Of a DNA stretch of 64,000 bases, positions 1 through 64,000 are shown piece after piece. Every line of letters begins with the position of its first letter. Within the stretch, counting starts at the first letter, position 1. The notes beneath the pieces were generated by a model. That model saw only the letters and a list, made by a program, of their open reading frames with translations. It had not been told where the DNA came from and made no database searches. A program made the translations under genes and the position numbers. Source of the DNA: Patescibacteria group bacterium (GTDB lineage: Bacteria; Patescibacteriota; Minisyncoccia; Phycocordibacterales; Phycocordibacteraceae); the NCBI GenBank assembly GCA_018970425.1, contig JAGWWK010000002.1, forward strand, positions 72,068 to 136,067, read 5' to 3'.

Positions 1-33
1 GCTCTCGCGACCTTTTCAGCGTATACTGAGGAC

Positions 34-104
34 AGCGGGGTGGAGGAGTGGTACCTCACAAGGCTCATAACCTTGGGACCCAGGTTCGAATCCTGGCCCC
101 GCAA
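34..104 (+). tRNA. tRNA-fMet-like (anticodon CAT), probable initiator
   Basis: Cloverleaf read by eye: acceptor AGCGGGG/CCCCGCA, U8, D-stem GAGG/CCTC with A11:U24, anticodon loop CTCATAA, T-loop TTCGAAT. Very close to the E. coli tRNAfMet layout, including a 1:72 mismatch (A1/A72 here). CCA not encoded. Confidence 0.7.
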
Positions 105-154
105 CACGATGTACGCGCCGCGCCTGCGGCGCGTTTTGCTACCCTACCCCGCGG

Positions 155-1009
155 TCACACTCGACGAAACTCTTCAAGTACTTGTTCGTAAAGCTTCATG
201 GTGCGAAACGCCTCGCGTTGCGTAAGTATGAACTGCGATCCGCGCTCCACAACAAAATTATGGATGCGATGCGCCTCCCATGCCTGCGGGAGCGTAACAA
301 ACGCACCCTCAGGAACTGCACGGAGTTGCTCGCTAACAGTCGTTCCCGTATACCCGAGACCTGACAACACATCTCCAAGGAAAGTGTCCGCTGAGCGAAT
401 AGCTTCTTTCCACTGTTTCGGATCTTTGCTCATTGAAAGCGAAAGAAGTTCTTGCCAGCGACTCGCCACGGCCGTACGTGAGCGCGTGTGCGGTACAACG
501 GTGCGGTACTTGCGCCACTCTGTAATGCGTATGATGCAGAGAAGCACTGCGGCGCCAATAATCGCTAGCACGAACACTCCTGAAATAGCGTATGAAATAA
601 ATGAAAACGCACCCCACAACGCGCCGAGGAACCATGCAACTCCAAAAAAAGCTGAAACTACCGGTTGTGGGATAAATCCCGCGATTGCGCTGAAAAATTG
701 CGAGAGAATACTTACTGCACCACCCGCAGTCACTACCCCCTCAGCGCTCGCCGACCCAGCTTGAAACGGCCACAACCACGACCAGAATCCGCTACCCAGA
801 GCGCTCTGTGCCGCACTGACTCCCTCAGGGCTCACCGCTCCACCACCCGAAACTAGAGCGGAACCGCTCACGAGCGGTATACCAGCATCGGTGCACCCTC
901 CACCAATAAGCGAAATGAGCCAGCAGTACACATACTGCCAATTAATGAATGGCACGGGAGGCACAGTTTCGAGAGCCACCTCTGCGATTGCGGCAACGTT
1001 AAGGCTCAT
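155..1009 (-). CDS. hypothetical polytopic membrane protein with a ~110-aa C-terminal soluble domain
   Basis: 284-aa ORF whose 3' end overlaps the gatA stop by 4 nt (co-transcribed). Several hydrophobic segments followed by a charged C-terminal domain. No family recognised. Confidence 0.5.
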   Translation of the reverse strand: MSLNVAAIAEVALETVPPVPFINWQYVYCWLISLIGGGCTDAGIPLVSGSALVSGGGAVSPEGVSAAQSALGSGFWSWLWPFQAGSASAEGVVTAGGAVSILSQFFSAIAGFIPQPVVSAFFGVAWFLGALWGAFSFISYAISGVFVLAIIGAAVLLCIIRITEWRKYRTVVPHTRSRTAVASRWQELLSLSMSKDPKQWKEAIRSADTFLGDVLSGLGYTGTTVSEQLRAVPEGAFVTLPQAWEAHRIHNFVVERGSQFILTQREAFRTMKLYEQVLEEFRRV

Positions 1010-2418
1010 GCTTCGTTTCGAGCCGCGCGCGCGATGTCAAAGAGCGACGCGTCCATTCTACGCGGAGCCATAAATTGAATACCTAAAGGAAGCTCAACAC
1101 CGTCACGTTCTACATGTCCCATCGGTACGGAAATCGCCGGCATACCGGCAAGATTCGCAGGAGCAGAAAAGATATCCTCGAGGTACATAGACACAGGATC
1201 AGACTTCTCACCGAGCTTAAACGCCGGTCCAGGAGCGGTAGGCGTCGCAATAAATGATACCGACTCGAACGCGCGTGCCAAATCAGCCGCTACCTGCGCT
1301 CGCAGGACTGTAGCTTTTCGGTAATACGCATCACAGTATCCGGATGAGAGGACGTGGGTGCCGAGTATGATTCGCCGCCGCGTTTCAGGGCCGAAACCGG
1401 CGGCACGCGAGCGCTCGTAGTCTTCGCGGAGGGTCGCGCCGTCTACATGGAGACCGTACCGCATACCATCAAGTCGCGCGAGATTAGTTGAGACTTCCGC
1501 GGGCATAATTATGTAGTACGCGGGAAGCGCAAGTGGTGCGCTCTCTAACTCTATATCGACTATGTCGTATCCTTCGGAAGCGAGCTCGGCGAGCTTCTTT
1601 TCAAAAACGAGTCTCGTCTCTGACTGCGCATCAGCGACGAATGCACGCGGAACACCAATGCGCTTCGTTCGCGGAGGAGTAGTATCAAACGCAGGTAGCG
1701 TTGTTCCGTCGAGCGGGTCCGCACCTCGAATCGCATTAAACACGAGCTCCGCGTCACGAACCGTGCGCGCGAAGGGGCCAATTTGGTCAAGCGAGGAACC
1801 CATCGCGATTAAGCCTGATCTCGATACTGCACCATAGGTCGGTTTAAAACCGACGATGCCGCACAGAGAAGCTGGCTGACGTATTGAACCGCAGGTCTCA
1901 GAGCCAAGTGCGAGCGGCGCGAGGTGCGCCGCAACAGCCGCAGCCGATCCGCCTGACGAGCCGCCAGGGACACGTGTTTCATCATGCGGATTTTTTGTGG
2001 GACCGAATGCCGAATGCTCGGTTGAGGAACCCATGGCAAACTCGTCCATGTTCGTGCGCCCAAGGAATACCGCGTGCGCGGCTCGTAACTTCGTTATAGC
2101 AGTCGCATCATAGGTTGCTACGTAGTGCTCAAGCATCTTTGATGCAGCGCTCACACGCTTTCCCTGTATCAAAATATTATCTTTTATCGCGATAGGTACG
2201 CCGCAGAGGGGATGCGCTTCAGTACCCTTTTCCGCGAGTACGCGGTCAGCCTCACGCGCAGCATCTTCGGCGTCTGCGAACACTTCAATGTACGCGTTCA
2301 GAGCAGGGTTTAGCTCAGCGATGCGAGCAAGATGCGCGCGGGTAACCTCAAGCGCGCTGAATGTTTTGTCGCGAAGACCGCGCGCGATCTCAGCGGCAGA
2401 TTGATCAGTGATGTTCAT
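1006..2418 (-). CDS. gatA: Glu-tRNA(Gln)/Asp-tRNA(Asn) amidotransferase subunit A
   Basis: 470 aa. Amidase-signature Gly/Ser-rich motif GGSSGGSAAAVAA and overall GatA-like sequence. Start overlaps gatC by 4 nt. Confidence 0.9.
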   Translation of the reverse strand: MNITDQSAAEIARGLRDKTFSALEVTRAHLARIAELNPALNAYIEVFADAEDAAREADRVLAEKGTEAHPLCGVPIAIKDNILIQGKRVSAASKMLEHYVATYDATAITKLRAAHAVFLGRTNMDEFAMGSSTEHSAFGPTKNPHDETRVPGGSSGGSAAAVAAHLAPLALGSETCGSIRQPASLCGIVGFKPTYGAVSRSGLIAMGSSLDQIGPFARTVRDAELVFNAIRGADPLDGTTLPAFDTTPPRTKRIGVPRAFVADAQSETRLVFEKKLAELASEGYDIVDIELESAPLALPAYYIIMPAEVSTNLARLDGMRYGLHVDGATLREDYERSRAAGFGPETRRRIILGTHVLSSGYCDAYYRKATVLRAQVAADLARAFESVSFIATPTAPGPAFKLGEKSDPVSMYLEDIFSAPANLAGMPAISVPMGHVERDGVELPLGIQFMAPRRMDASLFDIARAARNEA

Positions 2419-2714
2419 GGCGAGCCGATTATTTTTTTGACGCGCAGGTACCCGTCTTCGGCATCTGGGAATTGTGCCGTGATCTCGGCAGTATGCGCGC
2501 CTGACTCGTGTGTAACTCGGTCCTCGCGTAGCACATTTATAAGATCCGTATGTGGCACTCGTGATGCGGCATCAGGAAGAGAAACGGAGGCAACAGCCTC
2601 AATGTAGTTTACTATTGAGTCAAGCTCGCCGCGTAAGGTTTCTACCTCCTGATCAGAGAGCGAGAGTCGACTGAGCTCCGCGAGTTTTTTGACTTCATCA
2701 ACTGAAACCGCCAT
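2415..2714 (-). CDS. gatC: aspartyl/glutamyl-tRNA amidotransferase subunit C
   Basis: Small protein MAVSVDEVKKLAELSRLSL..., typical GatC N-terminus. ORF extends to 2750, but the ATG at 2714 fits GatC length better. Confidence 0.8.
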   Translation of the reverse strand: MAVSVDEVKKLAELSRLSLSDQEVETLRGELDSIVNYIEAVASVSLPDAASRVPHTDLINVLREDRVTHESGAHTAEITAQFPDAEDGYLRVKKIIGSP

Positions 2715-2761
2715 ACGCATGATTCTACCATTGATGGGCGTTTCGGCCACCTCTCAATCAG

Positions 2762-4771
<2,010 letters not shown>

Positions 4772-5260
4772 CTAGTAGGTCACGCGGATGGCGCGCTCCA
4801 GGCGCAGCGGGTCGCTTACCGTGCAGGTGTTGCGGCCGAATGATTCGATCACTGTCTGCTTCGGCTCTGAACGCGTGACGCGTACATCAGTGCACTGCTC
4901 CTTCGGCACCCCTCCGGTACGGACCGTAAATGTAGTCACATAGGTCGTCCCGGTAAGCGCGCGAGCAAGCGTAGATGTTGCTCGGCCGCAGGGTAGCTCC
5001 GCAACTTGTGACGATGTCGCAAACGCATCGAGCTGCGCATCGGCCCAGAGCGCACACTCAACACCAGAGTCCGCCGCGTAGAACGCGAACTGTGATTCCC
5101 TTCCTGAAAACGAAAGGGCAACTTCTTTAGTCGTGAAGTTATAGATTTCGTAGCCGATCGTTAAGAGAATACTTGCGATAAGCACTGACAGAAGAAGTGT
5201 GAATCCTCTCCGTGCACCATATCGTTTTCGATTCGTTTGAACGTTGTGCATCATAGCCAA
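4772..5260 (-). CDS. minor pilin/pseudopilin-like protein (prepilin-type N-terminus without Glu5)
   Basis: N-terminus RRGFTLLLSVLIASILL resembles a class III signal peptide but has Leu/Ser where the conserved Glu5 is expected. Overlaps the next pseudopilin gene by 10 nt. Confidence 0.5.
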   Translation of the reverse strand: MAMMHNVQTNRKRYGARRGFTLLLSVLIASILLTIGYEIYNFTTKEVALSFSGRESQFAFYAADSGVECALWADAQLDAFATSSQVAELPCGRATSTLARALTGTTYVTTFTVRTGGVPKEQCTDVRVTRSEPKQTVIESFGRNTCTVSDPLRLERAIRVTY

Positions 5261-5799
5261 TCGAGTATGCGCTCTTCAAGTATAAATTCTCGTGATACGC
5301 CCGATGATCGCCATGAGACGCGTACTGTAATAATCCGCTCATCCGGATTTTCTGCATCCGCAGTGATGCGTACGGTCCGAGTAAAGGGAGACTGATCACC
5401 GGTTGCGTGATTAAAGAGTTTACCGATTTGAGACACGCGAAGCGGTTCACACGCGGTCACGCAGGGAGCGTAGGTAAAGGTGGTGAAGTCTACGGTACAG
5501 TCTGTCTGCGTGCATGCCTCCTCAATGCCTTGTAGCCAGGGAGTACCGCGTAAATAGTTCTCATCGCGCACTGCTCGCACAAACTCTACACCCTCCTGCG
5601 CAAGGTAAAACGCAGTCACCTGATCTCGCGCATAGTATGCGCTTCGTAGCGACTGCTGCGCTATAGCGAATGGTCCAAGAAGCGCCATAAGCAGAACCGC
5701 GACCGCAACCAAAGTCTCAAGGAGCGTGAACGCGCGCACCTGCCCCGCTCTATGAAACGCGTACTGTTTCAAGGTGACTTGGTGTGGTGTAGATCTCAT
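5251..5799 (-). CDS. pseudopilin / minor type IV pilin
   Basis: N-terminal RAFTLLETLVAVAVLLMAL (prepilin peptidase-type motif, Ala at -1) followed by a hydrophobic helix. 4-nt overlap with the upstream gene. Confidence 0.6.
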   Translation of the reverse strand: MRSTPHQVTLKQYAFHRAGQVRAFTLLETLVAVAVLLMALLGPFAIAQQSLRSAYYARDQVTAFYLAQEGVEFVRAVRDENYLRGTPWLQGIEEACTQTDCTVDFTTFTYAPCVTACEPLRVSQIGKLFNHATGDQSPFTRTVRITADAENPDERIITVRVSWRSSGVSREFILEERILDWL

Positions 5800-6440
5800 A
5801 TATCAAGAAGCCTTTGCGTTACTGCTGACTGGACGGAGAATTGCGTAGCACCTCCCTGCACTTCGGCCGTTCCGCGGATAGAAATGAGTATGCGCGGCTG
5901 CGCGGTGTTGCCGCCAAGTAAGGGATCAGTACCTGTCACATAAAAGCGAAAATCAGTTATTTCAACCTCGGGCGCAGTGACCGCCACCCAGGCACCATTT
6001 TTTGTGCCGTTAGCGCATGTTTGCGCAAGACCTGAGCAGAGTGAACGCTCGATCTGGGTGCCATTTAAACGATACACGGTTTGGTCGTTCGGGTCATCTA
6101 TCGAACCACCCGATGACTCAAACGCGATGAGTAATCCGCCGTTTGGACAATCACGCGGGAATTGGAGAACGGTCGGTGACGGGGCAACCGCGCTGTCAGA
6201 ACAAAAGTAGGAAGAGCCGACGCGCGCGGAGCGAGATATCTGCTCGACCGCAGCATTCACATTGTTCATAACTGAGTTGATCGCCTGCGCTCGCGCATTG
6301 ACCGCAACCATACTGAGGAGCGCGCCAACGCCGACCATCATGACAATTGAGAAAATTGACACCGCAACCATGAGCTCAATAAGTGTGAAGCCGCGCGGGC
6401 TGTACGGCACCATCTGTTGTGATCGTAGTGAGTACTTCAT
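5796..6440 (-). CDS. pseudopilin / minor type IV pilin
   Basis: N-terminal PRGFTLIELMVAVSIFSIV class III signal peptide. 4-nt overlaps on both sides. Confidence 0.65.
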   Translation of the reverse strand: MKYSLRSQQMVPYSPRGFTLIELMVAVSIFSIVMMVGVGALLSMVAVNARAQAINSVMNNVNAAVEQISRSARVGSSYFCSDSAVAPSPTVLQFPRDCPNGGLLIAFESSGGSIDDPNDQTVYRLNGTQIERSLCSGLAQTCANGTKNGAWVAVTAPEVEITDFRFYVTGTDPLLGGNTAQPRILISIRGTAEVQGGATQFSVQSAVTQRLLDI

Positions 6441-7003
6441 GGTTTCTGAACGGAAATCTGTCCGGTCGATTGCACGGAAATCGTGCGCGTTTCTCCTGAG
6501 CGAGATTGAATAGTTATCTTCGCGCTTGAGAATGCTTTTGGATCTGAGCCGGTGATGGTTGCGTCAGGGTTCGGGCGCAGAAACGCAATATCAAGATGCT
6601 CAAGGGCAGTTGAACTGCGAGAACATTCGACACCTTGGTCTACGCGAGTGCCGCACAGGTTCGAAACGGTAAAGCCACGCCCGAGCGTGTACTGTCGCAC
6701 GACCTGGTCTACGCCCGCGTCATATCGGCGATTACGCACCGGGTCGGTATCCGCAAATAGTATGTACTCAGTCGGAGAAGCGAAGTGAACGCCATACCCT
6801 ACTTGAAACTCTCCGGCAAATGCTTGCGTCGAGAGGCCGTACACTTGCGCCTCGCGGATGGTGAGCGCGATGTCGTACGCGGCGTTTCCAAGAAGCACCG
6901 AGGAATTGAATTGATTGTTGTTTGCAAGCACTATGCCAGTGATAACAGTGAGAATACTCACACTCACGAGAAGTTCAATTAGCGAAAAGGCACGCGTCAC
7001 CAT
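6437..7003 (-). CDS. pseudopilin / minor type IV pilin
   Basis: N-terminal TRAFSLIELLVSVSILTVITGIVL. 7-nt overlap with pilD. Confidence 0.6.
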   Translation of the reverse strand: MVTRAFSLIELLVSVSILTVITGIVLANNNQFNSSVLLGNAAYDIALTIREAQVYGLSTQAFAGEFQVGYGVHFASPTEYILFADTDPVRNRRYDAGVDQVVRQYTLGRGFTVSNLCGTRVDQGVECSRSSTALEHLDIAFLRPNPDATITGSDPKAFSSAKITIQSRSGETRTISVQSTGQISVQKP

Positions 7004-7818
7004 AGAGGTAGTGAGATACCGAACGCACTCAGCCCGAGACTAAACTCCCATGCAATGAGAGCTCCGAGCGCGAGAAAAGGTGCGAACGGTATCTCTGACT
7101 GCAGTGTAACGCGCGCACCTCCGGTACCCAGCGCACTACGCTGGAAAACTGATTGCACCACGATAAGCGTGAGTCCGACCACGGTACCGATCCAGACTGC
7201 AAGCATAGATGCAATCACTCCTTGTTCTAAGCCAAGCATCATACCGATTACTGCCGCAACGTACGCGTCGCCAATCCCCATTCCACGACCGCGCGTGATC
7301 GCAACAAGAAGTGCGAAAAAACCGCCGCACACTGCCGCTCCGATGAGCGCTTCAGAAATCGGCACACTCAGTGCGTATGATCGTGCCACTGCGGCGCCGA
7401 ACGCGAGTGCTGCGAGCACGCCAATGAGTGGCAGCGGCATCAACGTATGGCGGATATCGTAGACAACAAGCGCTAATAGGACGACCCAGAAAAGTGCGGT
7501 CAGCGCAAACACGACTTCAAGCCCCAAAGACAATGCCCCCATATGAAGATACGAGAGCACGAAGAGTATACCCGATCCCAGTTCAACCAAGGGGTACTGC
7601 GCTGAAATCCCGCTACCACAGCGTCTACACCTACCACCCAGAAGTACATAGGAGACAAGCGGAATAAGATCGTACGCGCCGAGTGTCCCATTACACGCCA
7701 TGCACGCACTCCGTGGCGCATCATGCTCACGAAAGCCGTACCGAAAAATGAAGACGTTGAGGAAACTACCGACGCAGGCGCCGAGCACAAAGACAAGTGC
7801 AAGAACGCCTAGTTCCAT
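6997..7818 (-). CDS. pilD: prepilin peptidase (A24 family)
   Basis: 273 aa, polytopic. N-terminal zinc-binding CxxC...CRRCGSGIS region, then DUF/peptidase A24-like membrane domain. Confidence 0.85.
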   Translation of the reverse strand: MELGVLALVFVLGACVGSFLNVFIFRYGFREHDAPRSACMACNGTLGAYDLIPLVSYVLLGGRCRRCGSGISAQYPLVELGSGILFVLSYLHMGALSLGLEVVFALTALFWVVLLALVVYDIRHTLMPLPLIGVLAALAFGAAVARSYALSVPISEALIGAAVCGGFFALLVAITRGRGMGIGDAYVAAVIGMMLGLEQGVIASMLAVWIGTVVGLTLIVVQSVFQRSALGTGGARVTLQSEIPFAPFLALGALIAWEFSLGLSAFGISLPLW

Positions 7819-7821
7819 GCG

Positions 7822-8301
7822 TTATGGAACAACGTCGTAGCAGGCGCGTCCTGAGGTACTACCGCCCCCACAGTCTGAAGGTGAGGAACTTGAGCCATCA
7901 GCGCCGTTAATGACTGTACTCGCCAGATCACGATCAGACCTAAGCGCCGGATGAGACCACTCTTCAAGGTTTGCGCCAAGGTGATAGCTTGCGCCACCCG
8001 TCAGCGTGCCATAGAAATAGTTTGTCGGTGTACCCGAAAGAGGAGCTGGGTCAGCAGGAAGCACAGGAATCATGTTGTCCGTAACAAGAGCACTCAATGA
8101 AGCTGGGTACGTTTGATACTTATCAAAATAAAACTGGAGCGCAAGCTGGAGCTGTTTAATGTCTGCCACACGTTTCGCGTCACGGCCTTTTACACGCGCT
8201 GAGTTGAGCGATGTCAGCACAACTGCGGAAAGAATACCGATGATTGCAATTACGACGAGAAGTTCAATCAGTGTGAACCCGCGCGAAGTTGTATGTTTCA
8301 T
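7822..8301 (-). CDS. type IV pilin (major pilin candidate)
   Basis: MKHTTSRGFTLIELLVVIAIIGILSAVVL... canonical prepilin leader plus N-terminal helix. C-terminal region with a Cys pair. Confidence 0.8.
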   Translation of the reverse strand: MKHTTSRGFTLIELLVVIAIIGILSAVVLTSLNSARVKGRDAKRVADIKQLQLALQFYFDKYQTYPASLSALVTDNMIPVLPADPAPLSGTPTNYFYGTLTGGASYHLGANLEEWSHPALRSDRDLASTVINGADGSSSSPSDCGGGSTSGRACYDVVP

Positions 8302-8363
8302 ACGTTCATCGTAACGCGAAAATCCCCACCCCGCGTGCGGGATGGGGATTTTGTACGGGTCTA

Positions 8364-8834
8364 CTATGGCCTAAGGTTATAGCAGAACCGACCTGTCGTG
8401 GAACCGGAGCAGGGACCGGTGTCCGCGGTGTTTACACAGGCCGTAGCGCCAGTGAGCGCAACGTCAACATCGGAGTTGAGTGCTGCATTCGTACCTTCTT
8501 CGAGGTTAGCGCAGAGTGCATATGACTGACCGCCTGAGGCAAGGTCGTACCCATACGGGACCGCAGTACCAACCGGATCGTTAGGGACCGTTGCGATGTA
8601 CGCTGTGGTGAGCGCGCTCAACGTCGCAGGGTATGCGTTATTCGCATCATAGAAGAGCTGAAGCGCAAGCTGGAGCTGTTTAAGGTCAGCAACACGGCGC
8701 GCATCGCGACTCTTCACGCGTGCTGTATTGAGCGACGCGAGAACGACCGCGGAGAGGATACCAATAATGGCAATCACGACGAGGAGCTCAATGAGCGTAA
8801 AGCCTCGAGGCGATTTTCGTAGTTGTATGAACAT
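8364..8834 (-). CDS. type IV pilin paralog
   Basis: MFIQLRKSPRGFTLIELLVVIAIIGILSAVVLASLN..., near-identical N-terminus to the 7822..8301 pilin. ORF extends to 8957, but the ATG at 8834 gives a normal leader length. Confidence 0.8.
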   Translation of the reverse strand: MFIQLRKSPRGFTLIELLVVIAIIGILSAVVLASLNTARVKSRDARRVADLKQLQLALQLFYDANNAYPATLSALTTAYIATVPNDPVGTAVPYGYDLASGGQSYALCANLEEGTNAALNSDVDVALTGATACVNTADTGPCSGSTTGRFCYNLRP

Positions 8835-8922
8835 TTCGTTACTAATAGGTAAATAATGACCATCGCGGTCAGGCTCATTGTAGCCCCTCAGTGCGTGCCT
8901 GGCGAGTCTCGTGTGGAAAAAG

Positions 8923-10131
8923 CTAGATAGCCGAAGAGATGTTGTAGATCGGCACAAGGACCGATGTGAGAAGAATGCCGACGCCGAGGCCGAGTGTCAC
9001 AATCATAAACGGCTCAATGAGGTCAACCAGCGTGTCGACCGAGTTTGAAACTTCGCGGTTATAGAATTTTGCGAGCGTTTTAAGTATTGCGCCCATCTCG
9101 CCGGTTTCCTCACCCACGCGTATCATGGCCGTCATGATGCCCGGCACCTCGGGGTGCGTCTCGAGCGTAGCGGATATAGCGCCGCCCCCTTTGACGTTAG
9201 CCGCGACATCTGCAAGGATCGGCTCATACACTGCACTTCCAACAACCGAGCTTGTAATTTCAACCGCCTGCACCACTGCGATACCGGACGTGAGCATCGT
9301 CGACATATTGTCGGCAATGCGCGCGAGGTAGAGCTTTCTCACCAGGTCGCCGATGTAAGGGATAGAGAGCACGAATCGGTCAAACGCAAGGCGACCCATT
9401 TGCGTGCGCGAGTATCTGAAGAGAAACACTCCTCCCACTACGAGCGCAATCAAAAGGAGTACGCCGTAGTTCACAAAAAAGTTGCTGAGCCCGATGACCG
9501 CGCGCGTGTAAATAGGAATCTCCTGTCCCGAGTCAATCAATATCTGCGAGATGTTCGGAATTACAAACGTCATCATGAGGATCATGACGACGATAAACGT
9601 TGAAATTACAAACGCTGGGTAAATGAGTGCGTTCCGCGCTTTCGATGAAATCTCGTATGAGCGGTCTAGGTAATCTGCAAGATAAACGAACGTCTCATCA
9701 AGTTTTCCTGCCTCTTCTCCTGCGCGAACCATATTCACGTAAAAGCGCGAAAAAATCTTAGGATGCTTTTCAAGTGACTTCGATATCGACAACCCGCCCT
9801 GAATATCATCTGCGATGGCAGTGAGCGTAGTGCGCAAAAGAGGCTTATCCGCCTCGGTAGCAAGTAGTCTGAAAATGCGAAGCGCGGATACTTGCGCCTC
9901 AAAGAGCGTAGATATTTCGCGCGATAAAAGTACGATGTCCCTTGTTGCAACCGTATCAAAAATTTTGAGAGATACAGAAAATCCTGCCCCCTCTTCAGTC
10001 GCCTCCTCTACCGCGGTAACGGAAAGGCCGCGCCGCTGGAGTGACGTGATAGCGACATCTCGAGAAACGGCATCAATAGTGCCGCTCTGCCGCGCGCCAT
10101 TTTGGTCGATTGCTTCGTAGGAAAAGAGCAT
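8923..10131 (-). CDS. pilC: type IV pilus inner-membrane platform protein (GspF/PilC family)
   Basis: 402 aa. Two T2SS-F-like repeats and three TM segments. Sits between pilT and the pilin genes. Confidence 0.85.
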   Translation of the reverse strand: MLFSYEAIDQNGARQSGTIDAVSRDVAITSLQRRGLSVTAVEEATEEGAGFSVSLKIFDTVATRDIVLLSREISTLFEAQVSALRIFRLLATEADKPLLRTTLTAIADDIQGGLSISKSLEKHPKIFSRFYVNMVRAGEEAGKLDETFVYLADYLDRSYEISSKARNALIYPAFVISTFIVVMILMMTFVIPNISQILIDSGQEIPIYTRAVIGLSNFFVNYGVLLLIALVVGGVFLFRYSRTQMGRLAFDRFVLSIPYIGDLVRKLYLARIADNMSTMLTSGIAVVQAVEITSSVVGSAVYEPILADVAANVKGGGAISATLETHPEVPGIMTAMIRVGEETGEMGAILKTLAKFYNREVSNSVDTLVDLIEPFMIVTLGLGVGILLTSVLVPIYNISSAI

Positions 10132-10134
10132 AGA

Positions 10135-11202
10135 TTAAATAAGTCGCATAAAGGTCTTTGGATTCAGCGATCGCGCAATAGCCACCTCAGGCGTCACCTC
10201 ACCCCGGCGTACGAGCTCTGCGAGTGTTCTATTCATATCTATCATGCCGAGCTCTGAACCGGTCTCAATGACCGCATTAATCTCGTGCGTCCGACGCTCG
10301 CGAATGAGGTTCGACACCGCTTCGGTATTTATTAGTAACTCGTACGCAGGTACCAGACCTCCTGAAATTCGCGGCACCAGCCGCTGCGAGAAGATGCCTG
10401 CCAACGAGGATGCGAGCTGCAAGCGGATCTGATCTTGCTGCGTTGACGGAAACGTATCAATAATGCGGTCAATAGTCTGCGCAGCATTATTTGTGTGGAG
10501 CGTGGAGAGCACCAAGTGTCCAGTTTCTGCGGCTGTAACCGCAGCCGACATGGTCTCGGGACCGCGCATTTCACCCACCATGACCACATCGACGTCCTGC
10601 CTGAATGCCGAGAGGAGCGCTGACTGGAATGTGTGCGTGTCAATCTTCACCTCGCGCTGGTTGATCACGGAGTTCTTGCTCTCAAATGTATACTCGATCG
10701 GATCTTCAATCGTGAGGATGTGCTCGGTACGATCCTGATTGATTTTCTCAATCATTGCAGCAAGCGTTGTCGACTTGCCTTGTCCGACTGGCCCCACGAC
10801 AAGAAAGAAACCTTGCTGGAGCTGCGTAAATGTCTCAAGAATGGGGGGCAAATTAAGTTCAGCAAACGTCTTGATCTGTTTCGGAATGAGCCGTAGAGCT
10901 ATTGAAACACTACCCTGCTGTATAAATGCATTCCCTCGGAAGCGTGCTGCAGTTTTGTATGAGTATGAAAAGTCGAGCTCCTGCGCATCGTCAAACTCCG
11001 CGAGTTTGACTGCACCAACAAGCGCGGCAAGAATGCCTCGCGTATCTTCCGGTGTATACTCTGGTTTTTTAACGAGCGGTATCAAGTTGCCTGAGACGCG
11101 AAGTATGGGCCTTGAGTGGGCAGAAAAATGGAGGTCAGACGCGCCTTCAGCAATCACCGTCTGCAGAAGTTCATCGAGTTCTTTTTGATAGTCGAGTGCC
11201 AT
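10135..11202 (-). CDS. pilT: twitching-motility retraction ATPase
   Basis: 355 aa. Walker A GPVGQGKSTT, Asp box, His box. PilT-like length, lacking the GspE N-domain. Confidence 0.85.
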   Translation of the reverse strand: MALDYQKELDELLQTVIAEGASDLHFSAHSRPILRVSGNLIPLVKKPEYTPEDTRGILAALVGAVKLAEFDDAQELDFSYSYKTAARFRGNAFIQQGSVSIALRLIPKQIKTFAELNLPPILETFTQLQQGFFLVVGPVGQGKSTTLAAMIEKINQDRTEHILTIEDPIEYTFESKNSVINQREVKIDTHTFQSALLSAFRQDVDVVMVGEMRGPETMSAAVTAAETGHLVLSTLHTNNAAQTIDRIIDTFPSTQQDQIRLQLASSLAGIFSQRLVPRISGGLVPAYELLINTEAVSNLIRERRTHEINAVIETGSELGMIDMNRTLAELVRRGEVTPEVAIARSLNPKTFMRLI

Positions 11203-11207
11203 ACCGG

Positions 11208-11588
11208 TTATGAGGCGCAGAGCGCGCGAACTTTCTCACATATCTCCGAGGGAATCGCGCTTGATTTAATAATGTACTCTTTGACACCGAGTTGGTTCGC
11301 GCGTGCTACCTCCTCTTCCTGACTCTGGTTTGTGAGCACCACAAGTGTTGCGCCACCAGCGAGTTGCTCGCGCTTCAGTGCCTCGAGAAAGTCGAATCCG
11401 GACATCTTCGGCATGATGATGTCGACCATGATGAGGTCCGGACGCGCGCCGGCGCGGAGCTTTTCAAGCGCAAGCGTTGCATCTGGTATAGCTTCTACCG
11501 GAAGGCCATACTCCTGAAACTTGAGCGCGTAGATCTCAAGGAGAAGCGTGTCGTCATCAATGATGTAAATCAGTTTTCCTGTAGGCAT
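11208..11588 (-). CDS. single-domain response regulator (CheY/PilH-like receiver)
   Basis: 126 aa. Acidic pocket DDD, phospho-acceptor Asp in LIMVDIIMP, conserved T/K positions. Embedded between pilB and pilT. Confidence 0.8.
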   Translation of the reverse strand: MPTGKLIYIIDDDTLLLEIYALKFQEYGLPVEAIPDATLALEKLRAGARPDLIMVDIIMPKMSGFDFLEALKREQLAGGATLVVLTNQSQEEEVARANQLGVKEYIIKSSAIPSEICEKVRALCAS

Positions 11589-11589
11589 A

Positions 11590-13356
11590 CTATGCGGCGC
11601 TCATGTCTTGATCTTCAAGTAGATCTTTGCCGAGGGTATTTACTTCTTCAAACGGAATCTCTCCCTTCAGCATTTTAATGATAGCATCCTCACGCATGGT
11701 CATCATGCCTTGTGTGCGCGCGATCTTGTATATTTCGTCTTCAACAGGATGCTCCAGAATTATTTTTTCGAGATCGCGTGATGTCGGTAAGAATTCAAAG
11801 ACGCCAATGCGACCGCGCGTGCCTGACGGGCACGTAGCTGATGGCGCGATGCCGTACACTGTCTCAACCTGCGGGATCCTGCTCGCGTACTGCTTCGGAA
11901 GATCAGCAAATGATTTTGCGATCATGGTCTTGAGCGAGCCCTCAACGGGTATTGGCGTACCAGCATCAGTACAGCGACGACGTACCAAGCGCTGCGCGAT
12001 TGAGAGAATGAGTGTCGGCGCAATGAGGTAGGGGTCGATCCCCATGTCAACGAGGCGCGGGACGATTCCAATCGCATTGTTGGTGTGAAGCGTAGTGAGC
12101 ACTAGGTGGCCGGTAAGCGCCGCCTGCACCGCAAGCTGCGCGGTTTCCTTGTCGCGAATCTCGCCGACCATGATGATGTCCGGGTCCTGACGAAGAATGG
12201 AGCGGAGGCCCGAGGCAAATGTGTATCCGATTTCAGGACGCACCTGCGACTGCGACACACCAGCGACATCGTACTCAACCGGATCTTCAAGTGATACAAC
12301 GTTGAGTCCCTCGCGATCAAGCTCTTGGAGCATCGCGTAGAGTGTCGTCGACTTACCGCTACCTGTCGGACCAGATATGACAATAAGTCCGTACGGTCGG
12401 CGAATGGCAGATCGAATCAGCTCAATGTTGTAATCTTGTAGTCCAAGGTCCGCAAGAGTCAGCTGTTCGTGACTCTTATCGAGAATACGCATCACTACTT
12501 TCTCACCGTGATAGGACGGAAATGTTGAAACACGGAAGTCGATGCGGCGCCTATCAATCGAGGCGGAAAACCGACCGTCTTGCGGCTTTCTGCGCTCATC
12601 GAGCTTGAGGGATGACAGCACCTTGATGCGCGCTGCGACTGAACGTTCGACATTTTTAGGAAGTCGGAGTGATGTGTGAAGAACGCCGTCCACGCGAAAG
12701 CGAACCTTAAGTTCGTTTTCGGACGGCTCAATGTGAATGTCAGAGGCGCGCCCGTCCACCGCGTAGCGCAGGATGGTCGCGACAATCTTTGTGACCGGCG
12801 CGTCTTCTTTGAGCGCGTTCCCTTCCGCGATCTTGTCTTCAATATCAGGGCCGGTCGAGGGAAGCTCCGTCGTCACATCCCCGGGCTCCATCGTAGTCTC
12901 AAGTTCGGAAAGCGCGCGCCCTACCTCTGACGAAATACCCTTGTAGAGTTTTATAACGCGATCAAAGTCCTCTTGAGAAATAAGAAAGACCTTGAAAGGC
13001 ATTCCTTCTTTTGAGGAGATAAAGTTTAGCGCATCCATTGCCTCAAGATTGTCGGGGTCTGTTGTACCAACTTCAAGAACGCCGTCAGCGAGAGCGAGCG
13101 GCACAATGTGGTAGTGTCGCGCCGAGTCCTCGGGAATGTAGCGCAAAACAGTATTCGTAACCCCCGCCTCTTCAATAGAGCGCGTTGGGATTTCAAAGTA
13201 TGCTCCACGCGCTTCTAGAATGTCGCGCGCGGCGAGTCCACGATCAAGGAGCGCTTGTTCGAGTGTCTTCTTTCCTGAACTGACTTCTTCTTTAATCGCG
13301 GCGAGCGCGCCAGAGGGTATGAGACCTCGCTCACTTAAAATGGACAGGACATCCAT
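11590..13356 (-). CDS. pilB: type IV pilus assembly ATPase (GspE/PilB family)
   Basis: 588 aa. N-terminal GspE_N-like domain, Walker A GPTGSGKSTT, and a tetracysteine-less CTD variant. Confidence 0.9.
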   Translation of the reverse strand: MDVLSILSERGLIPSGALAAIKEEVSSGKKTLEQALLDRGLAARDILEARGAYFEIPTRSIEEAGVTNTVLRYIPEDSARHYHIVPLALADGVLEVGTTDPDNLEAMDALNFISSKEGMPFKVFLISQEDFDRVIKLYKGISSEVGRALSELETTMEPGDVTTELPSTGPDIEDKIAEGNALKEDAPVTKIVATILRYAVDGRASDIHIEPSENELKVRFRVDGVLHTSLRLPKNVERSVAARIKVLSSLKLDERRKPQDGRFSASIDRRRIDFRVSTFPSYHGEKVVMRILDKSHEQLTLADLGLQDYNIELIRSAIRRPYGLIVISGPTGSGKSTTLYAMLQELDREGLNVVSLEDPVEYDVAGVSQSQVRPEIGYTFASGLRSILRQDPDIIMVGEIRDKETAQLAVQAALTGHLVLTTLHTNNAIGIVPRLVDMGIDPYLIAPTLILSIAQRLVRRRCTDAGTPIPVEGSLKTMIAKSFADLPKQYASRIPQVETVYGIAPSATCPSGTRGRIGVFEFLPTSRDLEKIILEHPVEDEIYKIARTQGMMTMREDAIIKMLKGEIPFEEVNTLGKDLLEDQDMSAA

Positions 13357-13358
13357 GG

Positions 13359-13673
13359 CTATGGCGCGCGACGCTCTCCTCCGGTAAGCGGCGCAAACGG
13401 ATTTGTCCTGCCGACTGGCTCTGCTACGAGCTCTTGGCCAAAGTCTTTAAGCGCGAGAAAGAGTGGGTCGCTGAAGAGCGACTCATCGAGGCGGATATTT
13501 TTAAGGCTTAAAAGAAGTGTTATGAGTTCCTGATCCTCGGCGGTAACCGCCGCCGTTGCGGTCAGCGCAGGCTCGGAAGGTGGCGCGAAAAAAAGCACGT
13601 ACCCGCCGTACAGAACAGCAATGAGCGCGATGCCGGAGAGAACTGATGAGTACCGTTGTATGAAGTCCATCAT
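13359..13673 (-). CDS. small membrane-anchored protein, pilus locus (PilP position)
   Basis: 104 aa. Single N-terminal TM. Tightly coupled between pilO-like gene and pilB. Confidence 0.4.
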   Translation of the reverse strand: MMDFIQRYSSVLSGIALIAVLYGGYVLFFAPPSEPALTATAAVTAEDQELITLLLSLKNIRLDESLFSDPLFLALKDFGQELVAEPVGRTNPFAPLTGGERRAP

Positions 13674-14224
13674 GGTTTTAGCCAGTAGGTTCGTAAAGAG
13701 ACCGTGAAGTCGTATACGCCAGAGTCGGTGGCACTAAACGAGACTGACTCCACATCAACGAGTCGGAGCGACGTTTCGAGGTCAGCAAGGAACGAGCGGA
13801 ATGTTGCGTACGGACCCGAGACAGTGAAGGATATGCGCATTGATTCGTACAGGCGCTCATCAGGTCCTATTTGTACTTGCCGCTCTGCAGTCGCGCGTGG
13901 ACTGGTCTGCTTTTCAACAAGCACGTTTCGGATACGCATGCTGTACTGTGCCGCAAGTGAGTCCATGTCGAGCGCGAGGCGCACATTGTCTACATGGTCA
14001 GGGAGCATCTTTTCAAGACGCTCAAGGTCTTCCGTTCTGAACGCGCCTTTTCGAGAGATCAGCTGATCACGCACTTCTTGCAGCTCGCGTGCTCGGTCAA
14101 GCGCCAGCCGGAGTGTCGTTTCTTCTTCGCGGAGCGTACGAATCTCTGCATACGTTGGGTCTATGTAGAAGTAGAACGTACCTCCAGCAATGATGAGTGC
14201 AAGAATGGGGATGATGCCTTTCAT
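13670..14224 (-). CDS. PilO-like pilus assembly protein
   Basis: 184 aa. N-terminal TM then coiled-coil-rich periplasmic domain. 4-nt overlaps on both sides. Confidence 0.55.
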   Translation of the reverse strand: MKGIIPILALIIAGGTFYFYIDPTYAEIRTLREEETTLRLALDRARELQEVRDQLISRKGAFRTEDLERLEKMLPDHVDNVRLALDMDSLAAQYSMRIRNVLVEKQTSPRATAERQVQIGPDERLYESMRISFTVSGPYATFRSFLADLETSLRLVDVESVSFSATDSGVYDFTVSLRTYWLKP

Positions 14225-14874
14225 ATGAACGGTTCAGATGGCGCACTCTCACCTGCCCCCGGCTGCGGAGCGGATTGCGTGCGCGGCTCTATAAGGAGTC
14301 CAAACGGGATGCGTGACGGGTCGATCGTTGCAGAAAAGTCAAAGACGACATTTCCCGCAGTATCAAGATTTAAGTTTGAGAACATCGGATCACGAATCAC
14401 TGCGGAGTCGCCGAAAGACTCTGACTGAATAGCCACAGAGTTAAAGCTCCGCGCGCTACCGCTCATGTCTATAACAAATGCGCCTTGCCCCGCCGGCTCA
14501 AAAGAGAATGAGCGGAAGCGCACCGCGCCGCCAGTGCGTGCCTCAAGCTCATCAAATACTAATGAGAGCGCGTGGTGACGACTGAGTAGGGCGCGCGCGG
14601 TCTGGATGCGCGCATCAAGCCGTTGGAGATCCTCAATGGTCGCGGGTTCGAACGCGGCACGCTGACGGTCGAGTGTTACTTTTTTAGATGCGATCGACTG
14701 CTCGGTATATGACTTGAACAAAAAGATACCTCCGGCCGAAACGGCAGTGAGGATAATGATGACGATTCCGACAACATTAAGAAACGCGAACGCGCTCGGA
14801 CCACTTGGCCGCTTTACGCGGTCTTGCATCAGTGACTCTTTGGGAATAAATGAGGCGGTAACGCGCTCGGGCAT
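14221..14874 (-). CDS. PilN-like pilus assembly protein
   Basis: Single TM (FLNVVGIVIIILTAVSAGGIFLF) then periplasmic domain. The ORF as given starts at a TTG at 14907; the ATG at 14874 was chosen. Confidence 0.5.
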   Translation of the reverse strand: MPERVTASFIPKESLMQDRVKRPSGPSAFAFLNVVGIVIIILTAVSAGGIFLFKSYTEQSIASKKVTLDRQRAAFEPATIEDLQRLDARIQTARALLSRHHALSLVFDELEARTGGAVRFRSFSFEPAGQGAFVIDMSGSARSFNSVAIQSESFGDSAVIRDPMFSNLNLDTAGNVVFDFSATIDPSRIPFGLLIEPRTQSAPQPGAGESAPSEPFI

Positions 14875-14945
14875 ACGTGTAGTGTAGCACCGTGTAACGC
14901 ACCACAACGCGCGCGTCGCGTGATGTGTGGAATGTGGAAAGCTTG

Positions 14946-16076
14946 TTACTTGCCGAGCGCGCGAAGCGCAAGTCCAACCGCGGACGCAAACGATGGTCCT
15001 GCGGAGGTCAAAACATCGGTAATGAACGCAGGGGCTTGGACGCGCGAGAACGGCGCACCCACTGACACCGGAGCGTCGAAATAGGTACGCGTGAGCGCGG
15101 TAATATCTTTCATTTGCGCTCCCCCGCCTACCAGTACCACCTTTGAGACCGCCTTCCCAGCTTTGCGCTGGTATGTCATGAGTATGCGGCGTGCTTCAGA
15201 AAAAATAAACTCGAGCGCGGCGCGACCGCTCTCCTCTTCTGTCACTCCCTGAGCTCTCTTGAGTGCCTCGGCTTCCTCAAATGGGATTGATTTTGATTTT
15301 GAGAGCGCGAGCGTGATGTCTTGACCACCGCGGTTGATGGTATGGGATACGCCAATAACTCCGAACTCCACTACATACACACGCGTGGCTGACGCGCCGA
15401 GGTCAATGAGCATCGTAGGCGCGGTGCCATGCTCGTATGATGCGCGTGAAAATGAGAACGGCTCGATCTCAAAGAATGATGGCGTGATGCCCGCGGCTTT
15501 AGCGATAGACTCGAGGCGCGTGAGCGTCTGGCGATGTATTGCGACGAGAAGGATGTCTGTCGCGGTTGTTGACCCGAGAGACGGTGTGCCGAGAAACTTT
15601 ACCTCTTCTTCTGGGATAGCAAACCAGTCGAGTGCGACTTCAGACACCGGTACAGGAATGTACTTGCGCGCCTCAATTGGTACCATCGTCGAAAGTTCAG
15701 ATGTGTCCTTAGTGGGAAGCGTAAGGAGCGTGATGAGTGACGATGCGAGCGGTACTGAAACTCCACCCACCTTCGCGGTCACGTTTGCTTCACGAATAAG
15801 GTCAGTCAGCGCTTCGCCAATTTTCTCGGCCGGCGGAGCGGTGGCTTGGCCTACCTTCGCTGCGGCATATGGCCCAAGCGCTATTTCTCCATACGTTTCA
15901 AGGACTGCCGAGCCGTGCGATTCTCGGAGTTGTACTATTTTTATTGATGATGTGCCAATGTCGATACCTACGACACTACCGCCCTCCGGCGCCCCGAGGA
16001 GTGTCCCGATGCGGGAGAGATATCCGCGCAATTCGCCAAACGAAAACCGCATAGTACTATGAAGCGAGTATACCAT
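14946..16076 (-). CDS. pilM: type IV pilus assembly ATPase-fold protein (actin-like)
   Basis: Actin/HSP70-like phosphate motifs VVGIDIGTSSIK and LIDLGASATRV. ORF runs to 16190, but likely starts at the ATG at 16076 or 16052. Confidence 0.8.
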   Translation of the reverse strand: MVYSLHSTMRFSFGELRGYLSRIGTLLGAPEGGSVVGIDIGTSSIKIVQLRESHGSAVLETYGEIALGPYAAAKVGQATAPPAEKIGEALTDLIREANVTAKVGGVSVPLASSLITLLTLPTKDTSELSTMVPIEARKYIPVPVSEVALDWFAIPEEEVKFLGTPSLGSTTATDILLVAIHRQTLTRLESIAKAAGITPSFFEIEPFSFSRASYEHGTAPTMLIDLGASATRVYVVEFGVIGVSHTINRGGQDITLALSKSKSIPFEEAEALKRAQGVTEEESGRAALEFIFSEARRILMTYQRKAGKAVSKVVLVGGGAQMKDITALTRTYFDAPVSVGAPFSRVQAPAFITDVLTSAGPSFASAVGLALRALGK

Positions 16077-16713
16077 GAGCCGCTCGTTTCTAACGGCGCT
16101 CCTCGACCTCTTCTTGCCTCGGCATGCGCGAGCCCTGCGTGCCCGCGCGATAAATGAAAATGACCTCAGAGCGCTCGTTGCGCCGCGCACTCTCCCGCGC
16201 GCTCCGTGGATCCATGCGCTCCTACCCTATACCGATGAGCGCGTGCGTGCCATCGTACAGTCAGTCAAATACCACCGCGAGCATGAAGTTGCGGCACGCA
16301 TCGCACCACTCCTTGCGAGCGAGCTTACTCACATGCTTCATAGCGCCGCAGCAAGAGATGCTGGGTGGCAAGGCGCTATCATCGTTCCGATCCCTGCTTC
16401 ATCGCGCCGTCTGCGTGAACGCGGGTATGTGCAAGCCGCGCTCTACGCCAGAGCACTCAAGACGCATCTCCCGCACCTTACTGCAAATGAGCGCATACTC
16501 ACTCGTCAAGATCGAGTATCACAGGTGCGCGTCTCCCGCGCAGAGCGTCAGACCCACGTACGCGGCGCGTTCCGCGCCTCGCACGCCGCGCTCGGCGCAT
16601 ATATTGTTCTCATTGACGATGTCGTACAGTCCGGCGCAACACTCATAGATGCGCGTCGTGCACTCCTCGACGAGGGAGCGCGTGGAGTGCTTGCGCTTGC
16701 AGTCGCACACTAG
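16075..16713 (+). CDS. comFC: ComF family phosphoribosyltransferase-domain protein
   Basis: 212 aa. C-terminal PRTase motif VLIDDVVQSGATL. N-terminal Zn-finger absent. Its start codon overlaps the pilM start on the opposite strand (CATG). Confidence 0.7.
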   Translation: MSRSFLTALLDLFLPRHARALRARAINENDLRALVAPRTLPRAPWIHALLPYTDERVRAIVQSVKYHREHEVAARIAPLLASELTHMLHSAAARDAGWQGAIIVPIPASSRRLRERGYVQAALYARALKTHLPHLTANERILTRQDRVSQVRVSRAERQTHVRGAFRASHAALGAYIVLIDDVVQSGATLIDARRALLDEGARGVLALAVAH

Positions 16714-17408
16714 GCGGCGCGATGGCGATGTCGCTCAGAGCGCTCCTCACGCAAGATGCGTCCGTCGTCCATAATAACGACCCGGTCTGCAAGACGCGCA
16801 TACTCTTCCTCGTGAGTCACCATAATGATGGTCTGTCCTGCTTCGTGAAGCTCTAGGAAAGTGTCCATAACCGCTTTCGATGACACATTATCTAGGTTTG
16901 CGGTCGGCTCATCAGCAAAGAGGACTTTGGGCTCGTGCGCCACGGCCCGTGCGATAGACACGCGCTGCTGTTCGCCACCGGAAAGCTGGGAGGGCAAGTT
17001 GTGGAGGCGATGCCCGAGCTGCATACGCTCAAGAGTCTCGGCCGCCTTTGCAAACGCAGCTGTGCGCGAGAGCCCCTGCATAAGGAGCGGGAGCACTACA
17101 TTTTCCGCAGCAGTCAGGTCGGGCATGAGCGCGTAGTCCTGAAACACGTAGCCAAACTTGATGAGCCGAATGCGCGATTTTTGGAGCGGTGTCATGGTTT
17201 CCGTATTCTCGCCATCGATCACGATCTTTCCACTCGTCGGATCATCAAGGAGTGACATCTGATACATGAGTGTCGACTTGCCTGCGCCGCTCTTCCCCAT
17301 AATGGAAATAAAATCGCCGTTTGAAGCGGTAATGTCTATTCCCTTTAAGACTCTCGTCTCTATCGGGCCGTTCACGTACGTTTTGATGAGCTGTGTTACT
17401 TCAATCAT
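16710..17408 (-). CDS. ABC transporter ATP-binding protein (MacB/LolD/FtsE-like)
   Basis: Walker [10 protein letters not shown], signature [14 protein letters not shown], Walker [10 protein letters not shown]-loop. Start at ATG 17408 overlaps the permease stop. Confidence 0.85.
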
Positions 17409-17410
17409 AG

Positions 17411-18664
17411 TTAGTTTCTGCCCAGTATCGAGTCGAGCGTGTTGCGACGCACGATCATCCACGCCGGAATAAAGCCCGCGATTATATTGGACACCACGAG
17501 GAGGCCCACGCGGAAGAGGGTCTCACCGTACTCAGCCACCAAAATGCCGTCAGAAAATGGGAAGTCGATCGGGTTTCGCTCAAAGTACGGAACAAGAAAC
17601 GCGTACACCAGTACCAGCCCGATAGCGGACCCAATAATCGCGTAAAATACCGACTGAAACACATACGAGTACTGAATTGCCGCACCGGAGACACCAATCC
17701 CTTTGAGAATCCCAATGAATTTACGCCGCGTGATGGCGTTAATGAAAACGACAATGAAAATGGTAATTGACGCTACCACGAGTCCTATAGATGAAAACGC
17801 TGCGCCCAGCATGCCGAAGGTCGCAATAATATCTTTCAAAAACTTAGGCTGCGCATCTTCAAACGTTTGCACCTTCGCGAAGCGGTCCGCACCCGAGCGG
17901 ATGAGCGCGTCACGCACATCCTCAGGACGCGCTCCGGGCTCGAGCCGTATCGCCACTTGATCAATGTTGCCGTCGGAGCGCCCTATCATACTGCGGTACT
18001 GCGAGTCGACAAAAAATACATTCCGACTTACTTCATCAACTTTCGTTTTTAATATTCCTTTCACGGTAACCTCGCGCGTCACATCGCCCACCACCACACG
18101 CACCTTGGTACCGACACCGACGTTGTCGAGCACCTGGAGGCCCGGGTTTTCAACCGGGAAGTATTGCCGCAGGTTATACGCGCCCATAAGGATCTGGTCG
18201 TAGTCGCCGGGCGAGAGGTATGACCCCTCCACTACAAATTGAGAGAGGTTCGTTACCGAGTTTTCATCGTGCGGATCTATGCCTGTTATTTGTGTCGCTG
18301 CTACGTTCGGCTTCTCCCCCTCTTTTCGCGTACGATAATTTGCCTCAACCGTGCCGCCCTCAATGTAGCGAGCAGAGTACGCCGCGATGCCGGGTATCGT
18401 ATCAACTAAGGCTAACAGGTTCGGGCTATTTTCAATGTACTTCTTGTCATCGAGGTTTGAAATGATAACCTCACCCGTTGACTGCGCACGGAATTGGTTA
18501 ATTGAACCCTGAATGAGTCCTATGAGTATGCCTGACACAACCACGAGGTTTAAGAACGTGAGTACCATCACAAAAATGATGAGCGCAGTGGTCCAAAGAC
18601 TCGCGCGACGGAGCTGCCGCACGGCAAGGAAGAAGCCGATCTTAACGTTGAGCCAGGAGAGCAT
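17411..18664 (-). CDS. ABC transporter permease, FtsX/MacB-like
   Basis: 417 aa. N-terminal TM, large extracytoplasmic domain, three C-terminal TM helices. FtsX-fold topology. Confidence 0.8.
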   Translation of the reverse strand: MLSWLNVKIGFFLAVRQLRRASLWTTALIIFVMVLTFLNLVVVSGILIGLIQGSINQFRAQSTGEVIISNLDDKKYIENSPNLLALVDTIPGIAAYSARYIEGGTVEANYRTRKEGEKPNVAATQITGIDPHDENSVTNLSQFVVEGSYLSPGDYDQILMGAYNLRQYFPVENPGLQVLDNVGVGTKVRVVVGDVTREVTVKGILKTKVDEVSRNVFFVDSQYRSMIGRSDGNIDQVAIRLEPGARPEDVRDALIRSGADRFAKVQTFEDAQPKFLKDIIATFGMLGAAFSSIGLVVASITIFIVVFINAITRRKFIGILKGIGVSGAAIQYSYVFQSVFYAIIGSAIGLVLVYAFLVPYFERNPIDFPFSDGILVAEYGETLFRVGLLVVSNIIAGFIPAWMIVRRNTLDSILGRN

Positions 18665-18665
18665 G

Positions 18666-20219
18666 CTAGTCCACTATAAGGAGATCGCCTACGGAGAGCC
18701 CTGACACTATTTCAATGTCGCCGGTTGAAGAAACAGCGCCCGTTACAACCGTGCGCTCAAGTACCGCCTCGCCGGAGAGTACGCGGACAACCTGCATCCC
18801 CTCACGCTGTACTACCAGGCGCTGCGGAATAGCTATCACATCTTGCTTTTCAAGAGTCGTGATGAGGGCGTTTGCGGTCATACCGCTTCTGATCCGCTCG
18901 TCGGCCTGGGTAAAGACGAGAATAGTTTTATATGTTGGCACGCCATCTTTCAATGTCTCGCCAAGTTCTATCGAGCCGATCTTTGCGTCAAAGCGCACCT
19001 CCGGCCCGTATGAGTCAAATGTTATAACCGCCGGGTCACCAACCTTTATGAGCGAGATGTTTATTTCTGGCACGAATGTTTCTATCTGAAATCCGCCACT
19101 GCCGATGACTGAGATCTGTTGCTCGCCCGGCTGGGCAGTGGCGCCCACCTTAGCGGCAATCTTTGATACCGTACCTGCAAACGGAGCGCGTATCTGTGTC
19201 TTAGAAAACTGTGACGACGCGCTCAGCACATCTGCTTCCGCCGCTTTTACCGATGCCGCCTGTGCGCGAATGTCTTCAGCGCTGGCACCTGCTCGCGTGA
19301 GCGCAAGTTCACGCTCCGCACTGACGAGTCCTGTTTGTGCAGCGGACTGCGCCTTAGACGCTGCGGTGAGTGTCGCAATTGCACTGTTGACTGAGGTGCG
19401 CGCGGTCTGGACAGAGGTCTTGTACGCATCGAGTGTTGCCTGGGGAGTTGCAGTGGTAGGGATTGAAACCGCAAGGAGTGAAGAAATGTCGTTGATGAAT
19501 GAGGTCACCTCTTGGAGGGACACTTGGGCAGACACCGCCGCGCCGACTAAGTCGCTCGACAGAGTGACTGCGGCATTGCGTGTATGCCATGCGGTAAGCA
19601 CTGACTCAACCGTTATGCGGTCACTCTCAACCTGCGACTTCAGCGCTGCGTTACCGGATGAGAATGAAATCTGCGGCGTGAGCGACTTAGGGTTAGAGAA
19701 AAATTGGTCTACAGTCGCATGAATCGCTCCATCTGACACGCCGTAGGCGGACAAGATTGCGTCGGCGAGCGCTTGGTTTGCCGAGGCAAGCGCCGCGCGG
19801 GCGCTTGAGACCGCTGACTCCTTGAGCGAGAGCTCTTCAGGCCGCGCACCACGCACTAGTGCATCAAGCTGAGCCTTTGCGCGATCGAGGGCGGCCTCGC
19901 GCTGAAGGAGTATCGCGGCGGCATCGCCGTTCTCAACCTCAGCAAGGAGTACCCCCTGACCTACCGCTTGTCCTTCCTTAACAAGGACACGCGCAATTCG
20001 TCCGCTCTGTGAAAATCCAAGATCAACCTCATTTGCCGCCTCTACACGACCTGACACGGACACCTGCTGCACAAACGGCTCGCGCGTCACGACGAGCGTG
20101 TTCTCTACTTCAGTACGCGATCCCCAGTATGAGATGCCGATAATGACCGTTGCGAAAAGGGCGACTCCGGAGACAATATACGGCACGTACTTAGAACGCT
20201 GCATCCACGCGGTATTCAT
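18666..20219 (-). CDS. HlyD-family periplasmic adaptor / membrane-fusion protein
   Basis: 517 aa. N-terminal TM, biotinyl/lipoyl-like motifs, long Ala-rich coiled coil, beta-barrel domain at C-terminus. First gene of a three-gene efflux operon. Confidence 0.75.
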   Translation of the reverse strand: MNTAWMQRSKYVPYIVSGVALFATVIIGISYWGSRTEVENTLVVTREPFVQQVSVSGRVEAANEVDLGFSQSGRIARVLVKEGQAVGQGVLLAEVENGDAAAILLQREAALDRAKAQLDALVRGARPEELSLKESAVSSARAALASANQALADAILSAYGVSDGAIHATVDQFFSNPKSLTPQISFSSGNAALKSQVESDRITVESVLTAWHTRNAAVTLSSDLVGAAVSAQVSLQEVTSFINDISSLLAVSIPTTATPQATLDAYKTSVQTARTSVNSAIATLTAASKAQSAAQTGLVSAERELALTRAGASAEDIRAQAASVKAAEADVLSASSQFSKTQIRAPFAGTVSKIAAKVGATAQPGEQQISVIGSGGFQIETFVPEINISLIKVGDPAVITFDSYGPEVRFDAKIGSIELGETLKDGVPTYKTILVFTQADERIRSGMTANALITTLEKQDVIAIPQRLVVQREGMQVVRVLSGEAVLERTVVTGAVSSTGDIEIVSGLSVGDLLIVD

Positions 20220-20243
20220 GCAACTAGTATAGCATCCGCGCTC

Positions 20244-20259
20244 GTGTGACGTGTCACAC
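20244..20259. promoter_or_regulatory. 16-bp palindrome GTGTGAC-GT-GTCACAC upstream of the efflux operon
   Basis: Perfect 7-bp inverted repeat with 2-bp spacer, ~25 nt upstream of the macA-like start. Candidate operator. No adjacent regulator gene. Confidence 0.3.
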
Positions 20260-20426
20260 TCCGCGCCCCTTCCCTACACGAGTTGTGCAACCTACACGGC
20301 ATCGTGTGTATGAACGCCATACTCCTCCGCCACCATAAATACCGTACCGTCAGAATTACAGTTTGTCGTCTATTTATGCATCGCGATGCGTATACGCACA
20401 CTCCTATAAATACAGAGAGGATCTGT

Positions 20427-20993
20427 CTATTGCCTGAGACCCCAGGGGCTTGCGTCGGGGAGGCGCTCGCGACGGGCGAGGTAAAACTGAGAGAATCCGA
20501 ATATCCCGAGCGCGATCACCATCGCGAAGCGGTAGTAGACCCACACATCATACGAGTACATGCGCCACACGAGCTCAGAGCCGAGTGCCGTCAGTATAAA
20601 AAACACACCCCAGCGCAGGGACAGCGTATGCCACCCCTTGTCCGTAATATGAAACATCGTCTGAAACAGCGGCTTCAAGGCGGGGGTGTCGCGTAGATAC
20701 CCTACCCCCATCGCAATACCAAAGAGTGCGTTGTACAGCCCAAATTCGAGCACGACCCAGTACGGGTCTCTTGTCGCGAGTGTCGCTGCGCCCGAGATGA
20801 GGACGAACACACTGGCGATGAGTGAAAAAAGCGGCACGCGGCCATCTCGCCAAAGAGAAAACGCTACCGCGCCCACAGTCGTAAGCATAAGAAGCACGAC
20901 GCCGACAAAAAAATTAAAAACGAGTGCTCCAACAAAAAAAGTGGTCACGGGTCCGAACTCAATAGCAAGCGATACTAGAAACGTTTTAGGCAC
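20427..20993 (-). CDS. YciB-like (intracellular septation protein A family) inner-membrane protein
   Basis: 188 aa, ~5 TM. Segment-by-segment resemblance to E. coli YciB (FFxxAL, WxVxxxxxYNALFG, W.VFFIL blocks). Confidence 0.55.
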   Translation of the reverse strand: MPKTFLVSLAIEFGPVTTFFVGALVFNFFVGVVLLMLTTVGAVAFSLWRDGRVPLFSLIASVFVLISGAATLATRDPYWVVLEFGLYNALFGIAMGVGYLRDTPALKPLFQTMFHITDKGWHTLSLRWGVFFILTALGSELVWRMYSYDVWVYYRFAMVIALGIFGFSQFYLARRERLPDASPWGLRQ

Positions 20994-21118
20994 TCACTAC
21001 ATAGTACATGAGCGGTACTGCGACTTGTGGAGAGATCTGATGCACATCTAACGCAGTGTCGGGCTCGCGCGGAGGGTGGTGCGTATCTACGCCTACGCGT
21101 ACAAGTGGTCACCTGCTC

Positions 21119-21265
21119 CTAGAGCGACGATATAATTTCTACGGCATCGTCTTCATCGATTCCTAACTCATCCACGAGTTCAAGTATCTCCTCGGCAGTC
21201 TGTTCATCGACGCCGTACTCTTCTGAAACCCGGAACACCTCTTCGTACGGCTCTGAAGGATTCAT
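21119..21265 (-). CDS. small acidic protein (48 aa), unannotated in ORF track
   Basis: ATG..TAG frame MNPSEPYEEVFRVSEEYGVDEQTAEEILELVDELGIDEDDAVEIISSL. Strongly acidic. Lies directly downstream of, and co-directional with, the DUF2779-like gene. Confidence 0.3.
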   Translation of the reverse strand: MNPSEPYEEVFRVSEEYGVDEQTAEEILELVDELGIDEDDAVEIISSL

Positions 21266-21332
21266 GCAGTACTTGTATCACGCGTTATATGTACTTACTA
21301 AAGAGATACAACTCCGCTGACACAGAGGAACG

Positions 21333-22865
21333 TTACGAAGTTAGGGTCGCAAGGTGCGAAAAGATCCGGTACATGGCTAGGGTGTCGAGGGCGCAGTACT
21401 TTTTGAGATTTTGAGCTATTTGGGCCTTATCTTCAGCCGTTGTAGTGGGGGCAAGCATGCGCCACCACTCGTTCGACGCTTGGCCACCCTCGTGGATCTC
21501 GAGGGCGTCGTAGGATAGGTCGGGGGCGAGGACGGGCAGGACCTTCTTGATAGACGTGCGGCCTCTAAAGCCTGGGTGTATGTAGTGCTGCTCGACAAAC
21601 AGCTTTTCGAGGTCGACCATGGCATTGTTGATGGTCGCGATAAACGGCGCAAGGAGAGGATGACGCTTAGCTATGTTTTCATTAATAAACTTCTTTTCAA
21701 ATGTTTCGTGCCAGACGATGACCGAGCCTGACGTGTAGGCTGCTCGGAGCGTAGCGACGCACGCCTCTGTCGGGTCTGAGAAGTCCTGGTGCAGGAACTC
21801 GACATGCTCGAGCGTACCGCCGGGCTCCTGCAGTATGTGGAGCGAGAACTGGAACGGAATAAACTTGTACGGACTGTAGCCGGTGAACGCGGGGATCGCG
21901 GGTGCGTACGCCTCGTAGTCGAAGAAGTGTAGCGGGTACTTGAGCGTCGCGAGGAAGTCGGCTATCGCTCCCCTGTCGATACTCGGCTTCTGTAGCTGGT
22001 GCGCCTGTACCTGGTTTGTCTGCTTTTCAGAGAGGTCGAAGGCGGCAGGGTCTACGTCGTCGATCGACAGGATGTTACTGTCCACGAGGTTCGTCAGTTT
22101 AGTTTTATGAATGCGTGATATGTCGTGCACCGAGTAGTCGGGTACGTGGGCGTTCGAGTACTGGAACGTCGTGCAGTGGTTACGACGCGATGAGTACACG
22201 CAGTCACAGCCGCCGCGCGGCTCGTCCGCGCGGAGCAAGTAGTCGCGCGCGCCTTCCATCTTAGGTTCTATCTCTGTCACTCGCTCGTTCGCTGCGTCGG
22301 TGACGTCGTCTATCTGGAACAGTTCTTCGATATTCAGGTCGCCCATGCGGACGTACTCCTTATTAAGGTGGACGAGGTAGGCGCGCCCGAGTGGGACTCG
22401 GGCGCGCCGCATGACTGAAATTTGAAACGCAATGTCTGTTACGTGGTCACGCTCCTTCTGGTCGATCTTTAAACTGTTCGTACCCTTTACCTCGTACAAG
22501 TCCCACAGGTTCGTGTCGGGGTTCCACTTCAGTACATCGTTACGCACGATAAACCCGTCAGCGATACACGTCGCTTGAAAAATAACAGGCATACGTTCCG
22601 CCATAAGGCGTGTTGTGTCTTCCACCGCATGTTCGCCCTTTGTTGAAACCTCTATCCCGCCGGGAAACAGGTTGCGCGCGTACGACTCGACCTCGTTACC
22701 CTGCTCCATAAGGTGGAGCTCGAACTCGGACGGGGTGAAAGTGCCTTTCAAGTCTGGCCGGTGGAGCTTCAGCCACGCGTCCTTAGGACACTGCATGCAG
22801 TGCTGGAACGTGGTTTTAGAGATGAGGAGGTCCATGACGAGGTAAGTATACCCTCCCCTATACAA
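21333..22865 (-). CDS. DUF2779-like protein: N-terminal Cas4/RecB-like PD-(D/E)xK nuclease region plus C-terminal RNase-H-like (DEDD-type) exonuclease-like region
   Basis: 510 aa. N-terminus ISKTTFQHCMQCPKDAWL (typical DUF2779/Cas4-like start with Cys). Later D..EVKG, CDC motifs. C-terminal FFDYEAYAPAIP resembles the exonuclease Exo I motif. Confidence 0.55.
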   Translation of the reverse strand: MYRGGYTYLVMDLLISKTTFQHCMQCPKDAWLKLHRPDLKGTFTPSEFELHLMEQGNEVESYARNLFPGGIEVSTKGEHAVEDTTRLMAERMPVIFQATCIADGFIVRNDVLKWNPDTNLWDLYEVKGTNSLKIDQKERDHVTDIAFQISVMRRARVPLGRAYLVHLNKEYVRMGDLNIEELFQIDDVTDAANERVTEIEPKMEGARDYLLRADEPRGGCDCVYSSRRNHCTTFQYSNAHVPDYSVHDISRIHKTKLTNLVDSNILSIDDVDPAAFDLSEKQTNQVQAHQLQKPSIDRGAIADFLATLKYPLHFFDYEAYAPAIPAFTGYSPYKFIPFQFSLHILQEPGGTLEHVEFLHQDFSDPTEACVATLRAAYTSGSVIVWHETFEKKFINENIAKRHPLLAPFIATINNAMVDLEKLFVEQHYIHPGFRGRTSIKKVLPVLAPDLSYDALEIHEGGQASNEWWRMLAPTTTAEDKAQIAQNLKKYCALDTLAMYRIFSHLATLTS

Positions 22866-22941
22866 AATGCCCGCTGGGTAGCGAACCAGAAACGAATGAA
22901 AGTCGAAAAAGACCCGCTACTCTACCCTGCTCACGCAAGCG

Positions 22942-23337
22942 CTACAGGTTGAGATATAGAATCGAGAGTTGGAGAACGGTAGCGAATGAGACCCAAAGAA
23001 GGTACGGTATGTTCACGTACGTCACCCACGGCGCATAGCGGAAAATAGCATAGAGTGCCCACACGAGTGTTGCGAGAACTAAGATAATGTCGAGAGACGC
23101 GAGCCACTGATTGCCGAGCGTAAACTGAAGCGGTGTAAACGCCACATTGAAAATAATGTTGAGCGCGAACGGTAGCAAGACGGTGGCCGGTAGTGTGCGC
23201 CGCACATACCGGTACGCAACGTAGCCGAATGAGATTGCAATAATAAGGTACAAGACCGACCACACTGGGCCAAAGATCCAATCAGGTGGCGCCCATGAGG
23301 GCTTGATCCACATTCCATACTGCATGTAGTTTTCCAT
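22942..23337 (-). CDS. tspO: TspO/MBR family tryptophan-rich sensory protein
   Basis: W-rich 5-TM protein, WIKPSWAPPDWIFGPVWSVLY signature. ORF track starts at a TTG at 23355; the ATG at 23337 was chosen. Confidence 0.75.
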   Translation of the reverse strand: MENYMQYGMWIKPSWAPPDWIFGPVWSVLYLIIAISFGYVAYRYVRRTLPATVLLPFALNIIFNVAFTPLQFTLGNQWLASLDIILVLATLVWALYAIFRYAPWVTYVNIPYLLWVSFATVLQLSILYLNL

Positions 23338-23410
23338 ATATAGATATACTAACAAACCGTATAAGTGACCGCTCCGAGCACCCGTGGTATTGTTTCAAAG
23401 ACCGACACTA

Positions 23411-23499
23411 GGAGAGGTGGCTGAGCGGTCGAAAGCGGCACAGTGCTAATGTGTTGTCCGGGTAAAACTGGACCGTGGGTTCGAATCCCACCCTCTCCG
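23411..23499 (+). tRNA. tRNA-Ser (anticodon GCT)
   Basis: Class II tRNA: acceptor GGAGAGG/CCTCTCC, 3-bp D-stem, anticodon stem GCACA/TGTGT with loop GTGCTAA, long variable arm, T-loop TTCGAAT. CCA not encoded. Confidence 0.8.
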
Positions 23500-23511
23500 C
23501 TGCAGAAAATA

Positions 23512-23538
23512 AACCGGCTTGTGCCGGTCTTATTTTTT
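23512..23538 (+). terminator. rho-independent terminator after tRNA-Ser
   Basis: Hairpin ACCGGC-TTGT-GCCGGT followed by CTTATTTTTT. Confidence 0.7.
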
Positions 23539-23575
23539 GCTGACGAGTGGAGTGGGATTCGAACAACGAGCGCGG

Positions 23576-24250
23576 TTACTTCTGCAAAGCAAGGACGCGG
23601 ACCACCTCCTCAGCGAGTGGGGTTGCGGACGCGGGGTTCTGCCCAGTGATCAGACGACTATCTGACGCAACATGCGGCTGCCAAAGGTCCGCATGCTCAA
23701 ACAGTGCACCTCGCGCGCGCAGCTCGGACTCAAGGAGAAATGGCACCACTGTCTCAAGTTTCTTTGCCCGCTCTTCCGCGTCGGTGAACGATGTTACGCG
23801 TTTCCCCGCTACGAGGTAGGTACCATTAGAGAGCGCGACATGCACGAGTGCCGCAGGGCCGTGGCAGACCGCGCTCACTACCCCACCCTCCTCATATATA
23901 GTGCGTGCAATCTCCGCAAGGTGTGCGTTGTGCGGAAAGTCCCACATCGTTCCGTGGCCGCCCACGAAAAATACTGCTGCGTAACGTCGCGGGTCAACCT
24001 CTGCAAGGTTCAACGTAGCCGCCGCGCGTGTCGCATCACTGCTGTCTAGAAATTCGCGATTTATCGGATCCTCCGTATTCATGCCGTCTACAGGCGATGC
24101 TCCGCCAGCCGGGCTCGCAAAGTCAACTGCGTATCCTGCCTGTGTAAACACTCGCCACGGATGTGAGAGCTCGCTTAAAAAATATCCGGTCGCCTTTCCG
24201 GTGGTGCCGAGCTCGCCGTGGCTCGTCAGCACGAAGAGAATTTTTTTCAT
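23576..24250 (-). CDS. DJ-1/PfpI family protein (class I glutamine amidotransferase-like)
   Basis: 224 aa. Nucleophile elbow AVCHGP, flanking FVGGHG. Hsp31/glyoxalase III-like size. Confidence 0.8.
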   Translation of the reverse strand: MKKILFVLTSHGELGTTGKATGYFLSELSHPWRVFTQAGYAVDFASPAGGASPVDGMNTEDPINREFLDSSDATRAAATLNLAEVDPRRYAAVFFVGGHGTMWDFPHNAHLAEIARTIYEEGGVVSAVCHGPAALVHVALSNGTYLVAGKRVTSFTDAEERAKKLETVVPFLLESELRARGALFEHADLWQPHVASDSRLITGQNPASATPLAEEVVRVLALQK

Positions 24251-24273
24251 ACGTGAAGCCTACCACGCCGTAC

Positions 24274-24933
24274 TTACGCGCCTGAAAGCTTGGCAGATGG
24301 GTCTAGACGCTCCCGTTCTATACCGATTGTTGCCGCAGTATTAATGAGGTGTGCCTCTGCGTCTTGAATCGCTTCGCGCGACGCATCGGGGGGCACTGTA
24401 CGCTCGAACTCTAGTGACTCGTGCGGTGGTGAGAGTTTCTCACCGTCTCGCTCTGTGTATGTGTCAACATGGACTGTCGTACCGTTTTCGTGCAGGTAGG
24501 TGCTGCGCGTCCGTGTCGTGGTTCGATCAACCGCGAGTGCCGCCTCGGCGCTCGCGAGTGCAAAAAGAAAGTCGCGTATAGCCTGCTCCGCATCGGAAAA
24601 CGAGTGCGCGACGCCCTCGTGTTCGAGGTGCGCCTTTGACACCGTGAGTCCGTCACGCGGTTGAAACTCTTTGACCGCCCACTCATAGACTACGCGCGAT
24701 CCCTGCCGTCGCTCACGCACACGTGCCATGCCGTCAAAGCCCGGCAGTACTACCGCGAATCGCGTGTCGAGCAGGATTTCCGTGCCCTGACTTTCCGCGA
24801 CCTGCTGTAATCGCTCCTCACAGGCGGTACGCTCCTCGGCACCATTGAGTCTTGCTCGCGTCTCCACTTCCCGAACGCTCACATACTCACGAGTATTTCT
24901 CTCTTGTCTAAGCATCGAGACCTCGAGATTCAT
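24274..24933 (-). CDS. hypothetical protein
   Basis: Only long ORF covering an otherwise ~700-nt gap. ORF track extends it to 25119, overlapping recG, so an internal ATG (24933 or 24915) is more plausible. No family recognised; Arg/Glu-rich. Confidence 0.35.
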   Translation of the reverse strand: MNLEVSMLRQERNTREYVSVREVETRARLNGAEERTACEERLQQVAESQGTEILLDTRFAVVLPGFDGMARVRERRQGSRVVYEWAVKEFQPRDGLTVSKAHLEHEGVAHSFSDAEQAIRDFLFALASAEAALAVDRTTTRTRSTYLHENGTTVHVDTYTERDGEKLSPPHESLEFERTVPPDASREAIQDAEAHLINTAATIGIERERLDPSAKLSGA

Positions 24934-24960
24934 CCCGGCCACTATATACTGAGTCCGTAC

Positions 24961-27108
24961 ATGGAGCCACAGTCCCCGATTGACGACCTTGTCCGCTTGT
25001 CTACTGCGCATCGCGCCGCGCTTGAGCGCCTTGGCATTGCAAATATCCGCGACCTCCTCTACCACATACCCCACCGCTACGAGTCGGCCGCTGATATACG
25101 TGAGGTCGCGCAACTCCACACACCGGGCGAGGTGACGCTATACGGGCAGTTCACCGCGCTTGAAATGAAACGCTCGTTCAAAACCAGAGTACCCATGGCC
25201 GAGGGAACTTTTGACGACGGCACGGGTACGGTGCGCGTTGTATGGTTTCATCAGCCATACCTTGCAAAAATGGTTCCCACGAACGAACTTGTGCGATTGC
25301 GTGGCCCGCTCTCGATTTCCAAGGGACGGAAGTACATTGCAAACCCGGTAGTCGAGCGCGCGGCTGGACTTCCGGTACTACAAGACACGGAGGGTATGGT
25401 GGCAGATGGTGGTATGCAGCCGGTGTACCCCGAGACCGCAGGCATTACCTCACTCTGGTTCTACCACGCGGTAAAGCGCGCACTCGAGGCGCGCGTCCAC
25501 GAATCGCTTGTAGACCTAGTGCCACGAGAGATTCTTGAGAAGTACCACCTACCCACGCTACAGACCGCGCTAGTCTGGGCACACCAACCCAAACATCAGA
25601 AAGACGCGGACGCCGCAAAGAAGCGTTTTGCGTTCGAGGAAGTGTTTATGATCCAACTCGCGCGCGCTCTCGAGCGTGAAAAAAATAAAGAAAAGCGCGC
25701 GCTCCCCGTTGATGCCGACGAAGCGCGGGTGCACGCATTTATTGACACCTTTCCCTTCGCACCAACGGGTGGGCAACGACGCGCGATTGCCGACATTCTT
25801 GCAAACTTCCTTGAGCCGTACCCTATGGCGCGCCTCCTCGAGGGCGACGTCGGCAGTGGCAAGACCGCGGTCGCCGCGGCGACCGCGTACGCAGTCGTGA
25901 CATCGCGTCCGGTGCCAGGAAAAAACTTTGGTAACCTGCAGGTCGCGTACATGTGCCCGACTGAAATACTCGCCAAGCAGCACTTCTCAACCTTTACGTC
26001 GTTTTTTAAAAAGTACCCTATACAAATCGGACTCATCACCTCGTCAGGCTGTTACAAGTTTCCGTCGAAGGTGCACCCCGATAAGCCGACTGAAATATCT
26101 CGCACACAGCTTTTAAAGTGGGTGGCTAATGGAGAGGTACCAATCCTCATTGGTACGCATGCTCTTATTCAAAAAGCGGTGAAGTTTAAGCACCTCGCAT
26201 ACGTCATTATCGACGAGCAACACCGCTTTGGTACCGCGCAGCGACAGGCCCTCACACTCAAAGACGGCGTGGCACCGCACCTCCTCTCCATGACCGCGAC
26301 CCCCATTCCGCGCACACTCGCCTTGACGCTCTACGGCGACCTCGACCTCACCGTACTCGACGAGCTCCCTGCTGGGCGTAAGCCTATAGATACGAAGATA
26401 GTGACACCACACGAGAGATCCGGCGCGTATACAAAAGTACGCGAACTCTTGGCTCAAGGTCGACAGGCGTACGTCATTTGTCCGCGTATCGACGAGCCGG
26501 ATCCGACAAAACAGATGGCACTCCAGGCGCGCTCGGTCGCAGCAGAATTAAAAAATCTGCACAAGCTGTTCCCCGAATTCGTGATCGAAAAAATGCACAG
26601 CAAGATGAGTCCGAAGGATAAGGAGGACGTCATGGCCGCGTTTGAACAAGGAAAGATACACATACTCGTCTCGACGTCGGTGGTCGAGGTGGGCGTCAAC
26701 GTCCCGAACGCGACGATTATTTTAATCGAAGGCGCAGAGCGCTTCGGCTTGGCCCAGCTCCACCAGCTACGCGGACGCGTGATGCGCTCGACGCACCAGC
26801 CGTATTGCTTCCTCATGGTAGACAAAGCGAGCTCCTTAGGGAACGCGCGGCTCAAGGCGATACTGAAAGCAAAAAACGGATTCGAGCTCGCTGAGCATGA
26901 CCTCGCGATACGCGGCGCGGGAGAACTCTATGGGCGCAGGCAGTGGGGCATCTCTGACATCGGTATGGAAGCCTTAAAAAATATAAAGCTTGTCGAGGCT
27001 GCTCGGAGCGAAGCATTCGCCCTCGTGTCTACAGACGCTGACCTACGCACCCTGCCCGACCTAAAAAAACAAGCCCTTCATACACTGAAGGACCTGCATT
27101 TTGAGTAG
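24961..27108 (+). CDS. recG: ATP-dependent DNA helicase RecG
   Basis: Wedge/OB N-domain, helicase motifs GDVGSGKT, DEQHRFG, MTATPIPRT, QLRGRVMRS. ORF opens at 24904, but the RecG-like N-terminus starts at the ATG at 24961. Confidence 0.9.
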   Translation: MEPQSPIDDLVRLSTAHRAALERLGIANIRDLLYHIPHRYESAADIREVAQLHTPGEVTLYGQFTALEMKRSFKTRVPMAEGTFDDGTGTVRVVWFHQPYLAKMVPTNELVRLRGPLSISKGRKYIANPVVERAAGLPVLQDTEGMVADGGMQPVYPETAGITSLWFYHAVKRALEARVHESLVDLVPREILEKYHLPTLQTALVWAHQPKHQKDADAAKKRFAFEEVFMIQLARALEREKNKEKRALPVDADEARVHAFIDTFPFAPTGGQRRAIADILANFLEPYPMARLLEGDVGSGKTAVAAATAYAVVTSRPVPGKNFGNLQVAYMCPTEILAKQHFSTFTSFFKKYPIQIGLITSSGCYKFPSKVHPDKPTEISRTQLLKWVANGEVPILIGTHALIQKAVKFKHLAYVIIDEQHRFGTAQRQALTLKDGVAPHLLSMTATPIPRTLALTLYGDLDLTVLDELPAGRKPIDTKIVTPHERSGAYTKVRELLAQGRQAYVICPRIDEPDPTKQMALQARSVAAELKNLHKLFPEFVIEKMHSKMSPKDKEDVMAAFEQGKIHILVSTSVVEVGVNVPNATIILIEGAERFGLAQLHQLRGRVMRSTHQPYCFLMVDKASSLGNARLKAILKAKNGFELAEHDLAIRGAGELYGRRQWGISDIGMEALKNIKLVEAARSEAFALVSTDADLRTLPDLKKQALHTLKDLHFE

Positions 27109-27182
27109 TGGGCGTGCCTGGACTCGAACCAGGGACCGCGGAGGTATAAGCTCCGTGCTCTAACCAACTGAGCTACACGCCC
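27109..27182 (-). tRNA. tRNA-Ile (anticodon TAT, reads AUA)
   Basis: Reverse complement GGGCGTG-TA-GCTC-AGTTGGTTA-GAGC-A-CGGAG-CTTATAC-CTCCG-CGGTC-CCTGG-TTCGAGT-CCAGG-CACGCCC-A. All four stems are canonical. Anticodon loop C-T-TAT-A-C. Confidence 0.8.
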
Positions 27183-27249
27183 GTTCCCCCCTCACTCCTT
27201 GACTGTAAGCTCTGCACTCACACAGCTGAGCTAAGGGCGGATGCACTAA

Positions 27250-27456
27250 CTATACAGTGCGAGGGACTACTTGCGAAGGAGTGATACAGACGGCGTATGC
27301 CAAGCCTATGAGAGCAAGTATGTATGAGTACAGAAGCGTGTACTGCGCCTCAGAGCTGAGCTCTATCTGAAGCATATCCTGGAGACCCACATCAAGTGCT
27401 ATCGTACCCAACAAAAGAAAAAAGCTCAAAGTGCCTACTGCCTCACCGCGCTCCAT
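27250..27456 (-). CDS. small hydrophobic ORF (68 aa), doubtful
   Basis: AT-richer segment between tRNA-Ile and ftsH. Two predicted hydrophobic stretches. No homology recognised. Confidence 0.2.
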   Translation of the reverse strand: MERGEAVGTLSFFLLLGTIALDVGLQDMLQIELSSEAQYTLLYSYILALIGLAYAVCITPSQVVPRTV

Positions 27457-27461
27457 GATAC

Positions 27462-27656
27462 TTATGCAGTACGGAGCGTGTGCTCATTCTTTTGATGCGA
27501 GATGAGGGGAAAACTACCCACAACAAGGACTCCTAGGCATATATAACGAAGCAACTTTACCTCTTCTGCTGTCATACCTTCGGGCGAAGCGAGCACGGGG
27601 AGCATCGCGAGAACCCAAAGCAGACTCAGACACTTGACAATTTTTTGCATCGCCAT
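27462..27656 (-). CDS. small secreted/membrane peptide (64 aa), doubtful
   Basis: Signal-peptide-like N-terminus KCLSLLWVLAMLPVLASP and a second hydrophobic stretch. Confidence 0.25.
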   Translation of the reverse strand: MAMQKIVKCLSLLWVLAMLPVLASPEGMTAEEVKLLRYICLGVLVVGSFPLISHQKNEHTLRTA

Positions 27657-27677
27657 ACCCTACACCAGAATGAAAGG

Positions 27678-29618
27678 TCACGCAACCACCGCGTGCTCGA
27701 TATCTTTTTTTACCTTCGGCGTGATGCCGTTAGCGATCAGTAGCTTCTCGAAATCGTCGCGCTCAATAGTTTCCTTTTCAACAAGCGTTCGAGAAATAGC
27801 GTCGAGCACGGAACGATGCTCAGTGATGATATGTTTCGCCTTCGCGTAGGCCTCGTCGATGATACGCTTCACCTCCGCGTCGACCTTAGCTGACATCGCT
27901 TCTGAATAGTCACGCTCGCCTATACCGCGACCAAAGAGCGCACGCCCACCATCACCCTCAATAGCGATCGTACCTATTGCGTCGGACATACCGTAGCGCG
28001 TCACCATGTCGCGTGCGAGTGCGGTCAAGACCTGTAGGTCGTTCGACGGTCCTGTGGTCACATCGCCAAAAATCTCTTTTTCAGCTACGTACCCACCAAG
28101 GGACACGGCAATGTCGTCGAGGAACTCGTTCTTCGACTGCATCTTCGTATCTTCCAAAGGAAGTTTGAGTGTATAGCCAGCAGCGCGTCCGCGACTGATG
28201 ATCGAGATCTTGTGCACCGGGTCGGCAAACGGCAGTACGGACGACACAAGCGCGTGCCCTGCCTCGTGGTACGCCGTTATTTCTTTTTCTTTCTTGTTAA
28301 GTACGTGTGACTTCCTTTCAGGCCCGAGCATCACCTTTTCAATTGAGCGGATGAGGTCAAACTGCGCGACTTTTTTGCGATCCTCACGCGCAGCAAGGAT
28401 GGCGCCCTCGTTCATGAGAGAGTAGAGCTCCGCGCCTGAAAAACCGGGCGTGCGTTCCGCGATTACCTTAAGATTTACATCCTCAGCAAGAGGCTTCTTG
28501 CGAGCATGAATCTTGAGGATCTCTTCGCGACCATCACGGTCTGGAAGGTCGATGGTGACGCGGCGGTCAAAGCGTCCCGGGCGCAGGAGCGCCGGGTCAA
28601 GAACGTCAGGACGGTTAGTGGCCGCCATGACAATCACTTTTTCATTCGGCTCGAAGCCGTCCATCTCAACAAGAATTTGGTTTAGAGTTTGTTCGCGCTC
28701 GTCGTTGCCGCCACCGACACCGGTACCGCGTACGCGCCCAACAGCATCTATTTCATCGACAAAAATAATTGCAGGTGCTGCGCGCTTTGCCATCTGGAAC
28801 AAGTCGCGCACGCGAGACGCGCCAACGCCCACAAACATTTCAACAAATTCTGAGCCGGAGATTGAGAAAAACGGCACACCAGCCTCGCCCGCAACAGCGC
28901 GGCCGAGCAAGGTCTTTCCGGTGCCTGGCGCGCCCATGAGTAGTACTCCCTTCGGAATACGCGCACCAATGTCGAGGAACTTTTTAGGATTCTTTAAGAA
29001 GTCGACAATTTCCGTGAGCTCCTCCTTCGCCTCCTTCGCGCCCGCGACATCAGAAAAGGTGACGCGCTGGGCAGTATCTTTCGGGTCGATCATGCGCGCC
29101 TTTGACTGTCCGAAGGTAAACGCCTGCACGCCACCCTGGCGCATCTGCTTAGACAAGAACCAGATAAATACGCCAATCAAAATGAGTGGCAAGAGGATGG
29201 GTGCGAGTGAGAAGAACCAGTAGCGGAATCCTGACTGGTCCTTGACCTCTATCTGTACCGCCGCGAGCGCCTCTCCCGTGAGGCCGTAACTTGAGAGCGT
29301 CTCGGTGAGCGCGGCGTCGGGCTCCTTTTTCCCCTTCTTTTCAGTTTTGTCAGTGTAGGTGACGGTGAGTTCATTACCGGAAACAGCGATCGACTCTACC
29401 TGCCCCGCGCGTATGTCGGTTGCAAGCGCGGAGAGCGTCACGCTCGCGGGCGTAGTGTCGGTCCGAAACGCATACGAGTACGCGAGCGCAAGAAGAACAA
29501 TGAGCGCGAGTGTGGTGGTGAAAGACGACCACGGATCAGTACTTCGTGGCGTAAGCGGTGACCAGCGCGAGCCGCGCTTATCGGTTTTTTTAGGTTTTTG
29601 CGATCGAGGAGGTGGCAT
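27678..29618 (-). CDS. ftsH: ATP-dependent zinc metalloprotease FtsH
   Basis: 646 aa. Two N-terminal TM helices, AAA+ Walker [12 protein letters not shown], zinc motif HEAGHA. Confidence 0.9.
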
Positions 29619-29637
29619 ATAGCGTAGTATATACGGT

Positions 29638-30048
29638 ATGACTAGAAGGCGGAAGCAGGGCGCGTCGCACCAAGTCGAACAACTCGTTGCCTACGCACTC
29701 TGGGGACTAGTCGCGTTTGCGGTCGGCATGCTTTCTCTCTGGGTGACGTACGGCATCTTTCGGCTTCCGTACTCACTGTCGGTTGCTGTATCGGTCGCGG
29801 CCAACCTTATAACGCACTACACAACGAGTCGCTTGTTTGTCTTTACACGCTCAGGCCGCACGTATGAGGAGGGTTTTGCAATCTTTGCCCTCATCGGCGT
29901 GCTTGAAATTATTGGTATTACCGCTCTCGCGATAGCCCTCGTCGAATATGGCAGCGTCGATGAGTATGTGGCTCGCATCCTATCGGGCATTCTTGCGTCG
30001 ATCATCGGTTTCTGGGCAAACGGTCACTTTACTTTCCGCGCGCTATGA
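29638..30048 (+). CDS. GtrA-family membrane protein
   Basis: 136 aa, 4 TM, GtrA-like terminal motif. 4-nt overlap with the next gene. Confidence 0.6.
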   Translation: MTRRRKQGASHQVEQLVAYALWGLVAFAVGMLSLWVTYGIFRLPYSLSVAVSVAANLITHYTTSRLFVFTRSGRTYEEGFAIFALIGVLEIIGITALAIALVEYGSVDEYVARILSGILASIIGFWANGHFTFRAL

Positions 30049-30440
30049 CTTTTTATATTCGCCATTTTAGACGGTTGGTGCGGTACGGCATCGTCGGGAG
30101 TATTGCCTTTGCCATCGACATGGCACTCCTTGTAGCATTCGATTTCCTACTCGGACTCCCCTACCAAGCGGCCGTCCCCTCAGCTTTTCTCATAGCGACA
30201 TCTATTCACTATGTACTCGTGCACCGAGTTGCGTTCACAGACAGCGAACGACCAGCACATGAGGCATACCCATTCTTTCTCATCATTATGTGCGGAAGCG
30301 CAGCTGCAGTAACGGGGCTCGTATACGTGCTCGTTGAGTATGGCGGTCTGTCACTCTATGTCGCGCGAGTCGCGGTGTCTGGTATCGTGGGACTAGTTTC
30401 TTTTTACATGAATACGAAGTACAACTTTAGAATCGTATGA
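30045..30440 (+). CDS. GtrA-family membrane protein (tandem paralog)
   Basis: 131 aa, 4 TM, ends ...YMNTKYNFRIV. 4-nt overlap with smpB. Confidence 0.6.
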   Translation: MTFYIRHFRRLVRYGIVGSIAFAIDMALLVAFDFLLGLPYQAAVPSAFLIATSIHYVLVHRVAFTDSERPAHEAYPFFLIIMCGSAAAVTGLVYVLVEYGGLSLYVARVAVSGIVGLVSFYMNTKYNFRIV

Positions 30441-30883
30441 GCACAGATATCGTAAACAAAAAAGCGCGGCTCGAGTACGACATCCTGGATGAGTTTGAGG
30501 CAGGCATCGCGCTCGCCGGCTACGAGGCCAAGGCACTCCGCGCTGGCAAGGCCACGCTCGCGGGTGCGCGCGTCGTAGTGCGCGGCGGCGAGGCGTACCT
30601 CATAGGCGCCACTATCAGTCCGTACCAGGAGGGCAACGTACCCAAAAGCTACGACCCCGAGCGCGCGCGCAAGCTCCTCTTCTCCCGCTCAGAGCTTGCA
30701 GAGCTCGGAGGAGCAGAGACACAGCGAGGGTTGACAATAGTGCCTATAATGGTGTATAATAAAAAGCGCTTCATTAAGCTCCTGTGCGGCGTAGCGCGAA
30801 AGAAGAAAAAACATGACAAACGCGCTACACTCAAGGAGCGCGATGAGCGCAGGGACATCGAGCGTTCTTTGAAAAATCAATAA
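30437..30883 (+). CDS. smpB: SsrA-binding protein
   Basis: 148 aa, typical SmpB sequence with basic C-terminal tail. Immediately upstream of the tmRNA gene. Confidence 0.9.
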   Translation: MSTDIVNKKARLEYDILDEFEAGIALAGYEAKALRAGKATLAGARVVVRGGEAYLIGATISPYQEGNVPKSYDPERARKLLFSRSELAELGGAETQRGLTIVPIMVYNKKRFIKLLCGVARKKKKHDKRATLKERDERRDIERSLKNQ

Positions 30884-30922
30884 GGTCACTCGCGCGCAGC
30901 GCAGGCTCCTGCCCGCGCTGCG

Positions 30923-31294
30923 CGGGGGTGACCTGAATCGACAAAGAAATTACTTTCTTCTGTGCAACGTGGTGAATGTTGGAGAACACCTAAAATCTCG
31001 AACAACCAACAGTGTGAAAAACACTATGACCGCATCGTGGTTTACCCGTGCGGACTTTGCTTTCGCTCACGCCTAAGCAACATCATCTACACGACTCCTG
31101 ATAGTGTAGCTCTGGTGTCATATCATCAGGATTATCTGAAAGCCTGCCCGCCTTTCAGAAACATGTAGGGCTCGGTATGCAGTTATCTTGTTTGTTTCTT
31201 ACCTGCATGCTTAAACCTCGAAATAAACTATACGTTGTAGAATCGGTTTAAAGACCTTCTTTGGACGAGGGCTCATTACCCTCCACCTCCACCA
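30923..31294 (+). ncRNA. ssrA: tmRNA (ssrA), one-piece
   Basis: 5' GGGGGTGACCTGAATCGAC... and 3' ...GGACGAGGGCTCATTACCCTCCACCTCCACCA. Acceptor GGGGGTG/CACCTCC with the G3:U70 alanine identity pair, T-arm GAGGG-CTCATTA-CCCTC, encoded CCA. Candidate tag frame gca tcg tgg ttt acc cgt gcg gac ttt gct ttc gct cac gcc TAA (31031..31075), reading ...ADFAFAHA*. Resume codon uncertain. Confidence 0.8.
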
Positions 31295-31301
31295 ATAAAA
31301 A

Positions 31302-31324
31302 CTGCCGCAAGGCAGTCTTTTTAT
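31302..31324 (+). terminator. rho-independent terminator after ssrA
   Basis: CTGCC-GCAA-GGCAG plus TCTTTTTATT. The stem can extend to an ~18-bp inverted repeat (31289..31330) that includes the tmRNA 3' end. Confidence 0.7.
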
Positions 31325-31576
31325 TGGTGGGGTGAGCATGCAAACTGCTGAGACGTGGTTGTATCGAATCGTTTGACGAATCGAAACTAGAGGAGTATAG
31401 TCTCGAAGCTTTAAGAGCGTGCTTAATTGTGGACTAATTCGCTTGCCGCCTCTACGGCTCGCGAACACTACAACGTTCTAGGCGTAGCTAGCCGTCCACC
31501 CCTACACTCAATGTCCACAGCTCAAGAGCGTGAATACCAACTCATTCATTCAGAGGCGAATGCTGGTGAAAGTCAT

Positions 31577-31786
31577 ATGATTATTGGTACAATAATCGGC
31601 ATAATTGCTCTTGGTATTGTGCTTTCACACATACCCACCGAGGAAAACATGCTGGAATTCTTGCTACATACGCCCTATGGCCGGCTTGCTACTTTTTTGG
31701 GACTGCTGGGATTCGTTTTGGGAGTTCAAGGTTTCAGGAAACATTGGACGAACAGAGGTATACAAAGCGTACTAACGCGCCGCTAA
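31577..31786 (+). CDS. small 2-TM membrane protein (islet ORF 1)
   Basis: MIIGTIIGIIALGIVLSH...LLGFVLGVQGF. Preceded by GGTGAAAG upstream of the ATG. AT-richer codon usage than core genes. Confidence 0.35.
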   Translation: MIIGTIIGIIALGIVLSHIPTEENMLEFLLHTPYGRLATFLGLLGFVLGVQGFRKHWTNRGIQSVLTRR

Positions 31787-31791
31787 CTACT

Positions 31792-32094
31792 ATGTCGCGA
31801 ATTATGAATGAGGCGCGAGCATTGCGCGATGAAAGCTACGGGATTCAAAATGTAGCGGCTTCACTCGTGAAGTATGGTGTGGCTGGCGCTGGAGCATGGT
31901 GGGTTTTAGTGCGACTTATCGACCTAGGTGACGGTGATATAGACCCAGAGCATGCTGCTGTCGCTGAGACAGGAGCTTTCATAATCGCCATATTACCTCC
32001 CGTAGCATTTTTCTTGGCATATCTTGCTTATCGTGCTTCATCTTTGGTGTACAACAATAGAGCGAGAAAGCTCCCGAAGTCTTCTGGTCACTAA
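31792..32094 (+). CDS. small 2-TM membrane protein (islet ORF 2)
   Basis: MSRIMNEARALRDE...WWVLVRLIDLGDGDID...FIIAILPPVAFFLAYLAY. Starts 5 nt after ORF 1 stop. Confidence 0.35.
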   Translation: MSRIMNEARALRDESYGIQNVAASLVKYGVAGAGAWWVLVRLIDLGDGDIDPEHAAVAETGAFIIAILPPVAFFLAYLAYRASSLVYNNRARKLPKSSGH

Positions 32095-32178
32095 GCACAT
32101 ACCATACCGAGGATAGAAAATTTTAAGAAGCGATGGCGCGCTTCAAATGTGTACACTTCTGCGTACGTGCACAACTTG

Positions 32179-32207
32179 TTTGACAAAGATAGTAGTAGGA
32201 GTAAAAT
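32179..32207 (+). promoter_or_regulatory. sigma70-like promoter TTGACA-N17-TAAAAT
   Basis: Exact -35 consensus at 32179..32184 and a near-consensus -10 TAAAAT at 32202..32207. Sits ~125 nt upstream of the 518-aa ORF. Confidence 0.45.
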
Positions 32208-32331
32208 TTGCCCCGACCCATCTAGAGTAGAGGGAGGTGCGTCAAGTTATGTGACGTTGCAGAAGTTTGATCTTTCTTTTGCAGGGACTGCAAGGTAAAG
32301 ATCAGGTTTTTGCACCTCCTACCGACTCCCC

Positions 32332-33888
32332 ATGGGCCATTATTCGGCCTTTTTTTCATTTATGCAGCACGTACGCGTAGCCTCACCGGCTCAAGAACGT
32401 ATGTCCCATGACCTTTCTTCCCTCTTCGAGGCTGTGTATGCTGAGCGGCCGATACTGCGCACACTTATCGCCCAGCACGGTACGCGTACCCTTCATGAGT
32501 ACGCATCTCAGTATGTGGCTGATACTGGATACCCTGCCGCACGTCGCGACGAAATCATTGGAGTTATAGCACGAGAAACTGAGCGACTGTTCGGCACTGA
32601 ACTCTCACGCACCATTTCTGAACAACTCAACAGAGAGTACATCGTCAATACTGCAGACCACGTTGGTCCAGTGACACACTCGTGGTTTGTAAGTACAAGC
32701 GCGCTTATTGGCGCCACACTCTCTCAGGGCTCTCGCGCCATCATCACTCTTGCATGCAGTAACGTGTCTCTTAACAACACCTCGTTCCCGCGAGGTGTTC
32801 TCTTTCACACTCAGAAAGGTTCTGAGATACGCGAACAGCGACTTTCGTTCCTTCCCAGCGACTCGCACGCCGCATCCGTGTACGGGTTTCGAGCATACAC
32901 ACGCGATGAAATACACAAGATACACAAGCTGCTCCGCGAGAAAGTACGCGCGCGTGACGTACCACAATCAGTTGCAGACAAGCTCGTGACACTCATAGAT
33001 ACCGTCTACGGCACCGAGTCGGCACTCTCGCAGGCATCATTCGCTGACCAAGTATCCACGACTAATCGCACACTGTGGCAGCACATGTTCTCGAACGAAC
33101 AGGTACCCGAGCTCGTGTACCTTGAGCAAGAGCGGATCGTGATCGACGCACTCACACGATTCCACCTCACAGGCAGGTCAGTGGTATCAAAGATTCTTTT
33201 TAACCCAGAGTACACGGCACTCGCAGCATCACACTTTGATGGAGTCCCGAGCGCGTACGTACTTTCTGAAAAAAAAGGCACCTTCCTTTTCTGGGGAGCA
33301 TCAAAAGATACTAGTTACCGCGTATCACTGTGGTACAAAGATGGCGCCCTCGAGTCATCTGACGGTACGGTGCGCATACCACTTACTCCTGAGTCGATCA
33401 CGCGTGCACTCAATGATAAGCGTATTGTCCCGTCACTCTTACTTACATTTATCCTGCTTTCGTTCCATTACGGACTAAACTGTCTCGGAGGCTTCAATCA
33501 AATACACTATGTAACTGCAATGAAGGCAGCATACCTGTCCTTCCTTTCAGCGCGCGGCGAGACCGACGAATACACCCTCGCCACACGTGCAGTCACGGAT
33601 AACACCAACGATGTAACGCTCGGGTACGTGCGCGATGGAGCCGCGCTTATTCCTGCCGACGGGCTCGACTTCTACCTGTACGGCACAGGCACTGCATGGG
33701 CGCACCTGGTATCTGACGTGCACACACTTACATTACGAGATGCATTTTTCCCCGGCATGCCAGCGTTCTACCGATGCACACGACCAGCATCGCAACTTAA
33801 CCCAACACTCAGCACTATCACACCTGCACATATTACCGAGTACTTTGGCGTCGATAAGAAATTGACTCCGACCGTATCACTCTCATAA
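32332..33888 (+). CDS. hypothetical protein (518 aa), islet operon gene 1
   Basis: Long ORF with AT-richer third positions. No recognisable motif. Possible alternative start at 32401 (MSHDLSSL). Confidence 0.55.
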   Translation: MGHYSAFFSFMQHVRVASPAQERMSHDLSSLFEAVYAERPILRTLIAQHGTRTLHEYASQYVADTGYPAARRDEIIGVIARETERLFGTELSRTISEQLNREYIVNTADHVGPVTHSWFVSTSALIGATLSQGSRAIITLACSNVSLNNTSFPRGVLFHTQKGSEIREQRLSFLPSDSHAASVYGFRAYTRDEIHKIHKLLREKVRARDVPQSVADKLVTLIDTVYGTESALSQASFADQVSTTNRTLWQHMFSNEQVPELVYLEQERIVIDALTRFHLTGRSVVSKILFNPEYTALAASHFDGVPSAYVLSEKKGTFLFWGASKDTSYRVSLWYKDGALESSDGTVRIPLTPESITRALNDKRIVPSLLLTFILLSFHYGLNCLGGFNQIHYVTAMKAAYLSFLSARGETDEYTLATRAVTDNTNDVTLGYVRDGAALIPADGLDFYLYGTGTAWAHLVSDVHTLTLRDAFFPGMPAFYRCTRPASQLNPTLSTITPAHITEYFGVDKKLTPTVSLS

Positions 33889-33892
33889 GACC

Positions 33893-34894
33893 ATGCGCTC
33901 ATCACGAAATTTTGGTCCAAAACGCGTTATTGTGCACGACGCACATATTCGAGAAAATGCTCAGAAGATTGCTGCGTACCTTGCTCAGCACAACTGCACA
34001 ATGGCGATCTCGACAAAATCGCTTCCTCTTGAGCAGGGGTTACTCTCTATCTTTACGGAGAAGTACCCAGCGTACGATCTCCGTGCTGATAACCTAGCTG
34101 TACTCACTCAAGCTGGCCATCCCACTATTTCAAATCTCCACCTGCGAGGAGAGTCACACAGCATCATGCTGACAGATGACGATGACATAGCGTATGCACC
34201 TACCGGAGTGCAGGGCTACTACCTATTCTTTGATTTTGGCGACCGGCGCGAAGGATTTGTGCCTGAAGACGTTACACGTGTTGCAGACGCACTTCGTGGA
34301 CGCGGGATCACATCAGTAGTACTTGCAAGCAACATTGGCTGCCTCTCAGACGTACCCCCAACTGACGAGTACTTTGCAGACTTCCTTACGCTCCGGGATG
34401 CATTCAGTGCACGCGGCATAACAGTAACAAAGTTTTCAGTCGGGGGATCGAACTGCATCCCACTCATCCACACGTTTGCGAGCCCTGTACCTACCGAAAT
34501 ACGCGCTGGTGAAGCGATACTGTTTGGTACGTATGCAAATGTAGATTCTGACCTACTCGCACTGAACAAAGAAAATCTGTTCCTTGAGGCATGGACACTT
34601 CGAACACTCGGGCAAGATGAAATCATGTTCGACTTTGGATACACCCATGCTGAACAGCACGAACTCCTGCCTTCTGCCTGCAAGATCGTGCGCCAGTCAG
34701 CAAACCACAGCGCACTCGCGCTTCCCGCAGCAACGGCACCTGAAAGGATTTTACTCCCCCTCCACTATCGAGGCCTTACGAAGCTTAGTCAGCAGCGCAA
34801 CGTGGCATTTGTGCGCACGTCTCAGTCTGAGTGCAACGCTCAGAGCACCGCACGATCCGCTACTCAGTTACCCGTTCAACAAGCTGCCACGTAA
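33893..34894 (+). CDS. hypothetical protein (333 aa), weak resemblance to fold-type III PLP (alanine-racemase-like) enzymes
   Basis: 4-nt gap after gene 1. N-terminal MAISTKSLP could be a PLP-Lys motif. Gly-rich VGGSN later. Assignment is a guess. Confidence 0.45.
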   Translation: MRSSRNFGPKRVIVHDAHIRENAQKIAAYLAQHNCTMAISTKSLPLEQGLLSIFTEKYPAYDLRADNLAVLTQAGHPTISNLHLRGESHSIMLTDDDDIAYAPTGVQGYYLFFDFGDRREGFVPEDVTRVADALRGRGITSVVLASNIGCLSDVPPTDEYFADFLTLRDAFSARGITVTKFSVGGSNCIPLIHTFASPVPTEIRAGEAILFGTYANVDSDLLALNKENLFLEAWTLRTLGQDEIMFDFGYTHAEQHELLPSACKIVRQSANHSALALPAATAPERILLPLHYRGLTKLSQQRNVAFVRTSQSECNAQSTARSATQLPVQQAAT

Positions 34895-34916
34895 CGTATT
34901 GCTTCGTTAAAACACT

Positions 34917-35894
34917 ATGGTAAAAAAAGAAGGCATGAATCACGATGAATCTGAGGAGTCAGATGCTGATACGCAGAACGCCAACGCGTTGACGCATGAA
35001 ACCACCGCGCCACTGGTGAGCACGGAACGCGAAACAGAAAATACCGCGCATGCGGGCAACGCACACGAAAGTGGCTCTGAGCGTGATCCGGAGCGTCGGT
35101 ACCAGGAAAACCTTGAGACGCTCAAGAAGGTTGAGGAAGCAGACGGAATGACCGCGTACGCGAAGGAGCGAGTAACTGAAGAGTCGTTCTATGGTAACGA
35201 AGACCTCACCGTGTATTGCTCCGATGAGCGTACGGAAGGATTTGGCCCGCGCGACCTGGGTGGCCCCCTCTTTGCACTCTTTATCCTAAAGGTTGACCGC
35301 AAGCAACTCGCGGCCGCGTACTGGGCTCAGGGTGTCCGCACACTCACCTCCCACCATGAGTGCGGCGCCGCGAAGGCGGCGTACAAAGCTGCGCACCCGG
35401 GTAGCGACCCCACCTGGGATGAAGTGAACGAGTTTGCCAAGCGAGAAACAGAAATGTTTGCACGCGAGTTTGCGGAGTACCAATTTGGGTATGAGCATAT
35501 TGACGCCGCTCATATGGCAACGGACGGCCACTTCCACCCCGGAGTCTGCATCTACCTCGACGATGTTGGCGGCTTTAGTTGGCGACAGACAGACGGCATG
35601 CCTCAGGGATACAAGGTCTCGAGTACAGTCAGTAAAGACCCGGTCGCCGGAGTTGTGGCGCTTCTTGACCTCGTTGCCTTTGCTCAGGGGAATGCTGGCA
35701 CTCGGATGCAAAAAGATGGCATCTCATTTCCTATTTATATAGTTGCCGCAACTCGCGAGGCGTTCGACGCTCGCTGTGCTGAGCTCCGCACCGCCATTCA
35801 GGGCAAGCCCTACGAGGCGAGCATTGTGTTTGAGATGATTGAGAAGCCTGAGAGCGTACCAGTACGCGAACACGCGAAAGACCTACTCAAATGA
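34917..35894 (+). CDS. hypothetical protein (325 aa) with acidic disordered N-terminus
   Basis: N-terminal ~90 aa D/E/T-rich low-complexity, then a globular region with a SHHECGAAKAAY motif. No family recognised. Confidence 0.5.
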   Translation: MVKKEGMNHDESEESDADTQNANALTHETTAPLVSTERETENTAHAGNAHESGSERDPERRYQENLETLKKVEEADGMTAYAKERVTEESFYGNEDLTVYCSDERTEGFGPRDLGGPLFALFILKVDRKQLAAAYWAQGVRTLTSHHECGAAKAAYKAAHPGSDPTWDEVNEFAKRETEMFAREFAEYQFGYEHIDAAHMATDGHFHPGVCIYLDDVGGFSWRQTDGMPQGYKVSSTVSKDPVAGVVALLDLVAFAQGNAGTRMQKDGISFPIYIVAATREAFDARCAELRTAIQGKPYEASIVFEMIEKPESVPVREHAKDLLK

Positions 35895-35923
35895 GAGACG
35901 AGGTGCTATAGTAGCGAATACCC

Positions 35924-36445
35924 GTGCCCACCCCACGCATCCTCATCAACTCGCAAATCCGCGCGCCTGAACTCAGGGTTATTGGCGCGCAGGGTGAAAA
36001 CCTCGGCGTTATATCGCTCGCAGACGCACTGAAGGCAGCTCGCGAGGCAGGACTCGACCTCATTGAGGTAAGTCCGGCCGCCGTTCCTCCGGTTGCTAAA
36101 ATCATGGATTATGGTAAATTTCAATACGAGCAGCAGAAGAAAGAGCGCGAGGCACGGGCGAAATCCCACTCCACTGAAACCAAGTCCATACAGGTGACGG
36201 TTACTGAAGGAGAGAACGACCTGACCCGCAAGGCTCGCGCTGCTGCAGAGTGGCTCCGTGAGGGCCACCGGGTGAAGGTCGAGCTCACCCTACGGGGCCG
36301 GTATAAATACATGGACCCTAAGTTTCTGAATGAACGGCTCGAACGCTTTGTAAAACTCGTTCCGGAGGACTACAAGGTCGCTGAAGCGCCGCAGCGAGGG
36401 CCCCGAGGCATCTCTACGGTCCTTGAAAAGTCCGGAAAGAAATAA
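35924..36445 (+). CDS. infC: translation initiation factor IF-3
   Basis: 173 aa, IF3 N- and C-domains. ORF track starts at GTG 35924. An in-frame ATA at 35918 is an alternative, since IF3 genes typically use rare AUU/AUA starts. Confidence 0.85.
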   Translation: MPTPRILINSQIRAPELRVIGAQGENLGVISLADALKAAREAGLDLIEVSPAAVPPVAKIMDYGKFQYEQQKKEREARAKSHSTETKSIQVTVTEGENDLTRKARAAAEWLREGHRVKVELTLRGRYKYMDPKFLNERLERFVKLVPEDYKVAEAPQRGPRGISTVLEKSGKK

Positions 36446-36446
36446 T

Positions 36447-36632
36447 ATGAAAACCAACAAATCCTACACGAAGCGGCTCCGCGTGACGAAGCGTGGCAAG
36501 ATTATCGGACGCAAAGCCGGCCAGAACCACTTTAACGCCAAGGAGAGCTCTAAGACCAAGGGCAAGAAGGGTCGCGCATTCCACATTGAAATGACCGCGC
36601 AGGACCGAGCCCGCTTTCTTCCCCACAGCTAA
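36447..36632 (+). CDS. rpmI: 50S ribosomal protein L35
   Basis: MKTNKSYTKRLRVTKRGKI..., classic L35. Starts 2 nt after the infC stop. Confidence 0.85.
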   Translation: MKTNKSYTKRLRVTKRGKIIGRKAGQNHFNAKESSKTKGKKGRAFHIEMTAQDRARFLPHS

Positions 36633-36659
36633 GCTTACTAAGATTTTGACAACACCCAT

Positions 36660-37007
36660 ATGGCACGCACCAAAGGAGGACCAAAGCAGCTCAAGCGCCG
36701 AAAAAATATTCTTGCACAGACCAAGGGCTATCGCCATGGACGCAAGTCCAAGAAGCGCGCAGCGCTTGAGGCGATCAAGCACGCAGGTGCCTACGCCTTT
36801 AAGCACCGACGCGCTAAGAAGCGCGAGATGCGCGGACTCCACATCATCCGCTTGAACGCGGCGCTCCGCGAGAACGGCTTTAAGAACTACTCAACGTTCA
36901 TCGGACTCCTCAAGAAGAAGAATGTGATGCTCGACCGCAAGGTGCTCTCTGAGATTGCGATGAAACACCCCGAGTCCTTCAAGCGCTTCCTCGCTAAACT
37001 CTCCTAA
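36660..37007 (+). CDS. rplT: 50S ribosomal protein L20
   Basis: MARTKGGPKQLKRRKNILAQTKGY..., classic L20. Confidence 0.9.
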   Translation: MARTKGGPKQLKRRKNILAQTKGYRHGRKSKKRAALEAIKHAGAYAFKHRRAKKREMRGLHIIRLNAALRENGFKNYSTFIGLLKKKNVMLDRKVLSEIAMKHPESFKRFLAKLS

Positions 37008-37019
37008 TCTGAAACAATA

Positions 37020-37050
37020 TAAAACCGTCCCGCTCATCGGGACGGTTTTT
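37020..37050. terminator. bidirectional rho-independent terminator between rplT and the convergent RNase gene
   Basis: AAAA-CCGTCCCG-CTCAT-CGGGACGG-TTTTTA. A-run on one side and T-run on the other. Confidence 0.75.
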
Positions 37051-38404
37051 ATATCTCGTAGACCTCCCCTTCCCTAGGGACGTCGACTGGGGTGCCCAGG
37101 AAGCCCGTGATGCGCTGAGCTAGAAAGGTGGCCGCTTCCGTCTCGCCAAGTACCACAAATACTCTCTTTGGACCCGTCTCCTCAACATAGGCCATGAGGT
37201 CGTCTCGATCAGCATGGGCCGAGTAGCCATCTGCTATGCCGATCTTTGCTCGAACCGAAACTCGCGCTTTGTCTATCATCACTGTCTTCTGACCGTCACG
37301 CAGACGCCTCCCTAAGGAGCCGGGTACTTGGTATCCTACAAAAAGAAGGTGTGTATCGGGCGAGCCAAGGTAGATGCGCTCGTGGTGGCGTATTCTGCCC
37401 CCATGAGACATGCCCGCGCCGGCAATAATGATTTTAGGTGGCTTGACCGAATCAATCGCGGCCGACTCTTCAGTATTGATCGTAACCTTGAGAGTACGCG
37501 CGGCCAGTGGGTCCTTGCCGTCTTCTACTGCGCGTCGCAGTGTAGGAGACAGATACTTGGGGTAGCGCATATACACCTCCGATATACGCGCGGCAAGCGG
37601 TGAGTCGAGGTAGAGTGGTACGTCCGGAATAGTTCCTTGATCCGTCATTCGATCAAGGGATGCGAGGATAATTTGTGTCCGCTCAAGTGAGAAGGCAGGT
37701 ATGAGGAGGACACCTCGACGCTTCACGGTCTCACGCACCGCATCTTGAAGAACAATGTCTGCCGCCTCGGGGTCACCATGGAGGCGATTGCCGTACACCG
37801 ACTCGGTCACGAGGACATCCACGTTCGGAACGATCTCGCGCGGCGACACAATCGCGGGGGTGCGCCGCCCAAGGTCGCCTGTAAACAAGATGCGCTTCCC
37901 CTCTACTTCTACGAGGACTGTCGCGGATCCTAAAATATGCCCCGCGTCAAAAAAAGTGACCCGAGCATCGCCCACGGTGATAGGCTCGTGGTAGCGCGTG
38001 CGACGGATGAGCGCATACGCGCGCTCGAGGTCGGTACGAAGGTACGCGGGCTCGTGCCCACAGCGGTCGGCATCGTGCGCGAGGTGTGAGACCGCATCCT
38101 CAAGCATGATGGGTATGAGGTCTGCGGTCGGCTCCGTGGCATACGCCGGCCCATGGAATCCATCTCGCACCAGTTTGGGAAAAAGGCCAATGTGGTCAGC
38201 GTGCGCGTGCGTGAAAAAGATAGCATCAATATCTGCCGGATTGTACGGAAAAGGATCGGTATTGACCGGGTCACACACATCTCCTGACTGCGCAAAACCG
38301 CAGTCAATCATAATGCGCGTAGTACGCGCTCCGGTTACCGTTACGATAAAGTTTGATCCGGTGACGCGGCGGGCGCCGCGGACAAACGAGAGCGAAACTG
38401 CCAT
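37049..38404 (-). CDS. MBL-fold beta-CASP ribonuclease (RNase J/CPSF-like)
   Basis: 451 aa. HxHxDH motif FTHAHADHIG, beta-CASP and RMMBL-like C-terminal part. Its 5' end overlaps the upstream membrane-protein ORF by ~64 nt. Confidence 0.7.
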   Translation of the reverse strand: MAVSLSFVRGARRVTGSNFIVTVTGARTTRIMIDCGFAQSGDVCDPVNTDPFPYNPADIDAIFFTHAHADHIGLFPKLVRDGFHGPAYATEPTADLIPIMLEDAVSHLAHDADRCGHEPAYLRTDLERAYALIRRTRYHEPITVGDARVTFFDAGHILGSATVLVEVEGKRILFTGDLGRRTPAIVSPREIVPNVDVLVTESVYGNRLHGDPEAADIVLQDAVRETVKRRGVLLIPAFSLERTQIILASLDRMTDQGTIPDVPLYLDSPLAARISEVYMRYPKYLSPTLRRAVEDGKDPLAARTLKVTINTEESAAIDSVKPPKIIIAGAGMSHGGRIRHHERIYLGSPDTHLLFVGYQVPGSLGRRLRDGQKTVMIDKARVSVRAKIGIADGYSAHADRDDLMAYVEETGPKRVFVVLGETEAATFLAQRITGFLGTPVDVPREGEVYEI

Positions 38405-38739
38405 ACTGCAATCATACCGTACGCGCCGGCCGCCCCAAGGGTATCCATAAATAGGTCGAGTGTCGTATCAAATACAAAACGATCCTCTATAGCCGCAAGG
38501 CCGATGGCTACCTCGAACCCCTCCCACCCAACGCCGACGGCGAGCGCTATGAGGAGCGCCGCGGGGCGAAGTCCGAGCGCCGCTACTGCAAGAACGACGA
38601 TGAGTGCACCGCCACTCGCATGCATAAGTATGTCAAACCACCAGTATGTCCAATACCAAGAGTACTGAAGCGCTGCTAAGTGCGCCAGAAGGATGGCAGT
38701 AGAGAGGAGTGTAGCCAGCGTAAGTAATGTGAGTCGCAT
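38341..38739 (-). CDS. hypothetical 4-TM membrane protein
   Basis: 132 aa. Trp/Tyr-rich first loop (YSWYWTYWWFD). No family recognised. Confidence 0.4.
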   Translation of the reverse strand: MRLTLLTLATLLSTAILLAHLAALQYSWYWTYWWFDILMHASGGALIVVLAVAALGLRPAALLIALAVGVGWEGFEVAIGLAAIEDRFVFDTTLDLFMDTLGAAGAYGMIAVWQFRSRLSAAPAASPDQTLS

Positions 38740-38787
38740 GTATGCAAAACCCCGTCAATCGCGGACGGGGGCTCGCGTGGGGTACGG

Positions 38788-38912
38788 CTTCGGCAATTAC
38801 CCGAGCTTGCGCTCAGGTGGGTGCCCGCAGCTCTGCGCGATTTGAACCGTGAGGCTCAGCTCTCGTAGGCGATGTAAGGCTCCCTAAGGTTTACTAACCG
38901 GATAATTGCCGG
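38788..38912. ncRNA. candidate structured RNA element (possible small SRP RNA-like hairpin, or leader structure)
   Basis: 13-bp imperfect inverted repeat CGGCAATTACCCG (38791..38803) / CGGATAATTGCCG (38899..38911) closes a ~95-nt region. That region contains a local hairpin GCGC-TCAGGT-GGGTGCCC-GCAGC-TCTGCGC, reminiscent of the SRP domain IV UCAGG...GCAGC arrangement. Confidence 0.25.
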
Positions 38913-38937
38913 CCGAAACCCCACCCAAGTATATCAG

Positions 38938-39534
38938 CTACTCAAGTATCCCGTCCAAATTCACATCGTACAGGATCTGCTCTTGTACCAGGCGGTAGCG
39001 AGTTACTTCATCGGGTGTGAACCATACTAAGAGCTCACGCTCGGCCTCTTCGGCCGACTCTGAACAATGCAAAATATTGCGGATTGCCCTGCCATCAACG
39101 GCGGCATGTTCATACGAGTCAATAGAGAGATCTCCGCGTATCGTACCAACATCAGAGAGCGTTGGTGCAGTATCACCAGTCAGTTTTTTAACGACAACAG
39201 GCGCCATCGCTCCCTCGACAACAAGGGCTACGATGGGACCGGAGCACATAAATGCAACATTTTGTTCAATAATCCCTTTGCCGTAATCAATCGCTGCTTT
39301 TTCAATAGGCTTGCCTGAAGCGGTGCGGTCTTCAATAATCTTATTGCCCTTTCGGAGGAACCACGCGTCATCCTTGTGGTAGTGATCAATAACCTGATCA
39401 CGGGTCGCGATGAGCATTTTCATCGCCGTGATTTTGAGCCCGGTCCGCTCAATGCGCCCAATAACTTCACCAATAAGGGAGCGCTGGACTGCGTCTGGCT
39501 TTAAGAGCACCAAGGAGCGCTGCTTCTGTAACAT
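38938..39534 (-). CDS. ndk: nucleoside-diphosphate kinase
   Basis: 198 aa. NDK fold motifs LVLLKPDAV and an active-site His region. Longer than the canonical ~150 aa because of insertions. Confidence 0.8.
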   Translation of the reverse strand: MLQKQRSLVLLKPDAVQRSLIGEVIGRIERTGLKITAMKMLIATRDQVIDHYHKDDAWFLRKGNKIIEDRTASGKPIEKAAIDYGKGIIEQNVAFMCSGPIVALVVEGAMAPVVVKKLTGDTAPTLSDVGTIRGDLSIDSYEHAAVDGRAIRNILHCSESAEEAERELLVWFTPDEVTRYRLVQEQILYDVNLDGILE

Positions 39535-39566
39535 ACCCGTACAGTACCACGCAACAAGAGTGCTGA

Positions 39567-42431
39567 CTACAGCTGCTTTTTTAGCTGCGCATACTTCTCT
39601 CTGATCTCGTCCTCAACGGCAGCGCGCGGTCTTCCGAAGCGCTGGAACGACAATTGCTTCAGTGTCTCTATATTAACTGCATCACCAGATACATATGGCA
39701 GTGCGTCAAGCGTAAATGGAGGGAGCGGTGAGTTGTTTGCGAGGAGGCGCACATACGCACTAAAGTTCGGAATTTTCAGCACATCGGTGGGTGAAAATAT
39801 GGGAGTTAACTGCTTTGAAAGAAACTCGGCGTCATCGGGTCCCACGCGAAACACGGCCATAGAGCCGACATTTCCGAACACTGCGTCGCGGATGCGCGGG
39901 TACAGTTGTCCTAAAAATTGGTGCGCCATCGTAAGCGAGAGACCGAACTTTCTTGCCTCGGCAAGGATAGTTGATATTGAGTCGGTCGAAATGTTTTGGA
40001 ACTCGTCGAGATAGAGGTAAAACGGCGGCGGTTTTTTACTCGGATCGCGCGCAAGCGCGGTCATAAGAAACTTGCCTACGATGATGAGACCGATAAGGTT
40101 TGCGTTTTGATCGCCGAGGCGACCCTTCGACAGGTTTACCAAGAAAATTTTCTTGCTGTCCATTATGTCTTTGAAGTTGAACGAGCTTCGCTGCTGCCCT
40201 ACGATCGGTCGCATGATCTCATTCGCAATAAAGATGTCGAACTTTGAGGTAATGTACGGCACAATGTTTTTAAGCGACCCCTCGCCGGAGACGCGCTCTG
40301 CAATATCTTCCCAGAAATGGGATACCACTTCGTTCTTACAGCGCGAGAGCTTGAGGCGACGGTAACTCTCATCAGAAAGCACGCGTGCAATGTCCATGAG
40401 CGTCGAGCCGGTGTCTGGATCCTCGACCACGAGGAGTGCTGCGTTTCTAAAGTACTGCTCGAAAATCGGACCAAATGCCTCGGGCACTTGCCCGTAGAGC
40501 TTTTGAAATATCTTGAAAAGCTCGTCTACAACGAACGTTTTTTGCTCTGGAAAGCGCGGATCGTACTCGAGCATGTTGAGTCCCATCGGCCGGTCGGTAA
40601 ATGCTGGATCAAAGTAGATCACATCGTCGTACCGCTCTTTTGGAATGCGCGAGAGAATGTCAATTACATCCGCACCATGCGGGTCAACAAAGCAGACACC
40701 CTCGCCATTTTCGATATCTTGAATGATGAGGTTTTTGAGAAAATTGGTTTTACCGGTACCGGTCTGACCTATCACATAGAGGTGACGCAGTCGATCGTTC
40801 GGCGTCATGCGTATATCTACTGTCACGCCTGCATGAGTATTTCTGCCAAGAAGTACTCCTGATGTCGGGACACCAAGAGGCGCAGGTGCGTACTTGCCGC
40901 CAGCGGTTTTAGCCTCGCGGCTCGTAGTACCACCGGCAATCGCGAGATGGAACACGGTTGCGAGCTCTTGAAGGTTCATAGGCATACAGGGACTTGCATA
41001 CAGGAGCGGAGAGCGTATCTTCTCAAAGAACTCATTGTACAAAGCGCCCCAAAAGGACTCGATGGGTCCGGGATCAAACGTGCGGAAAATAAACGATCGG
41101 AGGAGCGCATGCTCATCGCGAGCGGTTTTCGGAAAGCGGACTTTAAAGCGATTGCCCTGTATGTCCTCGAACTGGTTTAGAACGAGCTCGAACTCATGCA
41201 TCAGCGCGTCGGCTCGCTGCGCGGTGCGTGCCGACACCACAAAACGCATATTGACGCCCGATATGACGCTCCGCATTTTTTTCTCTATCTGGTTTACCTG
41301 AATAGCATCTGCCTCGTAGTCTTTTTCTTTTTTCTCTTTGGAAGAGAAAATATCCATGACAGTGCTCAAGAATTTGGGCGCATGTTTCCGCATAAAGGAA
41401 AGACGTCCGAGCAGTCGGTGTTTCCGGTACACCTCCGCGCCCGACATCTTGCCGGACCGTAGGTCATCGAGCACTGACTTAAACCGTTTAGTCCAATACT
41501 CCCCCGCTGACGCGACGGAAAACTGGAGCGCCGCACCCTCACCCTCTTTTGACATCCGCGACATGACCGCGAGGAGCTGGTTGAGCGGATCATTCACGAA
41601 CTGATCGGCCGTTCGTATAGGAAGGCACATTGGCCGATACAGCGTTAGGTACGCAATACGCGTCACCCCGAATTGATTGAAAGGGTTGTAATCTTTTTTG
41701 AGTTCGTGCACGTGCGCATCATGGAAGTGCGCATGTATCTGCTTTTCAAACAGCTCCCGACGCTTCCGAGGCACCGCAACATAGAACACTGCATCCTCTT
41801 CTGCTGAAGAGACGGCGAGTTCCATAGTAAAGTGGTCTTTGTGAATGGCGCGGCGCTTCCTCCAGTCCTTGAAAAAAATCATATCGGGGAGCCCGGCAAA
41901 CGGAATGACTGCCTGGTAGAGGAGCTCCATCTGCGTCACGATGTCCGTCAGTGACCCGCCATGATTCCCACTCATCTCTGGCACCGTCACCTCAAGTACC
42001 GTAAAGTCGAGCGCACGGCCTATGTCGCTTTTCGGGTCAAGACCGGGTATAGACGTACCCTCAGCACGCATCGAGGTGAGGAGATTGTGGAAATCGTCTT
42101 CTAGGTGCGGATTTTTAATTCGATCAAGTTCGCGAAGCGCGGCCGGAAGACCTCGCTCGTTTAAAATGGAGAGGAGCTCCTCCATATCTTTGTCATTGGC
42201 CTCAGGGGTGAGTTGTACTTTGAACTCGGGCTTTCTCTCGATGGGTTGCGTGGGGATCATTGGCCCCTCCACAGGCATGTCGAGTATGTCATCGTGAGAC
42301 TGAGAAGCCCCGCGTCTGCCGCCGCCGTACCCGCCGCTTCGCGTATCTTCTTTCTGCTTATTCAAATTCTGCTCTGGGGAGAGATTTTTTTCAGGCGGCG
42401 CGTCGAAACTTGGAACCCCTGGGTTCACCAT
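39567..42431 (-). CDS. large soluble VirD4/TraG/TrwB-like (type IV coupling protein family) P-loop ATPase with a ~500-aa N-terminal domain of unknown function
   Basis: 954 aa. Walker A GQTGTGKT, Walker B YLYLDEFQNI, a TMAHQFLGQL motif typical of T4CP/HerA-FtsK-like ATPases. No N-terminal TM helices. Confidence 0.65.
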   Translation of the reverse strand: MVNPGVPSFDAPPEKNLSPEQNLNKQKEDTRSGGYGGGRRGASQSHDDILDMPVEGPMIPTQPIERKPEFKVQLTPEANDKDMEELLSILNERGLPAALRELDRIKNPHLEDDFHNLLTSMRAEGTSIPGLDPKSDIGRALDFTVLEVTVPEMSGNHGGSLTDIVTQMELLYQAVIPFAGLPDMIFFKDWRKRRAIHKDHFTMELAVSSAEEDAVFYVAVPRKRRELFEKQIHAHFHDAHVHELKKDYNPFNQFGVTRIAYLTLYRPMCLPIRTADQFVNDPLNQLLAVMSRMSKEGEGAALQFSVASAGEYWTKRFKSVLDDLRSGKMSGAEVYRKHRLLGRLSFMRKHAPKFLSTVMDIFSSKEKKEKDYEADAIQVNQIEKKMRSVISGVNMRFVVSARTAQRADALMHEFELVLNQFEDIQGNRFKVRFPKTARDEHALLRSFIFRTFDPGPIESFWGALYNEFFEKIRSPLLYASPCMPMNLQELATVFHLAIAGGTTSREAKTAGGKYAPAPLGVPTSGVLLGRNTHAGVTVDIRMTPNDRLRHLYVIGQTGTGKTNFLKNLIIQDIENGEGVCFVDPHGADVIDILSRIPKERYDDVIYFDPAFTDRPMGLNMLEYDPRFPEQKTFVVDELFKIFQKLYGQVPEAFGPIFEQYFRNAALLVVEDPDTGSTLMDIARVLSDESYRRLKLSRCKNEVVSHFWEDIAERVSGEGSLKNIVPYITSKFDIFIANEIMRPIVGQQRSSFNFKDIMDSKKIFLVNLSKGRLGDQNANLIGLIIVGKFLMTALARDPSKKPPPFYLYLDEFQNISTDSISTILAEARKFGLSLTMAHQFLGQLYPRIRDAVFGNVGSMAVFRVGPDDAEFLSKQLTPIFSPTDVLKIPNFSAYVRLLANNSPLPPFTLDALPYVSGDAVNIETLKQLSFQRFGRPRAAVEDEIREKYAQLKKQL

Positions 42432-42448
42432 ACGCCTAGTATAACGCG

Positions 42449-43219
42449 CTACAGAACGGTCAGTATTTCTGCTTCACCTGCGCGAATGGCTACCGTGTGC
42501 TCCCAGTGTGCCGCGCGAGTACCGTCTTTTGTCACATATGTGTAGCCGTCAAACTTGAGACGGAGGCGCGGAGTACCGAGGGTAAACATAGGTTCAATCG
42601 CAAGCACCATTCCCGGCTCGAGTAACTCGCCCTCGCCCGCGTCACCCACGTTCGGCACATACGGCTCCTCGTGGACCGCATGCCCGACTCCGTGCCCGCC
42701 AAGTTCAAATACAATACCGTATCCTGCGCGGACTCCCGCCTTTTCAACCGCCGCTGAAATATCTCCTATGCGACCACCTCCTCGAGCCGCCGCAATACCG
42801 GCGTAGAGCGCGTCACGCGTTGCCTCCGCGAGCGCCGCGTCTTCCTGACGCGCAGTGCCGGCAATCACCGTGACCGCGTGGTCGGTTATGAGTCCAGCAT
42901 GGAGTACTCCGCCGTCGAGCTTTACCACATCACCGTCTTTAATGACGCGATTATTTTCAGTAGGTATACCGTGTACCACCTCCTCGTTAACCGATATGCA
43001 AATAGCGGACGGGAATGCTCGCTTGGCGCCACGCGGGCGATAGTTTAAAAACGCGGGCACATCGCCTGCAGCGCGAACTGTTGCCTCGAATTGGTCATTG
43101 AGCTCCTTGAGAGTCACCCCGGGACGTACACCGTCTCGAGTAACTGCTATCGCGTGCGCGAGGCGTTTACCACCTTCGCGAAGCGCGATGATTTCCGCCT
43201 CTGTCTTGATACGTGCCAT
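42449..43219 (-). CDS. map: methionine aminopeptidase type I
   Basis: 256 aa. Metal ligands in pita-bread fold (D..D..H..E..E pattern). Typical MAP sequence. Confidence 0.9.
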   Translation of the reverse strand: MARIKTEAEIIALREGGKRLAHAIAVTRDGVRPGVTLKELNDQFEATVRAAGDVPAFLNYRPRGAKRAFPSAICISVNEEVVHGIPTENNRVIKDGDVVKLDGGVLHAGLITDHAVTVIAGTARQEDAALAEATRDALYAGIAAARGGGRIGDISAAVEKAGVRAGYGIVFELGGHGVGHAVHEEPYVPNVGDAGEGELLEPGMVLAIEPMFTLGTPRLRLKFDGYTYVTKDGTRAAHWEHTVAIRAGEAEILTVL

Positions 43220-43223
43220 ACCA

Positions 43224-43817
43224 CTACATTTCTGAAAACTTGGCCATCACCGCGGTATGGATATCATCAATTGAGCCTATACCGTTCACGTCTAAGACAG
43301 CACCTTTTTCTCGGAAGAACTGGAGCGCGGGCGCTGTCTCGCGCTCATACGCCTCAAAGCGAATCGCAATCTTCTGCTCTGAATCTGAGTCGGGGCGATT
43401 GCCTGCCTTGGCGCGTAGGATCTGTCGAGCCCGAGCATCATCTTCCGAGATGTCGAGATTGATAACGCGGTACGGACGCCCAAGCCAGCCGGTGACCTCA
43501 TGAAAAAGTTCTGCTTGCGCGAGCGTGCGTCCAGAGCCCTCGAAAATAAGACCGGCCTCGGGTGAGAGGTAGATCATGGCATCGATCGTCAGGTAGTCTG
43601 CGAACCAGTTTGGAATCAGGCGCCCAGCATCGTATTCACGCCTGATATGCTCGCCCAAGGTGTCACGATGCTCGCGGAGCTCGCGAAACTTTTCTCCCGT
43701 TGATACAACATGGAAACCCGTTGCCTCTGACATGAGGCGGGCCTGCGTCTCCTTACCGGAACCCGGGCGGCCCATAAATAGAATGGTTCGAGCCGGACCG
43801 TGCTTAGCGTGTGGCAT
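43224..43817 (-). CDS. adk: adenylate kinase (short LID)
   Basis: P-loop GRPGSGKETQ, AMP-binding and short LID regions. Confidence 0.85.
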   Translation of the reverse strand: MPHAKHGPARTILFMGRPGSGKETQARLMSEATGFHVVSTGEKFRELREHRDTLGEHIRREYDAGRLIPNWFADYLTIDAMIYLSPEAGLIFEGSGRTLAQAELFHEVTGWLGRPYRVINLDISEDDARARQILRAKAGNRPDSDSEQKIAIRFEAYERETAPALQFFREKGAVLDVNGIGSIDDIHTAVMAKFSEM

Positions 43818-43821
43818 GTCT

Positions 43822-44397
43822 TTACTCTAGCACGTAGCCCTCTTTTTTTAGAATAGCGACAACCTCCTCTATCGCAGCGTTGAGCCTGCCCTCCTCGTTT
43901 ACAATCCGATAGTCGTACCATGGCGCCTCGTCAGCAATCTCGCGACGAGTAAAGGCGAGTCGCTCTTCCCACTCGGCCTCGGTCATTGCGGAGCGCGCGC
44001 GCACGCGGTGCTCAAAGGCGTCTAATGAGCCCGGCATTATAAAAAAGGTTGTGGCTCCATACTGCTCTTTAAGGTAGCGAGCGCCGACGATCTGAATCTG
44101 AAACGCAACGATCTTCCCATCGCGAAGCTTAGCGTCAAGATCGGGCTTATACAGTCCATAGTAGGTATCGGTGTCAGCGCGGTGATAGTGCTCAGGAATC
44201 TGCCCTTCGTCAACTCGCGTTAAAAAATCTTCGCGAGAGAGGAAATAGTAATTCACTCCCGACTCTTCCTGCGGGCGAGGGCTACGTGTTGTCGCGTTAA
44301 CCGCAAACACGATGCGCGGGTACCGTGCGATGAGACCTCGAATAATTGAGTCTTTACCACTTCCCGTAGGACCCGCTATAGCAAAGACATTCTTCAT
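43822..44397 (-). CDS. gmk: guanylate kinase
   Basis: P-loop GPTGSGKDS, TTRSPRPQEESGVNYYF GMP-binding motif. Confidence 0.8.
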   Translation of the reverse strand: MKNVFAIAGPTGSGKDSIIRGLIARYPRIVFAVNATTRSPRPQEESGVNYYFLSREDFLTRVDEGQIPEHYHRADTDTYYGLYKPDLDAKLRDGKIVAFQIQIVGARYLKEQYGATTFFIMPGSLDAFEHRVRARSAMTEAEWEERLAFTRREIADEAPWYDYRIVNEEGRLNAAIEEVVAILKKEGYVLE

Positions 44398-44463
44398 ACG
44401 AGCAGTGTAACAAAAAACCTCCTAGTCGCGCTGAGAGAGCCACGGCGCGAGCACAGCGGCTGC

Positions 44464-45735
44464 TTAGTACTCTCTGAGAGAGATCTGTGCGTCGATTTTG
44501 CGGACGACGTCGAGAACGACGGACACCACAATGAGGAGCGCAGTACCACCAATAGCCAAGGAGGCAATACCGGTGACGTTCTCAACAATGAGTGGGAAGA
44601 CGGCAATGACGCCCAGAAAGACCGCGCCCACGAGCGTGATGCGTGTAATGACACGACCGATGTACTCCGCAGTGGTCTGTCCTGGCCGAACGCCCGGAAC
44701 AAACGCACCGTTTTTCTGTAGATTCTGCGCCATCTGCTGTGGGTCAAAGGTAATAGCGGTAAAGAAGTAGGTGAACAAAATAACACAGAGGAAGTAGAGA
44801 ACTCCGTAGACTACCGATGCGCCGGTATAGGTCGTAAGCATTGTGGCAAGCGCAGAGAGTGCGCCGAGTCCGGCATTAGCGAGGTACGCAAGGCCGATTT
44901 CAGGAAGCGAGAGTATTGAGAGCGCGAAAATGATTGGCATCACGCCTGCCTGGTTCAAACGTAGCGGTAGATAGGTAGGAACACCGCCTGAAACTGCCGT
45001 TCCCACAACGCGCTTAGCGTAGGTAACGGGTATTGGCCGCTCTGCCTCGGATATGTACACAACTGCATACGTTACCGCGAGCGCAACCGCACTGAAACCA
45101 ACATAGAGAGGGATCTGCGACGGGTCAAAGGTAAACAAAAGCTGTGCGATGGTCGAAGGCAATGTCGCGACGATGCCGGCGAAAATGATGAGTGACACGC
45201 CGTTCCCGATACCGTACTCAGTGATAAGCTCACCGATCCACATAAGGAGCATTGAACCCGCGACCGCGACCGCGACATTCATAGCGAAGAAGAACCAGTT
45301 GCCGTGTATTAAAATGCCTTGCGCCTGAAAGTAAAGCAACAAACCGACTGCCTGAATGATGGCAAGCGGTACGGACAATACGCGCGCATACTGCGAAAAG
45401 CGCCGGCGACCGATCTCCCCCTCCTCGGTGTACATCGCCTTCAGTTTTGGCGCGATAACCGTCCCGAGCTGCATGATGATAGACGCCGTAATGAACGGCG
45501 CGACGCCGAGCATGACGATAGAGAGGTTTGAAAGTCCTCCGCCGGTAAATACGTTTAAAAATCCGAGTGCCTGCGACTGTGCAAAAAAGGTTTCGAGCCG
45601 CAGGGCGTCAATGCCCGGAAGTGGTATGACCGCAAGTGCGCGGAACAAGATAAGACCTCCGATCATGAAGCCGAGCTTTCGCATGATCGACGGATCCGTA
45701 AGGATAAGTCGTAGCTTTTGCGTGAGTGCCTGCAT
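44464..45735 (-). CDS. secY: preprotein translocase subunit SecY
   Basis: 10-TM SecY sequence. Likely start at ATG 45735, just overlapping the rplO stop. The ORF track start at 45783 would overlap rplO. Confidence 0.9.
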   Translation of the reverse strand: MQALTQKLRLILTDPSIMRKLGFMIGGLILFRALAVIPLPGIDALRLETFFAQSQALGFLNVFTGGGLSNLSIVMLGVAPFITASIIMQLGTVIAPKLKAMYTEEGEIGRRRFSQYARVLSVPLAIIQAVGLLLYFQAQGILIHGNWFFFAMNVAVAVAGSMLLMWIGELITEYGIGNGVSLIIFAGIVATLPSTIAQLLFTFDPSQIPLYVGFSAVALAVTYAVVYISEAERPIPVTYAKRVVGTAVSGGVPTYLPLRLNQAGVMPIIFALSILSLPEIGLAYLANAGLGALSALATMLTTYTGASVVYGVLYFLCVILFTYFFTAITFDPQQMAQNLQKNGAFVPGVRPGQTTAEYIGRVITRITLVGAVFLGVIAVFPLIVENVTGIASLAIGGTALLIVVSVVLDVVRKIDAQISLREY

Positions 45736-45736
45736 G

Positions 45737-46189
45737 CTAGGCTTCAATAGAACCGCCCGCACGCTCAACTGCCGCGCGTGCATCTGCTGATGCCGCGATG
45801 CCCTTGACTATCGTGAGCTTCTTAGTGAGCGCGCCGCGCGCGAGGATCTTCATTGGTGGAACGTTACCCGAAACGCGTCTGACGATACCGTTTTTGATGA
45901 GCGCTGGAACTGTGACACGATCGCCAGCTGAAAACGCGCGCTCAAGAGCTTCAAGCGTCACGATGGCATGCGGAACCATGGGTCTCACTGTGCGTGAGCG
46001 GTTCTTGCCAAAGCCACGACGCTTTGGCATCTTCTTGATGATGTCGCGCCACTCTGGTCGGCGCTTGTTGCCGGCGCGCGCAGTTTGACCCTTGCCGCCG
46101 CGTCCGCTTGTCTTACCGCGCTTACCACCGCGGCCGACACGGCGTGCCTTCTTAAGTCCTTGCGGTCGTGAGAGTGATGAGAGGGTCAT
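45737..46189 (-). CDS. rplO: 50S ribosomal protein L15
   Basis: Gly/Arg-rich N-terminus, typical L15. Follows rpsE directly, so no L30 gene between them. Confidence 0.9.
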   Translation of the reverse strand: MTLSSLSRPQGLKKARRVGRGGKRGKTSGRGGKGQTARAGNKRRPEWRDIIKKMPKRRGFGKNRSRTVRPMVPHAIVTLEALERAFSAGDRVTVPALIKNGIVRRVSGNVPPMKILARGALTKKLTIVKGIAASADARAAVERAGGSIEA

Positions 46190-46199
46190 AAATATGAAA

Positions 46200-46778
46200 T
46201 TACTTTTTGAGCTTCTTGAGAGCGTCGACTGCGGCGCGTGCGATGTTGAGCTTGTTCTTAGAACCGGAGAGGATCTTGCTGGTCACGTCTTTAATGCCGG
46301 CAAGCTCGAGCACTGTTTTGACCGATGAGCCGGCGACAATACCGCGATCCGGCGCAGGGCGGATTTCTACAATACCAGAGCTGTTTTTTGCCATGACATC
46401 GTGCGGAATAGACATCTGCTCTGTAGTGCGGACGCGGAACATGTTGCGCTTCGCGTCGCGAAATGCCTTGTCTACAGCAAGCGCCGTGTCGCCTCCCTTT
46501 CCAATACCAATACCGACGCGACCCTTGCGGTCACCGGCAACAATAGCCGCAGAAAATGAGAAACGGCGTCCGCCTGCCACAACACGGGCAACACGGCGGA
46601 GCTGGATGATCTTTTGATCAAACTCGGATCGTGGCTTTTCCTCGCGACGGCGCGGTGCTCCACGGCGACCTCGGTCACCACGATCTCCGCGACCTCGACC
46701 GGCGCGCTCGCGCGGTGCTTCCGCGAACGTTGACTCGACTCCCGGATTCTCAGTTACTGGTTGTGGTTGATCAGTCAT
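46200..46778 (-). CDS. rpsE: 30S ribosomal protein S5
   Basis: S5 dsRBD and C-domain. Arg/Gly-rich N-terminal extension. Confidence 0.9.
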   Translation of the reverse strand: MTDQPQPVTENPGVESTFAEAPRERAGRGRGDRGDRGRRGAPRRREEKPRSEFDQKIIQLRRVARVVAGGRRFSFSAAIVAGDRKGRVGIGIGKGGDTALAVDKAFRDAKRNMFRVRTTEQMSIPHDVMAKNSSGIVEIRPAPDRGIVAGSSVKTVLELAGIKDVTSKILSGSKNKLNIARAAVDALKKLKK

Positions 46779-46783
46779 AAAAT

Positions 46784-47140
46784 TTAAAATTGAAGTCCTG
46801 CTTCGCGAGCCGCGTCGGCGAGTGCCTGGACACGGCCGCCGTAGGTAAAGCCGCCGCGGTCGAACACAACTTTAGTAATACCCTTCGCAATCGCTGCCTT
46901 GGCTACCTCTGCGCCAACCTTCTTTGCCTGCTCAAGCTGTGAGAGCTTAGATCCTCCGAGTGAAGTCGCTGCAGCAAGCGTGGTTCCCGTATCATCATTG
47001 ATCACCTGCGCGTACACATACTTGTTTGAGCGGAATACAGCAAGACGAGGGCGCACATCGGTGCCATGCACCGAGCCACGAATCCGGCGATGGCGCCGCG
47101 CTCGGAGATCTGCTTTTGTCTTTGGTGTGAGTTTAGACAT
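46784..47140 (-). CDS. rplR: 50S ribosomal protein L18
   Basis: Typical L18 sequence. Confidence 0.9.
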
Positions 47141-47151
47141 ACGAGGAATGA

Positions 47152-47688
47152 TTACGCTGCGGCCTTCTTACCCTGCTTCTCACGCACGTACTCACCGGCG
47201 TAGCGGATACCTTTGCCCTTGTACGGTTCAGGCTTCTTAATTGCGCGAACATTTGCCGCAAACTGTCCAACGGCCTCTTTATCAATACCTGAAATGGTAA
47301 TGTTATTTTTCTCCACAGCCGCGTCGACTCCTGCTGGGATCGTAATGATGACCGGGTGTGAGAATCCTACCTGGAATTTAAGGTTCCGCCCCTGAAGCTC
47401 TACTTTGTATCCGATACCTTGAAGCTCGAGCTTCTTTTCATACTTCGCAGTTACTCCGCGGAGCATATTTTTGACATGTGAGGTAAAGGTCCCCGAGAGC
47501 GCGCGAGAAAGCTTATTGGTAGCGCGTGGCGTGACAAGAACGCCGTCCGCACCAACCTCTATAGAAACTGATGGGTGCACTGCTTTCGTAAGTTCACCAA
47601 GAGGGCCGCGCACTGATAGCGCACCGTTAGTCATCGTGACGGTTACATTTGCGGGGACTGCGATGCTGTTTTTGGCAAGTCGAGACAT
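47152..47688 (-). CDS. rplF: 50S ribosomal protein L6
   Basis: Two-domain L6 sequence. Confidence 0.9.
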
Positions 47689-47693
47689 AGTGG

Positions 47694-48089
47694 TTACCAG
47701 ATTGCGAACATTGTCTCTCCGCCTACCCGGTTACGGCGTGCGTCAGCATCGGTCATGATGCCGCGCGGAGTTGTGATAACGACGTGCCCTTTCCCATTTT
47801 TATAGCTGTGCATATCGCGAACAGGCGCATACAGTCTGCGGCCTGGTTTGGAGATACGCTTAACGCCGTGAATGCGCGGCTCGCCGTCTGGGTCATAGAT
47901 GAGCTCGACTGTGAGCGTCTTGTGCGCACCGTCTGCGTCTTCAGTAATCTCCCCGAGGTAGCCCTCGCGTTTCAGTACAAGCGCGATCTGATGCTTAAGG
48001 TTTGAAAACGGAACAGATACATGCGTCTTGCGCACCGCAACGGCGGTAGTGAGACGGTTAATGAAATCGCCAATGACGTCAGTGACCAT
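47694..48089 (-). CDS. rpsH: 30S ribosomal protein S8
   Basis: MVTDVIGDFINRL... The ORF track start at 48170 would overlap rpsN; the ATG at 48089 was chosen. Confidence 0.9.
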   Translation of the reverse strand: MVTDVIGDFINRLTTAVAVRKTHVSVPFSNLKHQIALVLKREGYLGEITEDADGAHKTLTVELIYDPDGEPRIHGVKRISKPGRRLYAPVRDMHSYKNGKGHVVITTPRGIMTDADARRNRVGGETMFAIW

Positions 48090-48093
48090 AGAG

Positions 48094-48363
48094 TTACCAG
48101 GATGCTTTAGTAACACCGGGAAGCTCGCCACGGCGCGCCATTTCCCTAAACTGCTGGCGTGAGACGCCAAACTGGCGCATATAGGACTTTGCGTGGCCGG
48201 TTATTGAGCAGCGGTTTTTAATACGGACCGGGCATGCATTTTTCGGAAGCTTCTGGAGAGCTTCGTAATCTCCCGCAGCCTTAAGAGCTGCGCGCTTTAC
48301 CGCATAGCGCTCCGCCATGCGCATTCGCTTTGTATTTCGGGCGAGTTGTGACTTTTTAGCCAT
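48094..48363 (-). CDS. rpsN: 30S ribosomal protein S14 (long, non-zinc type)
   Basis: 89 aa, [13 protein letters not shown]... ending ...[13 protein letters not shown]. Confidence 0.85.
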
Positions 48364-48432
48364 ACTTTCGCGCCTTCAGGGCGTCCTCGTATCAATAAAG
48401 ATAAAAGAATGTGCGCCTTAAACGCTTTGGGC

Positions 48433-48461
48433 ATACTACCACCCGCTACCTCGGCGGTCAA
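48433..48461 (-). promoter_or_regulatory. sigma70-like promoter TTGACC-N17-TAGTAT upstream of rpsN
   Basis: On the minus strand, the -35 TTGACC lies at 48456..48461 and the -10 TAGTAT at 48433..48438, ~70 nt upstream of the rpsN start. It would re-initiate the downstream spc genes after the inserted module. Confidence 0.4.
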
Positions 48462-48486
48462 CAGGCGCCTTAGCGCCCCACCCTGC

Positions 48487-48873
48487 CTATAGATGCTTCC
48501 TCTGCCAAGCCAAAATGCAGAGCGACCCTACAACAAAAAGCATCGACATAAGGAATGCGACCGAACTCTTGTCAAAGCCGTAGAGGAAATCAGTGCGGTA
48601 CTCGGGCGCTAAAAATACTGCAAGCACTGACATAGGGATCCATACTAGTGCAAAGCTGCTCCATGTATTAAATATTTTTTTTGACGTACGAGAAACAAGG
48701 AGAAAAGTCAAAAAGAATATAATGAAAGGCTGAAGTGGGAGGCCGAAAAAATAGTTCCAGCTCATGCACCAACGCCAACTATCTCCGCACAAGTAGAAAG
48801 GTTGAAGCGCTCCAGAAATCAAAGCTAAAGCAGCTCCAATACCGAGAAACGTCATCCAAGTTTTTGTGTTCAT
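48487..48873 (-). CDS. small 4-TM membrane protein, AT-rich, paired with the lipase-like gene
   Basis: 128 aa, Trp/Phe-rich TM protein. 4-nt overlap (ATGA) with the upstream 1049-aa gene. Markedly lower GC than flanking ribosomal genes by eye. Confidence 0.45.
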   Translation of the reverse strand: MNTKTWMTFLGIGAALALISGALQPFYLCGDSWRWCMSWNYFFGLPLQPFIIFFLTFLLVSRTSKKIFNTWSSFALVWIPMSVLAVFLAPEYRTDFLYGFDKSSVAFLMSMLFVVGSLCILAWQRKHL

Positions 48874-51800
48874 TGCTGAAATTGTACTGAACCAATAAGC
48901 ATACTTACGATAGCTGCACCGTATCGCAAGATGTCATCTATATAATCCCATGCAAACTGGAACGCGATACTCCAGAGGGCGCGTGCAACGATAGTCATAT
49001 TTTGCACCTCACCCTCATCTAAAAGTGCTGGTGCTTGCTCAATACTCTCCCTCACACCTTTTTCAAATTGCCGTACCTGCTCTACTGTCTGAGCGACGTC
49101 AGGTTGAACGGCGGCAATCGCCGCACCGAGCACTCGACCCTGTGGCGCTGGCAGTGACTCTATTGATGGTACGGACTGCTGTACCTCAGAATCTGCCAGT
49201 ACCTCGGAAGGCTGGGTATTAGGTAGAACAGGATCTGGCAGTTTACGTACAACAGTCACAGACTCTTGGCCCGTAACCTGGCTCGATACAATCACTCCGC
49301 CGCCCAAGGACGCTACCGCAGGACTCACTGGTGACAAGGTCGGCGCGGGCGCAGGGGGTGGCGGAAGTGTGACCGAACTATTCAGGTTCGGTGAGAGTGT
49401 GTGCTCATCGACTCCATCCCCGTCTTGATCTATATGGAGCTTACTCAACCCGCTGTACCCCCCTGCCGTTGCTAGAGCGACGCGTGTCTCAGGCGATACG
49501 GGCAAATCTTCAAACCGGGTAAAGGCCTGCACAGCGTCACCCTCTCGCTCCTCTACAACGAGTGTAAAAGTTCCACTGCCCGTACCAGTGAGATGTGCAG
49601 ATACAGGACTACTGGCATCAACAAACGCATAGGACGAACTTCCGAGCGTGATGAACCGTGAGTTTGGTATGCCTTCCGACAACTCTCCTGTTGTCGTGGA
49701 TACGCCAGTCATACGACCCTCGCTGTCGTAGAGCGCGAGTGTGAGCGGCGAGTGAAGCGATATAAGGAGCCGGCGCTGCCCGGCGGCCGGCTGAGTGTCG
49801 CTGAGGTGTGAATACGCAGACACAGGCGCCCGTGTCTTGGTAATGGTATCTGCGATAAAATTAAGTACTGGATCGGCTTCTAAAAGGCGAGAGTGCTCAA
49901 AATTTCTAAACCCTCCAAGAGTAGCAATCAAGTTCGACCGATTATGCACGTCGAGATCGAACCAAAACCTCTCACCACCTGACATCCATAGCGCACTGGG
50001 TGCGACTACTGTACCGTCACCATTCACACTAAATCGCGCGTTCGGCTCTACGCCACTCGGTCCGGATGAGTATGTTATTCCTTTCAGCGTCTCAACACCC
50101 CACCCGCCTATCTGCACGACCGCAATTTCTGCGGGATGTACCCATCCGTCAATCGATTCATGGAGCGTTCGGGCTGACGCAAGGAGGTTCTGACTGAGCG
50201 CAATCGGCTGATCAATATCGCCCTCTGGTAGTACCTTACCGAACGCACTGGTAAGCACTTCAGCGAGCTGCGACTGAGAAGAAATAGACGCACCAAACTG
50301 ACTGCGCCACGCTGGTACACTCGAGTCGAACGTAACGACCGAGCTGTCTATGGATTGAAAATAGGCCTCCGTGGGCAATAGGTGGTAAAACATCGGCGAT
50401 GTAGACGCAAATGCGCGTGCTACCTGCTTAGAAAGCACAAGTCCATAGAGGAGCTCTTGGCGAAATCCGTGCATGCCAGCAGCAATCGCCATTGGTGTAC
50501 CCACCTGAGGAGCACCAATCAGTATGATGGAGTCAATGTACCGAGCTGCATCGTCACCAAGCGTTTCCGCAAGGCGTTTAGCTATGATCCCGCCATAGGA
50601 GTGCGCAATCACGGTGACCTTCCCCGTACGAGACGTTTCCGCTAAATGGCGGAGCTCCTGCACAATATACGGCGTTGACGTAGGAGCGAGGAGACCTGTG
50701 AAGTAAATACGACCATCGGTTTCATACCCGCGTGTAAGTAACGAGTCGGGTGAGAGTCGCCAGTCGTACGCAATAGGTTCCCAGTCGGCAATTTTTCCAT
50801 CAGCCTTCAGCGCATCCATGCGGGTTATGAATGACTTGTAGATATTGAGTCCGGTAGGTGTTTCATCAAGAATGTCGTGAGTCTTCACATAGATGTCATC
50901 TCGCACACCTTCACCGAAGTCATTCAAAAAGAGGTCGCGCACATCATCGTTGTGCATCGGCTCCCACAAGCGATCCGTACCTCCGGCGTAGTCAGGCCGA
51001 TACAGTCTCGAACCCTCAATGCCCGGCAAAAACAGCACATTAGAGTTGCAATTTTCAACACACACAGTATCCGCTATGCTCGGTCGAAACGCCGAGGATC
51101 GCATGGCTGAGGCAGTGCCATCGATTCGTGCAGTAAATCGAATGTAGACGGACTCAGGAATTGTTCCGGAGCACTGCTCGCAGGCAATTTCGCTATCGCT
51201 TTCATCATTCCACAAAACCCACGTGGTCGGCGATGTCATGCGCAGCGAGAAGTAGCGCACGTACGGCGGCACCGCAAGCGTCAATTCAGTGGTCTGACGC
51301 GCCTCAATGTCACACGTAGTAGGATACGTTTCTAGTATCACAAAAAAAGGCCTGCCATCGTTGTTCGGCGTCCTGAGGCGCATATGGAGGTGCAACAACC
51401 CTCCTACGTACTCAGCACGCTCATGCGAGTCGAATAAATAACCTGATGACAAAGCGGCTACGCAGTCTGGATTACGCAGCACAGTATCAGGAAACTCGGG
51501 GGGCACTGCTCCCTCACGTATTGCCACAGTGCGAGTGTGAGCGTAACTTGCACCACCGTCTATAAAAGGCCGAATGAACGCGCGTGTGTACGCAGGATAC
51601 GGAGGTACCGTAACCTCGCTCACCTTAACGCCCAAAGTGTCATCCCATACTTCAATTTGAGTAGCTGACGCGAATCGAATACTCCACTCAGTTGAACCTG
51701 GCGCAAGTTCGGTCGTAAAACGCTTTGAGCCAATCTCTAGGCACTCATCTGAGATGAAATACACGTCTACTGAAAAAGAACGGCCATCTTGAAGCTCGGG

Positions 51801-52019
51801 CTGCAGAGACAGTCCCATCCTAAGGAGACCCGATTCATAATAAACCTCCTCCCGGTCAGAGAAAAAATACCCGGTCGCTAAAATACTCGACTGCCCGCAT
51901 GGATCAGAAAATAGCGCGAGAACTGAACGCGGTACTCCATAAAAAAAAATGGCGAGCATACAGCTCGCCACCACTACAGTGAGAAACATACCTGCCCAAA
52001 TACGGGCATGCCAGCGCAT
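48870..52019 (-). CDS. large secreted/membrane-anchored alpha/beta-hydrolase (lipase/LCAT/PGAP1-like) protein
   Basis: 1049 aa. N-terminal TM/signal segment. Nucleophile elbow VIAHSYGGIIAKR with upstream LFLPGIEGS (oxyanion region). Long Thr/Ser/Pro-rich region (PPPPAPAPT). C-terminal hydrophobic helix. AT-richer third positions than core genes. Confidence 0.6.
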   Translation of the reverse strand: MRWHARIWAGMFLTVVVASCMLAIFFYGVPRSVLALFSDPCGQSSILATGYFFSDREEVYYESGLLRMGLSLQPELQDGRSFSVDVYFISDECLEIGSKRFTTELAPGSTEWSIRFASATQIEVWDDTLGVKVSEVTVPPYPAYTRAFIRPFIDGGASYAHTRTVAIREGAVPPEFPDTVLRNPDCVAALSSGYLFDSHERAEYVGGLLHLHMRLRTPNNDGRPFFVILETYPTTCDIEARQTTELTLAVPPYVRYFSLRMTSPTTWVLWNDESDSEIACEQCSGTIPESVYIRFTARIDGTASAMRSSAFRPSIADTVCVENCNSNVLFLPGIEGSRLYRPDYAGGTDRLWEPMHNDDVRDLFLNDFGEGVRDDIYVKTHDILDETPTGLNIYKSFITRMDALKADGKIADWEPIAYDWRLSPDSLLTRGYETDGRIYFTGLLAPTSTPYIVQELRHLAETSRTGKVTVIAHSYGGIIAKRLAETLGDDAARYIDSIILIGAPQVGTPMAIAAGMHGFRQELLYGLVLSKQVARAFASTSPMFYHLLPTEAYFQSIDSSVVTFDSSVPAWRSQFGASISSQSQLAEVLTSAFGKVLPEGDIDQPIALSQNLLASARTLHESIDGWVHPAEIAVVQIGGWGVETLKGITYSSGPSGVEPNARFSVNGDGTVVAPSALWMSGGERFWFDLDVHNRSNLIATLGGFRNFEHSRLLEADPVLNFIADTITKTRAPVSAYSHLSDTQPAAGQRRLLISLHSPLTLALYDSEGRMTGVSTTTGELSEGIPNSRFITLGSSSYAFVDASSPVSAHLTGTGSGTFTLVVEEREGDAVQAFTRFEDLPVSPETRVALATAGGYSGLSKLHIDQDGDGVDEHTLSPNLNSSVTLPPPPAPAPTLSPVSPAVASLGGGVIVSSQVTGQESVTVVRKLPDPVLPNTQPSEVLADSEVQQSVPSIESLPAPQGRVLGAAIAAVQPDVAQTVEQVRQFEKGVRESIEQAPALLDEGEVQNMTIVARALWSIAFQFAWDYIDDILRYGAAIVSMLIGSVQFQQ

Positions 52020-52032
52020 GCACTCATACTAG

Positions 52033-52059
52033 CGCGCCGCGCTAGTACAGCGCGGCGCG
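52033..52059. promoter_or_regulatory. GC-rich 10-bp-stem hairpin between rplE and the inserted gene
   Basis: CGCGCCGCGC-TAGTACA-GCGCGGCGCG. Overlaps a 17-bp palindrome CTAGCGCGCCGCGCTAG. Not followed by a U-run on the transcribed strand. Confidence 0.35.
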
Positions 52060-52075
52060 TATGTGCATAAGTAAC

Positions 52076-52621
52076 TTACGCTTCTTGGAGCGGTACGCCA
52101 AGGTGTCGGTAAAACGCTTCAGCTTCTTTCTTCGTACGAGCGGTGGATACAAGCGTTATTGAGAGACCGAACACATCTGAGAGATTCTCATCAGACGCTT
52201 CTGGGAAAATTGTATGCTCTTTAAGTCCGATAGTCATGTTTCCCATCGCGTCAATTACCTTCGGCGATATGCCGCGGAAGTCGCGTGACCGAGGAAGTGC
52301 GATGTGTACGAGCTTATCAAGGAAGTCGAACATGCGCGCTCCTCGGAGCGTCACCTGGTACCCGACTACATCTCCCTGGCGAACTTTGAACGACGCAATA
52401 GACTTTTTAGCACCTCGAGCTGCGGTCTTCTGTCCAGTTATGCGCGCAAGGCGGTCTTGTATGAGCTCAACCTTCTTTTTATCTTTTATTTTTCCGGTGC
52501 CCGTCGAGACAACAACCTTCATGAGTTTCGGCGCCTGCATCGCGTTCGTGTAGCCAAACGCATCTTTTAGCGCTTTGTAGCTTGCAGCGTTCTGGGATCG
52601 AGTTGATATGCCTGTTGCCAT
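52076..52621 (-). CDS. rplE: 50S ribosomal protein L5
   Basis: Typical L5 sequence (181 aa). Confidence 0.9.
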   Translation of the reverse strand: MATGISTRSQNAASYKALKDAFGYTNAMQAPKLMKVVVSTGTGKIKDKKKVELIQDRLARITGQKTAARGAKKSIASFKVRQGDVVGYQVTLRGARMFDFLDKLVHIALPRSRDFRGISPKVIDAMGNMTIGLKEHTIFPEASDENLSDVFGLSITLVSTARTKKEAEAFYRHLGVPLQEA

Positions 52622-52623
52622 AA

Positions 52624-52875
52624 TTATGCGTTACGTTTCTGCTTCTTTGCCTTAGGAGCGTCTGCCTTTCGCACATTCGACGCGTGGATCGGCATTTCCT
52701 TTTTTACAACTGTCCCCTTACCCTTGCCCTTATTCGACCGCGTGTGCACCGAACGTATATGAACTCCTGCGACAACAACCTTGTTCTCCTTAGGAATTGA
52801 TCTGAGGATTGCACCGGTCTTGCCCTTGTCTGTTCCAGTGAGCACTACTACCGTATCTCCTTTTTTTACATGCAT
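52624..52875 (-). CDS. rplX: 50S ribosomal protein L24
   Basis: KOW motif MHVKKGDTVVVLTGTDKGKTG. Confidence 0.9.
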   Translation of the reverse strand: MHVKKGDTVVVLTGTDKGKTGAILRSIPKENKVVVAGVHIRSVHTRSNKGKGKGTVVKKEMPIHASNVRKADAPKAKKQKRNA

Positions 52876-52885
52876 ACGATGGTGG

Positions 52886-53266
52886 TTAGACGATTTCAGG
52901 AGCTAATGAGCCGATCTTTTGGTATCCAAGGTCCACGATCTCGCGCGGGATCGGTCCGAACACACGGTTTGCCTTCGGCTCAAACGGGTCTTTAGGGTTC
53001 TTGGCGAGGACCACGACTGCGTTGTCATCGAAGCGCACATATGATCCGTCTTTACGACGAAACGGTTTTCGCTGTCGAACTACAAGCGCAGTAAGCACTT
53101 CCTTCTTCTTTACCATTTTGCGCGGCTCAGCAATTTGAACTGAGAGGACGACGCGGTCCCCAATACCTGCATAGCGCTTCTTGGAGCCACCAAGCACCTT
53201 GAAAATACGTCCGATCTTTGCGCCGGTGTTGTCTGCAATGATGACGAGTGAGCGATCGTGGAGCAT
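52886..53266 (-). CDS. rplN: 50S ribosomal protein L14
   Basis: ...LVIIADNTGAK..., typical L14. Confidence 0.9.
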   Translation of the reverse strand: MLHDRSLVIIADNTGAKIGRIFKVLGGSKKRYAGIGDRVVLSVQIAEPRKMVKKKEVLTALVVRQRKPFRRKDGSYVRFDDNAVVVLAKNPKDPFEPKANRVFGPIPREIVDLGYQKIGSLAPEIV

Positions 53267-53272
53267 ACGTGC

Positions 53273-53509
53273 TTAATTAACGATGATGAAATGTTTACGC
53301 TTCGAGATAGGGCGAGATGAGCGGATCACTACACGGTCGCCAACCTTTGCGGTATTCCCTGGATCGTGGGCAAGATACTTCTTGCTGCGGAGTACGTACT
53401 TTTTGTACTTTGGGAGCTTGATGAAGCGGTTCACCCGTACCGTTACGGTATCCTTCATCTTGTCGGACACTACAACGCCGGTCAATGTTTTCTGTTGAGG
53501 GTTTGCCAT
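53273..53509 (-). CDS. rpsQ: 30S ribosomal protein S17
   Basis: Typical S17 OB-fold sequence. Confidence 0.9.
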
Positions 53510-53514
53510 AGCGG

Positions 53515-53697
53515 TTAGTGAGGACGAAGAATAGTGATAATACGCGCGATGTCTTTTTTGATAGCACGAAGCTTCTTTACATTTTTTGATCCGCCTGACG
53601 AAGTACCGAAGCGAATCGCACGAGCCTCTGCCTCATACTCCGTTCGGAGTTTCTGAAGATCTGCCGGCTTCTTTGCGCGTAGTTCTGCTGCTTTCAT
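53515..53697 (-). CDS. rpmC: 50S ribosomal protein L29
   Basis: 60 aa, [17 protein letters not shown]... Confidence 0.85.
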
Positions 53698-53700
53698 ACA

Positions 53701-54120
53701 CTAGTCGCGGACCACAACGGTCGTCTTAATTGGTAACTTATGCCCCGCCTGTATGAGGAACGCGCGCGCTTGAGCGTCTGGCACCCCATCAAGCTCAAAG
53801 AGCATTGCACCCGGTCGTACGCGAGATACGAAGCGGTACGGGTCGCCCTTGCCCTTACCCATCGGGAGCTCGCCTCCCTTTTTTGTTTCAGGGCGATCAG
53901 GGAAAATTCTGATCCATACGCGGCCACTCTTACCAAGTGCTCGCGCTAGCACGCGACGTGACGCTTCAATTTGGTTTGATGAAATAGCTCCCATCTCGGT
54001 GGCACGAAGGCCGTGCGATCCGAACGCAAGCGTTATGCCACGTGTTGCAACGCGCTTTTTGCGAGGGTTCTCGCGTTCAGTCTGCCACTTTCGAAATTTT
54101 ACTTTTTTTGGAAACAACAT
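53701..54120 (-). CDS. rplP: 50S ribosomal protein L16
   Basis: MLFPKKVKFRKWQ..., classic L16. Confidence 0.9.
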   Translation of the reverse strand: MLFPKKVKFRKWQTERENPRKKRVATRGITLAFGSHGLRATEMGAISSNQIEASRRVLARALGKSGRVWIRIFPDRPETKKGGELPMGKGKGDPYRFVSRVRPGAMLFELDGVPDAQARAFLIQAGHKLPIKTTVVVRD

Positions 54121-54126
54121 ATAGAG

Positions 54127-54852
54127 TTACTGTGCGCGTGCAGGGCGGCGTGCAGGGCGACGATCTTCTACTCGTCCACGCGGCTGGCCAGCGCGCTCCG
54201 GAAAGATATCTCCCTTGTAGAGCCACACCTTAACGCCAATCTTTCCAAGCGGCAAGTTTGCCTCATCGTGCGCGTAGTCAATGTCAGAGCGAATAGTCTG
54301 CAGCGGGATGCGCCCTTTCTTCAATGTCTCAGTGCGGCTCATAGAACCTGCGCCGAGCATGCCAGACACCTGGACACGAACACCCTGAACCTCTCGGTTT
54401 GCCATTACCTTCTCAATAGTCTGCTTCAACACGCGACGGAACGGCATGCGCTTCTCAAGACTTTCAACAACCATTGCAGCAACCACTGCAGCGTTTGTCT
54501 CTGGCGAGCGGATCTCAATAATGTCGAGTGCGAGGGTTGGTACCGAGCTAAGGCCCATAGAGCGGAGCGTTGAGAGTATATCCTTCTTGAGCTTCGTCGC
54601 ACTCTCTCCTGATCGGCCAATCACCATGCCCGGGCGCGCGGTATGGATTTGCACGCGAAGCGCCTTTTGTGACCGCTCAATTTCAATGCCTGAGATGTGC
54701 GCAGTTCGGAGGCGCTTCAAAATAAGCGCGCGAATTGCGGCATCAACGCGGAGAAACTCGCGATACTTCTTAGGGTCGCCCGCAAACCAGCGCGATTTCC
54801 AGTCGCGAATGACACCGAGTCTAAGTGCGTATGGATGTACTACTTTTGACAT
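54127..54852 (-). CDS. rpsC: 30S ribosomal protein S3
   Basis: KH domain and S3-C domain. Arg/Pro-rich C-terminal tail. Confidence 0.9.
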   Translation of the reverse strand: MSKVVHPYALRLGVIRDWKSRWFAGDPKKYREFLRVDAAIRALILKRLRTAHISGIEIERSQKALRVQIHTARPGMVIGRSGESATKLKKDILSTLRSMGLSSVPTLALDIIEIRSPETNAAVVAAMVVESLEKRMPFRRVLKQTIEKVMANREVQGVRVQVSGMLGAGSMSRTETLKKGRIPLQTIRSDIDYAHDEANLPLGKIGVKVWLYKGDIFPERAGQPRGRVEDRRPARRPARAQ

Positions 54853-54855
54853 AAA

Positions 54856-55179
54856 TTAGCGTTTACCAAGCTCAACTGCGACATGGCTCATGCGGCGACG
54901 GATAGGTGACGCACGGCCGAATGCGCGAGGCATAAACTTGACCCGAACCAAACCTTTGTTAACGGTAATAGACTTTATGTAGAGACGAGATCCGTCCTCG
55001 CCCTGCTTTTCAGCATTTGCGAGTGCAGAGCGGATGAGTTTCGCAACAGGGTCTGCGGCACGCTTCTCAAGAAATGTGAGTGCGACGAGCGCATCCTTCA
55101 CAGTCTTTCCTTTTACAAGATCCGTGACCAGGCGCGTTTTTCTCGGTGACTGTCCGTAATTTGCGATAGAGGCCTTCAT
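54856..55179 (-). CDS. rplV: 50S ribosomal protein L22
   Basis: Typical L22 sequence. Confidence 0.9.
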   Translation of the reverse strand: MKASIANYGQSPRKTRLVTDLVKGKTVKDALVALTFLEKRAADPVAKLIRSALANAEKQGEDGSRLYIKSITVNKGLVRVKFMPRAFGRASPIRRRMSHVAVELGKR

Positions 55180-55181
55180 AC

Positions 55182-55526
55182 TTACTTCTTCTTATCTGCG
55201 GCCGGAGCCTTTGCTGCCTGCGCTGCTGCTATTTCAGCTTCCTTCTTCTTCTGCTCAAGCTCCTTCTGCATCTTGCCTCCGTGGCGGAGGAACTTCTTTG
55301 TCGGAGCAAACTCGCCGAGACGATGCCCGACCATTTCTTCACTTACGAGCACATCTTCAAACGCCTTCCCAGTGTGCACGGCGAAGGTGAAGCCGACCAT
55401 TTCAGGCGAGATCATCGAGGCGCGCGCCCAGGTCTTTATCGGACCGGTCTTTTGCGGAGTCTTGCCCTCAATTTTCCTGAGGAGCTTATGAAATACGTAG
55501 GGACCCTTTTTGAGTGATCGTGACAT
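55182..55526 (-). CDS. rpsS: 30S ribosomal protein S19 with Lys/Ala-rich C-terminal extension
   Basis: [11 protein letters not shown]... core, followed by ...[35 protein letters not shown] at 55526 chosen. Confidence 0.85.
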
Positions 55527-55576
55527 AGGCGATACTTCGCTACGGTAGCATGCAGGCGCTGTACCCGCAACCCCTC

Positions 55577-55600
55577 TGTGCAATACCTAGGTATTGCACA
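55577..55600. repeat. 24-bp perfect palindrome TGTGCAATACCTAGGTATTGCACA
   Basis: Read directly. Centred on CTAG, in the divergent region between rpsS and the Y1 transposase-like gene, 21 nt upstream of the latter's ATG. Confidence 0.5.
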
Positions 55601-55620
55601 AAATGTGGTATGGTAGAGGT

Positions 55621-56283
55621 ATGTCCGTTAAACGGTCCGTCGCACTCGGTGAGTACTACCACGTCTACAACCGTGGTGCCCACAAGCAAGGTATCTTTCG
55701 GGAGCAAGCCGACTGGGCCCGATTCCTATTCGGACTCATCTACTTTCAGTCCCCTACCCCGTTCAAAAACATTTCCCGACGCGCGCGGACATTTGATCCG
55801 CAGTCTGGCTACGAGGTGCGCGAGTCAGAGTTTAGACATGTGTATGATGCTCGCTCTGTGGAGCTTGTCGCATTTTGCCTTATGGAAAACCACTTCCACC
55901 TCATCGTTCGTGAAATTCGCGAGGGTGGCGTAAGTCGATACCTACAGCGCGTGCAAGAGTCGTACGCAAAGTATTTCAATGAGAAGTACCAATGCCCTGG
56001 CCATGTCTTTGAGGGGCCGTTTAAGGCAAAGCTTGTGCCCGATAATGAATACCTCATGCACCTTTCAGCCTACATTCACCGCAATCCTCGAGATATACCT
56101 AAGTGGAAGCGTTCCTACGACGCTTACCCGTGGTCGTCGTGCACGGATTATGTACGCGAGAACCGTTGGGGAGGTCTTTTGGCGCAAGAAATAATTCTTG
56201 ACCAGTTTGCCGGTACCAAGGAGTCAAACTATGCTGACTTTGTTAGATCAAGCCCCGCAAAAGGTTTTGACTTTTCTGTATAA
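55621..56283 (+). CDS. IS200/IS605-family Y1 (HUH) transposase-like protein / REP-associated tyrosine transposase-like
   Basis: HuH motif ENHFHLIV, catalytic Tyr region SAYIHRNP, N-terminal YHVYNRG. ~220 aa. Antisense to the surrounding ribosomal operon. Confidence 0.65.
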   Translation: MSVKRSVALGEYYHVYNRGAHKQGIFREQADWARFLFGLIYFQSPTPFKNISRRARTFDPQSGYEVRESEFRHVYDARSVELVAFCLMENHFHLIVREIREGGVSRYLQRVQESYAKYFNEKYQCPGHVFEGPFKAKLVPDNEYLMHLSAYIHRNPRDIPKWKRSYDAYPWSSCTDYVRENRWGGLLAQEIILDQFAGTKESNYADFVRSSPAKGFDFSV

Positions 56284-56310
56284 AAAAACCCCGCCGAAGC
56301 GGGGTGTTGC
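56282..56310. terminator. bidirectional hairpin terminator (CCCCGC-CGAA-GCGGGG)
   Basis: GC hairpin flanked by an A7 run on the + strand (U-run for the minus-strand rplB transcript) and TGTTGCTT on the other side. Confidence 0.6.
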
Positions 56311-57168
56311 TTATGCTGACTTTCGCTTCTTGCCAACCTTGCGGCGAGAAAGAATAAACGGATTTGAATACTTCTTTGGAGAACGAGTCTTCTGACCCTT
56401 GCCTGCAGGCTTGCCCCAGAGAGTCTTTGCGCGGCGGAGACCACGACCCTGACGACCCTCGCCTCCTCCGTGCGGGTGATCAACCGGATTCATAGCTGTA
56501 CCACGAACTGTCGGGCGGATACCCATCGCGCGCGATCGTCCTGCCTTACCAATCGTAACCAAGTGCCACTCGGGGTTTGAGACCTCGCCGACAGATGCCC
56601 ATGCCGAGTCAACTACTTTGCGCACCTCAGAAGATGGGAGCTTGACCTGCGCATACCCAGCGTCATGCGCAATAACTTCAGCGTAGTTACCAGCAGAGCG
56701 TCCGATTTTCGCGCCACCACCCGCGTGAATCTCAATGTTGTATATAAACGTACCGACCGGAATATTTTTGAGCGGCAGTCGGTTGCCTGGCGTCACCGGC
56801 GCAGTCGCCGAGGCAAGAACAGTGTCACCTACCTTCAAGGACTGCGGCGCGAGCATGTAGCGGCGCTCACCATCGCGATACACCACGCGCGCAATGAATC
56901 CTGTGCGGTGCGGGTCGTACTCAATGTGCTCGATGCGAGCCGGTATGTCCTTCTTGTCGAACATAAAGTCGACCATGCGGAACTTGCGCTTGTTACCGCC
57001 ACCCTGGTGACGAGTGGTGATGCGACCGAACGCGTTTCTGCCCGCGCGTTCCTTACCGCCGCGTACGAGACGCTTGTGCGGGGTGTCGGTCGTCAGATAC
57101 TCGCGGTACTTGACCACGGAGTAATTGCGCGTGCCTGCAGTTCGGGGACGATATATTTTAATGCTCAT
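56311..57168 (-). CDS. rplB: 50S ribosomal protein L2
   Basis: 285 aa, classic L2 including GGG..HPHGGGEG. Confidence 0.9.
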   Translation of the reverse strand: MSIKIYRPRTAGTRNYSVVKYREYLTTDTPHKRLVRGGKERAGRNAFGRITTRHQGGGNKRKFRMVDFMFDKKDIPARIEHIEYDPHRTGFIARVVYRDGERRYMLAPQSLKVGDTVLASATAPVTPGNRLPLKNIPVGTFIYNIEIHAGGGAKIGRSAGNYAEVIAHDAGYAQVKLPSSEVRKVVDSAWASVGEVSNPEWHLVTIGKAGRSRAMGIRPTVRGTAMNPVDHPHGGGEGRQGRGLRRAKTLWGKPAGKGQKTRSPKKYSNPFILSRRKVGKKRKSA

Positions 57169-57178
57169 ACTTTTTTAA

Positions 57179-57559
57179 TTATGCTGCGAAGTCGATCGTG
57201 TCGCCTTTCTTAAGGTACACGTACGCCTTGCGGACGCGATTTCTCACTCCGGTACCACGACGAGTGCGGAGCGGCATCGGTTTTCCTGCAATGTTTACGA
57301 CATTCACTTTGACCGGCACCACCTTGTAGAGCGCAGTGACTGCGCGGACAACATCGTGCTTTGACGCATCAAGTGACACATCGAACGTATAGACATTAGA
57401 TGTTGAGAGAACCGCTGCTTTCTCCGTCATGCGAGGACGGCGTATGATGCTCGCATCGATTCCGCTTGAATGCGTAGCTGATTTTTCCGCGCGCGGGGCT
57501 TTTTCGGAAGCAGATTCCTTCTTCGTACGCGTAGATTTCTTTGATCCAAAGAGCGCCAT
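57179..57559 (-). CDS. rplW: 50S ribosomal protein L23 (N-terminally extended)
   Basis: L23 core preceded by a ~35-aa Lys/Ser/Ala-rich extension. Confidence 0.85.
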   Translation of the reverse strand: MALFGSKKSTRTKKESASEKAPRAEKSATHSSGIDASIIRRPRMTEKAAVLSTSNVYTFDVSLDASKHDVVRAVTALYKVVPVKVNVVNIAGKPMPLRTRRGTGVRNRVRKAYVYLKKGDTIDFAA

Positions 57560-57560
57560 A

Positions 57561-58226
57561 TTATTTAGTTACGCGTGCGGTTAAAGTCTTCACGCTCTCT
57601 TCCGGGGAGGCAATCAGCAAGTATCGGTACTTCAGAATCTCGACTGGGTTGATGTTGCGGATCTCTTCAACCATAACCTGCTTCATATTGCGGAAACTCT
57701 TCGCCACAGCATCCGAGCGCTCTGGCACTGCGATGAGTACGGCGTTCTTCCGGCGCGTAGCTACCTCTGAAAAGCCCGGTGCCTTGCCAAGCGCGGTGAG
57801 TAACGATCGCGCATCTTTAGTTTTAGGCGCTTTCATCTGAAGAGTATCAAGAAGCATAAGGCGCGACTCACGGACCTTGTCTGAAAGTGCGGTCTTGAGC
57901 GCAACTGCGCGCATCTTCTTGTTTACCTTTTGCTCAAAAACTCTTTCTTTATTTGGTCCATGCGCAATACCGCCACCGCGCCAGATTGGCGAACGGATCG
58001 AGCCATGGCGTGCGCGTCCAGTACCCTTTTGCGCCCACGGCTTCTTACCACCACCGCGCACCTCCGCGCGGCCTTTGGTGTGGGCTATGGTTGTGCGTGC
58101 ATTAGCCATCATGGCCGTGACTACCTGGTGAAGCACTGCAGAATTGCGCTTTGCTCCGAACACTGTATCAGGCAAGTCGATTGAGCCGACCTCTGCTCCC
58201 TGTGCATTGTAAATTGGTGTCTTCAT
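57561..58226 (-). CDS. rplD: 50S ribosomal protein L4
   Basis: Typical L4 sequence. Confidence 0.9.
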   Translation of the reverse strand: MKTPIYNAQGAEVGSIDLPDTVFGAKRNSAVLHQVVTAMMANARTTIAHTKGRAEVRGGGKKPWAQKGTGRARHGSIRSPIWRGGGIAHGPNKERVFEQKVNKKMRAVALKTALSDKVRESRLMLLDTLQMKAPKTKDARSLLTALGKAPGFSEVATRRKNAVLIAVPERSDAVAKSFRNMKQVMVEEIRNINPVEILKYRYLLIASPEESVKTLTARVTK

Positions 58227-58229
58227 ACC

Positions 58230-58841
58230 TTACTTTTGAACGACCTCGACCAGGGTACCCTTGCGGCCCGGAATCGCGCCAGAAATATATAACTCTCCTT
58301 TCTCGGCATCAACGTGGAGAACGCGGAGATTCGGTACTGTCACGCGATCGCCACCCATACGGCCGGCCATCTTGAGACCCTTTACCACGCGACCGCCAGC
58401 TCGGCCAGGGCCGCCGCCAATCGAGCCCGGCTCACGCTCAGAGTGCTTCTGACCGTGCGTGCGCGGACCTCCGGCAAACCCATGACGCTTAACAACACCC
58501 TGAAAACCCTTACCCTTCGTTGTTCCAGACACCTGTACTGCGTCGCCTGGAGCAAACTGCGTCGCGTCGAGGTGCGAGCCAACGGTAAATGCCGCAGTAT
58601 CAGAAACTCTGAACTCTTTAAAGCCACGGAATGAGCCCTGGCCTCTCTGTGCGCGATTGATGCGCGCCTCTTTCTGCGTGCCGTACCCAACCTGCACCGC
58701 GGTGTACCCGTCGGAATCGACAGACTTAACGCGTGTCACCGTGACCGGCGGAGCAGCAATAAGAGTCACGGGCTGCACCGAACCGCTCTCATCAAAGAGC
58801 TGCGTCATTCCTACCTTCGTGCCGATGATAAACTTTTTCAT
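58230..58841 (-). CDS. rplC: 50S ribosomal protein L3
   Basis: Typical L3 sequence. Confidence 0.9.
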   Translation of the reverse strand: MKKFIIGTKVGMTQLFDESGSVQPVTLIAAPPVTVTRVKSVDSDGYTAVQVGYGTQKEARINRAQRGQGSFRGFKEFRVSDTAAFTVGSHLDATQFAPGDAVQVSGTTKGKGFQGVVKRHGFAGGPRTHGQKHSEREPGSIGGGPGRAGGRVVKGLKMAGRMGGDRVTVPNLRVLHVDAEKGELYISGAIPGRKGTLVEVVQK

Positions 58842-58846
58842 ACGAA

Positions 58847-59221
58847 TTACATCATCTTTACGTCGACAGACACGCCAGACGGGAGTGAGAGGTTGGTAAG
58901 CGCGTCAACGATCTTTGGATTCGGATTGAGAATATCAATTACACGCTTGTGCGTGCGGATCTCGAACTGCTCCTGCGCGTTCTTAAAGATGAACGACGAG
59001 CGGAGCACTGAGAACTTCTTAAAATCAGTCGGTAGTGGCACTGGGCCAACTACCTGCGCGTCAAATCTGAGCGCTGTATCGATGATCTGCTTTACGGACT
59101 GGTCGAGCACTGAATGGTCGTAGCCACGCACGCGAAGCCTGAGCTTCGCGTGCGTGTCCGCTGCGACCTTAGTACCTTTCTTTGCGCGAGGCGCCTTCGT
59201 TGTCTTTGGTTCGGTTGCCAT
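58847..59221 (-). CDS. rpsJ: 30S ribosomal protein S10 (N-terminally extended)
   Basis: S10 core (LRLRVRGYDHSVLD...) after a ~25-aa Lys/Ala-rich extension. Confidence 0.85.
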   Translation of the reverse strand: MATEPKTTKAPRAKKGTKVAADTHAKLRLRVRGYDHSVLDQSVKQIIDTALRFDAQVVGPVPLPTDFKKFSVLRSSFIFKNAQEQFEIRTHKRVIDILNPNPKIVDALTNLSLPSGVSVDVKMM

Positions 59222-59245
59222 AGTCGTTGGTCGCCTCACGTGCTG

Positions 59246-60451
59246 TTACGCAACAATCTTAGTAACGACGCCTGCGCCGACAGTCTTACCACCCTCGCGG
59301 ATAGCGAAGCGCATCTGCTCTTCCATCGCGACCGGTGCTACAAGTTTTACCTTGAATGTCACTGTGTCGCCCGGCATAACCATCTCGACACCATCTGCAA
59401 GAGTCACCTCGCCAGTTACGTCCGTTGTGCGGACATAGAACTGCGGCTTGTAACCCGAGAAGAATGGCGTGTGACGGCCTCCTTCCTCCTTAGAGAGGAT
59501 GTACACCTCTGCCTCGAAGTCGGTATGCGGAGTAACGCTGCCCGGCTTTGCAATCACTTGGCCACGGGTCACGTCTTCTTTCTTGGTGCCGCGTAGAAGG
59601 ATGCCTGCGTTGTCGCCGGCCATACCCTCCTGAAGTGACTTGTTGAACATTTCAATACCCGTGACAGTTGTCTTTGCCGTTGCCGCGAGGCCGACAATCT
59701 CAACTTCGTCGCCAACCTTGAGCGTACCGCGCTCAATACGACCGGTTACCACGGTGCCGCGGCCTTCAATCGAGAAGATGTCCTCGATAGGCATAAGGAA
59801 CGGCTTTGATGTATCGCGCTCAGGCTGTGGGATGTACTCATCAAGCGCCTTTGCAAGCTCCATGATCTTTTCAGTCCACTCGTCGGTCTTACCGGCAAGC
59901 GCTGACTCGAGCGCCTTGAGGCCTGAACCGCGGATGACCGGCGTATTCTTACCGTCAAAGCCCTGCTTCGTGAGAAGCTCGCGGATTTCCTCTTCGACGA
60001 GGTCGACGAGGTCGTTGTCTTGAACCATGTCTACCTTGTTGAGGAAGACAATGATGCGGGGCACGCCGACTTGGCGTGCGAGGAGGACGTGCTCGCGTGT
60101 TTGAGGCATTGCACCGTCAGTTGCGGCAACTACGAGTACCGCACCGTCCATTTGGGCGGCACCAGTAATCATGTTCTTGATGTAGTCAGCGTGACCAGGC
60201 GCGTCGATGTGCGCGTAGTGGCGCGTTGGTGTCTCGTACTCTGAGTGGGAAAGCGAGATGGTAATACCACGCGCCTTCTCTTCAGGCGCCTTGTCGATGT
60301 CATCAACACCCTTCACGGTCGCGGCGTAGCCGTTACCCGCTTTGTTGAGAACATTCAAGATAGCCGCAGTGAGCGTGGTCTTGCCGTGGTCAACGTGGCC
60401 AATGGTGCCTACGTTTACGTGCGGCTTCGTGCGGTCAAAGTTTCCTGCCAT
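59246..60451 (-). CDS. tuf: elongation factor Tu
   Basis: [15 protein letters not shown]-type, NKVD motifs. ATG at 60451 gives the canonical [12 protein letters not shown]-terminus. Confidence 0.9.
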
Positions 60452-60693
60452 AACTCTTTTAGTCTGATTATTAAGAATTAATTCAAACAACTGCTCCGTT
60501 TTGGTATGGAAGCCCGGAACCCGCTCCCTCCTGCCTGGTGTCCGCAGACAGAAAACACGCGTATAGCGTTACCGTGTATACTACGCGACTACAATGAAAA
60601 GGTCAAGAAATCTACTTCGGGGAGAGGGGCGCGAATATAGCGCTAGAATCTTAGCTATATCTTAGACTTCTCAAGTGACCATCAGGTGTGTGT

Positions 60694-61986
60694 TTACTGG
60701 TCATCGCAACGCCAGCCGGTTTGGCAGCCGTTTTGATCTTTAATCATGATGAGCGTGCCAGTGCAGAGAATAGGCGCAAACCCTATCGCAGGACACTTTG
60801 GCGCATCTATTTTAAGAAGCGGCGGTGCACTCGGACACTGCCACGACACGATGCACCCGTTTGCGTCTCTCACCGCGGTAGCCGCATCGCATGCAGGAAG
60901 TACTTGCGGCACATTTGCACACGCATCTTTCGGTTTCGTCACATTGTTCTGTCCAAGAGCGTCACAGCGCCATCCTGTTTGGCACCCGGCCGAGTCGCGT
61001 ACAATACTCAGCTGCCCATTGCAGGGACCGGGGATGTATTCAATGAGCGGACAGAGTGATGCCCCCTTCCCTGTACCTGGCTCAGTACACTGCCAGCCAG
61101 TTTGACAGCCATTTTGATCTCGCAGTGAGGTGAGCGTGCCACCACAGAGTGCTGGGGTAAACGCGACACTTGGACAGGAAACGCTCGCGCCAGTTGTTTT
61201 AGGTGCGGTGGAGGTTGGAATGCACTGCCAACCGCTCTGGCATCCGGCAGTGGTATAAGAAGGCACCCACGAACCCGAGCACGGCGTACCTGGCATAGTC
61301 CACTGAGTGGCAGGACAGACCGACGCAGCCGGTCGCGCATAACTGCCGGCACTACCCGCTCCTCCGGTCGTTGAGCTCGTTACTACGGTTATCTGCACGC
61401 TACAGGCGACCTGCGTACTTCGCCCATAAAATGTAAGTGTTTTACGAGTCGTCGTTGCAATGTCTGAAAACGAGCGCGTACCGGTCGCTGCCTCTCTCTC
61501 GCCAGAATCCCAGACGGCGTACGCGGCGTTCTCGCTCGTCCACGTAATTTTGACCTCTTGATTTTGCAAAATGCGGGACGGTGTCGCCGCCACTCTACAG
61601 GTGAGCGCAGACATACCGCTCCCCGGGGCAGTCCGCGGCTCTACTGCTCGCGTACCACCAGGGCACGCCGCAAGCATGACTGCGCGAGTCCGCGGACCAA
61701 AAACGCCAACCTGGGGCAACTTCTCCTCTTGTTGAAGTCGGACTATATACGAGCGCGTTAAAGGGCCAAAATACCCGGTAACGAGCGTGGAAGTTGCAAC
61801 GCCGTACCGCGTAGCAAGGAAAGATTGGAGTAGTGCTACATCGGCACTTCTCGAGCCAACAGCGAGACCTGGCGCAGGGACACGGCACTCAGTCAGTGCA
61901 ACCGGCACAGTCTCTGCGTATGCAGTAAGAGGACTTGACGCAAGCGTGACAAGAAAGAGCATTGCACTAGCAAGGAGCTGCTTCAT
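60694..61986 (-). CDS. secreted protein with N-terminal peptidoglycan-binding-like domain and five tandem 4-Cys repeats
   Basis: Signal peptide MKQLLASAMLFLVTLASSPLTAYA. PG_binding_1-like ADVALLQSFLATRYGV...GYFGPLTRSYIVRLQ. Then five repeats of the form CPxxxFxPxxCxGTLxxxxDxNGCQTGWQC. Confidence 0.55.
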   Translation of the reverse strand: MKQLLASAMLFLVTLASSPLTAYAETVPVALTECRVPAPGLAVGSRSADVALLQSFLATRYGVATSTLVTGYFGPLTRSYIVRLQQEEKLPQVGVFGPRTRAVMLAACPGGTRAVEPRTAPGSGMSALTCRVAATPSRILQNQEVKITWTSENAAYAVWDSGEREAATGTRSFSDIATTTRKTLTFYGRSTQVACSVQITVVTSSTTGGAGSAGSYARPAASVCPATQWTMPGTPCSGSWVPSYTTAGCQSGWQCIPTSTAPKTTGASVSCPSVAFTPALCGGTLTSLRDQNGCQTGWQCTEPGTGKGASLCPLIEYIPGPCNGQLSIVRDSAGCQTGWRCDALGQNNVTKPKDACANVPQVLPACDAATAVRDANGCIVSWQCPSAPPLLKIDAPKCPAIGFAPILCTGTLIMIKDQNGCQTGWRCDDQ

Positions 61987-62194
61987 AACCTGAGTATACC
62001 GCAACGACCCGCGCCTTTCGGTGCGGGTCGTATACGAACAGTGCATTTCTATTCCTACTTTCGCGCGGCCTTAATAGCCTCAGCAACGTTTGTCGGTACC
62101 ACTTCGTAGTGATCGAACTCCATAGTCCATGACGCACGACCCTCGGTCATAGAGCGAAGCTGCGTCGTAAGCGTGCCTCCCAAAGAGTCAAGCG

Positions 62195-64000
62195 TTACTG
62201 CTGAAATGGAGAATTCTCGCTACCGGGAACGAAGATTCTTTCGGTTACAGGCTTTTCTTGACACATAAGTCCGGTCAAACATCCATTCGCATCATACTTA
62301 GGCAGTGTCGTGCCAGTACATAAGACTGGTGTGTAGATCACCAGCGGACATGCAACTGGTTGCGGTACGGTAGGTGTCTGGACAGTCACCGTCACGGTTT
62401 TCTCTGCATACTGAGACCCATCTTTCGAGCTATTCGTACACCAGAGTCTGTACGCAGTCGTCACAGAAGGTGCGACGGTAAATGATCCGCTGCCGATCCA
62501 GAGCGAACTTGGCGTAATCGATGGGCCACTAGACCCAGTACCAGCGAAGATATAGCATCCGCCATTAGTCGTGCCTGTACTACTCCACGAGAGTACCGTC
62601 GACTGCCCGGGAGTAATCGACGTAGGCGAGGCACTGAACGCAGTAATAGTTGGTGCGACTACAGGAGGAACTGGCGGCTGAAGTGTGCTTGGTAACAAAG
62701 TGAACTGAATTGCATTTGACTGAGCGTAAACGGCGCCGGCAGTATTAGTGTGCCCGCATCCAAGTGAACTGCACTGCCGTAGCTGTGCGGTGAGCTCATA
62801 GAGGCCAGTATAATCAAGACCAGTAGGTCCAGTATTCCAATTGCGCGACCCGGTCCCTGATCCAGGGGTAGATACGATGTTTTCCCATGATCCACTGCTC
62901 ACCATGCCGGAAGGAGGATTTGACGGTTGAATGTTCTTTACCGTCAGCACAACTTGTGAGTTCTGTGGAGCGTTTGCATACGACCAAGAGATAGGGATAG
63001 GATTCCCTACAGTAATCACACTGCCTGATTGAGGACCGGAAAGCGTAACTGTCGTCGCTGCTGCAGCCGGAGGCATCACACTACTTGTGCGCGTATATGT
63101 AAGCCCTGTACCTGGCAGCCCAGGAACTCCATACCCATTAGTCCAGTCGTTCGTTGCAAATGTAGACGTTGTAGTCGAGTTAGGTGACCAGATAAAGTAT
63201 CCAGTATCAGTTTGCATCGCGAAGCTACCTGTGCCACTTGGCGATGTATCCCCACGTACAGTGGTGCTTACGCTACCTGACCCAGACACTTGCCCACGAA
63301 GTTCAAAGTATCGTGTAGCACCTGCGGGAATCTGTACTGGCTTAAGGAATATGTTTCCGAGTGCTCCGTACGTCGGTATTGACCCATCGCTTGCAGTGCC
63401 TGAGTTAGGAATGGAGTAATTACTGTCACTATACGCATGCAATTTAACATTCGTAACACTTACACCACTGATTCCAAGCGTGGCGTAGTAGCGCCCTAGA
63501 CTCACAGGCCCGCGCGAGTCGGCACTCACTTTAAAACGAAAGAGCCTGCCGTCGAGAAGTCCTGTGGGAGATAGAAGTGCATTGTCAGACGAAACAATAG
63601 GGAACGACTTCATAATGCGCACTCCTGCTGGGAAACCTGGCACACCAGCTGCTATTACTGTTGTTCCTGTCAGGCTCTGCCCTGTCGTGTCGCTAAAGCC
63701 TGTATCTACTCCTACCTGCACAAGGTGACCAGACACTGACACCGGCTCAGCAATACCAATCAGCGCAATGTCTCCCTTAATGGTAAGCACCAGACTCGTC
63801 CCTGCCTGAATGAATACGGACTGAGTGAGCGTGATCACGGTTCCGTAACTGTTTCCTAGGAATGACCCTTCGCCGACTTTCGTCGTCCCATTCCACAACG
63901 TTACTTTCTCTAGATCTGCCGGCACCGCCTGTGGTGTCGGGCCAGAGGCGAGGGCGAGTCGTACCTTCTGGAGCGTTACTGACTGACCGGTCGCCGTAAA
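62195..64000 (-). CDS. large Ser/Thr/Gly-rich surface protein (5' partial, frame open to window edge) ending in the same 4-Cys module
   Basis: The frame stays open upstream of the listed GTG at 63925 to position 64000. Low-complexity S/T/G-rich beta-rich sequence. C-terminal [30 protein letters not shown] matches the repeat of the downstream gene. Confidence 0.5.

Follow-up and report, generated by a model that had tools for sequence, protein, structure and literature searches.

A small four-cysteine domain family on two adjacent, predicted wall-bound proteins at the fusA-tuf gap of a Patescibacteria genome

Two Surface-Protein Genes Lie Upstream of tuf

The window, a 64,000-nucleotide stretch of a Patescibacteria contig, carries near one edge two neighboring genes on the minus strand, on which all features described here lie. 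The first (60694..61986) encodes protein 1, with 430 residues when read from MKQLL or 450 when read from an alternative ATG at 62046, and its sequence is identical to MBU6310682.1, named by NCBI 'peptidoglycan-binding protein [Patescibacteria group bacterium]'. Immediately downstream is tuf, encoding EF-Tu (59246..60490), followed by rpsJ, rplC, and rplD; this tuf-side flank is conserved and is the same in loci L083, L084, and L086. Upstream, the gene for protein 2 (62195..64000) encodes a large beta-rich surface protein and is truncated at its 5' end by the window edge, up to which 601 codons run without a stop. Protein 2 aligns from residue 227 of P0008, a 994-residue homologue in which a signal peptide, PG_binding_1, and a four-Cys module are followed by an array of Ig-like domains and, at the end, a second module. 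By this homology, protein 2 would also carry PG_binding_1 behind a signal peptide, as do known PF01471 wall proteins.

The two genes are separated by a 3'-terminal fusA remnant of 37 codons and the stop (62055..62168), which by tblastn shares 97% amino acid identity with the fusA end of L086; no full fusA is present within the window. In relatives, either a protein 1-type or a protein 2-type gene occupies the space between fusA and tuf. Because a fusA remnant stands between genes that elsewhere occur one or the other, two alternative cassettes seem to have been joined in tandem in the window. A promoter and terminator scan of 60300..62400 gave no convincing terminator and, as the sole promoter-like feature, a weak site ahead of tuf.

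Domain Organization of Protein 1

The reading frame and an AlphaFold2 domain map place a signal peptide, PG_binding_1, an Ig-like sandwich, and five four-Cys modules in that order along protein 1. The signal peptide (residues 1-24, MKQLLASAMLFLVTLASSPLTAYA; 61915..61986) ends in an AxA site followed by E; it was called by eye and from an AlphaFold2 helix at residues 2-16, and homologues have an N-terminus of the same type. PG_binding_1 (residues 47-104; 61675..61848) lies between Cys34 and Cys108 and, with 31.5 bits (E = 2e-7), passes the Pfam gathering score of 23 for PF01471. It is modeled as a three-helix fold (helices 48-61, 75-87, and 98-107; pLDDT >90) that Foldseek aligns to the N-terminal domain of SleB (6tci) with a TMt of 0.82. 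Profile and predicted fold thus agree on PG_binding_1 membership, with peptidoglycan binding itself a prediction, and the signal peptide and peptidoglycan-binding-like domain reported in the initial annotation are borne out. The Ig/PKD-like beta-sandwich (residues ~125-203; 61378..61614), between Cys130 and Cys195, is modeled with eight strands at 131-202 (pLDDT >90) and matches the PKD domain 1l0q and Ig domains with a Foldseek probability of 1.0, although a Pfam scan gave no sequence match for this middle domain. In the model of the whole protein (pTM 0.30), PG_binding_1 and the Ig-like domain are confident, and five hairpins follow on low-confidence linkers.

Six Copies of a Four-Cys Module

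The remainder of protein 1 consists of module 1 (61222..61317; CPATQWTMPGTPCSGSWVPSYTTAGCQSGWQC; hairpin at residues 238-257), which belongs to a Trp-rich x11/x12 subtype, modules 2 (61087..61176; hairpin 284-301) and 3 (60964..61053; hairpin 325-342), both missing in the orthologue P0004, module 4 (60835..60921; CANVPQVLPACDAATAVRDANGCIVSWQC; hairpin 370-383), and the C-terminal module 5 (60706..60795), which was modeled alone. A sixth copy near the C-terminal end of the protein 2 frame (62261..62350) confirms that this upstream gene, cut by the window edge, ends in one module, and a six-frame scan of the window found no others. The five tandem repeats of about 30 residues were described correctly at the outset, but their spacing, given as C-x(8-10)-C-x(10-12)-C-x(5)-C, was re-measured as C-x(9-11)-C-x(11-12)-C-x5-C, and the reported GCQTGW(Q/R)C core is exact in three of the five copies only, the others reading GCQSGWQC and GCIVSWQC. 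Each module spans 29-32 residues, with a repeat period of 41-47 residues when linkers are counted. All six copies have the same four Cys and the same Gly in front of Cys3, and all fit the motif that defines the family on exported proteins, C-P-x(5-11)-C-x(10-16)-[DN]-x-x-G-C-x-x-G-[YWF]-x-C.

As first noted, the module is genuine and common to the two adjacent secreted proteins: the copy in protein 2 aligns to those of protein 1 with 45% identity (BLASTP, E = 2e-7). In 20,000 shuffles, the sequence of protein 1 never yielded the spacing pattern two or more times, against the five observed; chance origin of the repeats is thereby excluded, and with their Cys spacing conserved they are not a low-complexity coincidence.

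The Module Is Predicted to Be a Disulfide-Stapled Hairpin

We carried out the fold prediction suggested in the initial annotation, modeling module 5 with an alignment of 120 modules (see below). AlphaFold2 returned a beta-hairpin with an N-terminal loop (pLDDT 84.7; strands 23-28 and 34-40). In this model, the second strand would bear Cys3 and Cys4, six residues apart. The Pro-rich N-terminal loop would bear Cys1 and Cys2, and a pair of disulfides most likely pins it to the second strand, with a small core formed by the aromatic residue that stands, nearly invariant, two positions ahead of Cys4. We infer both the disulfides and their pairing, with pairing and side-chain exposure read from the register of the predicted secondary structure. 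Protein 1 is accordingly predicted to resemble beads on a string, its hairpins folding separately along Pro/Thr/Gly-rich linkers. The module had been called Cys-knot-like, which is incorrect: a cystine knot consists of three disulfides, one threading the ring made by the other two, and so needs six Cys, whereas each module has exactly four and is modeled as a simple hairpin.

Four invariant Cys per module could alternatively hold Zn or Fe without any disulfide, an idea to which the anoxic habitats of many Patescibacteria, where disulfides are harder to maintain, lend some appeal. The spacing, however, is unlike that of CxxC-type knuckles, and the proteins are exported. Moreover, the other domains of these proteins are also bracketed by Cys pairs; the 24 Cys of protein 1 (2 + 2 + 5x4) give an even number in every domain, and Cys totals are even in all Patescibacteria-type members. 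These even counts are a signature of oxidative folding and imply that this lineage folds proteins oxidatively, making a metal site extremely improbable. A scan for thioredoxin/DsbA-type motifs within the window gave nothing in a coding frame, so that no disulfide-forming enzyme was seen there, a result that says nothing about the remainder of the genome.

The Module Matches No Catalogued Family

We compared the window proteins, 30 carriers, and all 120 isolated modules with Pfam and NCBIfam and found no family match for the module. No match was obtained in the PDB by sequence or by fold, with the reservation that a fold search is insensitive with a 42-residue model, so that the lack of a known fold is weak evidence. 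Literature searches turned up no description of this kind of module, and the family shows no homology to modules whose function is known. The suspicion that this was not a described domain stood up to profile, Pfam/NCBIfam, and PDB comparison, and the module makes up a small domain family that is new but familiar in type.

Its nearest look-alike is carbohydrate-binding module family 10 (CBM10, PF02013; Cellvibrio japonicus Xyn10A, PDB 1E8R/1QLD), which is also small, secreted, bacterial, and aromatic-rich, has four Cys, and occurs in modular extracellular proteins. The CBM10 spacing, C-x9-C-x14-C-x5-C, is the commonest in the module family (25 of ~120 modules), raising the prospect that the module is a distant, cellulose-binding member. 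Membership on the strength of this identity was rejected: no window module matches CBM10, and hhalign gives a probability of 5.7%. The window copies are x9-11/x11-12/x5 against x9/x14/x5, and spacing by itself does not define the family. A single module of the 120 matches Pfam CBM_10; its E-value of 0.0011 loses significance over 120 tests. The module model does not have the 1E8R fold of two small sheets and a helix, and a divergent CBM10 is in our judgment highly improbable.

Size, Cys content, and tandem arrangement also invite comparison with Kazal, pacifastin, antistasin, and Bowman-Birk inhibitors, which are Cys-rich units of ~30-40 residues repeated on secreted proteins. The modules could thus form a wall-anchored array of small protease or wall-hydrolase inhibitors that shields the cell against the enzymes of a host or competitor, with the Pro-rich Cys1-Cys2 loop mimicking a canonical loop. 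Hints of such families do occur among the carriers, namely Antistasin and Somatomedin_B matches in P0019 (weak or true) and, in P0005 and P0017, weak Pacifastin_I matches to their C-terminal CxxWFDGCNTC domains, but all of them fall outside the modules. The modules themselves have no above-threshold Pfam match to an inhibitor family: the Antistasin, Pacifastin, Kazal, and WAP profiles gave no membership, Antistasin reaching E = 0.98 at best on protein 1, and in a scan at E<=10 no inhibitor family was matched by more than one of the 120 modules, none significantly. Furthermore, those inhibitors have three or more disulfides, whereas four Cys allow two at most, and the variable Cys1-Cys2 loop shows no conserved P1-like reactive-site position. 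We consider an inhibitor array very unlikely.

Distribution of the Module Family

To collect further carriers, we searched a profile built from the six window copies against 1.84 billion (1.84e9) representative proteins at E<=1e-3. The search returned 77 proteins, about 37 of which have full-length modules, about 120 modules together; protein 1 itself scored E = 1.2e-81, while other carriers ranged from 6e-25 to 1e-4. Large matches such as P0002, P0003, and P0012 were set aside as spurious, as they align to profile positions ~17-31 only. Modules within carriers were collected by a spacing regular expression, which replaced an iterative HMM expansion inside the match set that had drifted; the constant x5 that separates Cys3 from Cys4 is thus in part built into the method. 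All four Cys are invariant throughout the ~120 modules, accompanied by Pro after Cys1 (79%), Asp (73%), Gly before Cys3 (85%), and Tyr, Trp, or Phe two positions before Cys4 (86%), while the loop between Cys1 and Cys2 is highly variable. These family-wide positions (four Cys, Pro, the turn Asp/Asn-Gly, and the core aromatic) all look structural, and no family-wide binding site is identifiable among them.

The module is rare. Its carriers are Patescibacteria proteins, in which a module often directly follows PG_binding_1, and lipoproteins of Myxococcota or unassigned origin. Every carrier read that is complete at its N-terminus begins with a signal peptide or lipobox. Copy number differs among orthologues, from three in P0004 and P0009 to five in protein 1, and such variation is typical of avidity-tuned repeats. 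The Trp-rich x11/x12 subtype of Patescibacteria, found in module 1 and in P0004, P0009, P0014, P0030, P0033, P0034, P0042, P0043, and L090, conserves extra Trp and Tyr residues.

A genome-collection scan of GTDB species representatives with protein 1 found no relative, a scan of viral contigs gave a PG_binding_1 match only, and JGI metagenomes contributed one locus, L090, with one Trp-rich-subtype module in a large surface protein. A word-indexed homologue search, insensitive in that it requires several shared 5-mers, found no match for the 209-residue repeat region or the 120-module alignment, and with whole protein 1 it recovered only protein 1 itself, P0004, and unrelated PG_binding_1 proteins. 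The gene neighborhoods of two non-Patescibacteria carriers, P0022 and P0005, were uninformative.

A Proposed Binding Module Displayed from the Wall

Among the 32 carriers that were scanned, 11 have a PG_binding_1 domain that clears the Pfam cutoff (35-46 bits in P0004, P0006, P0007, P0008, and P0009), and in eight of the 11 the first module begins 14-46 residues behind it. This arrangement supports the connection of the module with wall binding made in the initial annotation. Co-occurrence with PG-binding or S-layer-type domains is not universal, since the Myxococcota and unassigned lipoproteins carry 3-12 modules without PG_binding_1. In known proteins with PG_binding_1, the domain is usually joined to an enzyme, for instance an amidase, peptidase, or lytic transglycosylase (compare the wall proteins SleB and CtpB, 4c2c), and the module-less PG_binding_1 proteins that match protein 1 carry PF01510 or PF07486. 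In contrast, the cargo here consists of Ig-like domains and four-Cys modules only.

We tentatively propose, with a probability of roughly 0.4, that proteins 1 and 2 are exported and peptidoglycan-anchored and that they use the module for multivalent binding, as a disulfide-stapled unit displayed from the wall. PG_binding_1 would hold a rigid, protease-resistant unit out from the wall, either the bacterium's own or a host's, and the modules would be used multivalently. The most likely candidate ligand for this inferred binding function would be a repeating envelope polymer, a glycan or cell-wall component, of the cell itself or of an episymbiont's host cell. A common anchoring or ligand-binding function of the two proteins, as originally suggested, is plausible but inferred. 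In the x11/x12 subtype, the extra Trp and Tyr residues may lie on the free face of the modeled hairpin and form a glycan-binding surface, as in small carbohydrate-binding modules. Functionally, the closest analogues may be the LysM, SH3b, choline-binding, and SLH repeats with which Gram-positive surface proteins bind walls or ligands, which are also short, autonomous, tandem, exported, and variable in copy number among orthologues; they are unlike the module in that they lack disulfides and have no sequence or fold relation to it.

The same modules might instead act as disulfide-stapled spacers or rivets that extend or cross-link wall proteins without any external ligand, for instance through modules of protein 1 touching those of protein 2, or through module contacts from one wall layer to another. 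The structural look of the conserved positions, the Pro/Thr-rich linkers of the beads-on-a-string model, the module at each end of type-2 proteins, and the presence of modules on both genes of the pair are all consistent with such a role. Type-2 proteins place one module beside the anchor and another at the far C-terminus, which would also suit contacts between proteins or cross-linking of the wall. Yet modules often form the distal end or are all that lies beyond the anchor (one in P0064, four in P0007, five in protein 1), and a spacer makes little sense with nothing distal to it. Modules are the distal end in protein 1, P0004, P0007, P0047, P0050, and P0064, the last consisting of a signal peptide, PG_binding_1, and one module, nothing more. 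With nothing beyond the modules in these six carriers, the layouts support the module as payload rather than spacer, and we regard a purely structural role as unlikely.

As a candidate binding unit displayed from the wall, the module may bear on how Patescibacteria attach. These bacteria are mostly uncultured, many live attached to other cells, and their surface proteins are largely unannotated; the combination of PG_binding_1 and four-Cys module offers a small, tractable candidate. Present in two distant phyla and invisible to current annotation, which labels its carriers "hypothetical protein" or "peptidoglycan-binding protein", the module deserves a domain entry of its own. This result exposes a useful annotation gap more than a surprise and does not overturn current understanding.

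In its furthest extension, which is speculative and decidedly unlikely as a whole, the module would be a glycan- or host-envelope-binding mini-domain used with PG_binding_1 by episymbiotic Patescibacteria for cell-wall attachment, and alternative surface-protein cassettes would be swapped at the fusA-tuf gap by recombination through the conserved flanking genes, with two alleles fused in tandem here and a fusA scar left behind. The fusA remnant and the alternative cargo of the fusA-tuf gap hint at surface-protein cassette exchange at a housekeeping locus; if the gap is indeed such a site, variable surface proteins would adjoin one of the cell's most strongly expressed genes.

A four-cysteine module is shared by two adjacent genes

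Protein 1 (60694..61986) and protein 2 (62195..>64000, an open reading frame without a stop up to the window edge) share the minus strand, where tuf, rpsJ, rplC and rplD lie downstream of both. The C-terminal half of protein 1 contains five modules of 29–32 aa with the spacing C-x(9-11)-C-x(11-12)-C-x5-C, and a sixth lies at the end of protein 2; no further copies were found in any frame of the window. Without exception, the six copies share the four cysteines and the glycine preceding Cys3. The initial annotation had proposed a module common to the two proteins, and this is confirmed by a BLASTP match of the protein 2 module to those of protein 1 (E=2e-7) and by a shuffling test in which none of 20,000 permutations of protein 1 gave two or more pattern matches, compared to five observed. 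Some details required revision. The proposed GCQTGW(Q/R)C core is exact in three of the five protein 1 copies and fails in the other two, and while the module is indeed about 30 residues long, the tandem repeat period including linkers is 41–47 aa. The description "Cys-knot-like" was discarded, as each module has four cysteines versus the six required.

Protein 1 has two candidate starts. An ATG at 62046 (61987..62046, minus strand) places 20 residues (MHCSYTTRTERRGSLRYTQV) before the signal peptide and yields the 450-aa form called in short-read assemblies, while NCBI has the 430-aa form (MBU6310682.1, identical, encoded on a 160,698-bp contig). The 430-aa start, with which the signal peptide falls at the N-terminus, is more likely.

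The module matches no catalogued domain

The suggestion that this is not a described domain held up: the module had no match to Pfam-A or NCBIfam in either window protein, to Pfam in 30 other module-bearing proteins (carriers), or to NCBIfam in 10 of these. When 120 isolated modules were searched against Pfam (E<=10), each family hit four modules or fewer, with a best E among those of 0.12. One rival explanation is that the module is a divergent CBM10, given that the CBM10 structure 1E8R has the spacing C-x9-C-x14-C-x5-C (sequence confirmed against the PDB), which is likewise the one seen most often in the module family. Profile-sequence comparison gave a probability of only 5.7%, leaving CBM10 membership unsupported. 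The modules constitute a genuine small domain family that has not been catalogued.

Predicted structure of protein 1 and its modules

Protein 1 begins with a signal-peptide-like N-terminus followed by a PG_binding_1 domain (aa 47–104, E=2e-7, exceeding the Pfam cutoff). A whole-protein AlphaFold2 run on a shallow alignment of 14 sequences placed a signal helix at residues 2–16, a helical PG_binding domain at 33–108 (pLDDT >90) that in fold comes closest to the N-terminal PG-binding domain of SleB (6tci, TMt 0.82), an eight-stranded sandwich at 125–203 (pLDDT >90) that matches Ig and PKD domains, and five beta-hairpins (pLDDT 70–83) joined by linkers with pLDDT <50. The overall pTM of 0.30 fits an arrangement of independent beads on a string.

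A single-module AlphaFold2 model built on the 120-sequence alignment (pLDDT 84.7) has strands at 23–28 and 34–40 and an N-terminal coil that bears Cys1 and Cys2; Cys4 comes six residues after Cys3, both on or beside the second strand. As modeled, Cys3 and Cys4 cannot bond to each other within a module, and both face the same side as a conserved aromatic residue. We therefore infer that the Cys1-Cys2 loop would be pinned over the Cys3/Cys4/aromatic face through two disulfides of putative pairing. The rival view of these residues is that the four cysteines form a metal site. Twenty of the 24 cysteines of protein 1 lie in modules, with two flanking PG_binding_1 and two flanking the sandwich; PG_binding_1 and the Ig-like domain are likewise each flanked by a conserved cysteine pair in P0004 and P0006–P0009. 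Cysteine totals are even in all Patescibacteria-type carriers, a signature of disulfide-bonded exported proteins. Together, the bracketing pairs and even counts imply that the lineage has a system for oxidative folding, but no gene of the Dsb or VKOR type was seen within the window.

Distribution and domain context of the module

Searching 1.84 billion representatives with a six-copy profile returned 77 matches at E<=1e-3, and local re-scoring found near-full-length modules in 38 sequences, counting protein 1's own cluster and protein 2. Very large top-scoring proteins were rejected as spurious, their match being restricted to a 12-residue stretch. About 120 distinct modules were extracted, with the consensus C-P-x-[IV]-x(2-3)-P-x(1-2)-C-x(2)-G-x(3)-P-x-Y-D-x-x-N-G-C-[LIVQ]-[TVI]-G-[YWF]-x-C. 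The family is rare: the only close relatives of protein 1 are P0004 and P0009, none was found among GTDB representatives, and JGI metagenomes yielded only one module-bearing locus. All carriers are annotated as "hypothetical protein" or by the name of a co-resident domain, and among the N-termini read, those that are complete have a signal peptide or lipobox.

Carriers include Patescibacteria/Paceibacterota proteins (P0030 is labeled Candidatus Pacebacteria/Paceibacterota at NCBI) and a group of lipoproteins that have 3–12 modules, lack PG_binding_1 and contain extensive further Cys-rich sequence. Of these lipoproteins, P0016, P0036 and P0070 are labeled Deltaproteobacteria, Myxococcales and Labilithrix, and P0005 and P0015 have no taxon label. 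Four large Paceibacterota-type surface proteins (P0030, P0033, P0042 and P0043) each carry one Trp-rich module, have CSDGIDNDGDG-type acidic repeats and share the conserved C-terminal ending ...CKVAPTFEE[FI], which might serve in sorting or anchoring as a signal specific to the lineage; L090 encodes a related large protein. A second small Cys-rich domain, C-x-x-WFDGCNTC, occurs at the C-terminus of the otherwise unrelated carriers P0005 (aa 842–868) and P0017 (aa 291–318); its assignment to Pacifastin_I fell below threshold (E about 6e-4, 20 bits versus a cutoff of 27.9).

Of the 32 carriers scanned, 11 have a PG_binding_1 match above cutoff, and in eight of the 11 (P0006, P0007, P0008, P0047, P0050, P0062, P0064 and P0065) the first module begins 14–46 residues past it. 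Several carriers consist only of a signal peptide, PG_binding_1 and modules, one in P0064, two in P0047 and P0050, and four in P0007, which argues that the module is a payload or second wall-contacting element and not a mere spacer. The protein 2 alignment begins at residue 227 of P0008 (994 aa), which comprises a signal peptide, PG_binding_1, a module, a long Ig-like array and a further module; based on this homology and architecture, PG_binding_1 and a second module are probably present in the missing N-terminus of protein 2 as well. The number of modules is three in the orthologues P0004 and P0009 versus five in protein 1. The extra copies, modules 2 and 3, share only 52–67% nucleotide identity with their nearest copies and are old duplicates.

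On the reading with the best support, PG_binding_1 would hold protein 1 at the wall, from which the stapled hairpins may be presented as multivalent binders. That a wall-anchored protein displays autonomous disulfide-stapled hairpin modules is well favored (probability about 0.85); that these act as multivalent binding units is tentative, at somewhat less than even odds. In the Patescibacteria subtype, Trp and Tyr residues that would be exposed on the free face of the hairpin, as judged from strand register only, hint at a glycan ligand. The competing explanations for the array are a structural or cross-linking element and a set of inhibitors. Cys-rich extracellular repeats on surface proteins are a familiar general kind, to which this family belongs; its chief value lies in the annotation gap that it exposes and in offering a tractable way into the surface biology of Patescibacteria.

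History of the fusA-tuf locus

Between protein 2 and protein 1 lies a fusA 3' remnant (62055..62168, minus strand) comprising the final 37 codons of EF-G and the stop, with 97% amino acid identity to the fusA end of the relative L086; full-length fusA is absent from the window. Relatives carry a single gene type at this locus: the order is fusA, P0008 (type 2), tuf in L084; fusA, P0009 (type 1), tuf in L086; and P0004 (type 1), tuf, rpsJ, rplC in L083. Because of this and the remnant, the window looks like a tandem fusion of two alternative fusA-X-tuf cassettes of one locus, separated by a fusA scar. In a public run, one short-read contig (L001) ends inside the scar, which fits, without proving, a second copy of the scar sequence elsewhere in the genome.

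Within the str operon, the fusA-tuf gap acts like a hot spot for insertions. It measures 27–205 bp in most non-Patescibacteria genomes fetched, with the exception of L027 (about 1 kb, with an unrelated ORF inside), and 0.5–3.3 kb in those Patescibacteria relatives L003–L010 that have both genes (for example, L006 6156..8030, L009 5098..7733 and L004 7261..8181). Cargo in the latter is unrelated, including pyrimidine synthesis genes (DHO_dh, Pribosyltran and OMPdecase), an EamA transporter and a surface protein of L006 that combines PG_binding_1 with a Kre9_KNH Ig-like domain but lacks the four-cysteine module. Ribosomal protein L3 of the window shares 70% identity with one uncultured MAG, the next closest (57–59%) being labeled Patescibacteria group, Paceibacterota or uncultured bacterium.

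Downstream of fusA, L084 (~370–420) and L086 (~925–975) have a GC hairpin with a T-run (AAAAAGCCCTGAGAGGGGCTTTTTTG) that resembles a terminator. No such element accompanies the window's fusA remnant, so transcription may read through from protein 2 to protein 1.
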